In this document: one piece after another, positions 1-37,134 of the stretch | Position numbering within the stretch: the first letter of the stretch is position 1 | Layout of the letters: each line of letters begins with the position of its first letter | IMG/VR virus record: IMGVR_UViG_3300008007_000037 | Location: 1 to 37,134 of that record | Source: a virus | Taxonomy: Duplodnaviria; Caudoviricetes | Direction: 5' to 3' (one strand) | DNA: 37,134 bases | The notes under the pieces: model-generated | The model's database searches: none | Seen by the model: only the letters and a program-made list of their open reading frames with translations | What the model was told of the DNA's origin: nothing | Position numbers and translations under genes: made by a program

Positions 1-49
1 CTATCCGATTTGCTTAGTTGCAGTGCAATTTGATTTGGAAATATGAATG

Positions 50-1552
50 CTACCTATTGATAACAGTGAAGTCTACGTGTGCCATTCTGTTTTCAAGTAA
101 TGGTTTGTAAATGTTGTACATCGGAATATCAAATGCATCACTAAGGTGTGTGCTGTACTCTTGAGGCAATGACTTAGATCGCTCGGTTGATTTATCTTTC
201 TTTACCTCACCATTGCCATAATCAATTGCACCGGCATTCTCCATTGATATGCACAGCTCTCTGCAATTCTCTTTATTGATTCTGATGATTGGTAGTTTAG
301 ATGATTCATATTGCTTCAATGCAAGGTTGATAACCAAGTGCTTATCCTTATGTGCTGGGTCCAGATGATGCAGCGTCATTAGCTGGCAATTCCATCCATG
401 TTTCTTAAATGCAATCTGCATTTGCTCGGCATAGCTTAGCTTACTGTTTGCCTGTCTATTGTTACCAGATCTATCATAGTAAAGCAATACAGTTCTATTA
501 GATCGGCTTGCATAATATGCTGAGAAATCTGCAACAAGATCATCTAATATACGCGGATGCTTAACAAAGAAGTTCTTGAGCACATTGATTCTGCGCGGTA
601 GTTTCTGCATTACCACCATGCTATTGATCCGCGCTCCCCAATCTACACCACATATAAGCGGCAACTTAGGGTCATGATCCCCATCAGCATCGCATGTAAG
701 TGATTTAGGGTTGAAATCTTTATTCGCTAAATCAATGAAATTATAGTTGTTATTGATGTAGTAATGCTGATTTGCATCTAATTGGCCATAGAAACCATTA
801 GCCACTGATGCTGGTCTTATGTTCAGTATCTCAATATCATACAAGTATTTAGACATGATTGACTTCTGCACATCAAACCAATCATCAGATAGATTGTGCT
901 TGTTCTGCTTTGCAGAAGCACGCAGAAATAAATGATGCTGTGGGTCTGTATCAGCCACCTTATCCATATCACTAAACCATTTACCATCTGCAGTGAGTGG
1001 TATAGTAGATGCACATATGCTACTATTCAATAGTGGATGATTACCAAACCACCGCTTACCTGCACGGTTAGTAGATATTACATCGGTGTCAAGCTTATGC
1101 TTATCAAGCTTAGCGCCTTCATCTGCGATCCACCCCATGATATTACGGCCACGGTGAGATGTTCTGTCTTGGCCAGCCAATTGAAATACCGCGCCAGTAT
1201 ACACGTGTATGCAATGCTTCCATCCATCACCATTTGGTGCTTGGTGGCATATAGGCCAATCTCTATTTCTACGGCCTACTACATAATGCAGATCTTCTTT
1301 CCATCCAAACAACATTTCAAGGCCTTCCTTAGTACTTGGCCATGTTTCAGATAATATCTGCTTGTAAGAACTACCCACCAATGAGAATTTCCCCCTGGGT
1401 AACTGTGTACTAAGTTTATAGAAACGATCAGCAATTATGGTCGATTTACCTGCACCTCTACCCCATTCCAACCAAATAAATTTGGCAGGTGATGTCATAG
1501 CTATCATCTGAGGTATGTTTAGTTCAACCTCTTTTTTTGGTAGATTATTCAT
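50..1552 (-). CDS. terL: Terminase large subunit
   Basis: Walker A WGRGAGKST, Walker B WIADEG, RNase H-like nuclease motifs GVDWG and HLSDAFD; start moved to ATG 1552 (MNNLPKK), which overlaps the upstream stop. Confidence 0.92.
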   Translation of the reverse strand: MNNLPKKEVELNIPQMIAMTSPAKFIWLEWGRGAGKSTIIADRFYKLSTQLPRGKFSLVGSSYKQILSETWPSTKEGLEMLFGWKEDLHYVVGRRNRDWPICHQAPNGDGWKHCIHVYTGAVFQLAGQDRTSHRGRNIMGWIADEGAKLDKHKLDTDVISTNRAGKRWFGNHPLLNSSICASTIPLTADGKWFSDMDKVADTDPQHHLFLRASAKQNKHNLSDDWFDVQKSIMSKYLYDIEILNIRPASVANGFYGQLDANQHYYINNNYNFIDLANKDFNPKSLTCDADGDHDPKLPLICGVDWGARINSMVVMQKLPRRINVLKNFFVKHPRILDDLVADFSAYYASRSNRTVLLYYDRSGNNRQANSKLSYAEQMQIAFKKHGWNCQLMTLHHLDPAHKDKHLVINLALKQYESSKLPIIRINKENCRELCISMENAGAIDYGNGEVKKDKSTERSKSLPQEYSTHLSDAFDIPMYNIYKPLLENRMAHVDFTVINR

Positions 1553-2135
1553 CCAATTCCATATCAATATTTGGAAAAATGGCATCTAAATCAAATGCAC
1601 CAGAGTTATGAGCCATATCAATAATTGGCTTCAATTTCTTAGAAATAACAAACTTAATTTCGTGTGCTTGAAGGTTTTCCCAATCAATTTTTTCGGCATC
1701 TTCTTTATCTAAGCCATAGGCTGAAATCATGTTTTTTAGCGCTGCATTTGCGGCTTTTAAATCATCTTGTTTGAGACTTTTATTAAACACCTTTAGCGCC
1801 ATGTTGTATACAATATGGCGCATCGCCTTTTTGTGAACTTCCTGAGCATCACCATGCAATTGAAGCGAATGCTGCACATCTCGTTGTATAGTCCTAATGC
1901 TTAAGCCAGATGTTGTGCTTATTTCTTTTACTACATCTTCACGAGAAATACCTTCACAAAGCAAACCCCAAATGGTGAGCCATCGCTTTCGTGTTTCAAT
2001 ATCATCCTGGTTTTTCAGCTCTAAACCATGGGTATAATAGGCTTCAATTCTACCATATTGAGTAGATGTATCTATTTCAATTGGCATTATGCTCTGCATT
2101 CCTTTTGGAATAATGCTCAAATCACGATTTTTCAT
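1545..2135 (-). CDS. terS: Probable terminase small subunit (HTH-containing)
   Basis: Immediately upstream of terL, 196 aa, HTH-like GISREDVVKEISTTSGLSIRTIQRD. Confidence 0.6.
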   Translation of the reverse strand: MKNRDLSIIPKGMQSIMPIEIDTSTQYGRIEAYYTHGLELKNQDDIETRKRWLTIWGLLCEGISREDVVKEISTTSGLSIRTIQRDVQHSLQLHGDAQEVHKKAMRHIVYNMALKVFNKSLKQDDLKAANAALKNMISAYGLDKEDAEKIDWENLQAHEIKFVISKKLKPIIDMAHNSGAFDLDAIFPNIDMELDE

Positions 2136-2933
2136 TGTTCTCTCTTCGCTTTAGTTCAGCACGTGCGGCAATAAGCTCTGCATAGTGCATTTCTCTTAAT
2201 TCAGTAGACCTTTGAAGCTTAGCGCTGATGTATTGTCTCTTTTTTTGATCTCTACACTTAGCCAAGTCATTTTCATACTTAGCTCGCTGCTTTTTATGAT
2301 GACTTTCAGATGCTTTTCTGTTTCCTTCAAATCGCTTAAGCTCTAAGTCGCTCATTTTGGTAATATCAACCGAAGATTCAACAGTCGGCACTATTTCGCC
2401 ATGAGTTAGATAGTGATCAATTTTATTCCACAGCCTAGCTTCTTTATCCTTTAAATCGATGATATTAAGCGCCATTTTTTCGCGTGTTTCATCGTCTTTT
2501 AGGTCTACAAATCGCAAATTCCAATTTAGCTTTCGTGCTTCTTTGGCGTAATCAATGATTTTGATATAATAGCTTTTAAGCTCTGCAGGGAGTTTTTCAA
2601 ATTGAACTTTTTGCAGTTTTGGATCTGCATATGCAACCACATCTTGAGGCTGAGCACGCTCAATGGCTGGTGCTTTTTTTTTTCGGCTACAAAAGGAATT
2701 TTTGGCGATTTTATCACCTTTGATTTTGAAACAACAGCCTTTTTATCACTCTGATCACGCTCTATCTTGCTCAACTCAACATGAAGCTTTTTCATCCAGT
2801 TTATTTGACCTTTACCAGCCAAAAAACGCTTTTTAAGCACGTCAATTTTCCCGTATTTTCGGTAAATAGCCACGCCAAGCTCATAATCGCCACCATCAGC
2901 GCGCCAAGCTTGTATTTCTTCTGCTATCGTCAT
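2122..2933 (-). CDS. Hypothetical phage protein split by a -1 frameshift at an A10 run (ORFs 2526..2933 and 2122..2640)
   Basis: Minus strand GAA AAA AAA AAG at 2673-2684; the -1 frame continues APAIERAQPQDVVAYADPK directly into the 2122..2640 ORF. Confidence 0.65.
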
Positions 2934-3733
2934 TTTTCAAACCTTGATTTATCCGGAAAGTACTCTTGCAATGCCTGGCGAAGCTCTGGCGTTAATCCAG
3001 CATCATTGTGATTCATGAATTTGTGATTTTGAAACCAATTTTTAAGCTGATCTACATTATCACTTGGTTTTCCATCAAATGGAATTTCTCTTGGACCATA
3101 AAGTGCTAATTTCACATCATTTCCAGGCTCTAAAAACTCAATATTGGCTGGTCTGTGATGATTGTAATACAGAGAAAACATCAACAGCCTGTTTTTGCCT
3201 GGTGCATAAATCTGAAACACTTCAATCATCTTTTTTCGATCAAAAAACTTCGGTAAATGATTCTCAAAATCAACCCAAGCATCATCTGCGCCTGGTAAGC
3301 ATCGTTTTTTAGCTCGCAAAGCATCAATAGTTCTAAATTTAAGCTTGGTATGCTTTGGAAACTTGCTGCGATCTACCTTATCGATATCTATTGCATTTTT
3401 TGACCTTGGCAAAGCAAAAACACGCTTCAAATCAGCCATTTTTACCTCAGAAGTGAGATAAATATCATCATACGTGTACAATATTTTATTTCCAATGTTT
3501 GGATCTGTAATGGCAGCATTTAATTTTCTAACGGCATCTAAACACACCGGTAAAAAATCATCGTAAATATGCTCTACTGGTAAATGATTTGCATTTTGTA
3601 CCCAATCTGGAATATCACCAGAAAACCACAACTTAAATGGCACTTTCAGATTCTTATCCAAGCTTCTTAGGCTGTATCTTAGTTCATCCCACTTAGCTGG
3701 GCCGTTAAAATATTGGTATACTACATCAATCAT
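2930..3733 (-). CDS. Stealth-family-like sugar-phosphate transferase
   Basis: IDVVY (CR1-like), ELRYSLRSLDKN and YTYDDIY (CR2-like), FMNHND...YFPDKSRFEK (CR4-like). Confidence 0.7.
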   Translation of the reverse strand: MIDVVYQYFNGPAKWDELRYSLRSLDKNLKVPFKLWFSGDIPDWVQNANHLPVEHIYDDFLPVCLDAVRKLNAAITDPNIGNKILYTYDDIYLTSEVKMADLKRVFALPRSKNAIDIDKVDRSKFPKHTKLKFRTIDALRAKKRCLPGADDAWVDFENHLPKFFDRKKMIEVFQIYAPGKNRLLMFSLYYNHHRPANIEFLEPGNDVKLALYGPREIPFDGKPSDNVDQLKNWFQNHKFMNHNDAGLTPELRQALQEYFPDKSRFEK

Positions 3734-4455
3734 ATCGCTTTGATTTTTTCGAGTAATTCATTACTAAAATGCTTCTCAAAAAACACATTAGACCGCACAT
3801 TTACTTCTGTGAAATCGTTGAATTTGTTCATACCAACATCACTTTTCAAATCAAACATCCTAATGTTGCGCTCAAGCATTTTGAAGCTATACACATTATC
3901 GTAATGATCATGGCAATAAGCATTGATCATTTTACTCATGCTGCCGTCAAGTCCTCGCTTTTTGGTGTCGCTCCATAGCTTAAAACCATGCGCTTCTACC
4001 AAATCACGGCTAAGCATACGGCCAGCGCCTACGGTTCTCGATTGTTGAGACTTATAACCACGCCAGTATACAACGCGTGCACTCTTTGCATTAACTACAT
4101 ATAAGTCTTTGATGCCAACAAACTCGGCTTTTTGGCCAGCCATTTCAAAATAAAACTGCAGCATAGCAGCATTAATGAAATCATCACTACCAAGCACCAA
4201 AACATAATCAAAATCTAGGCATTTACTTGCTTCTAGCACTGCATTCCATTTCTTACCCAAAAACTCGTTTGAGCATTCGGTGTAGTGCGCCCAATTTGGC
4301 ACCAGCTTTCGGCTCGAAATGCCTTCGCTACCCACTACGGCCATGCTCAACTCTTGGCCATCTTGCAACTCATTTCTAAGCTGCGTATAGTGGTCCATGA
4401 ATAGCTTGGTTACTTTAGGCCGTTGCCATATAGCTGTAATGATGTGTATCTTCAT
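3730..4455 (-). CDS. GT-A fold glycosyltransferase (family 2-like)
   Basis: N-terminal IHIITAIWQR strand, LGKKWNA helix, YVLVLGSDDF DxD-type motif, GAGRMLSR. Confidence 0.75.
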   Translation of the reverse strand: MKIHIITAIWQRPKVTKLFMDHYTQLRNELQDGQELSMAVVGSEGISSRKLVPNWAHYTECSNEFLGKKWNAVLEASKCLDFDYVLVLGSDDFINAAMLQFYFEMAGQKAEFVGIKDLYVVNAKSARVVYWRGYKSQQSRTVGAGRMLSRDLVEAHGFKLWSDTKKRGLDGSMSKMINAYCHDHYDNVYSFKMLERNIRMFDLKSDVGMNKFNDFTEVNVRSNVFFEKHFSNELLEKIKAI

Positions 4456-4456
4456 T

Positions 4457-4762
4457 TTATCGGGAATGGCGTACGGTTTTCAGTCTGAAAGACAGCTTTA
4501 GTATATCACCGAATTGTTTAATCATTTGCACTCGCCTAGCTTTTGTGCGTTTTCGATTATTCGTTTTAAGCTTTGCGGCTCTTCTTCGCTGACTTCTGTT
4601 TGGATCAAAAATTGGCATGCCTTTATCATCATATGCAATCACACTTCTGGTGATATACATGCCTTTTCGCAAGGTTATTTTTTTACCACCTTGCACATAA
4701 TCAAATGTTGAGGCGTTGATAGATCGGTCTTTTACAATGGGGTAATTCTGTATTTGATACAT
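4457..4762 (-). CDS. Small basic hypothetical protein
   Basis: Arg/Lys-rich ORF; ATG 4762 lies just downstream of the late promoter motif. Confidence 0.55.
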   Translation of the reverse strand: MYQIQNYPIVKDRSINASTFDYVQGGKKITLRKGMYITRSVIAYDDKGMPIFDPNRSQRRRAAKLKTNNRKRTKARRVQMIKQFGDILKLSFRLKTVRHSR

Positions 4763-4781
4763 CTTGTAGGTATTTATTATC

Positions 4782-4817
4782 CAAAGATTAGCACCATACA
4801 ACTTTGCGAAAAGGACA
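4782..4817 (-). promoter_or_regulatory. Putative late promoter 1 (TGTCC-N27-TTTG)
   Basis: TGTCCTTTTCGC...AATCTTTG; same spacing as four other copies. Confidence 0.8.
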
Positions 4818-4818
4818 C

Positions 4819-4849
4819 AAAAAAAGGGCTACACATTGTGCAGCCCTTT
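4819..4849 (-). terminator. Rho-independent terminator after the tail-tube candidate
   Basis: AAAGGGCT...AGCCCTTT stem followed by a T7 run on the minus strand. Confidence 0.8.
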
Positions 4850-4890
4850 CACCCCAATTAATTCACACGTACCTACGCGATGAATAATCT

Positions 4891-5493
4891 TTATGCAGTT
4901 GTGCTTGAGCTAGTGCTCAAACTTGCAGCATCATCCAATGGATCATAACCCAGCACAATTGGTGCTGGTGATGTGCTAGGATAAGAACACTCAAAACTGA
5001 TTTGCTTACGCTCGGCAGTTGTTGCACCTGTTGTTGGTGTGATGTTGTCAAAATTCACAGGTAAGTTTTCACTACCCAATTGTCTCAACGTGCCATCACT
5101 TTCAGGAACCAATAAAATCATTGGTGTGTTGTTTGCATATCTAGCAAAACCTAATGCTCTACGCTTGTTTCCTGGATGAACAAAACTAAACTTGTTCAAG
5201 AAACTTTTGCCATCCACTTCGCCTTGTGGCTCACAAACTACACCGCTGGTGTCTCTTGTGATATACATCTTATTCCAACCCTTTCCAGTTTTGAAATTAT
5301 ATCCAATGCCATCTTGTGCGCAGTCAATTACTGCAGCATCATCAAGACTTGCTGGGCTTTCAGGAACGTTTGGAATACCATTTTTGGCAAACGAACTGCG
5401 CGGAGCATAATAGAAATAGGCAGCCATGCCACCCATATTTTCAGAGCCATCTGGCCAAGCAATATCTAATATCGCGGTACTTTCTAAACTCAC
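4891..5493 (-). CDS. Putative major tail (tube) protein
   Basis: Follows MCP, about 200 aa, beta-rich; start reassigned to GTG 5493 because the upstream ATG lies within a terminator hairpin; function by position. Confidence 0.55.
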   Translation of the reverse strand: MSLESTAILDIAWPDGSENMGGMAAYFYYAPRSSFAKNGIPNVPESPASLDDAAVIDCAQDGIGYNFKTGKGWNKMYITRDTSGVVCEPQGEVDGKSFLNKFSFVHPGNKRRALGFARYANNTPMILLVPESDGTLRQLGSENLPVNFDNITPTTGATTAERKQISFECSYPSTSPAPIVLGYDPLDDAASLSTSSSTTA

Positions 5494-5517
5494 GGCTATT
5501 GTTTTTTTTTGATTGAT

Positions 5518-5547
5518 AAAAGGCTGAGCCATATTGCAGGCTCAGCC
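5518..5547 (-). terminator. Terminator/attenuator after the major capsid gene
   Basis: GGCTGAGCC-N8-GGCTCAGCC perfect 9-bp stem then TTTT on the minus strand. Confidence 0.8.
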
Positions 5548-5572
5548 GTTAATTTCTATCAGATCACACTCA

Positions 5573-6580
5573 CTACACTAAGGTAGTTGAGTTAGATCCT
5601 GAGTACGACCAATCTGGTCTGTACATGTAAATCAGCTCTGGTCTGATTACACCAATTGCTTCCCACCAATCAGTGTAGATGCTTACATTTCTTTTAGCAC
5701 CTTCTACCATTGGCATTGGTATTGCATTTTGTCTGGTAGCATGTACCAGGTTACCTTTTACAGTCGCAATTACAATTCCTGTACCAGCCAAACACTGCAA
5801 TGGCTTGATCTCCCATCCAGCACCATCACCATAGATATCAGAGAAATCTATGATAGGTGTTACTGAATAATCAATATTTGAACCAAGCGTGTTTCGCTTA
5901 TCCTTGAGCATTTTTCGCACCAATTTTGGATCGCTAAAAAACTCAACCATTTCACCTTCAAATTCAACTGGTAAATCCTCAGCCATTTCTTCGTAAGCAT
6001 CAAATGCTTCTGCAAGTATCGCTGGGTTTTTGTCAATCAAAAACTGATGACCACCTGCATTTACTGCATCGGTTGCTACTTTCACCAATCCATCCATGGC
6101 ATTAATAGCCTTTCCTGGAGTTCCTTCCGTAGGAGCTACATACTGACCATATCGGTAACTCTTAAGCTCACGATCATGATGGCTTTGTGCAATCAACTGA
6201 CGCATCATATGCGCAACGTATGGTGCTTTGGTTCTGTCCTGCTCTGTTACAGGGCCATTCAAGTACTCCAAATAGCTTTGTTTGAAAGCATCTGGTTTAC
6301 CTTCCCAGTCAATCTTCAAGTTATACAGCTCAAGCAATTTTGGTGTATAAGTTGCAGTTGTTTTTGACGTGTAAGTGCCTTGAAAAGACTGCACTACTTC
6401 GTCTAAATGTTCATTTACAAGACGAACCGTGTCGCCTTGTGCAAAATATGGAGTAAGTTGAGCCATACTGCGAGGTTTTACTCGCATTTGGGTCATTAAT
6501 GTTTCCGCATTATTTTGATTCCCCAAATAATACGAACCATATTCAGCTTTTACTGATGAAACGTCTATTACGCTTGCCAT
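5573..6580 (-). CDS. Major capsid protein
   Basis: 335 aa directly after the protease/scaffold gene, followed by a terminator; AMDGLVK motif reminiscent of HK97-fold MCPs. Confidence 0.75.
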   Translation of the reverse strand: MASVIDVSSVKAEYGSYYLGNQNNAETLMTQMRVKPRSMAQLTPYFAQGDTVRLVNEHLDEVVQSFQGTYTSKTTATYTPKLLELYNLKIDWEGKPDAFKQSYLEYLNGPVTEQDRTKAPYVAHMMRQLIAQSHHDRELKSYRYGQYVAPTEGTPGKAINAMDGLVKVATDAVNAGGHQFLIDKNPAILAEAFDAYEEMAEDLPVEFEGEMVEFFSDPKLVRKMLKDKRNTLGSNIDYSVTPIIDFSDIYGDGAGWEIKPLQCLAGTGIVIATVKGNLVHATRQNAIPMPMVEGAKRNVSIYTDWWEAIGVIRPELIYMYRPDWSYSGSNSTTLV

Positions 6581-6609
6581 TTTCTGTAATTATTTAATGG
6601 TTGTTGTGA

Positions 6610-8004
6610 TTACTTTTTGAAAACGTGAGGCACACCTGCTTCTGCAGCTAGCCCTTCATACATTGGGTTTTCAAACACATTTGGTGTTTGGTCCACTTCT
6701 TCTGTTACCGCTGGCGCAAGCGCTGCTGGTTTTGCTCCTGGCTTACTTTCAAGCGTAGCAATGTGTGCACGAAGGCTTTCGGCTTGTGCTTCCGCAGTAT
6801 CACCTTCAAGCTCATACTCGCTGGCAATACTGTTAATCAATGCATTTGCAGATGCTGCATTTGCATTTGATGCTGCAAGTTGTGTCTCAAGCTCAGCGAT
6901 GCGCGCATTTGCGCCTTCAGCCGCGCTAGCGGCAGCTTGATTCACAGCCTGCTCATTCGCTTCAAGCGTAGATTCAATAGTGGCAATCTGAGTTTCATTC
7001 AGATACACACCATCTTCACTAGCCTCAAGCGAATCAACGCCTAGCGTGGCGTTTACTTTGGCATACTGTTTCATGTTATATATATTGGTTTGAAATACAT
7101 TTTCGGTAGATACTTCATTAGTACCCAATGCCTCACTCACAAGCTCATCATAGCTTTTTATGCCATCAATCAAGCCTATGGCAAGTGCTTCATCAGCGTA
7201 ATACATGGCTCCTTTATATGGGTCGCCAGCTTCTAAATTGATCTTTGATCCACGGTTGAGATTTACCTGGTCAATAAAATGCTGTGCTAGTACATCAAGC
7301 TCAGCGCGCACTGCATCACTGTTTCCAGTTTCTTCCCAGATGCGATACTTGCCATTTTTCTCGGTACTCAAATTGCTATAGATGTCTTCAATAGCAATAC
7401 CCATATCTGCATAAGCTTTCTTAAGCGATAGATATGTGGTATACACACCAATGCTACCCACTTGACTGGTACCATGGGTTACATATATGTTATTGCAAGT
7501 GCTTATTACCCAATACATGGCGCTCGCAGCCATGCCATCATTCACCAATCCATCAATGGGTTTAGTGCATGATCTTATAGCATCAACCAGCGTTTCAGTT
7601 CCATACACACTACCGCCACCGCTATCAGCATCAATTATGATTGATTTAATACTATCATGATTATCGGCAGCTTTTATTACTGCAGCACGCGTAAGGCTAC
7701 CATAACTACCACAATAATCACTTTTCATGATAGCGCCAGTTACTGGCATGCTCAACACACTACCTTGCTCAATAATAAAATCAGCTTTCTTGAGTGTTTT
7801 ATAATTGTTAATGTAAAGATTAGGGCCATTTGGCTGATGAATTACAGCCAGAGGTTGATACTCTTCGCCTTGTGTACTTTCATGAGGTGAAGCATCACCG
7901 CTTAGCATCTTGGTAACTAACGGATAATAACCAAACGCATAATGTGGGTCTATCATCCACTTACCGCGTGCTATTTCATTGATAATACTATGAAAGTGAT
8001 TCAT
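6610..8004 (-). CDS. S49 (SppA/ClpP-like) prohead protease with C-terminal scaffold-like coiled coil
   Basis: DSGGGSV, MAASAMYW, VGSIGVY motifs; Ala/Glu-rich C-terminal third. Confidence 0.88.
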   Translation of the reverse strand: MNHFHSIINEIARGKWMIDPHYAFGYYPLVTKMLSGDASPHESTQGEEYQPLAVIHQPNGPNLYINNYKTLKKADFIIEQGSVLSMPVTGAIMKSDYCGSYGSLTRAAVIKAADNHDSIKSIIIDADSGGGSVYGTETLVDAIRSCTKPIDGLVNDGMAASAMYWVISTCNNIYVTHGTSQVGSIGVYTTYLSLKKAYADMGIAIEDIYSNLSTEKNGKYRIWEETGNSDAVRAELDVLAQHFIDQVNLNRGSKINLEAGDPYKGAMYYADEALAIGLIDGIKSYDELVSEALGTNEVSTENVFQTNIYNMKQYAKVNATLGVDSLEASEDGVYLNETQIATIESTLEANEQAVNQAAASAAEGANARIAELETQLAASNANAASANALINSIASEYELEGDTAEAQAESLRAHIATLESKPGAKPAALAPAVTEEVDQTPNVFENPMYEGLAAEAGVPHVFKK

Positions 8005-8009
8005 GGGTA

Positions 8010-8045
8010 CAAATCACCACATTAGCACTGCGCATAAAAAGGACA
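8010..8045 (-). promoter_or_regulatory. Putative late promoter 2
   Basis: TGTCCTTTTTATG...GTGATTTG, 5 nt before the protease ATG. Confidence 0.8.
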
Positions 8046-8065
8046 GGCCGCACGTGGCGGCCTGT
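8036..8065 (-). terminator. Terminator hairpin overlapping late promoter 2
   Basis: ACAGGCCGC-N5-GCGGCCTGT followed by CCTTTTT on the minus strand. Confidence 0.7.
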
Positions 8066-8150
8066 AAACATTAAGCTTTATTTAAGTTGTCAAAGCATTA
8101 AATTGACTGGACAACTTTTGCACAAAAAAATAACTGAATTTAACAAAAAA

Positions 8151-8645
8151 CTAAGTCTTTTGCATTTTTCTCTTGTTATCCTTGATTCTTTTACGCTGGC
8201 GCTGAAATCTTTTTAGCGCAGAATCTACATCCAGCATTTCATTGTCAATCTTCAAGTGCTGCAAAAAAGCAATGCAACTGCTTTTCAATTCTTTGTTACT
8301 GTGCTTGGCAGCGCTCAAATAGCTATACAGATATTGATTAAATAGCTGCTCATAAGTATTGTTGAAATCAGCAGCCATTTTGCTATCGGCTCTCACTTCG
8401 TTACTTCTAGGATCGGCACCAGGAACATAATGCAAAGTGTCGAGCATTACCTTTATTCGATCATTAAGCAAATCACTGGTTTGTTTTGCTACACCGTGCT
8501 TTTTTTCAAGCATAGCATAAAATAGTTTGCCAAACAATTTGTCTTTTCTTGGTGCTAATGGTTCTGCACCATTTATTACAAGAATAAATTGCTTGAGATA
8601 AGGCTTCACCGGAACTTCTACAATTTGAAAATGATTCTTGCTCAT
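8151..8645 (-). CDS. Hypothetical basic protein, candidate transcriptional regulator
   Basis: Stand-alone ORF; N-terminal strand-helix (VEVPVKPYLKQFI) and basic C-terminal helix. Confidence 0.5.
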   Translation of the reverse strand: MSKNHFQIVEVPVKPYLKQFILVINGAEPLAPRKDKLFGKLFYAMLEKKHGVAKQTSDLLNDRIKVMLDTLHYVPGADPRSNEVRADSKMAADFNNTYEQLFNQYLYSYLSAAKHSNKELKSSCIAFLQHLKIDNEMLDVDSALKRFQRQRKRIKDNKRKMQKT

Positions 8646-8758
8646 GGGGTATATGGATTAAAGGGATTACAAATTTAGTAGCTAAAGTGGCGTTTTTATT
8701 CCACAATAGTGAGTTAAAACGCTAACGTATTAAAAAATATTATCCACAATACTTTATT

Positions 8759-9079
8759 CTATTTTCCATTTTTATACAACTGCCTCAGCTCTTCATTAAA
8801 CTTCTCTACCTCTTTGAGCACGCGCTCTTGGTTGTCTTTGGTGTTTTTTATATCAAGCTGCACACTTTTTAGGTCGCCTTTTATTTCGGCTTGCATTTCT
8901 AAGCTTCGCAAATACAGTGGCTCGATGTTGCGCTTAAACTCTAGCAATGATTCAATGTAGTTTGAATTATTATTGATCTGCAATTGCATACCAATGCCAA
9001 TGCCCACAATGGCTGATAAAATAGTCCAATACCGCTGTATTTGATCTAAAAACGAAAGTGATTCTTTAGTTGTTGCCAT
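8759..9079 (-). CDS. Membrane protein with coiled coil
   Basis: Hydrophobic WTILSAIVGIGIGMQL followed by heptad-rich region. Confidence 0.6.
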   Translation of the reverse strand: MATTKESLSFLDQIQRYWTILSAIVGIGIGMQLQINNNSNYIESLLEFKRNIEPLYLRSLEMQAEIKGDLKSVQLDIKNTKDNQERVLKEVEKFNEELRQLYKNGK

Positions 9080-9082
9080 CTT

Positions 9083-9319
9083 TTAAATTTCTTCGTCAGG
9101 TGTAAACTCGTTGAGCCATTGGTTGAAGTTTTCAATCACTTGGCCATTTTCAGGAATTAGCTGTTGAGATGTGCATTCAAATCCTAAGTATTCTTTAATG
9201 CTACCATCTGCTTCATGCCTACTGATTTGCCAAATGCATAAAGTAGGTGATTGCACCAACTCTGCTTGTCCGTTGATTATGCCGTATATTCTCATAATTT
9301 CATTTAAAATGCAACCCAA
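9083..9319 (-). CDS. Small hypothetical protein (possible tail-fibre chaperone)
   Basis: Coupled downstream of the LamG-like gene. Confidence 0.45.
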   Translation of the reverse strand: MGCILNEIMRIYGIINGQAELVQSPTLCIWQISRHEADGSIKEYLGFECTSQQLIPENGQVIENFNQWLNEFTPDEEI

Positions 9320-10008
9320 AATTCAGGAGGTGATGTAAAGTTTTCCAAAATCCCGTCAGTTGAATAAGTTCCTTCATTAATTGCTACAGTGCTCGACCCT
9401 GAGCTATTAAAACGATAGTATATAAAAGGATTTCCAACATCAGTAGCTAAGTTTCCATTTCCCTGATTGTACAAGTAAGTAATATCTTCTAATGTTAATA
9501 CTTGGTTTTCATAAATAGCTAGTTCATCCATTTTAAATTTACCGGGTAATAAGCTTGAGATAAATTTACCTATTCCTGAAACACCCCAAGTATCATCAAC
9601 AACATTACTAATGGTTCTAGTCAATTGAATATCATTACAATGAACAGTAACACCATCACTTACTGTAAGTCTCACGACAAAGTGTAGTTTTTGACCTAAA
9701 TGTTCTAAAAAATTAAAACTGAATCGATTCCTATCAGAATAGCTATTGAGACGCACTTCAAAAAATGTTGTGCCAAAAAACCAAATTCCAGCATTATTTA
9801 GGTTCGAACTAAATATTAGAAATTGATTTGTTTGAGACTCATCAATTTCTATCCAAAATGAAACAGATAAGCCAAACTCTATCGATATTGCTATTTGCGA
9901 AACATCAAATGCTACTCTATCGTTTATACCATCAAATTGAAGGGCGTTACCGAATGCAAACGGCAACAACTCACTACCCTTAACCAGCACACTACTCTTT
10001 CTACTCAT
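9304..10008 (-). CDS. Concanavalin A/LamG-like domain protein, candidate receptor-binding protein
   Basis: NALQFDGINDRV start motif, SVSFWI, MDELAIYENQVLTLEDITYLYN. Confidence 0.72.
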   Translation of the reverse strand: MSRKSSVLVKGSELLPFAFGNALQFDGINDRVAFDVSQIAISIEFGLSVSFWIEIDESQTNQFLIFSSNLNNAGIWFFGTTFFEVRLNSYSDRNRFSFNFLEHLGQKLHFVVRLTVSDGVTVHCNDIQLTRTISNVVDDTWGVSGIGKFISSLLPGKFKMDELAIYENQVLTLEDITYLYNQGNGNLATDVGNPFIYYRFNSSGSSTVAINEGTYSTDGILENFTSPPEFWVAF

Positions 10009-10678
10009 GGTTACCGAATAGTATTATGTATGCAGGCAATTCTGCATCGGTTATGGTTAATGAAGCAATGGTAAGCGTGCCCATTAGCGCGGTGGTAAAG
10101 GGCGTGGCAAAATCAAAGTCATAATCACCAGCGCCAGCGGCATAGCTACGCTCTGTGCCATCATATTCTATAGTCACAGCGCTGCAATTTACCAAGTCAA
10201 AACTTGCAATAGTGCCTACCTGCACATTGCTTATCACATCATCATCAAATGGGAAAGTGTGCGTGCCCGTGTCAAAGGCTATTTGCCGAGCAAATGACTT
10301 ATCAATAGTAATCACCTCTGTACTTGTGTCTCCACTTTTACCTGTTACAGATCCAAGGCTCACACCATCTTGATCTTCTAAATTAATGGTTGCATCTGGT
10401 GCTTCAATTTTCTGCCCAGATTTACCAGTTACAATAGCTACTGGCGCTCCAAGGTTTGAATCATCAGTATCTACTAATTGCACAGGTGTGTCTACAATGT
10501 CAGCATCTGCACTTGCGCCACTAGCCACAGTGGTAGTGGCTAGTGTGGTGCCTTCGCTGTTCTTGCTTAGCACGGTGGCGTCTGGGCAGGCACCGCCACC
10601 GCCATCTTGGTTAAGATATCCAACGGTAGCAGGTTCAGCTACAATTACATTGGTCAATATGGCGTCTTCTGCTATCAT
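10001..10678 (-). CDS. Putative virion structural (tail fibre/baseplate) protein
   Basis: Acidic Thr/Ala/Gly-rich beta composition within a late operon. Confidence 0.55.
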   Translation of the reverse strand: MIAEDAILTNVIVAEPATVGYLNQDGGGGACPDATVLSKNSEGTTLATTTVASGASADADIVDTPVQLVDTDDSNLGAPVAIVTGKSGQKIEAPDATINLEDQDGVSLGSVTGKSGDTSTEVITIDKSFARQIAFDTGTHTFPFDDDVISNVQVGTIASFDLVNCSAVTIEYDGTERSYAAGAGDYDFDFATPFTTALMGTLTIASLTITDAELPAYIILFGNHE

Positions 10679-11067
10679 ACCAACTTAATGCCCAAATTTT
10701 GGCCAGCAATCATCTCACATACATAAGAGTAATCGCTTTCATTTTGAAATTGATCTAAACTAAAATCAGTATCATCACTGGCAACTATTACACGCGCATG
10801 CAGATCACCAGGTTTCATTTTAGCTGTTACCAATTTGTCTACATTCAATGCAATTACACCAGTGCTTGGTGAATTAATAGCTAAACTACCATACACATGG
10901 TTTTGCACCTGCACATTAGCATAGCGTTTCACAACGGTGTTTTTGCCTTGCACCAAATAAACGGCAACAGCAGCGCCAGTTAAATTTCTAGCGCTGCCAT
11001 CTTTATTTTTTACCGCAATAGTGAATTGCAAATCACTACCAATGCTGCTTACGTCTCCTTTTGCCAT
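10675..11067 (-). CDS. Putative baseplate/BppU-N-like structural protein
   Basis: FTIAVKNKDGSARNLTGAAV pattern resembles BppU N-terminal domains. Confidence 0.5.
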   Translation of the reverse strand: MAKGDVSSIGSDLQFTIAVKNKDGSARNLTGAAVAVYLVQGKNTVVKRYANVQVQNHVYGSLAINSPSTGVIALNVDKLVTAKMKPGDLHARVIVASDDTDFSLDQFQNESDYSYVCEMIAGQNLGIKLV

Positions 11068-11069
11068 TT

Positions 11070-11621
11070 TTAAGATGTTTGTACTTCTTTATTTACCGCA
11101 ATAACATCCATAGTAGTGCCGTTATAAAAACAAAACCAAGTGTCAATTCTGCCTACGGCTGTGGTTAAAGTGGGTGCTGGTGATGTAGTAGACCATTTAC
11201 TGCTAGCTAATGAGATTGTGTAACTTCCATCACCACCTATTTTAAATCGAAACAAATAGGCACCAGGTTTTGCATTTATAAAATCAAAACTTTTAACATC
11301 ACCAATTACATCTAGATTAATTACTCTAGCTGCAGATAAATCAAGATCTGCACCATCCCTAATATTTACGGTATCAGCAACACTATCAGGAAGCGGTGGG
11401 TATGTGGTTAGCGTGCTCCAATCTGGCTTAACAAACCAACTAGCAAGTGAAGTCTTGATGTAAGTAATTAAAGTAGATAACGTCATCCACTTGTAGCGTG
11501 AACCAGCATTAGCGCTGGCATCATATACGCCTATCCTATCTGCATCGGCTGGCGCAGTTAATTCAGAAGCTGCTGGCGAGCTTATTCCGCCAAGTATTTC
11601 TTCAATGCTATTACTCTCCAT
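11070..11621 (-). CDS. Putative tail fibre-associated protein
   Basis: C-terminal PAPTLTTAVGRIDTWFCFYNGTT resembles fibre C-terminal modules. Confidence 0.5.
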   Translation of the reverse strand: MESNSIEEILGGISSPAASELTAPADADRIGVYDASANAGSRYKWMTLSTLITYIKTSLASWFVKPDWSTLTTYPPLPDSVADTVNIRDGADLDLSAARVINLDVIGDVKSFDFINAKPGAYLFRFKIGGDGSYTISLASSKWSTTSPAPTLTTAVGRIDTWFCFYNGTTMDVIAVNKEVQTS

Positions 11622-12123
11622 AAGTCATGTATGTATTTTCAAAAGTCACAAGCGCATCACCAAAAGTTATAAATGAGCCTTCCGAGGGTTCATTATAGAA
11701 ACCATAATATTGATCGCTTGATGTGTTAATAGATAGGATGTAGCCATTTTGACCACTCGCTTGAGCGTTGATAGTAGGTTGTGCGGTTATAAATGCAGGA
11801 AATTCTTCACTACCAATAAGTATAACATCACCAGCACCAGTAGTAATTTTAAGTACTAGCTCTTTTTGCTGAATGGCATTTAGTAATGTGTGATTTGCTG
11901 CACCAACTTTTGGCGTAAAACCATTCATTGAAATAGTTGCAGCATCTTCACTGATAGAAATATCACTGCTAAACTGAGCAATATCAAGCTCTACCCACGG
12001 ACCATTTGTAAGAATATAACCTACATAATTGAAATCAGGACCAAGCACGGGCATGCTGGTAATGTTTTGTATAAAAACATACTCAATTCTACTTATGCTG
12101 GCCACTAACCCGTCTCTGATCAT
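11611..12123 (-). CDS. Putative structural protein, first gene of late operon 3
   Basis: ATG 12123 is 4 nt after the promoter motif; VILIGSEEFPA resembles LRQLGSENLPV in the tail-tube candidate. Confidence 0.55.
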   Translation of the reverse strand: MIRDGLVASISRIEYVFIQNITSMPVLGPDFNYVGYILTNGPWVELDIAQFSSDISISEDAATISMNGFTPKVGAANHTLLNAIQQKELVLKITTGAGDVILIGSEEFPAFITAQPTINAQASGQNGYILSINTSSDQYYGFYNEPSEGSFITFGDALVTFENTYMTYGE

Positions 12124-12127
12124 GCAA

Positions 12128-12163
12128 CGAAGTTGCAACGGCTATTTTATTAGCGAAAGGACA
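12128..12163 (-). promoter_or_regulatory. Putative late promoter 3 (TGTCC-N27-TTCG)
   Basis: TGTCCTTTCGC...CAACTTCG then TTGC-ATG. Confidence 0.72.
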
Positions 12164-12171
12164 TCGAAGGA

Positions 12172-12963
12172 CTAAATAGGCAAATGCACATTACTCAAAT
12201 GAGCTTTTGAAATATGCGTATAAATCATGGTAGTTTCTATGCGTGAATGACCGAGCATATTGGCTAATGTAGGTAAATCAACGCCACTTTCTATAAGCGT
12301 AGTAGCAAAGCTGTGTCTTAACTGATGAAAATGCACGTTTGATCCGATATATCGCTTTACAATTTTATTGCAACTCATAGGTGAATATTGCTCAGAAAAT
12401 TGACCTTTAAAAAGATAAATCGTTGGTCTGTATTGTTTGTAGTATTCACGCAAAACAAGCAACACGTTTTCGCTCAAAGGCAGATTGCGATCTTTAAACC
12501 CTTTGCTGCACTTAATGGTTATTTCCATTCGATCACTATCTATATCAGTCAGCTTCAAATTACAAACTTCACTTACTCTCAATCCCACAGAATTACCAAG
12601 CATCATAATAGCTTTATGCTTTAAATTATCACATCGATCAATACCATCAAGAATCACTTTTTTAGCAATAGCTTTTGGTAGTTTCTTATGCTTTCTAGGT
12701 CTGTAAAAAATGACTTTATTATACTTTTTACCCAATACAGATTGGTAAAAAAACTTCAATGCATTCACCACTTGGTTTTGGTGCGACTGCGATTTATACT
12801 GATAGTTTTCAATGTATTTCTGAAACTCGTCAGCGCTTACTCTGTTTGCAGGTTTATCTAATTGATGCAAATATTGATTTATAAAATGCAGATATATCTT
12901 TTGCGTGTTTTTGGCGTAACCAAGCAGCCGCATTTTCTGCTCTGAACTTTGGTAAAAATCCAT
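12172..12963 (-). CDS. Tyrosine recombinase (XerD/integron-integrase-like, about 263 aa) adjacent to the cassette array
   Basis: GLRVSEV (R), SKGFKDR (K), HQLRHSFAT (HxxR), LGHSRIETTMIYTH (H, Y); SAM-like N-terminal domain; start taken at ATG 12963. Confidence 0.93.
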   Translation of the reverse strand: MDFYQSSEQKMRLLGYAKNTQKIYLHFINQYLHQLDKPANRVSADEFQKYIENYQYKSQSHQNQVVNALKFFYQSVLGKKYNKVIFYRPRKHKKLPKAIAKKVILDGIDRCDNLKHKAIMMLGNSVGLRVSEVCNLKLTDIDSDRMEITIKCSKGFKDRNLPLSENVLLVLREYYKQYRPTIYLFKGQFSEQYSPMSCNKIVKRYIGSNVHFHQLRHSFATTLIESGVDLPTLANMLGHSRIETTMIYTHISKAHLSNVHLPI

Positions 12964-13012
12964 AGTGTAGGTATTGTATTTATTGGGGTGTTGTTTATTT
13001 TGACGGTTGTAG
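12964..13012 (+). other. attI-like primary recombination site (G|TT at 13006-13008)
   Basis: First cassette starts with GTTGTAGG here with no preceding hairpin arm, directly upstream of the recombinase start. Confidence 0.6.
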
Positions 13013-13024
13013 GTAATAAGCCTA

Positions 13025-13201
13025 CTAACATTCTGCATAAGTCCAAGTTTCCATATTTTCACCTTGTGCTTTTCCTTTCCAAGAAAACCTGTCGAATCCT
13101 TTGTGTCTTACACTTATCCATTTATGCATCCAATCACCGTTATCACGTTGATAATTCTGTCCTATCAATTTTCTGTTTTTATCAAAAATATTCTGTCTCA
13201 T
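13025..13201 (-). CDS. Cassette 1 hypothetical protein (58 aa, not in ORF track)
   Basis: MRQNIFDKNRKLIGQNYQRDNGDWMHKWISVRHKGFDRFSWKGKAQGENMETWTYAEC*; fills the cassette body. Confidence 0.7.
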   Translation of the reverse strand: MRQNIFDKNRKLIGQNYQRDNGDWMHKWISVRHKGFDRFSWKGKAQGENMETWTYAEC

Positions 13202-13241
13202 AAGTCAAGTTTTTGAGTTTAAAATCCGTAGGCTTACATAC

Positions 13242-13367
13242 CTACAACAATAAATATGAAGTAATAAGGCAAGTCCGTTGACTCGGACGATTTTTGTATA
13301 AGCAGTTATCAACTGCGGTATCTCATTTATTTTATTTGCCTTACTACTCATATTATTAACGTTGTGG
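13242..13367 (+). repeat. attC-like site 1
   Basis: AAC 13246; arms AATATGAAGTAATAAGGCAA / TTGCCTTACTACTCATATT; GTT 13361. Confidence 0.85.
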
Positions 13368-13376
13368 TGCATTTGC

Positions 13377-13598
13377 CTACGCACCTCTTAAAATAGCCTT
13401 TCTGTTTTCAATATCTACTTCAAATTCAATTCCACAGTCACATTTACAAGGTGAGTGCCTGTTTACATTTGCCATTACATCATCAGGGCAATTTTCAAGT
13501 GTATATACTTCTAAAAAGCAATCACCACTTTTGCTTTGAAATTCCCTTTCTTCCCCACAATTAGGGCAGTTTACCATTACAGAATCATACATTCCCAT
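13377..13598 (-). CDS. Cassette 2 protein, Zn-ribbon-like
   Basis: MGMYD...CPNCG...FQSKSGDC...CDCG. Confidence 0.8.
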   Translation of the reverse strand: MGMYDSVMVNCPNCGEEREFQSKSGDCFLEVYTLENCPDDVMANVNRHSPCKCDCGIEFEVDIENRKAILRGA

Positions 13599-13612
13599 CG
13601 CTCAAAAACGCA

Positions 13613-13743
13613 CCACAACAATGTATAACAGCAATAGCGGTTGCGGTGCTTAATTTTAGCACTATTGCTTTCAATTAATATATGTTTTAACTCAATCATT
13701 CGTGCTTCTTAATCCGCTACTGCGGTTATACTCTCCGTTGTGC
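13613..13743 (+). repeat. attC-like site 2
   Basis: AAC 13617; arms GTATAACAGCAATAGCGG / CCGCTACTGCGGTTATAC; GTT 13737. Confidence 0.85.
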
Positions 13744-13758
13744 TTCATTAAAACGAAA

Positions 13759-14206
13759 GCACAACATGCAATATAAAACATGCTTATTGCTGTGCTTCGT
13801 TTCAACGTCTGTGCTATTAGGAAGGGAAATAATAATGCCTTCCCACGCTCAACTACTTCTTAATTTCAGGCCAGTTCCATTGTCCAGCTTCTTCACCTTT
13901 CAATGCACTTGTAACCCAAAAACTACCCTCACCATCATTTTGCACATTTAAGTTGATAGCTGCTTCTTCAGTATCTCCCCAAACTGCCACTACAATAGCG
14001 GGTAGTTTTTCTTGAACATTGCAGTTTGACGCATCTTCCATACGCTTCTGCTCTTCTTTTGTGGTGTTATAAATAACCACTCTTCCAATTGTTGGTAACA
14101 TAATAAATATGGGTTTTACAAAGCCCGCCCAAGGCATTATTATTTTTGTTCTTCGTAGCAAGGTCAGTGCTATATTCCGCACGTTTCATATTGCTGTACG
14201 TTGGCA
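13759..14206 (+). repeat. attC-like site 3, expanded (gene inside loop)
   Basis: AAC 13763; arms GCAATATAAAACATGC (13768) / GCACGTTTCATATTGC (14179); GTT 14200. Confidence 0.8.
13853..14101 (-). CDS. Hypothetical protein (82 aa) nested in attC3
   Basis: MLPTIGRVVIY...LPAIVVAVW...WNWPEIKK; start reassigned to ATG 14101. Confidence 0.8.
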   Translation of the reverse strand: MLPTIGRVVIYNTTKEEQKRMEDASNCNVQEKLPAIVVAVWGDTEEAAINLNVQNDGEGSFWVTSALKGEEAGQWNWPEIKK

Positions 14207-14210
14207 GCAA

Positions 14211-14483
14211 TTAGAACAACTTACCAAACAACTTTCTGATTTCGGGCTTATGAGTAACGTCATTACCATAATCTGATACGTTATTGACGAATTCCGCTAT
14301 ATTTTCCTTATCAATAGTTCCAGTCGATTCGACTATTGCGAAATGTCCTTGAATGGCCTGATCTTCCCATTCCCAAGCTATATAAGCCCGAAATTGTCCA
14401 TTTTCAGGAAGCAATACAATACCCCCAATTGCTTTACCTTTTACTCTTGAGTAATCTTTTGATTTTGTTTTGACTGAATTCAT
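14211..14483 (-). CDS. Cassette 4 hypothetical protein
   Basis: ORF bounded by IR GTTGGCAGCAATTA / TAACTGCTGCCAAC. Confidence 0.8.
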   Translation of the reverse strand: MNSVKTKSKDYSRVKGKAIGGIVLLPENGQFRAYIAWEWEDQAIQGHFAIVESTGTIDKENIAEFVNNVSDYGNDVTHKPEIRKLFGKLF

Positions 14484-14502
14484 TTTCGATTGAATTAACT
14501 GC

Positions 14503-14632
14503 TGCCAACAATTGCTATAAAAACATAGGGCAGTCAGTGGTTATACAAAGTGTAGGGGTCTTTATTGTCGTCCGTGCTTATCGGACAGTTTCGGCTATCT
14601 ATGCCCTACGTTTCATAGCATAGCCGTTATAG
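14503..14632 (+). repeat. attC-like site 4
   Basis: AAC 14507; arms GCTATAAAAACATAGGGC / GCCCTACGTTTCATAGC; GTT 14626. Confidence 0.85.
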
Positions 14633-14638
14633 GTAAGG

Positions 14639-14836
14639 CTAAAAATGCTTCGGACACCATTCCCAATTTTCCTCACGAAATTGTTTAACAGGAATAGTAA
14701 CAACCGTGCATCCAACAGCGATATATTCACCATACTCTCGTTTCTCTTTTAATGTTGGTTTGTCATTTGGTTGCCCAGCCAATTTATATTTGTTTCCTTC
14801 ACACGGACATTTAAAAATTCTTACAGGTTGTTCCAT
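14639..14836 (-). CDS. Cassette 5 small Cys-containing protein
   Basis: ORF bounded by IR GTTATAGGTAAGGCT / AGCCCTACCTATAAC. Confidence 0.78.
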   Translation of the reverse strand: MEQPVRIFKCPCEGNKYKLAGQPNDKPTLKEKREYGEYIAVGCTVVTIPVKQFREENWEWCPKHF

Positions 14837-14863
14837 TTTATTTAAGTTTGTGAGAAGCCCTAC

Positions 14864-14996
14864 CTATAACAGCACATAGGCAATATGGCGGGGTTCTCGG
14901 TTAATATTAAGTTTAGTTTTTCAAATCAAGTTTAGTGCTTATAGATAGTTTTCGTTTCCAAAATCCGCCACATCGCCTATCTGCAAAACGTTATAG
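14864..14996 (+). repeat. attC-like site 5
   Basis: AAC 14868; arms GCACATAGGCAATATGGCGG / CCGCCACATCGCCTATCTGC; GTT 14990. Confidence 0.85.
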
Positions 14997-15001
14997 GGCA
15001 T

Positions 15002-15325
15002 TTACTGCAACCTTAAAGACCTAAACCAATTCAATAATCTATTTTTATTACCAAGAGAGTATCCCCATTTTCCAGTAATCAAAAAGGTTAGTGGCAGTCC
15101 TACAATCATTAATAGCATTGTGAGTAACGCAAATGGCAGAGTTAACCTTATCCAAAAACTTACAGGCTCTTTTTCTTCGTAGTAAAAATCCATCCTCAAT
15201 TCAATCAACCTATCTACCATTTCCTCGCTACTAAGTTTTGAAAGTTCAGGAAAAACCTTTTTGAATCTCGGCATATAATTAGCATATCCGTTTGACCAAG
15301 TACGTTTTAGTTTTCTATACATCAT
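15002..15325 (-). CDS. Cassette 6 membrane protein
   Basis: Hydrophobic LTLPFALLTMLLMIVGLPLTFLITG; bounded by IR GTTATAGGGCATTT / AAACGCCCTATAAC. Confidence 0.8.
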   Translation of the reverse strand: MMYRKLKRTWSNGYANYMPRFKKVFPELSKLSSEEMVDRLIELRMDFYYEEKEPVSFWIRLTLPFALLTMLLMIVGLPLTFLITGKWGYSLGNKNRLLNWFRSLRLQ

Positions 15326-15337
15326 AATAAAAACGCC

Positions 15338-15467
15338 CTATAACAAAGTGTATAGCAAATAGCCGTTATTGGGCTGTAATTAAACTATTTGCGTGTTTAT
15401 AAATTAGTTTCTTATCTCAATGGTCTGTGCATTTTATCGGCTACTTGCCATACACAAAACGCTATAA
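15338..15467 (+). repeat. attC-like site 6 (right end reads GCT, fused to attC7 arm)
   Basis: AAC 15342; arms GTGTATAGCAAATAGCCG / CGGCTACTTGCCATACAC. Confidence 0.8.
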
Positions 15468-15924
15468 GTAATGCGGGTGTCGTAGCTCGTATGAAGGTTT
15501 GTGCTATGCTTCTTTTTTTGCCAACGCACTGTAATCAATATCATCAATAAAATCGTCAACTTCACACATCATTAATTCAGCGTATTTCTGATTAATGGCT
15601 TTTGATGTTTCAGATTCGCTTTTTGATGATAATTCATAAATCAGTTCTTTCAACGCTTTTATTTGTGATGATTGCCATTCAACCATACATAGAGGACAGC
15701 TTTGAGATTCCCCATTTACATCTGTCCACATATACTCATATATGGTCTTGTTTCCGCATTCACAACTTGTGTGGTTGTCTTTGTCCTTTAGGTGTTTTGA
15801 AGTTATAGTTTCCATTTTATATTTAGTTTATGCCCACGCTCAAAAAAGAAGCGGGAGCGGTTAATACTCGTATCAAGGTCAGTTCTGTAATGCCCGCACT
15901 ACCCATAGCTGTGTTACGTTATGC
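15461..15924 (+). repeat. attC-like site 7, expanded (gene inside loop)
   Basis: Arms GCTATAAGTAATGCGGG (15461) / CCCGCACTACCCATAGC (15893); GTT 15918. Confidence 0.75.
15504..15815 (-). CDS. Zn-finger-like hypothetical protein nested in attC7
   Basis: CECG...CPLC followed by coiled coil. Confidence 0.8.
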   Translation of the reverse strand: METITSKHLKDKDNHTSCECGNKTIYEYMWTDVNGESQSCPLCMVEWQSSQIKALKELIYELSSKSESETSKAINQKYAELMMCEVDDFIDDIDYSALAKKEA

Positions 15925-16116
15925 GCAATTAAGTTCCGATAACTTTACCGTTAACCAATATGGCACATCATACTCTTCATCATTTCTTACATATTCTCCT
16001 TCTTCATCCCAGTCCCAAAATGGATTAGCTATATTGCAAGTCCCATCTTCAAATATTGTTTCTATATGTGTTTGTTTCCCTGCATATTCAACTGTTTGAC
16101 CTTCTTCGTATTTCAT
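15919..16116 (-). CDS. Cassette 8 small acidic protein (65 aa)
   Basis: MKYEEGQTVEY...; start reassigned to 16116; stop overlaps the GTTA core. Confidence 0.78.
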   Translation of the reverse strand: MKYEEGQTVEYAGKQTHIETIFEDGTCNIANPFWDWDEEGEYVRNDEEYDVPYWLTVKLSELNCA

Positions 16117-16134
16117 AATATTTTTAATAAAAGC

Positions 16135-16227
16135 GCATAACCCACGGTATAAACAAACCGCCAATTAGCCTTATTTGTACTATTGAACTGTCTTATAGGC
16201 GGTCAGTTCATACCGCTCTTGTTACCG
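16135..16227 (+). repeat. attC-like site 8
   Basis: AAC 16139; arms CGGTATAAACAAACCGCC / GGCGGTCAGTTCATACCG; GTT 16221. Confidence 0.82.
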
Positions 16228-16295
16228 TGCATTGCTATAAAATTAATTAGTAGCAATCTTTGAACGTCACAGCCTTAAAGAAGGAAGCAACGACA

Positions 16296-16610
16296 CGGTA
16301 ACATTTTGTATAAATAATAATTAAAAACCGAACGGGCTACCATCTTTGAAAATATCGCCAAAAATGGAGCTAAACGGATTTTCTTCCGTACACTTATATA
16401 CTATTAATTTACCAAAATCAGGGTATTTCTTTTTCAAATAATCCTCGAATTTCACCTGAGCTTCTACACTGCTATATTTGTTTTTAGCTCGCATAGTTCC
16501 GCTTTTCAAAACCGCACCATTTTTAGCTTGTGCGGTATATTTAATTAAGTAGTTCTTTTGTTGCATTTTATCATGTTTTTAATTACTATTCATACAATTT
16601 ACCGTTATCT
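16296..16610 (+). repeat. attC-like site 9, expanded (gene inside loop)
   Basis: AAC 16300; arms TTGTATAAATAATAATTAAAAAC / GTTTTTAATTACTATTCATACAA; GTT 16604. Confidence 0.8.
16321..16566 (-). CDS. Hypothetical protein nested in attC9
   Basis: 81 aa ORF; its stop codon lies in the left arm of the hairpin. Confidence 0.78.
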   Translation of the reverse strand: MQQKNYLIKYTAQAKNGAVLKSGTMRAKNKYSSVEAQVKFEDYLKKKYPDFGKLIVYKCTEENPFSSIFGDIFKDGSPFGF

Positions 16611-16805
16611 TCAAGTTTTCCCTCCACCGCGCTCTAAGGGCAACCGTACTATCCGATACTTTTCGTTTTCAAATTCTTTTTGCTTTTTTTTAGAAAAGAC
16701 GTGTTCCAGTTGATTTGCTGTCAACTCGGTAGCTTCCAAAATAGGAGATCGCGAACCAAATATTCGCGCTTCCCCTGTCTGTTTGTTTAAGAACCAGTAT
16801 GGCAT
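16611..16805 (-). CDS. Cassette 10 small protein, possibly DNA-binding
   Basis: 64 aa basic, helix-turn-helix-like middle. Confidence 0.65.
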   Translation of the reverse strand: MPYWFLNKQTGEARIFGSRSPILEATELTANQLEHVFSKKKQKEFENEKYRIVRLPLERGGGKT

Positions 16806-16811
16806 AACTGT

Positions 16812-17057
16812 TTAATTTACGGTATATTGATCAATTTGCTGCCAGTCAAATTCAGGATAAACCTTTTTGTTTTCCCTCGCTGTTACCGTTACGCTGACAT
16901 TGTTTTGCTTTGCTATTTGAATGTACTGGTCTATAAAATTTGATGACTTTTCAACGTCATTACTTGTAATGGAGCAGGAGCTTCCTATTCCTTCCAATGG
17001 CTTTGAGTAGTTGAACTCAATTCTAAATTTGTTTTTTGGGCTTCTTAATTTTGACAT
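16812..17057 (-). CDS. Cassette 10 hypothetical protein
   Basis: 81 aa ORF in a tight operon. Confidence 0.7.
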   Translation of the reverse strand: MSKLRSPKNKFRIEFNYSKPLEGIGSSCSITSNDVEKSSNFIDQYIQIAKQNNVSVTVTARENKKVYPEFDWQQIDQYTVN

Positions 17058-17065
17058 GGTATTGA

Positions 17066-17383
17066 TTATTTAGTGTTAGACATCATTCTTACTTTATCAG
17101 CTCCGAAGTAAGCAACTGCTTTAGCGTGGTTGCTTTCAGAGTAAGGCTTTGTGTAGGTTGTTCCGATTTCGCAATCAAAAGTTCCCAATCTACTTTGAGC
17201 TTCTTGAAGGTTACCCATCAAATCCATTCTTTTCAGTCCTTCGCTGATTGTGATTTTTCTAAAGTTGTTCATCAAATCAACCATGAAGTCTTTTAAGCTC
17301 ACGTTGTAAAACCCTTTGATTTTGCTGTTGTAGTAGTTTACTACTTCTTCTCTGTTGGCTTTTAAAAATTCTTGAGTTGTCAT
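17066..17383 (-). CDS. Cassette 10 hypothetical protein
   Basis: Start at ATG 17383 (MTTQEFL) downstream of a TATATTTG promoter box. Confidence 0.75.
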   Translation of the reverse strand: MTTQEFLKANREEVVNYYNSKIKGFYNVSLKDFMVDLMNNFRKITISEGLKRMDLMGNLQEAQSRLGTFDCEIGTTYTKPYSESNHAKAVAYFGADKVRMMSNTK

Positions 17384-17413
17384 TTCGTTGTCTTTTTGTT
17401 TGTTTCTATACCC

Positions 17414-17446
17414 CAAATATACAACCTATTTTGGAACTACCAAAGA
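17414..17446 (-). promoter_or_regulatory. Host-type (Bacteroidota sigma-A) promoter within cassette 10
   Basis: -7 box TATATTTG at 17421-17414 with TTTG about 20 nt upstream. Confidence 0.7.
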
Positions 17447-17507
17447 AAAAAGCAAAATATTTCAAATAATTTGTGTTTTCGTAAAGCCAACGCGCGGAAA
17501 AACCAGA

Positions 17508-17571
17508 AGATAACAGCACCTAAATCGCCATGCCCTGTGGGACACAGGCGTTTAGCTGCATCACGTTCTCT
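17508..17571 (+). repeat. attC-like site 10 (short, about 60 bp)
   Basis: AAC 17512; arms GCACCTAAATCGCC / GGCGTTTAGCTGC; GTT 17565. Confidence 0.8.
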
Positions 17572-17602
17572 GCAAGTGCTACAATCCTGCTAAAACAGAA
17601 CA

Positions 17603-17839
17603 TTATCCCTCCGAATCTTTTTCTTTTCTTTCCTCCCCCGCACTCAAAAACGAAATAGCTTTTTCAGCTACTTGCTTTTGATTTTCAATTACAGGTAGCA
17701 ACTTAGCTTTTGATGCTTCTGTCATTCGCTGATCCCCGTTCAGCATCATGTTAAGGAAGCGGATGTTGATACCCGCTTCCTTGCAAATTCCTGACTTGTT
17801 GATACCAGGCTGATCGAAAAATTCTTGGACCTCTTTCAT
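17603..17839 (-). CDS. HTH DNA-binding protein
   Basis: INKSGICKEAGINIRFLNMMLNG XRE-like HTH. Confidence 0.72.
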   Translation of the reverse strand: MKEVQEFFDQPGINKSGICKEAGINIRFLNMMLNGDQRMTEASKAKLLPVIENQKQVAEKAISFLSAGEERKEKDSEG

Positions 17840-17879
17840 CTCCCAGTTGTATTGTGTTCGGGAAGTTGTGTTGCGTTAC

Positions 17880-18068
17880 CTAAATAGCGTGTTTATCTAT
17901 TTCGGCTGCATAGTATTGTTTCACTTTTATTCCGAGCTTCTGCAATGCTAATTGTCCGCAACTCATACCGTCAAACCGCGATAACACGGTAATTCCTTCG
18001 GCTTCTGAAAAGCCGTTTTTGCCACCGCTTGAATTGATAATTATAATGTCGTATTCGTGCAAATTCAT
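17880..18068 (-). pseudogene. Chimeric remnant: PAPS-reductase-like N-terminus fused to a C5 DNA methyltransferase motif I fragment
   Basis: YDIIIINSSGGK then ITVLSRFDGMSCGQLAL...YYAAEIDKHAI*. Confidence 0.7.
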
Positions 18069-18150
18069 AATAGTGAAAACTATTTATTATTTGATTCCTA
18101 TTTTTTACTGTTTACCCCATAAAGTAAGCCAAAATGTGGCTTTTTACGAA

Positions 18151-18457
18151 TGTCGGATGAACATTGTGCTAAAATACACTTAAACAATTGATTTACATAT
18201 ACTTTAACATTAAAAACCAGCCGACAAAATCCGACATGTACAAACTTAAACAATTGTTTAACAGTGTTTTGCGCTTGTCGCGTTCCGACAAATTTTGTCG
18301 GAAATTTCCGACAAAATTTGTCGGATTTGTCGGACGTTAATTTACTGATTTTCAATTTAATTGATGTTAATTTGTCGGATTTTGTCGGCTGCATTTCGTT
18401 GTTTTTTGTAGGTTTTACGGGCTTTTCAGGCGTTTTTATGCGTTTTTCAATCCGACA
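18151..18457. repeat. Cluster of 11 CCGACA/TGTCGG hexamers; candidate replication origin
   Basis: Copies at 18151, 18221, 18231, 18285, 18296, 18308, 18319, 18328, 18373, 18383, 18452 in AT-rich DNA next to the replication gene. Confidence 0.75.
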
Positions 18458-18506
18458 TTCGGTATTTGTAACATTTTAATATTTGAACTTTGGATTGCTA
18501 AATGCA

Positions 18507-19898
18507 TTATTCATTCTTTGCTCCAAACACTTTTGGATAGTCTTGAATGGCTTTTTTCACTAAGCGCTCTGCACGCTTCTCTTTGGCGTTATCTGTGATT
18601 TTTACACGCTCATAGAGCTTTTCTCCGATCATGGCATAGCTATATCCAGCCTTTACCATCGATGCCAGGCGCAGCACTTCTGCTGGTGCTACTACGGTGG
18701 TATTTACACGCTCATATACTGTGGCGGCACTCTCGTAGAAATAGTCTGCAAGCTGCAGCGCTCTATCCATGGTTTGCTCACTTATTTCGCCATCTTCAAA
18801 CGCATGGTGGTTATAGGCTAAATCACTCACGTGGAGTATTCCTGCAAATCTTCTGGCATATTCGCTTATTTTACCCAATATACCTGAGTGTATTTCCATA
18901 TCACGCACATCGCGCATGTGGTTTATTTTACTAATGCGCATTCTGCGCCACGTTTCCAGTGCTTTTGATGCTCGCCTATCCATAGTAAGCATGCGCGGAT
19001 CATCATATTCATTTTCTACATAAAGTGCCTTGTAAAGTTGCTCTATACGTTTGGTGTGTATTTGCTCTAACTCTTCTTCAAAAACATAGCTGCTGTCTGG
19101 TTGGGCTATTTTCACCTTTTCTGGCACCGCAAATAGCAGTCTGAAAATGAAACCAGTGGTATCTCTGTCATTTTTAAAGAGCTTGTACATAATAGTGGGC
19201 TGAATACCACCAACTACATTGATGAATGGTCTAGGAATAGAGAATTTCTCCTTTCCGGATCTGATACCGGAATACGGTCTGCAGTTCCAAGCTGACAAAT
19301 AAAACTGCTCATCTGTGCCCTCTTTTCGGCTGAGCTGGTTCATACCGTTGATCCACTCCAATATTTCGTCTGCTATCTTAGTTACGCCTTTTGGATTGTC
19401 TGGCATCACACTTCTTACCAAGGTGCTAATGTGCACATCGCGCACCACGGCTGTCATCAATCGCTCATATTTCAAGTCTTCACGCGATAAATTATCATCA
19501 TCTTGCTTTTCTTTCCACTGGCGATCATACTTTTCTTGAATGCTATACAGTGGCTTCAAAATCATATCCATTGCCAATGATTTACCAGAGCTTGAAATAC
19601 CCTCTAAACAACCCCAAATTGGTAAATAGGTTAAGTTTTGGCTCTGCTTCACCGCGTATGATGTGCCTATGGCGCTGCTATAAGCTGTAAGCATGCTCAA
19701 TCCTACATAAGCGCGTGGTAAATCATAATGCTCAATCAAGGCTTGCATATATGGCTGTATAGCTTTGTGAAACACATCTATCGGAAATACATTTTCGAGC
19801 TGGCGCTTTTCAAGCTCAGCGGCTAAATCTTGTGTGCTGATGGTTGCGGCTGCGTTGCTGCCTTTAAAATGGTCTTGTATGTTTATTACAGTATTCAC
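18507..19898 (-). CDS. DUF3987/YfjI-like P-loop ATPase (replication helicase-like)
   Basis: FPIDVF N-terminus, Walker A GISSSGKS, Walker B IADEI, VVGGIQP, GFIFRLLF. Confidence 0.8.
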   Translation of the reverse strand: MNTVINIQDHFKGSNAAATISTQDLAAELEKRQLENVFPIDVFHKAIQPYMQALIEHYDLPRAYVGLSMLTAYSSAIGTSYAVKQSQNLTYLPIWGCLEGISSSGKSLAMDMILKPLYSIQEKYDRQWKEKQDDDNLSREDLKYERLMTAVVRDVHISTLVRSVMPDNPKGVTKIADEILEWINGMNQLSRKEGTDEQFYLSAWNCRPYSGIRSGKEKFSIPRPFINVVGGIQPTIMYKLFKNDRDTTGFIFRLLFAVPEKVKIAQPDSSYVFEEELEQIHTKRIEQLYKALYVENEYDDPRMLTMDRRASKALETWRRMRISKINHMRDVRDMEIHSGILGKISEYARRFAGILHVSDLAYNHHAFEDGEISEQTMDRALQLADYFYESAATVYERVNTTVVAPAEVLRLASMVKAGYSYAMIGEKLYERVKITDNAKEKRAERLVKKAIQDYPKVFGAKNE

Positions 19899-20698
19899 AG
19901 TTTTAGTGCTTCAAGTTGGGTTAATAATGGTTGGTGATCTTTGGTTGGATTTAGCAGTTTAAGCATGGCGCTCACCAAAATGCGCATGCCTGTTTTGCTG
20001 CGGCTGTCAAGCATAGCCACTTCGCTGGCTCTGTTTAGCATGTGCTGCACTTTGTTTCTGTTTGCAATCAATCTCACGCGGCTGTTGATCAATCGATTTA
20101 GCTCTGTAAACTCGGCCAGCTCCATTTCTAGTTCTGCTTTCTCATAGAAACTCACAGCTTTGTCTATCGATTCAAAAATGGCGTTGCTATCATTGAATAT
20201 ATCGCTGATAAAATCAAGGTACTTTTCTCTGGCCAGCGCTTCTGTTGGACTGATAGCCGCATTCGTCAGCATTTTCATGAGCGCACTTCTGCAGTTTTCA
20301 ATTGCTTTTTTGGCAGCTGTGTAAAAATCTTCTTGCAGTAGAACAAATGCGTGAAAACTAGCATTGCTCACCAAAAACAAATCGTGTTTGCAAATAGCAG
20401 CCAGGTCATAAGCAAGCATGGCGCCAGCATTAGCTATGGCTGCGTTGTTCATGGCAATGGTTAGCGATAGCACATTTACCGGCTCGGCTGCCCAAAGCTT
20501 AATAATGCAGTTGTAAACCACACTAAGCGCCACACTGCCACCAGATATTGATGGCAGTTTGTGCTTAAAGTTATTTGCAGATAACACATCGGCAACAGAC
20601 GCAATACATTCAGGATGTTTTAGCATGAGGCAGATCATGTTTAGCTCATAATCTTGTCGCAGTTCGGGCGCTATTTGGTGAAAATCAAGCTGAGACAC
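19895..20698 (-). CDS. Protein with DnaB-helicase N-terminal-like domain
   Basis: ELNMICLMLKHPECIASVADVLSANNF...VYNCIIKL...PVNVLSL pattern; no ATPase domain. Confidence 0.55.
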   Translation of the reverse strand: MSQLDFHQIAPELRQDYELNMICLMLKHPECIASVADVLSANNFKHKLPSISGGSVALSVVYNCIIKLWAAEPVNVLSLTIAMNNAAIANAGAMLAYDLAAICKHDLFLVSNASFHAFVLLQEDFYTAAKKAIENCRSALMKMLTNAAISPTEALAREKYLDFISDIFNDSNAIFESIDKAVSFYEKAELEMELAEFTELNRLINSRVRLIANRNKVQHMLNRASEVAMLDSRSKTGMRILVSAMLKLLNPTKDHQPLLTQLEALKL

Positions 20699-20703
20699 GA
20701 GCG

Positions 20704-20817
20704 TTAGATTCTGCTTGATGGCTGCGGCTTCACAACCCTTCTGGTTTGTGTTTTTCTGTTGTCAAGAATGGCTTGCACCATATCTGTAGAAAATAGTATT
20801 GGCCGTGATTTAGCCAT
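20704..20817 (-). pseudogene. 37-aa remnant of an ASCH-like phage protein (not in ORF track)
   Basis: [33 protein letters not shown] is the characteristic N-terminus, then an immediate stop. Confidence 0.7.
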
Positions 20818-20849
20818 AGTATAAATTAATTAAGGTGTTACTAAAAAAT

Positions 20850-21233
20850 TTACTTGGGCATGTAGGTATTGCAGCTTTTGCAAAAGCTCTCAAATGCGTG
20901 GTTTTCTGTCTGGCAATACAGGCATTGCTTAGATTCAATTTCATCAAATATTGATTTCCAATTGGGCAAATTCACATTCATCATGCCCTTAAATTCATTG
21001 TCATCAAGTATTTGATTTTTAAAATGCTCTACCGGTAGATTTAGTACATACAAGTACTTTTGAACCAAAATGCAGTAGTCATTAAAAATCATTGAAAAAC
21101 CCTCTATCGTTTTCGCTTTTGACGAATCTGCTTTACACTTTGTGATGCTCACTTTCAATGCTGTTTTCGCATCACTTTCGTTTATTTTGGCCGTAAGTAT
21201 TGGCATAGGATCGTACTTTAAATTACGCAGCAT
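20850..21233 (-). CDS. Hypothetical protein with C-terminal zinc ribbon
   Basis: CLYCQTEN...FCKSCN. Confidence 0.7.
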   Translation of the reverse strand: MLRNLKYDPMPILTAKINESDAKTALKVSITKCKADSSKAKTIEGFSMIFNDYCILVQKYLYVLNLPVEHFKNQILDDNEFKGMMNVNLPNWKSIFDEIESKQCLYCQTENHAFESFCKSCNTYMPK

Positions 21234-21567
21234 TGGTTCTCCATTTTTGCATGGTTTTATACTCAGAAGATCTCTCTGCTTTCCTTATCGCAAACTGAAC
21301 GTCTACAGGCATACGCATTAAACTTTGGTCGCCTCTTTCGTTTTGCTCCATAACAAACGGGCCATTATACATCCACTCATACATCAAGTCTTTTGCATCT
21401 TGATCGCTAATGCGAAATGCGTAGCGGCCATTTTTTTGCCAACCTTCTGTTTCAGGTTCTGGTGATGATACCACCATGTTTTTTTTGTTAAGCCAAATGC
21501 ATTGAAAGCCAATGTTTAGCCATATCTGTTGGCCATAAGGCACTAATGTGATCCAGTTACTTTTCAT
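21223..21567 (-). CDS. Hypothetical early protein
   Basis: ORF in tightly packed early operon. Confidence 0.7.
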   Translation of the reverse strand: MKSNWITLVPYGQQIWLNIGFQCIWLNKKNMVVSSPEPETEGWQKNGRYAFRISDQDAKDLMYEWMYNGPFVMEQNERGDQSLMRMPVDVQFAIRKAERSSEYKTMQKWRTNAA

Positions 21568-21573
21568 GGTATA

Positions 21574-21840
21574 TTAATTAGAGGTAAGTCTGTTAAATTC
21601 TTGATGTAATTGAGGTCCGCATTTGCTATCCATGCCTGGCAATAAATCAGCAATTTCACTGCGGTATTTTCTAATCATGTTAAGCGCACCATGTTCAGGC
21701 GCATTTTTATAGGCATCTACCCAAGCCTTTAATGGCTTAAGCTTTTGATGCATTTCAGCCTCATTTTTCAGGCTTTTGCCAGTGCGCAATAAGTAGGCGC
21801 GCACTTTCACTACTGTTTTCAAAAATTGCAGTGCTGTCAT
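21574..21840 (-). CDS. Hypothetical early protein
   Basis: ORF in tightly packed early operon. Confidence 0.7.
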   Translation of the reverse strand: MTALQFLKTVVKVRAYLLRTGKSLKNEAEMHQKLKPLKAWVDAYKNAPEHGALNMIRKYRSEIADLLPGMDSKCGPQLHQEFNRLTSN

Positions 21841-21843
21841 GGC

Positions 21844-22074
21844 TCAGTCTATTATGAGATTCAACCTATCGTTGCGCAAATCATTCAGCTTCAACCAATA
21901 ATTGTTTGGTATCATCCAATCGGTGAGTGGTTTAAAATCTTCGCTAAAAGATTCTTTCACCAAAGCGCGCATTTCAACACGCATTTTGCTCCAATTTAAT
22001 CTGCGTTGTGTCTTTACAATGGCGTAACCCGAGTCTATTACTTTGGCCACGTTTTCGGTAGTGAAAATGTCCAT
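21844..22074 (-). CDS. Hypothetical early protein
   Basis: ORF in tightly packed early operon. Confidence 0.65.
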   Translation of the reverse strand: MDIFTTENVAKVIDSGYAIVKTQRRLNWSKMRVEMRALVKESFSEDFKPLTDWMIPNNYWLKLNDLRNDRLNLIID

Positions 22075-22087
22075 GGTATTTGAGGTA

Positions 22088-22360
22088 TTAATAGATATCA
22101 GTTTCAGTGAGCGCAGATAGCTGCTCTACTTTTAGTAATTGGCTCATGTGAGCATTATGGTGCGCTTCTCTGTTTTCGAGCGCACGTGTAAGCAATGCGC
22201 TTAAAATGTCTTCTGAATAAGCATCATGATCATTAACATCAAGCACTCGCGTTACATATGTTCTGCTCACGCCATACTCGCTGGCAATGTCTGCTTTATC
22301 GCCACGTTTTAGGTTTTTATTGATTAGATCAATGTGTTCTGGTGTAAATGAATTTTGCAT
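22088..22360 (-). CDS. Cro-like HTH regulator, first gene of early operon
   Basis: RGDKADIASEYGVSRTYVTRVL HTH; divergent from a repressor-like ORF. Confidence 0.75.
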   Translation of the reverse strand: MQNSFTPEHIDLINKNLKRGDKADIASEYGVSRTYVTRVLDVNDHDAYSEDILSALLTRALENREAHHNAHMSQLLKVEQLSALTETDIY

Positions 22361-22399
22361 TTGGCACGGTTTTATAAGATGGAGTTTGAAGTTTTCCCA

Positions 22400-22442
22400 A
22401 GTAAACTTCTGTAAACTTTCAGTAAACTTTCAGTAAACTTTT
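22400..22442. repeat. Four tandem 10-11 bp repeats (GTAAACTTTCA), candidate operator array
   Basis: GTAAACTT at 22401, 22411, 22422, 22433 between divergent HTH genes. Confidence 0.75.
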
Positions 22443-22574
22443 GACGAAGGTGTTTCAAAAAAGTAACATACGCAAATAAATATTACCATTTTAACCCCAA
22501 TTGAGGTAGTATTTGAATGAAAATATGTTACAAAAACCTAGACAATTCAAGAGTTTTGAGGCAATACACGTACC

Positions 22575-22751
22575 ATGAAAAAAATTCATTTTGGCCACTT
22601 CATCGAACAGCGAATTATGGAACAGCAAGTCACAAAAGGTGAATTTGCTAAACGGCTCGGCATTAATCGTAAGACACTTTGGGATATTGTTAATTAAGAA
22701 ATTGTTGAATGGAATACTCCACTCCTTTTATGTTGCGAAACGAAGAAGTGA
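22575..22751 (+). pseudogene. CI-like XRE repressor interrupted by TAA after 40 codons (not in ORF track)
   Basis: MKKIHFGHFIEQRIMEQQVTKGEFAKRLGINRKTLWDIVN*EIVEWNTPLLLC. Confidence 0.68.
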
Positions 22752-22871
22752 ATAATTTAGGCTTTGAACTTAATTTTACTATACAATTAATGTAACATTT
22801 GAGGTTATTTACGTTACAAATAGTATGCCATGTGTAAAAAATCGAATCAACTGTAAATAAACAAAAACAAA

Positions 22872-22879
22872 TAACTTTG
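22872..22879 (+). promoter_or_regulatory. Host-type -7 box upstream of the lipoprotein gene
   Basis: TAACTTTG 19 nt before ATG 22899. Confidence 0.55.
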
Positions 22880-22898
22880 TTATAATAATTCACACCCA

Positions 22899-23255
22899 AT
22901 GAAATCACATCTTATTACCACCCTCATGGCAGCTATGCTATTAATCGGATGCAGCAAACAAAACACCCAACGCGGCAGCGCTATTTATCTTGTAAAAAGC
23001 AACAAGTCTGGCATTAACGTTACCAACTTTTACCCAGGCTCTGCAAGCCAAACAACTTTTGTAGAAAGCACTTCACTCACTACCGAGTTTAAAGCTAAAA
23101 GCGAAGATCTGCTTTACGTAAGTGTGCAAAGCATACATGAAGATGCATGTGTTACCGCTTGGCTTATATTCAAAGGCGACACCGTTACCAAATCTCGCGT
23201 TTGTGGTAACTATCCTAGCGCCACAGCCATCTATGAAATTCCTTTTGAAGATTAA
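22899..23255 (+). CDS. Lipoprotein (accessory; possible superinfection exclusion)
   Basis: Signal peptide II with lipobox LLIG-C. Confidence 0.75.
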   Translation: MKSHLITTLMAAMLLIGCSKQNTQRGSAIYLVKSNKSGINVTNFYPGSASQTTFVESTSLTTEFKAKSEDLLYVSVQSIHEDACVTAWLIFKGDTVTKSRVCGNYPSATAIYEIPFED

Positions 23256-23265
23256 TGTATTTAAT

Positions 23266-23637
23266 ATGAAGCCAGAAAAAATAAAGCCGATTAAAATGCA
23301 AATTCAATCTTTTCTAGATTTAGATGTGTCTCCACTTTTAGATGTTACCATTCAAAAATTATATGAAGAAATTCATAATAAGCATATGCATAATCTTAAT
23401 GAATTATTCATACTAGCTTTAGAAAAAAAAGGATATACATTCAATGATGATGAAGAATGTAGAAAATTTATAGCAGAACATTGTTCACTTGAAATTGATG
23501 GAAATGATAAGATTTACAGCGTAAATGACACTCCTTTCTTCTTTATTAGAAATAATCACATCGGTAAATTCAATCATTTTGAAACAGAAAGATCCATCAA
23601 GTTTGAAGAAGGATTTTTCGAGTGGCGTTTTTTATAG
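23266..23637 (+). CDS. AT-rich hypothetical protein
   Basis: Start reassigned to ATG 23266 (MKPEKIK) just after the lipoprotein stop. Confidence 0.65.
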   Translation: MKPEKIKPIKMQIQSFLDLDVSPLLDVTIQKLYEEIHNKHMHNLNELFILALEKKGYTFNDDEECRKFIAEHCSLEIDGNDKIYSVNDTPFFFIRNNHIGKFNHFETERSIKFEEGFFEWRFL

Positions 23638-25674
23638 TTACGGCATCAAATATGCCTCAACATCTACCATGGTTTTCACCCCAGAGGTAAACATTGGATT
23701 GATGCTTTTGATCACATATTTAGCATCGCGCTGGCGCAAAATGGTCAATGGCGTGATGCTTTGTATTTCTTCATCTGTGAGCAATAGCTTCATTGATGTA
23801 TCTCTAGCGCTGAGCAATGCATTATACCAGCGCTTAAAATCTGCATGCACAGGCAGCGCATCATTAAACTTCAATGATTTACTCGCAATAGCATCACCGG
23901 CATAATCGGTAGCTAATTGGCTGGCATAAGGGTAATCGTTATCTTCGCTATCCTTTTGCATTCCATGATAAATTAGCAGCTTAATTGCGTTGGTCTCAAA
24001 ACGCTCATATGTAGTATCGAAAAACAAAATATCTTTCGAAACGGGTTGATTTACATAAGGTATCAACCATTCTCTTGCCGCAAGTGATGTGATGTCTTCT
24101 TCATCAATCATTTCAATATCTGCGCAAGCAGTAGTGGCATCATTTGCTCCATTGCCTACTTCATAAATATCTTTTAATCGCTCATAAAATACCCACGTAG
24201 TAGCATTAAATTGATAAATAGCACGCTCGCTTACCACGTGTGCTAAATCTTGAAAAACAGCATTTACAGTATCAAGTTCTGCAGCGGTATCAGCAGTTTG
24301 AGTTACCGTATATTCATAGATGCTCTTATTACTAGAAGTAACTTCATCTGCACTATCTATACTGCTACCAATTGTAAAACCAGATCCGTATTCAGGTTGA
24401 AAACTTATCTCTGGCACGCCTACCAGTTTACCATCTATCTCAAAATATTTGCGCGAATCAAGTATTTCATTCAGGTAGTTTACCTGCACCTCATTGGTGC
24501 GGCTATCAATAAAAAACACTACTCCTATGGCTTTTTCTATGGCTCGCAAAAAATCATTTACATTGATGGAAGGCAAAAACGGTCCTACATTTATTTGCAT
24601 AGGCTCACCCATGTCTGGAAACCATTGTATGAATCGCTTCATATCATAGATGCAATTGGTGAATAGCAAAAGGCTGTTAAACCAATCATTGCTCCATAGC
24701 GCGCCACGGTAAGTGAAGTCTATTTGATTAAAAACACCTTTAAGAATATAGCTCAAACGATACAATGGGCTCACGATACGACCAGATGTTTGCTGATAAC
24801 CGTAAGTGGGATGATAGTGATTGATGTAATAACGCGCCATGCTTTCAGGATTGGCATCATTGCGCATGCATGGAAAAACCAATGGCTGAGATGTATCTGT
24901 GATGCAATCATCCATAAATGATTCCCACAGATCATAAATATCGGTTTCGCCCGTGCGCTCATCGGTGCAATCCCATCCAGCTTGGCCATTTATGCTGCTC
25001 ACCAAAAACTCTTGCGCACCTGGTTCGCCATAATAAAAGAGCGTATTGATCAATCGTATTTCTACATCGCTCAAACGCTCAGCATAAAAAGGAATGGTGC
25101 CAGCAGCGTATTGATCATTGATATCGTCAACTATTGGCTGCACTTCTGGTGAACTCATGCCATCCCATGTATTGGTAATATCGATTGTTTTCCAACCACT
25201 TAATGAAGCATCAACGCGCTCGCGAAAATCCGTGTCAACGTAGTACACCGTTAAATCTTCGGTGCCAGTCATTTCTACTATTACAGATGGCAGCATGCGA
25301 TCTTTATAGCTCACTGGTTGCCAATCGATATCTCTGATGTTCGTAGATTTCAATTCTTGGCTCAATATGCTTGGTCCGCTTATAAGATAGACTTGAATGT
25401 TTTTTTTGACCGATTTAACCACCAATTTGCCATTGGAAAGAAAGTTATTGTTGAGAAATACTGTGCAGTCTACTCTATGGCCGCCAGCACTCACCAATTT
25501 ATCACCAGGAAAACCTAAGATAGCATGGTTTTTTGGTGTGTCGGCCAGCACAAATGGCAAATCAGAATATTCGCCATAGATGCTATTGGCTGAAAAAATA
25601 GGTGATGTTTTTAGCAGCGAAATATTTTGGCTGGCAATATCAAGCCATTCGCTACCCACTTTTATGGCAATCAT
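23638..25674 (-). CDS. Tail tip/baseplate hub protein
   Basis: 678 aa, second gene after TMP; GEYSDLPFVLADTPKNHAILG N-terminal motif typical of such tail proteins. Confidence 0.7.
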   Translation of the reverse strand: MIAIKVGSEWLDIASQNISLLKTSPIFSANSIYGEYSDLPFVLADTPKNHAILGFPGDKLVSAGGHRVDCTVFLNNNFLSNGKLVVKSVKKNIQVYLISGPSILSQELKSTNIRDIDWQPVSYKDRMLPSVIVEMTGTEDLTVYYVDTDFRERVDASLSGWKTIDITNTWDGMSSPEVQPIVDDINDQYAAGTIPFYAERLSDVEIRLINTLFYYGEPGAQEFLVSSINGQAGWDCTDERTGETDIYDLWESFMDDCITDTSQPLVFPCMRNDANPESMARYYINHYHPTYGYQQTSGRIVSPLYRLSYILKGVFNQIDFTYRGALWSNDWFNSLLLFTNCIYDMKRFIQWFPDMGEPMQINVGPFLPSINVNDFLRAIEKAIGVVFFIDSRTNEVQVNYLNEILDSRKYFEIDGKLVGVPEISFQPEYGSGFTIGSSIDSADEVTSSNKSIYEYTVTQTADTAAELDTVNAVFQDLAHVVSERAIYQFNATTWVFYERLKDIYEVGNGANDATTACADIEMIDEEDITSLAAREWLIPYVNQPVSKDILFFDTTYERFETNAIKLLIYHGMQKDSEDNDYPYASQLATDYAGDAIASKSLKFNDALPVHADFKRWYNALLSARDTSMKLLLTDEEIQSITPLTILRQRDAKYVIKSINPMFTSGVKTMVDVEAYLMP

Positions 25675-27251
25675 GCGCTGTGATGTTTGTTTTTCCTAGA
25701 TTCTACAAATGATATGTTTACTACATATCCACTCTCTCTGGTTTGTGATTTGGTGATTCTGCGCGATGTAAGCACTATAGGCTCAAAATCATTATTGTTG
25801 GCTACATATGTGCGCTCGCTCAGCAATAAATCGCGCATGTGGTTTGCCCAGGCTTTTGGAATTACGGGTGAAGTTACTTCCCACTGTTTATTATCATCAG
25901 TGATCAATGCCAAGTTTTGTGGCGCATACTTGCTGTCAAATGGCGTAATGCTGCCATCAATCACATTGGCATTTACCTCATCGGTTTTGGTTAAACCAAC
26001 AAAACGCTGACACTCAAGCACACCAAACGAATTGAAAAAGTAGATGAATGATGTGTCTAAGCGTGGTACAAATTCAAGTTTATAAGTGCGAATCTCACTT
26101 TCAAAACTGTTTTCGTTAGTGGCTTGCACTTTAAAATAAAGCACTGTTTTAGCGCCATCTGCATTGGCCAATGCCGTTTCAGTATAGTTAATAGGAAAGC
26201 AAAGCACGCTTGAAGCTGTGGTGCTGATGCTGTATGCCTCTATCCAATCACTGGAGCTGCCATCGCTGTAGTAAATCTTTACATTGAGTGCATATGTCTC
26301 TGTTTCTGCTGCGTACAGATACAAGTAATCGCGCTGATTTGTATCAATGGTTTTGCTGGTAGGCGCCCATGTTAAGAATCGGCCAGCGCTAAGCCAATCG
26401 GCCCAAATTTCAGGATTGGTATACACAAATGGAAACTGTGTACCGCCATTCATCGCTATCCAAACGGTGCTTGGTCTGGTGACTTGTGTAGCACGTGCAG
26501 GATCGCCAAACTTTTCAGCGTGAGATACCTTAAATCTAACCACATTGGCATTGATTTCTTGCACATCATTTAGCGTATATGATGGTAAATCGTAGCTGAA
26601 ATAGCGCTTTAAGAATCGCCCAACATCAAACCAAGCAGCATTTAATATTTCAAGGCCACTACCGCTAGTGCTTGATTCACTTTGATCATATACCGGAGCA
26701 TTTAACTGCACCAATTTATTGAAAGTGCCACTCAAATATGTTTCTTCAATATGAAGATCTAACAACACACGGTGATTGGTAGCAATGGAAATAGCCACGC
26801 CATTTACCAAATCATAGTCTACCATCCATGATACACTTTCTGTAAGCGAAATATCATATTCTGGACCGTAATTTTTAGCCGTAAATACCAATAGATGTTC
26901 GCCACCATCGCCCAATTGATAGCTCAAAGTAAAATAGGTGCTGATGTAATAATTGAGCGCTAAATCAACCGCAAGCACATTTTGAATATAAAGGGCAGTG
27001 CTCACAGCTCCTGCGTTAGTTCTGAATTGCAAACCGCTTTCGTCAATAGATGCTGCGCAGGTAAATGTTTGCTCTATGCCATCAAAATCAAGTGTAAAAC
27101 TATCTGATGCGCTTGGGTTTCCTGTAATTCGAATACGCTTGCGCGAATAAGTACCAGTGTTGCCAAATGCATTGTCGGCTTTAATGCCAAACATCAATGG
27201 ATCATCACTAAGTGAAAGCGCTGGTGGATATGTAGTTAATGTGGTGCTCAT
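25671..27251 (-). CDS. Distal tail-like structural protein
   Basis: Directly after TMP; FFNSFGVLECQRFVG and DLLLSERTY motifs. Confidence 0.68.
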   Translation of the reverse strand: MSTTLTTYPPALSLSDDPLMFGIKADNAFGNTGTYSRKRIRITGNPSASDSFTLDFDGIEQTFTCAASIDESGLQFRTNAGAVSTALYIQNVLAVDLALNYYISTYFTLSYQLGDGGEHLLVFTAKNYGPEYDISLTESVSWMVDYDLVNGVAISIATNHRVLLDLHIEETYLSGTFNKLVQLNAPVYDQSESSTSGSGLEILNAAWFDVGRFLKRYFSYDLPSYTLNDVQEINANVVRFKVSHAEKFGDPARATQVTRPSTVWIAMNGGTQFPFVYTNPEIWADWLSAGRFLTWAPTSKTIDTNQRDYLYLYAAETETYALNVKIYYSDGSSSDWIEAYSISTTASSVLCFPINYTETALANADGAKTVLYFKVQATNENSFESEIRTYKLEFVPRLDTSFIYFFNSFGVLECQRFVGLTKTDEVNANVIDGSITPFDSKYAPQNLALITDDNKQWEVTSPVIPKAWANHMRDLLLSERTYVANNNDFEPIVLTSRRITKSQTRESGYVVNISFVESRKNKHHSA

Positions 27252-29446
27252 AGCGTTGCGTTGTTTTGAATTGCGTTCAGATCAGTTTGAACCTTGGTGA
27301 TTTGTCTCACTTCATAATCATCATAGCGAGCAAATAAGCCATTTTGAAGTGTTTGATTAAGTGCTATTACTGCATTTACCAGCATATCTTGTCCAGCACT
27401 TGGCGCAGTGCTATCGCTTACAAAACCACCCGTGGCGTAGCCGCGCATACCTTGCTTACGCGCATGCTCTAAATAGTTGAGCGTATTGGCATATGCTGGT
27501 GATGTGGTCATCCATGCAGGTACAACATATTCATTGGCATGCACCACACCTGCAGGTTTATGACCTGAGCTATCTGGCGAGCCAAAACCACTACCGGTGA
27601 AACCACCAACCGCAAAACTCGGTGCTGCTGTGGGTGTATAGGTTGGTAAGGGTTCAGAAAGTAACTTTTTGGCCTGAGCTATATTAGCGAATATGGTAGC
27701 TGACATAGATAAAAATTGCGCAATACCAGCACCGCCAAACGTAACCGCATTTGCAGGATTAGCAGATGATGCTGCGGTGGCAGATGAAATTGCCTTGGCT
27801 GTATCAACACCAATTTGCAATAGGGCTGCAGTACGGGCAAGCTTAGCACCACGCACTGTGTCACGGCCTACCAAGTCGCTAAATGCATACAGTAAATCAG
27901 CACCGCTTGATACAATAGCTCTTTGTTGCTCACCACGCCATCGTGCTAATTCCATTTGTTTTTTAGCTTGTTCCTCATCGGCCTTAAGTTCTAAATCACG
28001 ATATTTTTTATTGATCGCTGAAATGTCGTTTTCAAGCTTTTCAGTAAATACCTTGGTATCAAGCCCGTATTTTTCAGCTAGCGCAGCCTTTTCTTCATAT
28101 GCTTGCATCAGAGCGGCAATTTCTCTATCCATTGCACTGAGCTGGATCATATACATTTCATCTTCTAGCAACTGACGCGCTTCAATGTCTTTAATGCGTT
28201 GCTCTTCTTTTTTCTGGTTTTCTTGTTCTAATGCTTTTGCTGCCTTTTCTTTTTCAGAAGCTGCCTCGCGCATGAGCGTGTTTACTTCGGCTTGCAGTGT
28301 TTTTTGTAGTTTGAGCGATGCGGCTTCTTTGTTTGCCAAGTCCACTTGAGCATCAGCTAATCGGTCATAATCTTCGGCCATCGATTCGCCCAATGCAATT
28401 TGCTCGGATATAATGCGCACCCTTTCGCGTGCGGCTGCAAGTTGGTTTGCATTTAGCTCCTGCTCCATTTTTACCGCATCGGTCAGTGCTTTTAAGCGAT
28501 CTTCATAACTAAGCGTTTCATCTTCTACTAATAATCGCTTAGCGCGAATATCTCTACGGGTTTCTGCTTCTTCTACCCTTAGCTCACGTTCACGGTCTAC
28601 TAAGCGCTGCATAGCTGCTTCAAGTTCATAAGCTGCACGTGCTTCTGCATTTATTTCTTCAATAACACTGGTAGTAGAATCAATGAGTGCGTTGGTAGCA
28701 TCTACCACGCCTTCAATGATCATGGCGGTGGGGTTAATACCTCTATTCAAATCAATGAATGCATCACCAGCGGCTTGCGATGCGGCTTTAAATTCACCTT
28801 CAAACAACAGATTGAGCGCATTTCCAAAACCGCTTATGGATTTCATAACCAACTCAATGCGGCTTTGAACAAAGGTTTGGATTAGATTACCAAAGTCTTT
28901 GATGGCTTTTTGTGGTGAGCTGATGGCGTTAATGATGGTTTCGCCTAGGGCACTGAATCGATCAATAAGCACAGCAGTGGTGGCTTTGATACCAGCCATA
29001 ACTCTATCAAGCAACTCGGCACCGCGCTTGGTGCTGGTAAAATAGCTGATCAAGCTGGCCAGTGCTATAATGAGCAAGCCAATACCAGTGGCGGCAATAG
29101 CGCCTTTCAGTGATACAAATGATAGGCGCACAAGATTTACAGCCGCTTTTGTTTTACCCAAAACACCATTTACCACAGCAAGCTCGCGGCTAAATAAGCC
29201 AGATTGAGTTACCAATTCTTTTTGTTGCTGAGTAACTGCGCCCAGGTTTGCTTTGTGCTCCTTAAGCTGACCATCAATTTGCTTGTATTTTTCGGTGGCT
29301 TTGATGTATTCATCACTACCAATTTTCATATCCTTTAGCGCATTGTTGATTTGGCGCTTTTGGTTGAGCAAATTGCGAAGCGTATTCTGTGCGCCTTTAT
29401 CATCAATGAAAATGGAATATTGAACTTTTTTTGCAGCAGTAGCCAT
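27248..29446 (-). CDS. Tail tape measure protein
   Basis: Long Ala/Glu-rich coiled coil, AIAATGIGLLIIAL segment, C-terminal FAVGGFTG...PAGVVHANEYVVP. Confidence 0.88.
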   Translation of the reverse strand: MATAAKKVQYSIFIDDKGAQNTLRNLLNQKRQINNALKDMKIGSDEYIKATEKYKQIDGQLKEHKANLGAVTQQQKELVTQSGLFSRELAVVNGVLGKTKAAVNLVRLSFVSLKGAIAATGIGLLIIALASLISYFTSTKRGAELLDRVMAGIKATTAVLIDRFSALGETIINAISSPQKAIKDFGNLIQTFVQSRIELVMKSISGFGNALNLLFEGEFKAASQAAGDAFIDLNRGINPTAMIIEGVVDATNALIDSTTSVIEEINAEARAAYELEAAMQRLVDRERELRVEEAETRRDIRAKRLLVEDETLSYEDRLKALTDAVKMEQELNANQLAAARERVRIISEQIALGESMAEDYDRLADAQVDLANKEAASLKLQKTLQAEVNTLMREAASEKEKAAKALEQENQKKEEQRIKDIEARQLLEDEMYMIQLSAMDREIAALMQAYEEKAALAEKYGLDTKVFTEKLENDISAINKKYRDLELKADEEQAKKQMELARWRGEQQRAIVSSGADLLYAFSDLVGRDTVRGAKLARTAALLQIGVDTAKAISSATAASSANPANAVTFGGAGIAQFLSMSATIFANIAQAKKLLSEPLPTYTPTAAPSFAVGGFTGSGFGSPDSSGHKPAGVVHANEYVVPAWMTTSPAYANTLNYLEHARKQGMRGYATGGFVSDSTAPSAGQDMLVNAVIALNQTLQNGLFARYDDYEVRQITKVQTDLNAIQNNATL

Positions 29447-29802
29447 TATGAACCAATTTTGATGGATAGAGCTACTTCATTATTGATGAATTGATCAACA
29501 ATGTTTTCAAGCTCAGATATGTGTGCGTTGATAGCTGGATTGTAAAAGTCAGTTGCTTTTCGGCTAGATGATTCGCCAACCTTAACGCCTCGGCCTACTG
29601 CTTTCATTACAAAAATGCCGTGCCTGGCAAAAGAAAATGTGATGCGCTCTGTGCGGCCATAGCGTTGCTTGGTTTTTACCTTAGCGCTATTGGCTAGCTC
29701 ACCATGATCACGTGGCATGCGTGTTTTCATAGATGCAAGCATCTTATCACCCACGGTTTTCACGTCTGCATTAAAGCGGCTTAAGTTCTCCCCTGTCAAC
29801 AT
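29446..29802 (-). CDS. Neck/tail-completion protein (HK97 gp10-like)
   Basis: MPRDHGELANS motif, basic, directly before TMP. Confidence 0.55.
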   Translation of the reverse strand: MLTGENLSRFNADVKTVGDKMLASMKTRMPRDHGELANSAKVKTKQRYGRTERITFSFARHGIFVMKAVGRGVKVGESSSRKATDFYNPAINAHISELENIVDQFINNEVALSIKIGS

Positions 29803-29806
29803 TATT

Positions 29807-29842
29807 CAAATTTAGGCATGCAAAATGGGGTGCGAAAGGACA
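29807..29842 (-). promoter_or_regulatory. Putative late promoter 4
   Basis: TGTCCTTTCGC...TAAATTTG, 4 nt before ATG 29802. Confidence 0.82.
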
Positions 29843-29892
29843 CGTAAAAATGTTAAATTTCAGTGTTTTTTGAATATTTTTCGTCTAAATAC

Positions 29893-29924
29893 TTGGACGG
29901 TATATGGTTTTTGTCTTATATTTG
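29893..29924 (+). promoter_or_regulatory. Host-type promoter of the plus-strand moron
   Basis: TTG at 29893 and TATATTTG at 29917-29924. Confidence 0.68.
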
Positions 29925-29973
29925 TTCTATAAGAAAAACACAAAGAAATACTAACAACAAAAACTTAGCAGTT

Positions 29974-30633
29974 ATGAAAACAATCAAATTAAACCAAATC
30001 GAAACCAAAGAAGACGAAGCGGTAATCTACGCAGCGATGGCCTACCGTTCGGAAAACACCGCTGATCCTATAACATCAGAACTGAGCTATCACTTAACAT
30101 TTGAAGCCGCTGAAGCTGCAGCAAAAGAGATTAATCTTGAAGTAGGATTTTCAGCCATTACCGAGCATTGCATTTTTGACTTAGAAGAAGTTACAGAGCT
30201 TTTTGAAAGTAAAGAAGAAATCGAACTAAGCGACTTAACAGAGTTGTATCACGAAAAAGATAATACGATAGAAGTAGCAACAAATGAAGGAACATCGGTA
30301 GTTGGCGATGTTATTATTAGCTGGAATTACGAAAAATATGTAGGATATGCTCGCAATTTTTCGCAAATAGGATATGGCGGTCAGTGGCCATTCAACGACT
30401 TTAAATATGAAAGCGACTTGATCACTGGTAACGAAGAGTCAAATTTTAGAACTAATTACTCTGTTTTGTTAACTGCTGACGAGCTTAGCGGCTTAACGGA
30501 TCAAGAAATTCTTGACGCTTGTAAATAAGCCTTGTATTCTGGCGATTGGAAGTGGAATCACTTCAAAAACAGACCAACGGAAGAAAAAATAATTGATGGT
30601 TTAAGCTTGACTATAACAGAAATTGAACTTTAA
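29974..30633 (+). CDS. Acidic hypothetical protein, probably interrupted by in-frame TAA at 30526
   Basis: MKTIKLNQ start; frame stays open for 34 codons after the stop (ALYSGDWKWNHFK...EIEL*). Confidence 0.65.
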
Positions 30634-30672
30634 AATCTCGCTAGTTTCTCGCTAAGTTCTAGCGAGGATGCG

Positions 30673-30701
30673 CCCCGATGGCCTTACGGCATCGGGGTTT
30701 T
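30673..30701 (+). terminator. Terminator-like hairpin between moron genes
   Basis: CCCCGATG-GCCTTACGG-CATCGGGG followed by a T run. Confidence 0.7.
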
Positions 30702-30722
30702 GCGCTGAAAAAAATATATGAT

Positions 30723-30989
30723 ATGGATCAATACTCAGAAATAGCACTGAAAAAAATAGGCGAAGGCGTGAAAATAATGATAAAAGCACGCAAAATACCT
30801 ATCGAACACCTGGCAGCACAAAGTGGAATTTCAAAACAAGTAATCTATAACATAATTAATGGGAAAGATTATCAAATCAGTTCGCTCATTAAAATATTCA
30901 GAATATTAAAAGTGCACATTGATTTTTCATTAATGGATTCGAAAAACAATATTATTGCTCAAAGCGGTGACAATATTTCGATGAATTAA
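30723..30989 (+). CDS. XRE-family HTH protein
   Basis: IEHLAAQSGISKQVIYNIINGKDYQISSLIKI; start reassigned to MDQYSE. Confidence 0.8.
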   Translation: MDQYSEIALKKIGEGVKIMIKARKIPIEHLAAQSGISKQVIYNIINGKDYQISSLIKIFRILKVHIDFSLMDSKNNIIAQSGDNISMN

Positions 30990-31628
30990 AAATTGTAGTC
31001 GCTATGCTTTTTTAGCAATGATGAAATATCACAATTATCTTTTTGCTTTTCTAAAAAAAGCTTTTTCAATACTTTATTAGCCACTTTCGAACTCTTTTCA
31101 AAACCTTCCGGCATGTGTATTTTCAAGTTATCTATAAATTCAGAATAGAATGCATAAATACGTTTGCTTTCGTCTATTTCAAAAGTCTCACAAGTAGCGT
31201 TTGCATTTAAATTCATGCTAGTTCTAATCACCACATTATGACTTTCGCCCTTAATCAATGTAAATTTTGCATGTATCTCGCTGGTCCTTATGTTTTCAGA
31301 TCCAAATAATTCTGTTAAAGTAACTGCATACTTGTCTGGTCACATAACTATGATCGGTAATTATCGTAAAATCAGTAATAAGTTTAGAATCTTTAAGCCA
31401 TGCTACTTTTTTGGCATCTTTTACACCAGCACTCCAAGTTACCACCTTTACAGAACTTGGTCCAATGATATCAAGCACGGCTTTTATAAGATCGATTAAT
31501 GAAAATTTACCCAAAGTAAGACCCATTATCCTTTTATCATGATCAAATCCATCTAAAACTTCTAAAGCTGATGAACTTGATACATAAAGAAAATCATCAA
31601 TATCCTTTTGGGTTAAATCTAAAGTCAT
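30986..31628 (-). pseudogene. Phospholipase D-like (HKD-type nuclease) gene split by a frameshift near 31330
   Basis: Joined frames read ...DHSYVTRQ/KYAVTLTELFGSENIRTSEIHAKFTLIKGESHNVVIRTSMNLN, with HxK and SxN motifs. Confidence 0.72.
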
Positions 31629-32128
31629 AATATCAACTCGGTTTCATCTTCGCTTAAATCAAGGTGAGGTTTTAAAAGAAATGGCATGCGAAAACCAATG
31701 ATGTTTGAACTGCTATGCTGTATGCGCTCAAGGCGCTGCACATCGGCTACCTTAAACATATTGTGAACAACGCTGCTGGGTAGTTTATCATCTTTGCGCA
31801 AGCGTGCCATCACAGACCGTAATACTGCGCGGCTATTATCCAATGCTTTGCGCATGTTGGCATACCTACCTTTTTCATTAAACTCATAAAATACGGTAAC
31901 ACCGCAATCAAAATAGTCTTGATAATTTTCAGAGCCTTCATCTACTGGCGTAATATCTGGAATATCAAGCACCATGCAAGGGTATTTTACATTGTCTTTT
32001 TTCTCCACAAACTCTTCATCGTCCATAAACGAAGGTTTAGCACCATCATCAATATGGTTAATGGCTTTTAATTCTCGGCTAAATGATTCGAAATAATCAT
32101 ACAAAGCAGATATGGTAAGTGTTGGCAT
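31625..32128 (-). CDS. Putative tail terminator/head-tail joining protein
   Basis: 167 aa, YPCMVLD motif, position in the morphogenesis operon. Confidence 0.5.
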   Translation of the reverse strand: MPTLTISALYDYFESFSRELKAINHIDDGAKPSFMDDEEFVEKKDNVKYPCMVLDIPDITPVDEGSENYQDYFDCGVTVFYEFNEKGRYANMRKALDNSRAVLRSVMARLRKDDKLPSSVVHNMFKVADVQRLERIQHSSSNIIGFRMPFLLKPHLDLSEDETELIL

Positions 32129-32130
32129 GG

Positions 32131-33066
32131 TTAAGCTGGTATTTGTTGTTTTCGGTTTTGCTCTTCGGCATTGCGCAATTCTTGGTTTAGCGAAAGCAGA
32201 AATACATGTGCAAGCACGTTTTTTGTTTGATCGTAAGTGCCAAACTTGGCTCCGCTGGTTGCCAATATGATTGGTCCAAAACCTTGCGGTTGTCCTGGTG
32301 CTGGTTTCTTGCCATCGCGTTTAAATACATACGGATATCTAAGCTCAAGCGCAGCGCGGTTGCTTTTATACCACATGAAAATGTAATACTTAAGCCCAAC
32401 CGGTAAATTCTTTAGCTTCTTAGCGCGGCCAATCACGGTAAACTCATCAAATGGCTCGCGTTTATCAGCAGTATTTTTTACGGCTTTCTTACTTGCTTTG
32501 CGATACATCACTGCAATCAATGCATCTATGTAATCATCATTGGCATCTACCTGCGCTTTCATAAAGAAGTTATCTGCATAGCGCAGTTCATCAATGGTCA
32601 TGTTGGCAAAGTTGGTATCAGGACCATGGTATACATCGCCCAAATAAGCTGGCCATCTAAACTGATGCAAGTGCTGCTTAGTAAGTAGCAACTTACGTTG
32701 AATAGCATCTACCTTGTCCTGGTAATCGTCAGGATGCATGCGATGGTTTAGCTGCAGATATGCATCTGTCATTCGATAATCTGCAAACACTACATCTGCC
32801 AATAGCATGAGCGTGGCAAGCTCAGTTGGCTCAGTATGTTTTCTGATGCGCTGCCATCGGTATTGATTCACACCCAGTAAGTATGGCATGAGGCGCACGC
32901 GCACATCTGCTTTTCTTGCTTCAAGCAAGGTTTCATTCTTAATGGTAGCATGCAAGCGCATAAACTCAACCACGGCACGGCTACAAACAATGGCTTGCAG
33001 CTTGGTCATTTCATTCCAAGTCTCCGGCACTTGATACACGCGGTGGTTTATGCTAACTTTTCTCAT
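32131..33066 (-). CDS. Conserved-type phage hypothetical protein
   Basis: VPETWNEMT start, LIAVMYR motif; in late operon. Confidence 0.6.
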   Translation of the reverse strand: MRKVSINHRVYQVPETWNEMTKLQAIVCSRAVVEFMRLHATIKNETLLEARKADVRVRLMPYLLGVNQYRWQRIRKHTEPTELATLMLLADVVFADYRMTDAYLQLNHRMHPDDYQDKVDAIQRKLLLTKQHLHQFRWPAYLGDVYHGPDTNFANMTIDELRYADNFFMKAQVDANDDYIDALIAVMYRKASKKAVKNTADKREPFDEFTVIGRAKKLKNLPVGLKYYIFMWYKSNRAALELRYPYVFKRDGKKPAPGQPQGFGPIILATSGAKFGTYDQTKNVLAHVFLLSLNQELRNAEEQNRKQQIPA

Positions 33067-33067
33067 G

Positions 33068-33592
33068 CTACAGCTTGCTATTAATGGTGTCTTGTTTGTC
33101 TTTGCTGCTTTTGCTGGTGCCGTAGTAGTAACTGAATATGTTACTAATTACCACACCTTCTATCATACCAATCAAGTGAATGAATAAATCATTATTCTCA
33201 ACATCATCGATAAATATCACAGCAAACACCATGATCATAAAACTGGCAAGCCCAACTAATCCGGTAACGGTCATCATCCAATCTTGACGGCCAGTTTTTG
33301 CCACTTCTATTTCACGATTGCGTGCGCTATTTCGGTCTTCTACTTCTAATCGGTATAGCTCAAGCTCAAATTCTTGCTCGCGTTGTCGCAATTCTATGAG
33401 CAATGGATCTGATAAATCTCTATCCTGATGATTCAAAAGCATTTCTTTGGTAGAAGCAATGGCACCAATGATGTTACCGCTTGCGGCTTGCATTCCAATC
33501 TGCAACAACTCTGGTCCTTTGTCCTTTAATTGCTCACCTGCTTTGGACAAAAATTGTCCAAACTTGGTGTCTTTTAGTGGCTTCTTTTCCAT
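33068..33592 (-). CDS. Holin (3TM-holin-like)
   Basis: Adjacent to endolysin; DRNSARNRE motif, two C-terminal TM segments, YYYGTSKSSKDK. Confidence 0.75.
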   Translation of the reverse strand: MEKKPLKDTKFGQFLSKAGEQLKDKGPELLQIGMQAASGNIIGAIASTKEMLLNHQDRDLSDPLLIELRQREQEFELELYRLEVEDRNSARNREIEVAKTGRQDWMMTVTGLVGLASFMIMVFAVIFIDDVENNDLFIHLIGMIEGVVISNIFSYYYGTSKSSKDKQDTINSKL

Positions 33593-33596
33593 GTGT

Positions 33597-34160
33597 TTAG
33601 AAATTAACTCTATTCAACCAACCATTGAAAAACTTTTCTTGTGATCGATCATTCACGCAGATGTTGTAATATCTCATGAACTGTAAACCATTCAGCGTTT
33701 TTAGCAATGCGGCTTCTTTTACCTTATTGTTTGCCACTTCCAATGTTTTTGGTCCAATCTTACCATCCACTCGTAAATCTGGATAGTTCAATCCATTTCT
33801 GTTGAGCACATTCAAAGATTCTTGTAAATACTTTGCCGCAGTGCCTGCACCTTGATTTACTGCAGTATCAAAAAGCTCTATACAAACAGCTTTTGACTCT
33901 ATAAAGTCAAGTGATAGTGGATTCCAAAACACGCGCTTGTAAAAATCAGCCGCATGAATCTTGAGCGTATGCAATTCGTCTTGCGTGAGTTCTCTTCCAG
34001 CTCGCTTGGCTTGATCAATAATTGCCCAACCAGACCATGTTGGATGAAATCTGCGTGCGATACCAAAGATGGTTTCACCACCTCTATCTGTCGAGTCATT
34101 CACATATCCACCTTCGTGAGCAAACATGTGATCAAAAGCCTCTTTGTAGTGTTCTTTCAT
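33597..34160 (-). CDS. Endolysin, glycoside hydrolase family 108 with peptidoglycan-binding domain
   Basis: HEGGYVND..DRGGETIFGI, LFDTAVNQG, VDGKIGPKTL, FFNGWLNRV. Confidence 0.92.
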   Translation of the reverse strand: MKEHYKEAFDHMFAHEGGYVNDSTDRGGETIFGIARRFHPTWSGWAIIDQAKRAGRELTQDELHTLKIHAADFYKRVFWNPLSLDFIESKAVCIELFDTAVNQGAGTAAKYLQESLNVLNRNGLNYPDLRVDGKIGPKTLEVANNKVKEAALLKTLNGLQFMRYYNICVNDRSQEKFFNGWLNRVNF

Positions 34161-34162
34161 GA

Positions 34163-35194
34163 TTAAAATCCTATGGTTTTACCGGTTTGATTTGCGAGAT
34201 CGTTGCGTGTCCAGGTGCTTGCATCATCAGCAGTGTAGTTTGTGAATGATGATGCATTAGCATTCAGGTATTTTTTGGCTTCATTGAGCCATTCATCTGC
34301 AGCAGATTGATGAAATGCGGCTTTAGCACTTACGTCTGCTCTGTCAGCTTGATACTTTTTGTCGATATGATCACCAGCCGTTTCAATTTGAATGATCGCC
34401 TGCGCATCAATTTTAACCAAATGAGATTTCATCAACCGCACTATTGATGCGTTGGCAATGTGTCGCTTTAAATAACCATTGAGCGTTACAAACTTTGGAC
34501 TTGGTTCTGCCTTAGCCAATTCAGCTTTTATTTCAGCGATAAGCGCAGCACTCAAATAGTTTGTGAGCGTGATCCCCTCAATATATTCCATTTCGGTGCG
34601 CAAAAGCTTGAACGTTCTGCGGCTGTCATTGATATTGACCAGCTCGCTAAACTCACTAGCTGTTTTTATGAATAGCGAATGGTATTCAGTGTATGCTTTG
34701 CTATTTTCCCATTCAGGAAAAGCATCAATATTTAGTTCTAAATACGCATACAAGTTGTCAAGCAGCTCCAATGCTTGCTCCAAATAAGTTTGCGACAGCT
34801 CTTGGCGCTCAAAGTAAGTAAGCGGCTGCGTGCCTTCGATGGCTTTTGTGTGGATGTTGGTATTGCTTACAGCCGCAAATGCACGGTTTATGTAAAGTGA
34901 ATACGCAAAATAAGCCAGTGCTTGCTGCGATAAGTACTTTGCATCTTCGTAATATACTTCACTGTAAAGCGAAAAAGAAGACGCAGAGCTGCTTAAGCTT
35001 GATTCATCATCTTGGTCATAAGCTTCGCATAGTTTGGTTAGCAGCGGTAAGCTCAGTGAGTTTTTCAGCCATTTATCTTGAGCCCGTTGTATATCGCTTT
35101 TAATGCTGTCATATTCTAAGCCACTCTGCAGGTTGCTTATGTGATCTTCTAGCTGGCTTTTATCTTCAATCAACAATTTCTTAAGTATCGCCAT
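34163..35194 (-). CDS. Putative head-tail adaptor (DUF6712-like)
   Basis: Directly after portal; helical two-repeat organisation. Confidence 0.55.
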   Translation of the reverse strand: MAILKKLLIEDKSQLEDHISNLQSGLEYDSIKSDIQRAQDKWLKNSLSLPLLTKLCEAYDQDDESSLSSSASSFSLYSEVYYEDAKYLSQQALAYFAYSLYINRAFAAVSNTNIHTKAIEGTQPLTYFERQELSQTYLEQALELLDNLYAYLELNIDAFPEWENSKAYTEYHSLFIKTASEFSELVNINDSRRTFKLLRTEMEYIEGITLTNYLSAALIAEIKAELAKAEPSPKFVTLNGYLKRHIANASIVRLMKSHLVKIDAQAIIQIETAGDHIDKKYQADRADVSAKAAFHQSAADEWLNEAKKYLNANASSFTNYTADDASTWTRNDLANQTGKTIGF

Positions 35195-35196
35195 GG

Positions 35197-36636
35197 TTAC
35201 ATCATAGTTTGCTGACCAGTAGGGTTGCGGTCAAGTGTGGTTAATTGAACTTGTGGGAAACCAAATTGTATTTCAGGATCATAGCCATTGTAATCTCTCA
35301 CAAATTCTAAGTCCTCAACAATCATATCATGGCTAAATTGGTGGCTATTTGAGTCAACCGTTTGCGCTTCTCTGATATCGCTACCGCTTCCAGCTCCCAT
35401 TTGGGTGCCAACTGCACCATGGCCAATCTTAGCCGGGTTTACACCAATAGCTTTTAAAATTACATTGTTGGCGCTATCTAAATCAGCTATGTATAGGCTT
35501 GAACCATTGAAGTTATTGCTGATTTCTTCGATCTTAATGTATCGAATAAGCTCACCATTTTGACCCGCAATTGCAGGAATCATAATGCTTTTGGCTGCAT
35601 TTTCGGCACCAGCAAGCACTTCATCTATCGTTTCAAGAAATGATTCGCGCTTTTTTTGCTTATCTTCTGGCTTCATCGAGCCCCATTCATCACCATACTT
35701 GGTTTGAAAATATTCCTCAGCTACGATGATGGCATACTTCACCGTCATCTGGTTATCCATTATTGCGTTCTTATACTTCGCAATATTGTTTGGCTGATCA
35801 ATAGCCTTAGTTCTGATGATGGCATGCCAGTCTGCATCTTGGTAAGTATCTCTACCCAATGAATCAATGACACTAACTACAGCAAACTTTTGAAGCTTAT
35901 TATCAGCTACCCATTTCTTTGCCATATCAACATCGCCCAAATAATCTTCTGGCAATACTGGTATAGCTTCTGCATTTTTATCATCACCATAATACTTAAG
36001 CGCTGGTGTATTTTGGCCCTTTCGGTATTCTGATGAATAAACTAACCATTTCGCACCAGTAGAATCATATCCAAAACGGCAGCAGTCCAAATCTTTAGCG
36101 CTGATAGTTGCAATTTTCGCTTTACTATCAACCACCATTTCAGTAACACGCATATCAAAATAGGCAATGTTTCTTATGGTTTTCTTAAGAAAACGCTTAT
36201 AGTTATTGCGTTTAAGAAACTCATGAATCAGCTTATAGCTTGGCTCAGTTGGGTTTAAGAAATTGAACCCACGCTTTTGATCAGCATAATCTAATGTGTA
36301 AAGCATCAAGCCTTTGCCATACATATCTTCCATGCGCACCTTTAGTGCTCTCTTAGCAAGTGATGCAGTAGATAACTTTTCAAGCACTACTTGTGGCCAA
36401 TTATTCTGAGTGGTCCACGCTGACATTTTCAATTTTAATGCAGGCGCTTTTTTTTCGCTAAGCTTAACAGATTCAGTGTAATCTCTTGGCTGCACATAAG
36501 TATTGGGCGTGCTATCCGTTTCTGCTTCCATCTTTACCACTGTTCTTGATTTTTCAAGGTGGTAGATGTTAGCATCTATATGAGTGATAATATGCGGTGG
36601 CACTGGATCACGTCTGTTTGTTGTCTTCTTTGCCAT
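35197..36636 (-). CDS. Portal protein
   Basis: 479 aa; LAGAENAAKSI, AIGVNPAKIG, GSGSDIREA motifs typical of this portal type. Confidence 0.8.
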   Translation of the reverse strand: MAKKTTNRRDPVPPHIITHIDANIYHLEKSRTVVKMEAETDSTPNTYVQPRDYTESVKLSEKKAPALKLKMSAWTTQNNWPQVVLEKLSTASLAKRALKVRMEDMYGKGLMLYTLDYADQKRGFNFLNPTEPSYKLIHEFLKRNNYKRFLKKTIRNIAYFDMRVTEMVVDSKAKIATISAKDLDCCRFGYDSTGAKWLVYSSEYRKGQNTPALKYYGDDKNAEAIPVLPEDYLGDVDMAKKWVADNKLQKFAVVSVIDSLGRDTYQDADWHAIIRTKAIDQPNNIAKYKNAIMDNQMTVKYAIIVAEEYFQTKYGDEWGSMKPEDKQKKRESFLETIDEVLAGAENAAKSIMIPAIAGQNGELIRYIKIEEISNNFNGSSLYIADLDSANNVILKAIGVNPAKIGHGAVGTQMGAGSGSDIREAQTVDSNSHQFSHDMIVEDLEFVRDYNGYDPEIQFGFPQVQLTTLDRNPTGQQTMM

Positions 36637-36980
36637 CAGTGTATAATATCGTATTCAACACCCTCAAATGAAAAGTGAGTAATCAGCCATATATTGATCT
36701 TTTTCAAATCGTTATGTGTTGCCATTTTGATATTGCGCGTAGCATTTTCAAAGTGGTTTGGCTTCCGCTTCACTTTTTCTTTTTCAAGCGTTAGTTTCTG
36801 TGATTTAGATGTTGGTAGTAATTCGTAAGGCAGTGTGCAATTATCATAAGCATATGTTGCCCCACCTCTACGCATGCGTCTATTAAACTTTACGCCTTTG
36901 ATTCCAAATGAAACACGTGATTTATCACGGTTTACACCTTCCATCAATCTCAAGCAGTCAATCAATCGCATCGTTTGCAT
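36636..36980 (-). CDS. Basic hypothetical protein preceding portal
   Basis: PNHFENATRNIK motif; first gene after late promoter 5. Confidence 0.7.
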   Translation of the reverse strand: MQTMRLIDCLRLMEGVNRDKSRVSFGIKGVKFNRRMRRGGATYAYDNCTLPYELLPTSKSQKLTLEKEKVKRKPNHFENATRNIKMATHNDLKKINIWLITHFSFEGVEYDIIH

Positions 36981-36984
36981 GATT

Positions 36985-37020
36985 CAAATTTCATTACACC
37001 ATCTCAGCTATGAAAGGACA
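36985..37020 (-). promoter_or_regulatory. Putative late promoter 5
   Basis: TGTCCTTTCAT...GAAATTTG, 4 nt before ATG 36980. Confidence 0.82.
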
Positions 37021-37134
37021 CCATAAAAACGGTGTTTATACATCCAAAACGACACTTAAAACACTGTATATCAGTATCAATCAAAGTTTTAACTAAAATT
37101 TTGAGCGCGGCCAAATATTTTGACCGAAAACAAA

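Follow-up and report, generated by a model that had tools for sequence, protein, structure and literature searches.

Does a phage that carries an array of ten small gene units beside a short tyrosine recombinase exchange these units as bacteria exchange integron cassettes, and is the neighbouring enzyme responsible? The circular phage genome that raises this question was analysed as a stretch of 37,134 nt, referred to here as the window. We consider it probable that the array is integron-like and that its units are exchanged between genomes at GTT borders, likely by the family of short recombinases adjoining it.

Architecture of the array and its predicted hairpin sites

The recombinase gene (12172..12963, minus strand) encodes a protein of 263 aa comprising a SAM_4 N-domain and a catalytic domain without the IntI insertion. 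Next to it lies an unfolded attI-like site (12964..13008, plus strand), whose GTT at 13006 is 43 nt away from the recombinase start. The units follow on the plus strand, and each of them, as read from the nucleotide sequence, spans the interval between consecutive GTTs, with a hairpin at its gene's 5′ end. A single minus-strand ORF is present in cassettes 1 (13006..13360; ORF 13025-13201, hairpin C1 13246-13363), 2 (13361..13736; ORF 13377-13598, C2 13617-13739), 4 (14200..14625; ORF 14211-14483, C4 14507-14628), 5 (14626..14989; ORF 14639-14836, C5 14868-14992, a widespread site family), 6 (14990..15460; ORF 15002-15325, phrog_36118, C6 15342-15463) and 8 (15918..16220; ORF 15919-16116, C8 16139-16223). 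Cassette 10 (16604..17564) contains three minus-strand ORFs (17066-17383, 16812-17057 and 16611-16805) and hairpin C10 (17512-17567). The earlier note had described each unit as a cassette body followed by a palindrome; in units 3, 7 and 9, the gene resides not in a GTT…AAC body but inside the loop of a hairpin of 307-460 nt. Cassette 3 (13737..14199) has a 29-bp body with a recurrent CATTAAAACGA core and the long hairpin C3 (13763-14202) with ORF 13853-14101 (minus strand) in its loop. Cassette 7 (15461..15917) is devoid of a body and is made up of the long hairpin C7 (15461-15920) holding ORF 15504-15815 (minus strand). Cassette 9 (16221..16603) combines an 82-bp geneless body with the long hairpin C9 (16300-16606), which holds ORF 16321-16566 (minus strand).

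Of the 11 positions listed previously, 10 read GTT and one, 15461, reads GCT. A self-complementary GTT…AAC box was found in nine of the ten units. Comparison of the 7 nt after GTT with the 7 nt before the downstream AAC revealed 59 of 63 paired nt in these nine units, i.e. the inverse core of a cassette complements its own start as in integrons. Unit 7 was excluded because it has no such box. Permuted starts produced on average 26.8 matches of 63 and none of 100,000 permutations reached 59; in a control pairing of each AAC box with the next GTT, only 24 of 56 nt matched. An array of about ten cassettes is confirmed by the GTT positions, this permutation test and the folds.

Folding was predicted on the minus strand for the seven short sites, with z-scores from −2.4 to −5.4 and 0-2 of 200 shuffles as good. 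The three long sites reached −2.3, −0.9 and −2.8 against 12 shuffles only, and the attI-like stretch did not fold (z of +0.2 and +0.4). The minus strand was predicted to be more stable in nine of the ten window sites, and predictions for relatives favoured the bottom strand in 89 of 91 sites. Five of the ten window sites passed the strict family signature, and arm bulges occur in C1, C4 and C10. Family sites have an asymmetric spacer with 2-4 extra nt on one arm and a G·T wobble at +15 (101 of 104 sites) and at +10 (52 of 104). The wobbles occupy positions that carry extrahelical bases in true attC sites; with the same penalties, such bases were found in 4 of 104 family sites versus 26 of 31 sites at IntI loci. 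As the signature detector was tuned on viral loci, its 212 matches there are partly circular. In bacterial loci, a polarised site detector gave a signal where the unpolarised version gave none (5/63 vs 3/44). A scan of positions 12000-18500 against Rfam returned a single match at chance level.

All 12 cassette ORFs of the window are located on the minus strand, antisense to the sites and co-directional with the recombinase gene, toward which they point. This orientation had escaped the earlier note, as had the genes within hairpin loops, the lack of extrahelical bases and the occurrence of the system in Bacteroidota chromosomes. In phage arrays of relatives, 189 of 203 cassette genes are antisense, which is not the sense orientation of integron genes. 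Bacterial arrays have sense genes in 20 of 22 cassettes and the same wobble polarity as phage arrays, so the site asymmetry follows the site and not the transcript. This observation bears on the possibility that the units are moved by conventional duplex recombination, either Xer-like or homologous between repeats, and that the palindromes are structures of early-transcript RNA. In favour of such a scenario, the strand with the better fold coincides with the mRNA strand and extrahelical bases are mostly absent, but the constant wobble polarity in sense and antisense arrays argues against it and we regard it as very improbable. Pfam matches above cut-off were obtained for none of the cassette genes, and promoter and terminator scans remained at chance level. 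A promoter-like element with the motif TAnnTTTG occurs inside cassette 10 (17414..17421, minus strand) and faces the array and the recombinase; it is a weak candidate since the window contains eight such matches on the minus strand.

Exchange of units among related genomes

Comparison of related genomes revealed that units are lost, gained and given new neighbours exactly at the common AAC/GTT, with the site on the recombinase side fixed. Seven of the ten Freya isolates were compared (Freya 3, 4 and 7 were left out), with Freya_10 as reference. They share a backbone of 42,063 bp with 0-4 mismatches, and what sets each of the other six apart from Freya_10 is the presence or absence of whole units; the seven junctions all lie at AAC, both at attI and within the array. 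Units next to attI were lost in four of the six variants, and Freya_6 has a 472-bp cassette at attI that is absent from the other loci compared. The recombinase-proximal site stayed constant while the first cassette changed. Likewise, Danklef 2-4 precisely miss a 781-bp cassette, despite a Danklef enzyme that is truncated with an in-frame stop. Every Freya and Danklef junction falls within AAC/GTT. This triplet is all that the junctions have in common, the sites being otherwise different in sequence, which is a further argument against duplex recombination.

Cassettes of the window itself occur elsewhere. Cassette 5 was found whole in L275 (93%) beside other neighbours and cassette 6 whole in L386 (93%), both with borders at GTT; three more loci (L387-L389) contain the cassette 6 gene, in alignments that cover the gene only. 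The C5 site was detected in 83 metagenome loci, in 60 of which the right arm was located. Its conservation extends to GTT(A) and then drops, and its inverse core over 10 nt pairs perfectly with its own start in 29 of 37 cases versus 1 of 37 for the next start. For the first gene of cassette 10 no relatives were found beyond the same phage. Counting against the model, G001 is 100% identical to the window over 13430-21489.

The G|CT junction (15461..15463, plus strand), which the earlier note had counted among the cassette cores, is now best read as a scar at which C6 was fused to the left arm of C7, unit 7 having likely lost its body. A point-mutated GTT was rejected as explanation, because in another locus (L301) these 69 nt form the left arm of a long site that is intact and preceded by a 29-bp body. 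A relative, L264, is identical to the window over 12365-15461 (3,097 nt), diverges between G and TT, and continues with two cassettes of bacterial type, the first of which is complete, 721 bp long and contains a sense gene. The Atlas matches of its cassette protein were all under 0.9.

The L264 junction could indicate that the enzyme mainly serves as lysogeny integrase, inserting the whole circular genome into a host array via C6, with cassette shuffling as a by-product. The size of L264 (38,213 bp compared with the 37,145-bp circle) exceeds that of the phage by 957 visible bases plus about 111, and no second integrase was found among the 57 window proteins. However, the junction is visible at one end only in this single candidate, and an assembly chimera formed at a hairpin arm common to both sequences would break off at this very base. 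Moreover, contigs in four runs cross 15461 in the window form, and prophage G225 and phage Ingeline each encode, in addition to the short enzyme, another integrase that is longer. We consider a primary role in lysogeny quite improbable.

Returning to cassette exchange, variation of related phages exactly at GTT cores, the check suggested at the outset, was observed in Freya, Danklef, L264 and L275/L386, and these junctions together with the box test support the proposed cassette logic and polarity. Since relatives gain and lose whole units exactly at the borders, the array likely works like a bacterial integron. Site-specific mobility of the cassettes appears almost certain.

The short recombinase and its attI-like site

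The description of an intact R-K-HxxR-H-Y recombinase was borne out: R129, K154, H213, R216, H239 and Y248 are invariant in an alignment of 48 rows, and the catalytic residues are intact. The frame is open up to a GTG at 13062, and the protein matches PF00589 and PF13495. It indeed lacks the IntI-specific insertion, as the corresponding segment comprises 47 aa versus 93–95 aa in 14 IntI-type rows (4 confirmed above the TIGR02249 cut-off), and its TIGR02249 score is 143.6 bits versus a cut-off of 265. By fold, the enzyme is closest to the integron integrase 2a3v. By sequence, its best match in the set of solved structures is archaeal Xer 4a8e, which would be in line with duplex recombination. 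The best NCBIfam score, that of NF040815, is under its cut-off, and so are those of TIGR02224 and TIGR02225. Also contrary to duplex recombination, the short enzymes are separated from the chromosomal XerC/D encoded in the same genomes, in a tree that contains no archaeal XerA. A sister relationship of the short enzymes to IntI is not claimed, given quick trees of only three groups with midpoint root and without XerA.

In 39 of 55 loci, the recombinase and the first unit are 35-70 nt apart, placing attI at a fixed position. Of 52 close viral loci whose upstream flank covers 2 kb or more, 48 have at least two units there, compared with 10 of 75 downstream. A single-protein scan of viral contigs had returned only distant IntI-type loci, which then served as controls. 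The fixed position and the changing first cassette of Freya at a constant flank indicate that attI receives cassettes. Catalysis of cassette mobility by the short-enzyme family is, on these comparative grounds, very probable.

Whether this phage shuffles its genes with its own machine, as the earlier note had proposed, is a separate matter. TATA at −9..−6, present in all 39 distinct family attI rows, is absent from the window attI, and the window enzyme sits on a long branch and deviates at 12 near-invariant columns, the second highest number among 48 rows. It shares only 36% identity with the Freya enzyme. In addition, no rearrangement joint was detected among the contigs, which drop rare forms, of four runs holding the window phage, and the Danklef isolates vary by a precise cassette despite their broken enzyme. 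Much of this would be compatible with a passenger array, whose cassettes are moved by a host sister recombinase, the phage gene and attI decaying or being idle. A family member was found in 138 of 401 sampled Bacteroidota genomes, where family-type sites flank the sister-enzyme genes, and Polaribacter phage P12002L has six signature sites but no short enzyme of the family. Against a passenger, the enzymes of phages cluster separately (SH-aLRT 97, quick tree) with all catalytic residues kept, attI is retained at a fixed distance, and it was the attI-adjacent units that most Freya variants had lost. We regard the passenger scenario as unlikely. Activity of the phage-encoded copies in general is reasonably probable, whereas for the particular copy in the window we are evenly divided.

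Known systems and a possible mechanism

The array resembles integrons in the attI beside a tyrosine recombinase, the inverse core matching its own start, the GTT-core crossover, the predicted bottom-strand hairpins, and an enzyme with SAM_4 N-domain and the Vibrio cholerae integrase as best fold match. Nevertheless, it does not qualify as a true integron: its recombinase is without the I2 insertion and below the TIGR02249 cut-off, and the sites mostly have G·T wobbles instead of extrahelical bases. Phage-array genes also differ from integron genes in being antisense and in part inside hairpin loops, an orientation suggesting that no attI promoter drives them. Formally, the lack of an IntI near the cluster corresponds to a CALIN, yet the cluster is linked to a recombinase of non-IntI type and accompanied by an attI-like site. 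Xer proteins (XerA 4a8e and 5hxy; XerC/XerD) are similar in length and catalytic core, including the sub-cut-off NF040815 score, but differ in that only the short enzymes are tied to cassette arrays.

Qi et al. 2023 reported attC-like sites in phage genomes, including P12002L, and captured true integrons or integrase-less arrays in phages (PMC9892861). The part of that paper accessible to us names no phage-encoded short recombinase or attI for them, and the two P12002L oligos assayed in it lie off the six signature sites, so the IntI1 result obtained there is no test of the present family. The system was not described in the literature within reach of our search, outside which lay most subscription papers and bioRxiv supplements. 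The array of prophage G225 contains three identical group II introns, each in the bottom strand and at the inverse-core GTT. According to PMC3001079, attC-targeting group II introns enter the bottom strand at the inverse core; the G225 introns are like group IIC-attC introns in placement, and they occur in this relative only and not in the window.

The predicted substrates for cleavage by the family recombinase are folded hairpins of the bottom strand and the unfolded attI-like site. Cassettes would be excised as circles and inserted at attI by crossover at G|TT, with a single-stranded hairpin as substrate; such single-strand hairpin chemistry is somewhat more likely than not. The I2 helix reportedly docks extrahelical bases and blocks second strand exchange, and is held to be the step that enabled integrases to handle folded single strands (PMC7790495). 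The short enzymes would recognise their sites without this helix, possibly via the asymmetric spacer and conserved G·T wobbles. Because of the antisense orientation of its genes, the phage array is presumably transcribed from its distal end toward the recombinase, and thus a new cassette would land last and not first. Some cassettes may bring their own promoter. Bacteroidota sister enzymes could act in trans, and the cassette pool and site family appear to be common to phages and Bacteroidota chromosomes. A bolder and rather unlikely extension is that I2-less Bacteroidota and phage enzymes recombine single-stranded hairpins marked by G·T wobbles and not by extrahelical bases, as a living parallel to or forerunner of integron chemistry, and that the phage thereby inserts its complete 37-kb genome via C6 into the array of its host, in the manner of a giant cassette.

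If true, an I2-less enzyme moving hairpin-bounded cassettes would make the origin of such single-strand handling directly testable, and the cultured phages Freya and Danklef provide natural variants at hand. About a third of the sampled Bacteroidota genomes would then carry a relative of an enzyme missed by IntI-based screens, and phages would have a gene-capture platform of their own, with cassettes common to them and their hosts.

Cassette units, sites and recombinase of the window phage

The array of cassette units 1-10 (13006..17564), located beside the gene of a 263-aa recombinase (12172..12963, minus strand), works like an integron yet is not a member, because tests for three integron features gave a negative result: an IntI insertion, extrahelical bases in the sites, and cassette genes in sense orientation. 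Of the eleven unit borders listed in an earlier note made from the sequence alone, ten read GTT and the remaining one GCT, exactly as given there. The same note had proposed that the start of each unit is complemented by its own downstream AAC box. This holds for 59 of 63 nt over nine units (permutation mean 26.8; 0 of 100,000 permutations as high), as against only 24 of 56 nt between the AAC box and the start of the next unit. The seven short sites have minus-strand folds with z between −2.4 and −5.4, and this strand is predicted to be more stable than the plus strand in 9 of the 10 sites. In the same fold test, no folding was found for the attI-like stretch. All 12 cassette ORFs lie on the minus strand like the recombinase gene. 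Cassette-like idioms are also present after the last GTT (17565-17660), a stretch that may be a decayed eleventh unit.

The recombinase retains all six catalytic residues. Among 3,602 candidates, 875 were homologous to it at E 1e-40 or better. It scores 143.6 bits with TIGR02249 against a cut-off of 265, and the IntI insertion is missing, as had been suspected from the sequence: the respective segment comprises 47 aa in the window and 47-48 aa in 12 phage rows, 51-55 aa in 25 bacterial rows, versus 93-95 aa in 14 IntI-type rows. The role of I2 in the integron integrase is treated by Escudero 2020 (PMC7790495). Viral contigs with true integron integrases were encountered as well (L001-L042); they have canonical attC sites upstream, and 6/6 of these distant viral proteins tested exceeded the IntI cut-off of TIGR02249. 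Among solved structures, an archaeal Xer protein matches the window enzyme best in sequence, and the integron integrase 2a3v matches its model (pLDDT 88) best in fold. Quick trees separated the short enzymes, which are tyrosine recombinases without the insertion, from IntI and from XerC/D. The window recombinase forms a long branch with 12 departures at near-invariant columns, and the window's copy of the system may be ageing.

Of 31 sites at IntI loci, 26 have additional left-arm bases, chiefly at +9/+10 and +16; under the same penalties this holds for 4 of 104 phage sites of short enzymes, and 17 of the 104 carry an extra base in the right arm. Instead, short-type sites are marked by a bottom-strand G·T at +15 (101/104) and at +10 (52/104), and by a right spacer that is 2-4 nt longer (102/104). 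An independent finder recovered the G·T at +15 in 134/147 phage and 39/50 bacterial sites. We infer our recognition model from the fact that enzyme and site alike lack the matching canonical features. In prophage G225, three identical 1,860-nt group II introns occupy inverse-core GTTs on the bottom strand of the cassette array (G225:C1:250000-258000, L367), that is, one intron with three invasions. The same strand is reported for attC-targeting group II introns (PMC3001079). An additional, separate 401-aa recombinase is encoded at the end of this prophage.

Whole-unit differences among related phages

Seven of the ten isolates of Polaribacter phage Freya were compared with Freya_10 as reference. 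They have a common 42,063-bp backbone with 0-4 mismatches, and the other six differ from Freya_10 by whole units only: four lack units adjoining attI, one lacks an internal 902-bp unit and one has a 472-bp cassette at attI. All junctions (7/7) fall at AAC on the gene strand, which fixes the cassette polarity proposed in the earlier note. A 781-bp methylase cassette is missing from three of five Danklef isolates with the same type of junction. Related phages do vary at GTT cores, by gain and loss of whole units at AAC/GTT borders. Danklef encodes a truncated enzyme with an in-frame stop; the cassette loss may be older than this break or may have been made in trans. Freya_10 (L043) and Danklef_5 (L215) also have in common a 1,169-nt block (99.6% identity) that occupies different array positions with AAC on both sides.

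Cassettes 5 and 6 of the window have counterparts with 93% identity in L275 and L386, next to other neighbours and with GTT borders. The site C5, which ends cassette 5, is present in 83 metagenome loci. Where the right arm could be located (60 loci), conservation extends up to GTT(A) and drops beyond. A perfect 10-nt match to the unit's own start was found in 29/37 C5-site loci versus 1/37 for the next start, in a search of the upstream start that has no computed chance rate and yields unit lengths clustering at 341-541 nt. Judged from these genome comparisons, the units are mobile at the GTT core; the catalyst and chemistry of this movement we infer.

Linkage was examined in 80 close viral loci. 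At least two units lie upstream of the recombinase in 48 of the 52 loci having at least 2 kb there, and downstream in 10/75. The first unit starts 35-70 nt from the recombinase in 39/55 loci. TATA at −9 to −6 is found in all 39 distinct attI rows and in Freya and is absent from the window attI. Genes in the cassettes of relatives (n=203) are antisense in 189 and sense in 8, with no gene in 6. A polarity-aware detector, tuned on the same viral loci that it was counted on, returned 212 upstream sites in the expected and 0 in the opposite polarity, 1 downstream site and 0 at IntI loci.

In the contigs of four runs with the window phage, no cassette joint was seen, and 15461 was crossed in the window form. 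G001 is identical to the window over 13430-21489. Sites C5 and C10 (14834-14992 and 17499-17559) are common to other, deeper contigs of the same runs, which diverge at or near GTT. Locus L264 alone differs: it matches the window at 100% identity over 12365-15461, then switches at G|TT to a 721-bp cassette that is complete, with its gene on the sense strand and its site of short-enzyme signature, and on to a second cassette. Its contig exceeds the phage circle by 1,068 nt, 957 of them visible. L264 would fit a prophage that entered as a giant cassette, but also a variant carrying additional cassettes or an assembly chimera. Qi et al. (PMC9892861) describe a Vibrio prophage that lies between two attC sites.

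Genome setting, hosts and earlier work

The window is an entire virus record with matches to terminase, prohead protease, tape-measure protein and endolysin. Its ends are bridged by 11 nt in a second record, giving a circle of 37,145 bp, and the runs containing it are labelled aquifer or groundwater. Immediately outside the array lies a short DNA-methyltransferase fragment (phrog_116; 17880-18068, minus strand), and a full gene of this type adjoins similar sites in related phages. Directly past a primase/helicase-like gene, the stretch 18131-18477 contains inverted repeats in nested arrangement and direct repeats of the CCGACA type, with a perfect 42-nt palindrome (18284-18325) among them; it is possibly the replication origin. 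Two genes oppose the main direction (29863-30989, plus strand), the second encoding a Cro/C1-type HTH protein; the pair is a possible repressor module compatible with temperate life.

Relatives of the recombinase and its sites point to Bacteroidota as probable host, a phylum listed among integron bearers (PMC8618304). A member of the short-enzyme family occurs in 138 of 401 Bacteroidota genomes sampled; none of five tested in the host-side sample has an IntI over the cut-off. Among 80 bacterial loci, 17/44 have signature sites downstream on the gene strand and 7/62 have them upstream-divergent; a second set has sites at 10/14. Bacterial cassettes carry sense genes in 20/22. Three signature sites follow a short recombinase in a Desulfitobacterium chromosome (L140, Bacillota), which extends the system beyond Bacteroidota.

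We found no paper describing this short-recombinase cassette system in the literature searched. The Freya isolation paper (PMC8776804) took the recombinase gene as a sign of temperate life, and neither "integron" nor "cassette" occurs in its available text. Cury 2016 (PMC4889954) came across 21 recombinases in the vicinity of attC sites, which were classed as non-IntI. According to Qi 2023 (PMC9892861), phages can carry true integrons and CALINs, and IntI1 was shown to act on five sites from phages. In P12002L, six sites bear the signature but no short enzyme is encoded; the two P12002L oligos tested in that study differ from these six in location.

Genes within hairpins

A long hairpin encloses the gene in units 3, 7 and 9. 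One 29-bp body is found again in 7 further distinct units; in five of these, the loop of the hairpin contains a frame of 55-98 aa. A fusion with loss of about 33 bp is the best reading of the GCT at 15461, because an intact form of site C7 is found in L301, its loop holding another gene. There (G002:C1:34376-34860), the long-hairpin scaffold of C7 is kept with 93% identity in both arms, and the loop genes differ apart from a common N- and C-terminus. This scaffold with a different loop gene hints at a route by which cassettes are made.

Follow-up and report, generated by a model that had tools for sequence, protein, structure and literature searches.

Classical integrons (IntI, attI, attC and Pc, as in class 1 integrons and the Vibrio VchIntIA/VCR system) have attI at the 5' end of the recombinase gene and GTT-bounded cassettes that each carry their own downstream hairpin, and the phage array reported here resembles them in both respects. 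The bottom strand of integron attC sites has more G.T pairs and is more stable (PMC5027507), which likewise holds for the phage hairpins, and the top strand of aadA7 also reads YAACA...CGTTR (supplement of PMC9892861). Unlike classical integrons, the phage array has bottom-strand genes aimed at the recombinase, an enzyme about 48 aa shorter than IntI across the IntI insertion, and hairpins whose central spacer is 2-4 nt longer on the right and whose loops can enclose whole genes. Phage-borne attC clusters (CALINs and integrons) have been described by Qi et al. 2023 (PMC9892861), a CALIN being an attC cluster without a neighbouring integrase, whereas a recombinase and an attI-like site adjoin the phage array. 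One site of that study, P12002L_attC1 (30005-30059 of NC_028924), belongs to the site family of our phages with the same bottom-strand call, and it is the site that IntI1 did not recombine (PMC9892861); P12002L_attC2 was missed by our detector and was left out of the support. The available text of Qi et al. contains no report of a systematic inversion of genes or of a short cognate recombinase. The words 'Bacteroid' and 'Flavobacter' do not occur in that text.

Three other systems come close to this layout. In the inverted-integrase integrons of Treponema, recombinase and cargo are co-oriented as in the phage array (PMC4889954), a layout shared by 16 of the 20 chromosomal arrays built from this site family; however, according to the Treponema report, the integrase is flipped there and the genes lie downstream on the attC top strand, whereas phage arrays have flipped genes, positioned upstream of the recombinase (55 of 55). 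ORF-less cassettes with antisense promoters illustrate that promoters carried on cassettes may point at the integrase, as here, but those described in PMC8876359 are occasional members of a canonical array, whereas all cargo is inverted in the phage. XerA, XerC and XerD (PDB 4a8e and 1a0p) have the same domain layout and length as the phage enzyme and provide its best structural-sequence match (E 2.7e-36); unlike them, the phage enzyme falls below the Xer model cut-offs and belongs to a locus with an attI-like site and a cassette array. A literature search, with subscription journals largely outside its coverage, uncovered no publication describing such a layout.

The window (the whole 37,134-nt stretch of IMG/VR record IMGVR_UViG_3300008007_000037) comes from a phage, likely of Bacteroidota, in which 12 small genes lie in swappable hairpin-bounded cassettes. 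The array consists of ten attC-like hairpins, of which nine have a left core and one is fused, and adjoins an attI-like site and the gene of a tyrosine recombinase (12172-12963, minus strand; 263 aa from the ATG; SAM_4 and catalytic domain, without the IntI insertion). The attI-like entry site (12995-13008, plus strand) has its GTT at 13006, which is 43 bp ahead of the ATG of the recombinase. Across 47 phage loci the attI consensus is ATATATAATA-GTT, against which the window site is degenerate; the site lies about 30-52 bp before the recombinase start in the phage loci, and its spacing to the ATG is fixed.

Nine cassette bodies are bounded by complementary GTT.../...AAC ends of 9-10 nt each, and the ten hairpins come after the bodies on the plus strand. 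Cassette 1 (13006-13367) has a body at 13006-13248, a hairpin at 13242-13367 and a minus-strand ORF at 13025-13201. The same arrangement, again with minus-strand ORFs, is found in cassettes 2 (13361-13743; body 13361-13619, hairpin 13613-13743, ORF 13377-13598), 4 (14200-14632; body 14200-14509, hairpin 14503-14632, ORF 14211-14483), 5 (14626-14996; body 14626-14870, hairpin 14864-14996, ORF 14639-14836), 6 (14990-15460; body 14990-15344, hairpin from 15338, ORF 15002-15325, phrog_36118) and 8 (15918-16227; body 15918-16141, hairpin 16135-16227, ORF 15919-16116 or from a TTG at 16164). Two bodies are empty, those of cassette 3 (13737-14206; 29-bp body 13737-13765 and a 448-nt hairpin) and cassette 9 (16221-16610; 82-bp body 16221-16302 and a 315-nt hairpin), and in both the hairpin loop encloses a minus-strand ORF (13853-14101, phrog_2293, and 16321-16566, respectively). 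A third ORF in a loop (15504-15815, minus) belongs to the remnant of cassette 7 (15460-15924), which is without body and left core and whose hairpin arms surround the ORF. Cassette 10 (16604-17571; body 16604-17514) holds three minus-strand ORFs (16611-16805, 16812-17057 and 17066-17383), and the GTT of its terminal hairpin (17508-17571) is without a complementary partner within the window. The initial annotation had overlooked the ORFs in loops, the empty bodies and the trio of genes in cassette 10. An assembly artefact was rejected, as contigs of four runs, two of them possibly the window's source, span the stretch with long pieces free of differences.

The initial annotation had placed all 12 cassette ORFs on the minus (bottom) strand, pointing toward the recombinase, and this was borne out for 12 of 12. 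Exactly 12 minus-strand ORFs received a positive coding score (5.8-24.5), and all 18 plus-strand ORFs of at least 35 aa scored below 0; thus, the alternative it had raised, that plus-strand ORFs are the translated ones, was rejected, with no coding signal on that strand. Its description of the sites as YAACA...CGTTR on the plus strand is exact for six hairpins; hairpin 10 ends in CGTTC, hairpin 8 reads TAACC...TGTTA, and hairpins 6 and 7 are fused at 15460. When nine window hairpins were folded (the two long ones as ends only), the minus strand was more stable in eight, and hairpin 4 favoured the plus strand by 0.2 kcal/mol. The hairpin arms align mostly gap-free. As to extrahelical bases close to the L'' box, a single extra base was seen, in hairpin 10; our survey detector was built for ungapped arms and is blind to such bases. 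In its strict form the detector recovered 4 of the 10 window sites and none in five shuffled windows or in 42 distant Xer-like recombinase loci, the latter being taken from a single-protein locus search. Rfam models at gathering score gave no match in the array, and in five related loci they gave a tRNA and one DUF805b match and nothing else.

Site polarity rests on three co-occurring features, namely a right spacer longer by 2-4 nt, AACA/CGTT and bottom-strand G.T wobbles, two of which were no requirement of the survey detector. AACA and CGTT were present in 193 and 191 of 197 phage hairpins and in 56 and 57 of 57 chromosomal hairpins, and G.T wobbles on the bottom versus the other strand numbered 360 versus 24 in phages and 121 versus 21 in chromosomes. 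The bottom strand was the better folded one in 342 of 361 phage hairpins and 77 of 99 chromosomal hairpins. Within the same site family, genes lie on the bottom strand in 216 of 221 phage cassettes (47/47 loci) and on the top strand in 42 of 48 chromosomal cassettes (17/17 loci); top-strand cargo was found in 0 of 12 cases in the window and 1 of 221 in phages. In the window and in 55/55 phage arrays, the array lies upstream with its top strand opposite to the recombinase. A survey of ORF orientation against attC polarity in phage and chromosomal arrays had been proposed initially; its outcome is that the inversion exists and holds across phages generally.

A mobile unit extends between consecutive GTTs and takes in its right-hand hairpin. 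Among 21 pairs of cassettes sharing a body, the right hairpin only was shared in 6 (1 of these 6 from phage to phage), the left only in 0, both in 14 and neither in 1. The cassette 3 unit recurs with other neighbours in loci L210-L213, and cassette 6 has a 92.6% copy in L204 that begins at the same GTT and continues to the end of the right-hand hairpin; at the position matching the cassette 6/7 junction, L204 keeps an intact GTT. The hairpin of cassette 5 is 90% like a hairpin of Flavobacterium phage hattifnatt9-1. Since the unit carries its right-hand hairpin, on the coding strand a hairpin precedes or encloses each gene.

Cassettes enter or leave by the GTT at the attI-like site beside the recombinase. 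Loci L046-L049 combine one attI flank with several different first cassettes, and six strains of the cultured Polaribacter phage Freya differ from a seventh by exact GTT-to-GTT gains or losses, five of them at the attI-like site. The segment between the attI-like GTT and a right-hand GTT that Freya_1, 2, 5 and 9 lack measures 4942, 4100, 3198 and 307 bp, respectively, Freya_8 is missing 902 bp from hairpin to hairpin, and Freya_6 has an additional 472-bp gene-in-loop unit at attI; these sizes equal the record length differences exactly. Sequence comparison thus shows units being gained and lost at the attI-like site before the recombinase start. All annotated genes of the Freya array region except one are on the bottom strand. 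The opposite site polarity, with recombination on the other strand or crossover, was rejected by site features, gene strand, cassette-sharing pairs and Freya junctions, the unit being cut at the right-hand GTT. No cassette-skipping joints of the window array were found in eight runs (searched as contigs, which drop rare variants), and together with the degenerate attI this suggests that the window copy may be idle. One joint from 15059 to 16677, with 24 different letters in between, lies away from any site and was set aside.

The cargo proteins had no Pfam match, weak sub-threshold matches only in NCBIfam and PADLOC, and PHROGs matches only to families of unknown function; a search of 401 genomes of the phylum did not find one of them. 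Cargo genes also exist as ordinary phage genes without hairpins, as seen in L206, L209 and L271.

The recombinase, initially termed the integrase, is not an integron integrase. Its residues 174-207 match 180-261 of VchIntIA (2a3v), with 33 residues between the matched blocks versus 81 in VchIntIA, so that the IntI-specific insertion is absent, and it scores 143.6 bits with TIGR02249 (cut-off 265). The XerA, XerC and XerD models gave 169.5, 133.1 and 130.2 bits, all below their curated cut-offs (220, 329.6 and 335.15). The IntI insertion is held necessary for integron chemistry, and its absence from the phage enzyme is a point against our best explanation.

Since the cargo genes point toward the recombinase, transcription of genes and enzyme likely proceeds from the distal side of the array. 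This agrees in part with the distal-end expression proposed initially: genes flanking the array point toward it in 29 of 36 phages (in 7/36 the majority of distal genes point away; in the window the flanking genes run the same way as the cargo), and the interval from attI to the recombinase start is devoid of -7 promoter elements (0/45). A Bacteroidota-type promoter-like site (17414-17444, minus strand; TTTG, 19 nt, TAnnTTTG) lies in the last cassette, facing the array and recombinase; it is the sole full minus-strand match in 37 kb (shuffle expectation 0.76), and its -7 element is conserved ahead of the homologous gene in L271. However, full motifs in 44 arrays showed only a weak bias (16 toward the recombinase and 7 away; 11/44 arrays with a motif facing it and 6/44 with one facing away), and a sigma-70 promoter and terminator scan stayed at chance level. 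The -7 motif facing into the array was rare in both phages (4/47) and chromosomes (5/19); given this scarcity in chromosomes too, the motif test is no proof of a chromosomal Pc that phages lack. An inverted expression gradient and joint expression of enzyme and cargo in infection, the further parts of the initial proposal, stand as predictions.

We consider it probable that the locus is an integron-like phage gene-capture array whose genes run opposite to the integron norm and are likely transcribed from the far end toward its own recombinase. The exchange would be the work of the adjacent short recombinase, with cleavage of the bottom strand, the one that folds better, at the right core. Transcription would come from upstream or cassette-borne promoters (here 17444-17414), A-rich bottom-strand loops would act as leaders or start sites, and the newest cassette would supply the final cargo gene of the transcript, ahead of the recombinase. 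The inversion may have been kept because cargo and recombinase thereby share the phage's one coding strand. A broader proposal, possible but doubtful, is that Bacteroidota phages run their own integron-type platform, in which an insertion-less recombinase acts on folded single-strand hairpins and comes last on the transcript of its own array, so that enzyme level would be tuned by array length (raised by cassette loss and lowered by gain), and in which loops serve both as gene cradles and as start sites. The shuffling itself is already visible among the cultured Freya phages.

It appears unlikely that replication selects the inversion, with fork-co-oriented genes on the bottom strand placing the recombinogenic strand on the lagging template for more shuffling. 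Excision is reported to be higher with the bottom strand as lagging template (PMC5371416), and CCGACA repeats (18151-18457) may mark an origin beside the array, the four-fold GC skew of minus genes being +0.018 to their left and -0.128 to their right; however, this origin is a candidate only, and GC skew revealed no replication-strand bias in ten chromosomal arrays (top strand leading-like in 5, not in 5) or in pooled phages (similar between strands, -0.017 vs -0.055). We give little credence to a frozen accident dating from a single ancestral phage lineage, in which cassette formation places genes on the bottom strand, frequently within a loop, and the genes are expressed cassette by cassette with no array-wide gradient. 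The phage enzymes do form one clade (72/72, support 0.95; the Freya enzyme is its sister, support 0.96), but this partly reflects the sampling of the best 80 matches to the query. A bottom-strand ORF lies inside 9 of 10 phage hairpins longer than 225 nt, and 61 of the 206 called genes have their start within a hairpin, but the bottom strand of hairpins shows no promoter motif enrichment (31 vs 45 of 367). An ordinary prophage or Xer-type integrase, with a host enzyme or short-homology recombination moving the cassettes, seems highly improbable: the best matches are XerA-like, similar hairpins occur on deeper contigs of the same samples and P12002L carries sites with no integrase annotated, but the attI-to-ATG spacing is fixed, arrays are present in 44 of the 45 phage loci having 3 kb upstream and absent beside the 42 distant Xer-like genes, Freya junctions have only a few bases in common, and IntI1 failed to recombine the single tested site of the family (PMC9892861).

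The gene-capture platform works like an integron and is not a member of that group: two integron rules, gene orientation and the integrase insertion, are broken together, and host arrays belonging to this site family retain the usual orientation. Tools demanding an IntI domain would miss the phage array. With the Freya strains and their Polaribacter host in culture, enzyme, strand and expression order are directly testable. The phage enzyme bears on the origin of integron chemistry from Xer-like enzymes, and the array suggests that phages have a dedicated, enzyme-driven means of turning over small accessory genes.

The integron-like array at 13006–17571 is real and carries its cargo reversed; on its enzyme and gene orientation it is not an integron. 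It comprises nine bodies with complementary ends alternating with 10 hairpins; the first element is a body, 43 bp before the ATG of the recombinase gene (12172–12963, minus strand), and the last is a hairpin whose final core has no partner anywhere in the window. Under a codon model trained on the long ORFs of related phage loci, 12 ORFs of the array, all on the minus strand, passed as coding and no plus-strand ORF did, so the strand assigned in the initial annotation holds against the plus-strand alternative. Three of the array's ORFs are enclosed in hairpin loops. At 15460 hairpin 6 runs straight into the left arm of hairpin 7, with one body and a left core absent; a relative keeps an intact core at the matching place. 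Either slippage at similar 12-mers or a crossover away from the proper site could account for this fusion. Just beyond the distal end, 17627–17652 is a 26-nt direct repeat (73%) of the cassette 2 leader (13585–13610). The hairpins at 14864–14996 and 17499–17559 have near-identical copies, with different sequence after GTT, on other contigs from the same samples at 3–7x higher depth, possibly host arrays.

Because the hairpins are near-palindromic, polarity called for a test of its own. We surveyed the best 80 of at least 542 phage and the best 80 of at least 581 genome matches to the recombinase alignment (51/64 and 9/64 parts scanned, respectively), using a site detector that accepted spacer asymmetry of either sense. 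In both sets, the longer right spacer co-occurs with AACA/CGTT and bottom-strand G.T pairs, the same linkage as in integron sites (PMC5027507; supplementary aadA7 oligos of PMC9892861). Distinct bodies of 120–1500 bp between adjacent sites with at least seven complementary end bases were counted as cassettes. Phage cassettes carry bottom-strand genes in 216 of 221 cases (top 1, none 4) and chromosomal cassettes top-strand genes in 42 of 48 (bottom 1, none 4, unclear 1). Since the chromosomal set calibrates the polarity of the same site family, the phage genes are truly inverted relative to their sites, and the earlier claim of minus-strand ORFs opposed to attC-like polarity is borne out (12/12 coding ORFs). 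Phage arrays invariably lie upstream of the recombinase, with at least two sites in 55 of 80 loci and an array in 44 of the 45 loci having 3 kb upstream; among 79 chromosomal loci, arrays are downstream in 16 and upstream in four, and both layouts (loci L126–L202) have top-strand genes and a similar TATA-rich entry site.

Nearly all long ORFs of the window are on the minus strand, and co-orientation with the phage coding strand is the simplest reading of the inversion. Selection for keeping the recombinogenic bottom strand on the lagging template finds little support. The bottom strand of the loops is rich in A (43% T on the top strand), a composition that suits translation initiation in Bacteroidota. 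A hairpin contains the start of 61 of the 206 called genes, and an ORF on the bottom strand is enclosed by nine of the 10 long hairpins. In many phage loops of 190–215 nt hairpins (L043–L122), the bottom strand appears to bear an A-rich leader with an ATG, as though the loop were occupied by a tiny gene.

Transcription of the array is likely to come from its distal end, judging from the direction of flanking genes, the lack of a -7 element before the recombinase ATG and a promoter match in cassette 10, weighed against a weak motif bias. Genes past the far end point toward the array in 29 of 36 phages, and genes following the recombinase are co-oriented with it in 44 of 49. The motif TAnnTTTG (consensus from PMC6847099) occurs between attI and the ATG in 0 of 45 loci. 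The sole full match on the window's minus strand is inside cassette 10; one match against 0.76 expected is not above chance, but in a phage lacking hairpins at that place the cassette 10 -7 element is again found ahead of the homologous pair of genes. Over 44 arrays, 16 full promoter motifs point toward the recombinase versus seven away, and Pc-like motifs are scarce in chromosomes as well (5/19). A further -7-like motif at 13190 could be a promoter for the recombinase alone. A reversed expression gradient along the cassettes is a prediction of distal transcription.

Ahead of the first GTT, 47 phage loci have ATATATAATA in common, 32–52 bp from the recombinase ATG in 37 of 45; the window's attI-like site (12995–13008) deviates from this consensus. 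Across the IntI insertion the window recombinase is shorter by about 48 residues, and it scores below every cut-off of the curated Xer and IntI models. The phage enzymes form one group (72/72, plus two short genome-bin contigs), a grouping inflated by similarity-based selection of loci, with the Freya and Ingeline enzymes as sister. PMC9892861 describes CALINs in phages and reports that IntI1 did not recombine one tested site, which belongs to the window's site family; PMC4889954 leaves out recombinases without an IntI domain. Our literature search found no description of a phage array with reversed cargo lying upstream of its recombinase. In P12002L (30005–40952) and Flavobacterium phage hattifnatt9-1 (2124–6595), window-family sites with their top strand on plus are scattered among minus-strand early genes; several enclose genes, and no integrase is annotated within these stretches.

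The window spans the whole of a virus record of 37,134 bp, present in aquifer and groundwater sequencing runs, with matches to a head protease, tape measure, lysin and helicase. Its recombinase and hairpins, by their relatives, point to a Bacteroidota host. Directly past the helicase gene are 11 CCGACA/TGTCGG repeats (18151–18457), some in perfect palindromes, likely a replication origin adjoining the array; between them and the array is a 62-aa DNA methyltransferase-like fragment (17880–18068; phrog_116, E 2.6e-5). The few plus-strand genes at 22899–23255 and 29863–30989, including a Cro/C1-type HTH (30678–30989), form a possible regulatory or accessory island.

As to the mobile unit, 21 pairs among 297 cassettes share a body, with both hairpins shared in 14, the right only in six, the left only in none and neither in one. 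Window cassettes 6 and 3 (the latter a gene-in-loop) recur, GTT-bordered and with different neighbours, in L204 and L210–L213, respectively. The strongest evidence comes from the cultured Polaribacter Freya phages, for which six of the nine other strains were compared with Freya_10 as reference (Freya_3, 4 and 7, left out, equal Freya_2, 2 and 6 in length). Four strains (Freya_1, 2, 5 and 9) lack DNA that begins at the attI-like GTT and ends at a right-hand GTT, Freya_8 lacks a stretch running hairpin to hairpin, and Freya_6, compared with Freya_5, carries an additional unit of 472 bp at attI; the sizes agree exactly with the differences in record length. In the integrase region (L217–L229), only length steps fitting GTT-to-GTT cassette gain or loss at the attI-like site distinguish these strains. 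The isolation paper (PMC8776804) gives a genome range of 44.0–48.9 kb, and the word "integron" is absent from its excerpt. Being cultured, the Freya strains are a ready test system for cassette shuffling.

Follow-up and report, generated by a model that had tools for sequence, protein, structure and literature searches.

Whole genes inside the terminal loops of attC-like hairpins in an integron-like array of a Bacteroidota-type phage

Introduction

In integrons, the gene of a cassette lies between recombination sites, and the terminal structure of an attC site is short and non-coding. How cassettes are made is a long-standing open question. Published attC sites measure 57-141 bp (PMC5371416), the variable terminal structures (VTSs) of class 1 attC sites are given as 3-100 nt (PMC7439510), and attC detection models assume VTSs of 20-100 nt (PMC4889954). 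The IntegronFinder 2.0 report describes complete integrons as nearly absent in Bacteroidetes (PMC9024848). Arrays of attC sites also occur in phages, and IntI1 recombined 5/6 tested sites of such phage-borne arrays (Qi et al. 2023, PMC9892861).

Here, we analysed a window of 37,134 nucleotides from a Bacteroidota-type phage, in which an IntI-like recombinase adjoins 10 attC-like hairpins (Table 1). The array shares with integrons the RYYYAAC ... GTTRRRY site ends, paired R and L boxes with an unpaired spacer, the bottom-strand bias, one gene per cassette, R-box complementarity across the body and the adjacent tyrosine recombinase. Unlike integrons, it has no detected attI and its genes run antisense to the top strand; with an integrase lacking the IntI-specific insert and sites lacking conserved extrahelical bases, it is integron-like and not a canonical integron.

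Results

Table 1. Features of the array in the window (ordinary, gene between sites; loop-loaded, gene inside the hairpin)
Feature	Position	Strand	Description
Recombinase	12172..12963	-	IntI-like tyrosine recombinase, 263 aa from ATG 12963; catalytic motifs present; Pfam Phage_integrase + Phage_int_SAM_4
Left array end	13006..13015	+	GTT box complementary to site 1 left box; differs from chromosomal relatives' attI consensus
Site 1	13246..13363	+	ordinary attC-like hairpin
Site 2	13617..13739	+	ordinary attC-like hairpin
Site 3 body	13737..13765	+	empty cassette body; 29-nt hairpin of 9-bp R-box stem and 11-nt closing cap
Site 3	13763..14202	+	loop-loaded hairpin, 440 nt from AAC to GTT; outer stems 13768-13783 / 14179-14194; inner arms 13827-13841 / 14131-14145
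ORF3	13853..14101	-	site 3 cargo, 82 aa; phrog_2293-like, no named function
Body gene	14211..14483	-	90 aa
Site 4	14507..14628	+	ordinary
Body gene	14639..14836	-	65 aa
Site 5	14868..14992	+	ordinary
Body gene	15002..15325	-	107 aa; phrog_36118
Site 6	15342..15460	+	GTT end lost through fusion with site 7
Site 7	15461..15920	+	loop-loaded hairpin, 460 nt, without empty body and left AAC; stems 15461-15477 / 15893-15909; inner arms 15508-15518 / 15842-15852
ORF7	15504..15815	-	site 7 cargo, 103 aa; two Cys pairs; last codons encoded by inner arm
Body gene	15919..16116	-	65 aa
Site 8	16139..16223	+	85-nt class
Site 9 body	16221..16302	+	82 nt; no ORF of at least 35 aa; 9-bp R-box stem
Site 9	16300..16606	+	loop-loaded hairpin, 307 nt; arms 16306-16328 / 16575-16597
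ORF9	16321..16566	-	site 9 cargo, 81 aa
Site 10	17512..17567	+	56-nt hairpin

The integrase scored 143.6 bits against TIGR02249, below the cut-off of 265, and it lacks the integron-specific insert of the catalytic domain, residues 181-260 of IntI4 (2a3v) standing opposite only query residues 175-206 in the alignment. Its relatives (33-40% aa) had attC-like sites in 37/80 chromosomal loci, with 118 of the 119 sites lying 3′ of the integrase; the attI consensus of these chromosomal relatives, ATATAAC-NN-GTT, was exact in 9/10 loci listed. The window held no match to it with one mismatch allowed, and the half-site-like end at 13006 differs from it. A search of viral contigs with the integrase returned 42 loci, with identity at 23-36% for almost all of them. 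We also considered the integrase itself as a loop-loaded cassette and rejected this, as no matching arm lies past its stop.

Sites 3, 7 and 9 were each bridged without differences by contigs of other public runs, so that mis-assembly is unlikely. Contigs of 8 public runs contained no cassette-skipping joint, which is uninformative on activity since contigs drop rare variants. Near-identical copies of site 5 in other contigs diverge just past the GTT (loose ends 14992-14994). Rfam gave no match in 12900-18600, and none in loops from nine related loci. The loops accompanying empty bodies include GC-richer ones.

The first-pass annotation had paired the arms of sites 3, 7 and 9, placed a whole ORF inside each hairpin and called the bodies before sites 3 and 9 empty. 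The paired arms were found again, and all three ORFs lie on the minus strand within the hairpins, with the refinement that at sites 7 and 9 the stop codon of the gene overlaps an arm. Both bodies are indeed gene-free, but that of site 3 is itself a small hairpin and that of site 9 is 82 nt long. With whole ORFs included, all three sites fall outside the published attC length range and its non-coding VTSs. The stems of sites 3 and 9 are of ordinary quality, with scores of 35 and 39, respectively, against 34-44 for six ordinary sites. Sites 3 and 9 carry AAC and GTT triplets in their R-box ends and have unpaired central spacers of 5/2 and 6/3, respectively. Site 7 has lost one end: it adjoins site 6 in a fusion at 15460/15461, without its body and left AAC, and is probably immobilised, while its relatives L394 and L395 keep both ends.

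Homologues of the cargo genes were found at 6 loci for ORF3 and 3 loci for ORF9 (one identical to the window in each case), and as 26 proteins at 54-91% for ORF7. Around the ORF3 (56% aa) and ORF9 (65% aa) homologues, the arms and the empty body were kept beside different neighbours, and the arms had changed in sequence with pairing retained. The nearest look-alike of ORF9 is an unnamed viral cluster (score 0.88), which serves as a lead only. Among cultured phage records, blastn gave no match for the three units, and tblastn none for ORF3 and one weak match for ORF9. No transposase or reverse transcriptase family was present among the three loop genes of the window and 24 other loop genes. The cargo of this gene-shuffling system includes DNA methyltransferases and a TET-associated glycosyltransferase.

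Empty or alternative alleles were sought as a test of the earlier reading that genes sit inside the site, and both exist. With the right arm of site 3 as the query and any loop size allowed, the distinct sites having both arms numbered 65: lengths were 119-126 nt for 52 short sites and 324-981 nt for the other 13, termed long. A loop ORF together with an empty body was present in 13/13 long and 0/52 short sites (p 6e-14), no short site having an empty body at all. The long alleles carried 12 gene families, including the window's own; across other phages and metagenome contigs, these arms enclose different genes or none. Three unresolved site 3 alleles combine a long-type arm with a filled body. 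The site 7 arm family likewise comprises 2 short alleles and 2 long alleles with other genes and the cap intact. Moreover, five gene families occupy the loop position in one locus and the body position in another. Two loci indicate that other kinds of recombination also act, because one (L288) joins arms from two families and the other (L283) has lost its outer left arm.

We then examined the unit borders. Neighbours switch at AAC triplets: among long site 3 alleles, mean identity rose from 0.36 before the first AAC to 0.72 after it (n=10) and fell from 0.80 to 0.31 across the last AAC (n=12). On the predicted side, the sites next to 47 empty bodies were loop-loaded in 25 cases and short in 7, while on the control side they were loop-loaded in 4 and short in 26 (p 2.5e-7 for the side difference). 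An empty body accompanied 11/224 other sites, and 6/55 loop-loaded sites had none by the test used. The box after the body complemented the site's own right box at 4/4 bases in 39/49 cases, a partly selected set, and the box before the site did so in 3/55. Own arms paired in 34/47 sites and swapped arms in 2/141, which contradicts the reading of the arms as halves of separate sites. Inner inverted repeats of at least 12 nt were found in 14/20 own pairs and 5/80 swapped pairs; in the inner-arm pattern search, 2/5 matches are by chance. A gene start lies inside the loop of 54/170 ordinary sites as well. Together, collapsed alleles, alternative alleles and arm-specific pairing back the second cargo position inside the site that the first-pass annotation had put forward.

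Several further ideas were dropped. By the pattern used, a direct-repeat module flanked the loop genes in only 2/55 sites and is not a general rule, and the cap as a mere join of the usual body start and end motifs was weak at best (24/219 starts, 9/228 ends). An inside-out flip through L-box recombination does not fit the spacer polarity of loop-loaded sites, which equals that of ordinary sites; as the catalogue was pre-filtered on spacer polarity, this says only that 55 such sites exist.

Next, we compared the strands. G-T pairs exceeded A-C pairs on the bottom strand by 243:12 in chromosomes, 347:22 at ordinary phage sites and 76:1 at loop-loaded sites, with wobble counts inflated by a scoring that favours G-T pairs. 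In chromosomes the top strand carried the genes (46/47), and in phage loci the bottom strand did (72/73), so the pairing-strand bias is independent of the direction of transcription. The folded strand is thus non-coding in chromosomes and coding in phages, a pattern suggestive of folding at the DNA level. Predicted folds were more stable on the bottom than on the top strand for site 3 (-53.0 vs -42.3 kcal/mol) and site 9 (-34.9 vs -28.3 kcal/mol), and predicted bottom-strand L-box pairing was 0.80, 0.87 and 0.94 for sites 3, 7 and 9. Predicted AAC/GTT pairing was 0.01 for isolated site 9, 0.67 for site 3 and 0.17 for ordinary site 4. No conserved extrahelical bases, typically G and T, were seen, and the L stems of sites 3, 7 and 9 have no bulge; ungapped 10/10 pairing occurred in 51/55 loop-loaded and 157/206 ordinary sites, counts that are raised by a scoring which penalises bulges and favours ungapped stems.

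Discussion

We propose, with a probability of roughly 0.7, that sites 3, 7 and 9 are Bacteroidota integron-like cassettes which hold their gene in the attC-like terminal loop and leave the usual body empty, and that the IntI-like recombinase likely works on their folded bottom strand, cutting and rejoining at the normal AAC crossover; that such long hairpins recombine we infer from the junction patterns. Once excised, such a cassette would form a rod of single-stranded DNA closed by two end loops, either of which may take the gene, and the unused end would usually be sealed with one short cap, CGTTTTAATG on the gene strand. Loop loading may be favoured in phages because there the bottom strand is read and the loop would form the 5′ end of the cassette, which already comes with an A-rich leader and, in many cases, a start codon; on entering behind this leader, a gene would land in the loop and make the body unnecessary. 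Gene entry has likely left its trace in the inner inverted repeats of 12-23 nt on either side of many loop genes.

One alternative takes the arms as an RNA bracket, whose stem would set the gene apart as a loop in the transcript to serve RNA processing or the control of translation, with modules spread by homologous recombination like the PeSL cassettes of T4-type phages. It agrees with the folded strand being the sense strand in phages, with RNA folding that encloses all three genes in long stems, with inner arms overlapping start or stop codons and with the hybrid arms of L288. However, chromosomes show the same direction of strand bias, there on the non-coding strand, the borders fall at a fixed triplet, the own right box is complemented by the box after the body (39/49, partly selected) and not by the one before the site (3/55), and PeSLs are described as promoter-plus-terminator units (PMC2839356). 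We therefore regard it as unlikely that the bracket explains the units by itself; the arms may have an RNA role in addition to a DNA role.

It is similarly improbable, in our judgement, that these were once-active cassette sites which loop loading killed and which now travel as passengers between flanking ordinary sites or are moved by general recombination. A VTS-length penalty is known (PMC8946536, PMC5371416), long VTSs being reported to lower recombination by up to 4 logs in replicative conditions (PMC8946536); the low predicted R-box pairing of site 9 and the broken state of site 7 point the same way. Under single-stranded delivery, long VTSs are reported to recombine well (PMC8946536), in line with the proposal above. 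Against dead passengers, both neighbours differ exactly at the unit's own AAC triplets in 10-12 long alleles, and arm pairing is maintained across divergent homologues. A further reading, in which one site's left half became joined to another's right half with the former body gene trapped between, would find a model in the hybrid L288, in same-family arms similar enough for cross-pairing and in long spanning calls of this kind in homogeneous chromosomal arrays, yet it is largely refuted and very improbable: swapped arms pair in 2/141, and it predicts neither the empty capped body of 13/13 long alleles nor the inner inverted repeats that are commoner in own than in swapped pairs.

Cassettes with loop-borne genes break both the rule that puts the gene between sites and the one that keeps the terminal structure short and non-coding. 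A detection model with a VTS of 20-100 nt would miss such sites, and since complete integrons are also nearly absent from Bacteroidetes in the survey cited above, a common gene-shuffling system of Bacteroidota phages seems to go uncounted. Natural pairs of collapsed and loaded sites sharing the same arms allow direct tests of the size limit of hairpin recombination and of how cassettes arise, and suggest as a tool a site with its payload built in. More speculatively, and on balance doubtfully, Bacteroidota and their phages might have a sister system of integrons, as yet uncatalogued, whose cassettes are single-stranded rods with two ports: a dedicated building step would place a gene or small structured RNA in one apex or the other, and the opposite apex would be sealed by a fixed cap. 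If so, loop-loaded cassettes would preserve footprints of cassette making (cap, inner inverted repeats, junction motif), and a fold-recognising recombinase without the IntI insert would be able to move kilobase loops.

In the literature searched, which was mainly open-access and covered main texts, no description of genes within attC loops was found. Compared with published attC sites, the loop-loaded ones of the window are long, at 307-460 bp, and relatives reach 981, with a gene inside. The phage-borne integrons and CALINs of Qi et al. (2023, PMC9892861) share attC arrays in phages, including a Polaribacter phage, and DNA methyltransferase cargo; the ORFs in the accessible text of that paper lie between sites, with none described inside a site. 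Coding DNA within attC is also known from IS1111-attC elements and group IIC-attC introns, which are described as selfish, with their own transposase or reverse transcriptase, and inserted near one site end (PMC3001079), whereas the window's cargo consists of unrelated phage genes at the apex with both arms intact. Synthetic attC sites in coding sequences likewise overlap attC structure with coding, but are engineered, with VTSs of 3-21 nt and the site inside the gene, the reverse of the nesting seen here (PMC7439510). In the PeSL cassettes of T4-type phages, accessory phage genes are likewise shuffled by stem-loop modules, which yield mini-circles; these cassettes are promoter-terminator units for which the available text names no fixed crossover triplet or dedicated recombinase (PMC2839356).

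Genes in the loops of sites 3, 7 and 9

The window is a single 37-kb contig carrying a terminase (phrog_2), a lysozyme and nearly all of its genes on the minus strand, and was therefore taken to be a phage or prophage. Since relatives of its recombinase were almost all found in Bacteroidota genomes, the host is likely a member of Bacteroidota. Spacer asymmetry and folding energy identified the plus strand as the top strand of the attC-like sites, so that the minus-strand genes are antisense to them. The recombinase sits where a last cassette gene would, as its start codon lies so close to the array end; the array is 5′ of the recombinase in the window and 3′ of it in chromosomes.

Features of the window and their coordinates
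Feature	Position	Strand	Remark
Recombinase gene	12172-12963		followed by the array
Ten hairpins with AAC...GTT ends	between 13246 and 17567		beyond the recombinase gene
Array end to recombinase start codon	13006-12963	gene strand	about 43 nt
TGAGCGTGGG-like motif	13595-13604, 13842-13851, 15833-15842	gene strand	where genes meet arms; precedes some starts, follows some stops
ORF3	13853-14101	minus	loop of site 3
Inner arm of site 3 with in-frame ATG	14101-14145		could add a 13-residue leader
ORF7	15504-15815	minus	loop of site 7
ORF9	16321-16566	minus	loop of site 9
62-aa ORF	17880-18068		apparently truncated; presumably resembles the start of a DNA methyltransferase
GTCGGA repeats around a perfect 42-nt palindrome	18206-18403 (palindrome 18284-18325)		adjoins DUF3987 gene; likely replication origin

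The three arm pairs with enclosed ORFs reported in the first-pass annotation were confirmed, and homology identifies ORF3, ORF7 and ORF9 as real genes. The bodies (the usual gene slots between sites) before sites 3 and 9 had also been called empty. The body at site 3 is empty and 29 nt long; that at site 9 is gene-free and 82 nt long, and each of its ends is one half of the cap, the short fixed sequence that closes an empty body between its R-box arms. Site 7 is fused to site 6, with its body and left AAC lost. Hairpin scores of sites 3 and 9 were comparable to those of ordinary sites. Contigs of other runs spanned all three sites without change (these runs may belong to one campaign, and give independent support for the assembly alone). 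The putative 13-residue leader of site 3 precedes another gene in the related locus L272, but in L300 it runs into a stop.

Collapsed and alternative alleles of the same arms

A metagenome search with the right arm of site 3, which set no condition for loop or body, matched at least 119 loci. Among the matches listed, 65 distinct sites had both arms resolved and 47 matches did not, many for little upstream DNA. Both empty and alternative alleles, whose absence the first-pass annotation would have taken as refutation, were found: among these listed matches, 52/65 sites were 119-126 nt long, with a loop lacking a 35-aa ORF and no empty body, and 13/65 were 324-981 nt long, all with an ORF in the loop and a capped, empty body. 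The 13 long alleles carried 12 gene families, and one was identical to the window. The listed matches without both arms resolved included 15 with a capped empty body, one (L386) with the cap inverted between the R-box arms of its empty body, and three with a long-type arm and a filled body, which are possibly doubly loaded. The site 7 arm matched six viral loci: one by chance, one that was the window's own allele unchanged, and two short and two long alleles, the latter holding other genes (91 and 115 aa) with the cap intact. In L013, the outer arms of site 3 enclose another gene. Separately, L288 carries a hybrid site with arms from two families, and the unit in L283 has lost its outer left arm.

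Pairing of the arms and recurrence of loop-loaded sites

The first-pass annotation had considered that the paired arms might be halves of separate degenerate sites. The empty-body pattern fetched 128 loci with 118 distinct matches; 47 were dropped for short flanks, and 47 of the remaining 71 were kept, with R-box complementarity of 8-9 of 9. A site's own right arm found its partner in 34/47 cases, versus 2/141 for arms swapped between loci, indicating that the arms are true partners. The site expected to own the empty body was loop-loaded (gene in the terminal loop) in 25 of the 47; 7 were short, 2 were long but had no ORF filling the loop, and 13 were without clear class; for the site on the other side, these numbers were 4, 26, 3 and 14.

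No BLAST pair was found within the 25 loop cargo proteins of these loci, and a Pfam scan of 24 placed three above cut-offs (C5 DNA methylase, MT-A70 and TAGT). Across all phage and metagenome loci, which were partly selected by the cap, 55/279 sites were loop-loaded, 49/55 of them with an empty body, and the 58 loop proteins, of which the window contributed three, formed 54 families.

Seven loci (L070, L075, L104, L122, L142, L147 and L189) have 115-126-nt sites without a loop ORF before empty bodies. Their loops are GC-richer (0.40-0.49 versus an ordinary mean of 0.32, sd 0.10), and some contain a tRNA T-loop-like GGTTCGA; the scanned loops gave no Rfam or ARAGORN match, and small-RNA cargo is possible. 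Ordinary sites of phage loci (L064-L191) group near 45, 85 and 123 nt, in steps of about 40 nt.

Probable movement as units and a proposed mechanism

Long site 3 alleles had an identity of 0.36 before the first AAC and 0.72 after it, and of 0.80 before the last AAC and 0.31 after it. Homologues of ORF3 (L003) and ORF9 (L009) kept arms and empty body among different neighbours, and L002 has an ORF3 homologue without a hairpin. Five gene families were found in both positions, inside the loop at one locus and in the body at a second (L089/L104, 70%; L338/L345, 63%; L320/L067, 67%; L303/L089, 59%; L394/L085, 40%).

The unit, running from the first AAC to the AAC that follows the cap, would most likely be excised and inserted via the folded bottom strand, its folded circle forming a rod with two loops. 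The gene would sit at the R end in ordinary cassettes and at the L end in loop-loaded ones. Phages read the bottom strand, which puts the loop at the front of the transcript. The gene start already lies inside the loop in 54/170 ordinary sites. The cap also closes 7/8 listed, unselected sites below 52 nt (one with an extra T) and 2/6 sites below 60 nt in a stricter catalogue. Inner inverted repeats of at least 12 nt bracket loop genes in 14/20 own arm pairs versus 5/80 swapped ones, and a GCGTGG-like motif follows 11/55 loop genes versus 2/56 body genes.

Chromosomal relatives

Bacteroidota chromosomes, including Flavobacteriaceae (L192-L271), carry attC-like arrays 3′ of a related recombinase (118/119 sites). 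These sites are 110-225 nt long, with an empty body in 0/126 (37 of 80 loci). Seven calls reached at least 230 nt; five span two sites, as nearer partners exist, and the other two are of uncertain pairing. Eight sites of 150-230 nt have a predicted ORF of at least 40 aa on the non-coding strand. Genes lie on the top strand in chromosomes (46/47) and on the bottom strand in phage loci (72/73). In both, G-T pairs nevertheless favour the bottom strand, in a ratio inflated by our own pairing score. As this bias stays on the bottom strand despite the opposite gene strands, a folded DNA substrate fits the sites better than an RNA structure.

Comparison with integrons

The window recombinase has the catalytic motifs, but at the position of the integron insert it falls short of IntI4 by about 48 residues, and it scores below the TIGR02249 cut-off. 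The insert reportedly contacts extrahelical bases (MacDonald 2006), and a joint loss of both would be consistent; no conserved extrahelical base was found in sites of the phage and metagenome catalogue. The attI-like motif ATATAAC-NN-GTT, common to the chromosomal relatives, had no match in the window. The system is thus predicted to work in the manner of an integron, without being classed among integrons. According to PMC8138268, the insert is incompletely conserved in the integron-like subgroup, yet essential for integron function. Genes inside attC loops were not described in the accessible portions of the literature searched (including PMC9892861, PMC5371416, PMC8946536, PMC7439510 and PMC4889954), nor in those of PMC9024848, PMC3001079, PMC8138268, PMC6393395, PMC12614218 and PMC2839356. 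In this integron-like system, the loop-loaded design, undescribed in that literature, is a real and recurrent variant form of integron cassette.

Follow-up and report, generated by a model that had tools for sequence, protein, structure and literature searches.

A nonamer pair framing gene cassettes in integron-like arrays of Bacteroidota phages

In the sources cited here, the first making of integron cassettes is described as largely unknown (PMC5371416, PMC12901181), and accounts of their de novo formation feature ORF-precise genes beside a recombination site (PMC5371416, PMC12901181, PMC8352920). A Polaribacter phage site is reported to be recombined by IntI1, and phage-borne CALINs have been described (Qi et al. 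2023, PMC9892861). T4-type phages carry PeSL cassettes, in which short conserved stem-loop-linked repeats flank small non-essential genes, and PeSL exchange shuffles genes and yields mini-circles (Arbiol et al. 2010, PMC2839356). Another point of comparison is provided by the HUH-Y1 enzymes IS200/IS605 TnpA and TnpA-REP, including Bacteroidetes subclass 2.6 (Quentin et al. 2018, PMC6006769), whose single-strand, hairpin-guided joining would give distinct left and right ends.

The stretch of phage DNA analysed here (37,134 nucleotides; hereafter the window) carries an array that resembles integrons: a tyrosine recombinase adjoins folded sites whose cores read AAC...GTT, and the genes are small and mostly lack promoters. 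Unlike in integrons, most genes run antisense to the top strand (340 versus 54 ORFs), the recombinase lacks the IntI insertion, and genes also lie in the site loop, giving sites of 300-460 nt compared with 57-141 bp (PMC5371416). Nested in the array is a frame of two copies of the nonamer CCMMCGCNC, the left termed N1 and the right N2, for which we found no counterpart in the integron literature cited. PeSLs are described as promoter plus terminator modules with longer homology (PMC2839356); the nonamer, in contrast, is 9 nt long, is nested in attC-like sites, and marks the 3' end of a gene. In contrast to published de novo formation, the junctions are base-readable in 74 families, there are two carrier classes 11 nt apart, and the empty form is abundant.

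The recombinase adjoining the array (12172..12960, minus strand; 262 aa from the ATG at 12960; PF00589 and PF13495) is presumed to be the array integrase. It has 1491 homologues, the top ones 263-269 aa in length, and arrays also occur beside homologues. Its match to TIGR02249 scores 143.6 bits (cut-off 265) and is split into two stretches; the IntI4 structure matches positions 7-176 only of the recombinase profile, and XerA/XerC-like ones match its full length. Judged from its sequence, the enzyme is without the IntI-specific insertion and falls outside the IntI family.

Our own detector, used in place of a covariance model, found 307 sites in 66 loci and the window, of attC type with RYYYAAC / GTTRRRY cores and paired L boxes. 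On the plus strand of the window it called S0 (13242..13367), S1 (13613..13743), S2 (13759..14206, with unit A in its loop), and the nonamer-free sites S3 (14503-14632), S4 (14864-14996), S7 (16135-16227) and S8 (16296-16610, with an 81-aa gene in its loop). Nonamer-free S5 (approximately 15338-15461) and S6 (15461..15924, with unit B in its loop) were read from the sequence on the same strand. An empty cassette with the nonamer-free loop ATTAAAAC (13737..13765) also lies on this strand. Elsewhere, identical cassettes follow different upstream sites (L244/L265/L436; L248/L422/L398).

The initial annotation described three inserts with the layout arm, nonamer, gene(s), nonamer, complementary arm, and all of these arms and nonamers are present on the plus strand. 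In unit A, arms at 13827-13841 and 14131-14145 (15/15 complementary) enclose an exact N1 (13842-13850) and an 82-aa gene on the minus strand (13853-14101), shifted aside by a 9 nt spacer. The right copy of A (14124-14130), previously called degenerate, is rather a conserved variant, CCCGCCC: this copy and its right leader are found again beside different genes in L068 and L265. Unit A is also present in L467. Unit B has arms at 15508-15520 and 15842-15852, exact nonamers at 15521-15529 and 15833-15841, and a 103-aa gene on the minus strand (15504-15815); its scaffold recurs with another gene in L279. Unit C lies in a cassette body (arms 16604-16623 and 17496-17514; exact nonamers 16624-16632 and 17487-17495) and holds three minus-strand genes from the ORF list (16611-16805, 16812-17057 and 17066-17386). 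Its outer arms are ordinary complementary cassette-body cores, whereas A and B lie inside attC-like loops.

Two further units can be added. Unit D (13361..13619, plus strand), missed earlier, has short arms, N1 CCTACGCAC (13376-13384) and N2 CCATCGCTC (13595-13603); its 73-aa minus-strand gene (13377-13598) stops within N1 and starts within N2, and contigs of another phage from aquifer runs match the DNA of D from 13595 on, with a different gene. The nonamer at 17635-17643, formerly regarded as an orphan, pairs with a look-alike, CCACCGCTT, at 18022-18030, forming the decayed unit E (17565..18030, plus strand). This N1 lies 70 nt past the GTT (17565) of the preceding site, consistent with the long left arms (65-74 nt). 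Unit E contains a 78-aa gene (17603-17839) and a C5-methyltransferase gene remnant with an internal nonsense codon (17838-18026).

Exact plus-strand nonamers begin at 13842, 15521, 15833, 16624, 17487 and 17635. Six fall in 13200-17800, where 1000 dinucleotide shuffles averaged 0.105 and never gave more than 3; the earlier rough estimate was under 0.1. The whole window has 8 against 1.12 expected, a count reached in 0/100 shuffles. Across 80 loci (some duplicates), the 5 kb next to the integrase start (253 kb in all) hold 32 nonamers on the top strand and 1 on the other, compared with 1 and 4 on the two strands on the far side of the integrase gene (356 kb). Distances from nonamer to core are stereotyped in related arrays. 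When 92 related-phage cassettes were picked by the left nonamer junction alone and their right ends then found, 85 had the layout of unit D, with a right nonamer (exact in 63) placed 10-36 nt before the right end, compared with 1-6/92 in a shifted-window control; the proposed enrichment at insert boundaries in homologous arrays is thus supported. The nonamer is a real and general feature in related Bacteroidota phages, including the cultured Maribacter phage Panino (PP540027.1, approximately 42128-42405), where it provides a small, mutable target for direct test. It is scarce in 21 host array regions with 167 sites (8 top strand versus 2 bottom). Nonamer-bounded cassettes are a minority of the integron-like cassettes in Bacteroidota viruses: because most cassettes are filled without it (46/50 unselected filled cassettes), the nonamer is not a general loading signal.

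The two copies are not equivalent. N1 and N2 are identical in just 11/85 cassettes, and base 8 differs systematically (A in 63/92 left copies, T in 70/85 right copies), so that N1 mostly ends CAC and N2 CTC. Both are always C-rich on the attC top strand, regardless of gene strand. Target-site duplication at the nonamer was rejected on the same counts and on the lack of any empty form with one copy in the searches below. A complementary-arm partner was seen for 20/77 nonamers in 66 integrase-selected arrays and the window, a raw count with no shuffle baseline and a few weak cases; these arms comprise about ten different sequences, in keeping with the claim of a conserved nonamer on a variable stem. 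Matching right arms are missing from 77/169 left junctions, of which 32 ended early and 12 are G+C-rich and likely chance hits; because the remaining 33 are long and A/T-rich, N1 often stands without a partner arm.

The cargo comprises 91 proteins in 74 unrelated families, and N1 adjoins the gene 3' end with no conserved base past it: N1, which the search itself specified, ends on a base with 2.47 bits of information, and the following base has 0.02. No 3' untranslated DNA is kept in 75/77 nonamer-class and 65/65 nonamer-free cassettes, and, with very few exceptions, the gene stop falls inside the carrier or directly at its edge. This stop-codon rule is common to both classes, with the nonamer class offset by 11 nt (TG+N1). 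Reading through N1 gives a stop in most families, and the read-through ends noted initially (SALAKKEA, ERGGGKT and SAGEERKEKDSEG, each before a stop) are in the ORF list. Compared with nonamer-free homologues, the nonamer form has its last 3-6 codons replaced (L395 versus L302; L338 versus L053), and where the same gene sits on different arms, homology ends at the nonamers (L257/L262, L292/L441, L248/L371). These results indicate that the first nonamer marks, to the base, where the gene tail was joined, and it is therefore likely to be a handle on cassette making. The far side is looser. N2 contains the ATG in 12/67 families and otherwise heads an A/T-rich leader with the start codon 14-22 nt on (53/67); the 5' junction is often at the start codon or first codons and not at N2 (B relatives share a leader and an M-E-T start), the same leader is found on short and on long right arms, and L069 has a top-strand gene between N1 and two copies of N2.

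Empty cassettes with the common loop ATTAAAAC and no nonamer occur in an estimated 350 or so stretches of viral contigs, 112 of them distinct. They share arm types with filled forms and likewise represent the empty state of nonamer-free cassettes. Single-nonamer empty alleles, set beforehand as a test, were found in none of three collections: searches by exact pattern, aimed at the short-arm class and less sensitive to long arms, gave 0 in metagenome and genome collections (compared with about 350, by estimate, and 33 left junctions) and 0 among 169 left junctions, and none was seen by eye in 94 right junctions. The shortest of the 92 nonamer cassettes is 196 nt. Removal of the insert, as first suggested, does regenerate a hairpin with the nonamer at its tip in in-silico folds, although it has no natural allele in these searches. 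No joint skipping A-D occurs in contigs of 8 sequencing runs from one aquifer campaign, several of which may be the source of the window, and no enzyme, intermediate or excised form was seen. Flanking complementarity was present in 9/637 A/T-context nonamers of the studied loci, the best being loops with two nonamers. Such hairpin loops, with nonamers 3-6 nt apart, were picked by hand in a few host attC sites and cassette leaders (L583, L616, L612, L613, L306) and in phage L678, and are a candidate source of the nonamer frame. One double-nonamer pattern matched 1/401 genomes, a second gave 11 matches versus 50 for its reversed control (81 genomes), and a loop scan of the studied loci gave 3 versus 1; none lies behind a short-arm left junction.

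We judge the chances to be about even that the two nonamers form a conserved frame in a minority class of carriers, behind whose N1 genes are joined precisely and whose nonamers then likely serve as swap points. Both nonamers would belong to the carrier and not to the cargo, and joining at or just before the stop codon would be the work of a process that likely also fills plain ATTAAAAC loops. The cassette may be handled as a folded single strand, like attC sites. Loading would be precise at one end only: a break would open at the 3' edge of N1 (of CATT in plain loops), and the exposed end would be joined to donor sequence close to a stop codon. The far end would be resolved less precisely, at N2, in the leader, at the ATG or within older cargo (unit E, L069). 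Because it is the only G+C-rich unpaired patch common to otherwise different arms, the nonamer may seed strand annealing between cassettes, occasionally with a look-alike in unrelated coding DNA; short-homology crossovers there would likely swap cargo and arms between cassettes. The array recombinase would move whole cassettes at G|TT cores and need not act at the nonamer. The family offers, unlike classical integrons, an abundant empty form, a single junction rule shared by two carrier classes 11 nt apart, and independent captures that number in the dozens; the swap-point reading alone, if true, would add a neat, if modest, element to phage mosaicism. More speculatively, and on balance unlikely, the junctions are a footprint of cassette making itself: a top-strand nick, placed behind CATT in plain loops and behind the nonamer in its class, would leave a 3' end to serve as primer. 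From it a phage gene would be copied from stop to start, with messenger RNA or single-stranded DNA as template, before a switch to the far arm. The nonamer would then be a second, retargeted priming site that lets look-alike foreign genes join. Antisense bias and the lack of 3' untranslated DNA bear on reverse-transcribed cassettes, yet promoter-like sites and top-strand genes (hosts, L069) are present, and no reverse transcriptase was found in the window or five phage records.

The nonamers could instead be relics of founder carriers, kept because N1 provides an in-frame stop and N2 a start codon or leader, while ordinary illegitimate recombination exchanged the genes and selection trimmed them. 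One arm type is common to 40/74 families, and few-founder descent therefore explains part of the conservation; the starts and stops supplied by N2 and N1, the minority status of the class and the likeness of the motif to the way some cassettes normally end on the right (AACG plus arm start; L081, L803, L811) point the same way. We nevertheless find this account improbable: about ten unrelated complementary arm pairs, located in cassette bodies and in loops, share the nonamer pair, polarity tracks the attC strand and not the gene (L069, host leaders), and no leftover carrier base and almost no 3' untranslated DNA are found behind N1, even though untranslated DNA there should do no harm. The same strand polarity, kept even when the gene is flipped, makes it very unlikely that the motif is an RNA-level element (leader hairpin, pseudoknot partner or processing site) bracketing the message with no role in DNA joining. 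The fixed distance to the start codon suits such an element, and in B a GAGCG located 13 nt farther outward is able to pair with the CGCTC of N2, but this partner is absent from the short-arm class and there is no Rfam match.

A host HUH nuclease-ligase moving TG-N1-gene-N2-A in and out of an ATT^AAAAC loop, with no target duplication, would account for filled alleles that equal the empty allele plus this unit, for shared arm types and for a base-8 difference as expected of two distinct cleavage sites, and Bacteroidetes have a TnpA-Y1 subclass of their own with atypical hairpins (PMC6006769). Against it, Y1 domains are absent from the window and five phage records, 104 kb around 32 Y1 loci hold 6 nonamers with no hairpin link, host G001 has nonamer leaders and no Y1 match, and the model does not account for how sharp the junction is at the inner edge of N1. 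Y1 matches occur in 13/26 Flavobacteriaceae genomes, which leaves room for a host enzyme acting in trans; no transposase lies in or near the arrays and no tetranucleotide guide was identified. The HUH resemblance remarked on at the outset thus finds no co-occurring enzyme here, and we hold such movement, in which precise excision would leave the nonamer-free empty cassette, to be quite unlikely. Least probable, and very much so, is the loading model of the initial annotation, in which an empty hairpin with one nonamer takes a nonamer-bearing gene circle, or duplicates its nonamer, to give direct repeats. Geometry and refolding agree with it, 'DNA + nonamer' units are stacked in L069 and a natural look-alike was used once (18022), but the single-nonamer empties and identical repeats it predicts are lacking or rare. 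Five large phage records hold 26 matches, about half in arrays; the rest are near the reversed control (8), and there is therefore no stock of nonamer-flanked donors. What survives of an undescribed hairpin-loop loading mechanism is the boundary enrichment, the variable complementary arms, the sharp junction and the look-alike crossover; the empties, the duplications and a general role in filling do not.

That crossover is seen in unit E, where the first 17 codons of a PAPS-reductase-family gene (18018..18068, minus strand) are fused to a methyltransferase leader at S-G-G-K codons, which spell the nonamer. All 17 residues of the PAPS-reductase part are identical to P0256 (PF01507), and chimera residues 16-62 match P0140-type methyltransferases. 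This single event, its donor DNA deduced from protein sequences, is best read as a crossover at a natural nonamer look-alike inside a PAPS-reductase gene.

Insert C also contains a sigma-A promoter-like site of Bacteroidota type (17414..17443, minus strand), in which TTG, presumably the -33 box, is followed after 19 nt by TATATTTG. The -7 box in Bacteroidota is given as TAnnTTTG (PMC9723704). Besides those inside C, promoter-like sites lie within 130 nt of N2 in 9/94 junctions.

The 37-kb window carries tailed-phage genes (terminase, head protease, tape measure and helicase), and its phage occurs in aquifer metagenomes. We infer a Bacteroidota host, because its sites are common to Flavobacterium, Tenacibaculum and Riemerella phages and to Flavobacteriaceae chromosomes. 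A tyrosine recombinase of 262 aa, without the IntI insertion, is encoded at 12172-12960 on the minus strand; to its right, attC-like sites (AAC...GTT on the +, or top, strand) form an array whose small genes are on the minus strand.

The initial annotation described three units (A, B and C) in which the nonamer CCMMCGCNC stands to the left (N1) and right (N2) of the cargo, between complementary arms, and an orphan copy at 17635. All of these arms and nonamers were confirmed as described, and chance is excluded as a source of the nonamers (6 against 0.105 expected; 8 against 1.12 expected). The copy at 17635 is present and is not an orphan: it is the N1 of a decayed unit, E (17565-18030). In a further unit, D (13361-13619), one-mismatch nonamers at 13376 and 13595 flank a gene of 73 aa. 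The genes of A and B are located within a site loop and those of C and D within the cassette body; the loop of site S8 contains a gene and no nonamer.

The nonamer frame is real and widespread. An integrase profile gave 80 viral loci, 66 of them distinct (a scan with a single protein returned only distant [23-36%] relatives, which were left out). Counts of the exact nonamer in the 5 kb upstream of each integrase (253 kb in all) are 32 for the top strand and 1 for the other; downstream (356 kb, 80 loci), they are 1 + 4. It lies 15-26 or 65-74 nt behind a GTT core, or 21-23 or about 70 nt before an AAC core. The motif scan proposed in the initial annotation revealed boundary enrichment in phage arrays; the nonamer is scarce in host arrays (8 top and 2 bottom, 167 sites). 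Three collections were queried with the D-type left junction alone, which gave 54 and 33 junctions and, from an estimated 350 or so in the third, 120 that were retrieved. Of 169 distinct junctions, 92 had a matching right arm, and a nonamer was found near that arm in 85 of the 92 (63 exact), compared with 1-6/92 in shifted control windows. The other 77 were left out as too short (32), long and G+C-rich (12), or long and A/T-rich without a matching arm (33). The 91 cargo proteins fall into 74 families. Among the nonamers of the integrase-selected arrays, 20/77 had a partner and complementary arms, with about ten arm sequences, a few of these pairs being weak and the count having no random-anchor control. 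The scaffolds of A and B recur with different genes (L068, L265 and L279), and, given this reuse and the varied arms, the earlier description of a conserved motif on variable stems stands. The 66 arrays contain 63 top-strand copies of a loop motif, CATT(A/T)AAACG, and a single copy on the opposite strand; the motif serves both as the body of empty cassettes and as the loop of short sites.

At the gene junctions, information just behind N1 falls immediately to 0.02 bits. Under a filter that admitted stops up to 60 nt in, the stop codon lies within the core, within the arm or abutting N1 in 75/77 nonamer-class cassettes, and in all 65 nonamer-free cassettes (those of loci L043-L576 and window 14990-15344) it lies in the GTT core or at the CATT edge of the carrier and no 3' untranslated DNA is kept; the stop positions are 11 nt further out, which is the length of TG plus N1. 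This stop-at-carrier-edge rule may inform cassette genesis more than the nonamer does. Nonamer-free homologues, which are relatives of 35-77% identity rather than the donors, extend 3-6 codons more. The gene of unit A has 18 homologues, which retain the native C-terminus, and none in cultured phages; for the gene of unit B, the only viral-contig match is a copy of the window phage. On the 5' side, the ATG lies inside N2 in 12/67 families and 14-22 nt from it in 53/67. Since different genes have leaders, and sometimes first codons, in common, this side is often carrier-derived; a ribosome-footprint explanation of the 14-22 nt spacing was rejected because the leader is inherited along with the carrier. 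Nonamer polarity tracks the site rather than the gene: in L069, N1 and two N2 copies flank a gene on the top strand, and in host leaders the C-rich nonamer strand precedes top-strand genes.

At about even odds, our best reading is that the nonamer pair is borne by a carrier, that loading is one-ended behind N1, and that swapping at the nonamers comes later. The family's general loader would join a gene precisely, at one end, behind the carrier's N1; subsequent swaps between cassettes would occur by strand annealing at the nonamers, with the cassette presumably handled as a single strand, by analogy with attC biology (PMC5371416). In three pairs of loci (L257/L262, L292/L441 and L248/L371), the same gene has different arms and homology stops at the nonamers. 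Contigs of other phages from the same samples match the window starting at 13595, where the N2 of D begins, and carry a different gene. In unit E, a gene of 78 aa replaces most of a C5-methyltransferase gene; one of its joints is at N1, and the other is at its own ATG, within the former cargo. At the N2 of this unit (18022), the methyltransferase leader, which usually reads ...L-S-D-G-K-N-G-F, is fused to the N-terminal 17 residues of a member of the PAPS-reductase family (17/17 identity to P0256, a PF01507 protein), in which the S-G-G-K codons are the nonamer on the bottom strand. The resulting chimera (17838-18068, minus strand) has a nonsense codon at 17880-17882; beyond it, another 14 codons read as methyltransferase, up to the start codon (ATG) of the following gene. 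This joint is a single event, and simple short-homology recombination would account for it no less well than an enzyme. That the nonamers are instead founder relics, retained by selection, is unlikely. The two copies are identical in 11/85 cassettes, and base 8 is A in 63/92 left copies and T in 70/85 right copies; a target-site duplication was rejected because the copies are not duplicates, and an attG-type reading because GTT is absent from most variants.

Insertion of genes at a site with one nonamer, as the initial annotation proposed, is the least credible explanation. Exact scans for a one-nonamer empty allele gave 0 hits both in the genome collection and across 241 million records from metagenomes; there were none among the 169 left junctions, where the smallest cassette measures 196 nt, or, by eye, among 94 right junctions, and TTTG-nonamer-CAAA occurs 8 times in 201 Bacteroidota genomes versus 8 in the reversed control. 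No joints skipping units A-D were found in contigs of 8 sequencing runs, a search that says nothing on absence since contigs drop rare forms. The actual empty cassette has no nonamer: its loop is ATTAAAAC (13737-13765 in the window; about 350 stretches estimated), and its arm types also occur in filled forms. An HUH-type unit entering and leaving this plain loop is rather improbable: as the initial annotation had noted for the window, no HUH gene was found there, nor in five phage records, and host loci with the HUH-type Y1 transposase domain have no association with the nonamer. The window and the five phage records also have no reverse transcriptase gene. We consider it very improbable that the nonamer is an RNA-level motif; an Rfam scan of the array and two host regions gave no match. 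Among 50 filled CATT...AACG cassettes from the integrase-selected loci, 46 carry neither copy and 2 carry both. The nonamer is therefore a minority adaptor and not a universal loading signal. The frame, of which no description was found in open-licence literature searched by topic rather than motif letters, is apparently undescribed, and it allows cassette genesis to be tested to the base.

In contrast to an IntegronFinder survey (PMC9024848) that reported almost no complete integrons in Bacteroidetes, attC-like sites were detected in 24 of 31 sampled Flavobacteriaceae genomes (0 in the reversed control of this set) and in 5/31 of another order; 31 genomes of one further order had no host sites. 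Some host attC loops and cassette leaders (L583, L616, L612, L613 and L306), and phage L678, contain hairpins in which 3-6 nt separate two nonamers. On this anecdotal basis, these hairpins are a candidate source of the frame, and would be its unfilled form if insertion takes place between the two nonamers. As a genome-wide class they were rejected, with pattern counts not above controls; none lies behind the short-arm left junction, and none of the 15 stretches from a viral scan for close nonamer pairs is an empty carrier (a looser scan gave mostly chance matches). In L306, a Bacteroidales MAG, a phage-type antisense nonamer-class cassette (183-512) sits amid a host array of top-strand genes, a placement that suggests phage-host array traffic. 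Some host leaders are chained hairpins with nonamer-like tips (G001 L590 and L584; G407 L612 and L613; G045 L589; G510 L815) and a common internal loop, ACA opposite AGA; the two regions compared with Rfam gave no match.

Several other features of the window were observed. As read from the sequence, sites S5 and S6 (15338-15468) form a fused pair in which S5 lacks its right core and S6 its left core, as if an intervening empty cassette had been deleted. Site S4 and its upstream leader (14834-14996) share 89.5% identity with 3008-3167 of Flavobacterium phage hattifnatt9-1 (MN812207.1), a site that is one of several of this kind in that phage; hattifnatt9-1 has no close integrase relative in the phage collection. 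Just downstream of the helicase gene (18156-18403), another attC-like site (18156-18288) overlaps a possible replication origin, made up of a perfect 21-nt palindrome (18284-18325) and a 31-nt inverted repeat with CCGACAAA iterations. Two successive ORFs at 30986-31628 (minus strand) match separate parts of one endonuclease family (phrog_16945) and are probably a split gene.
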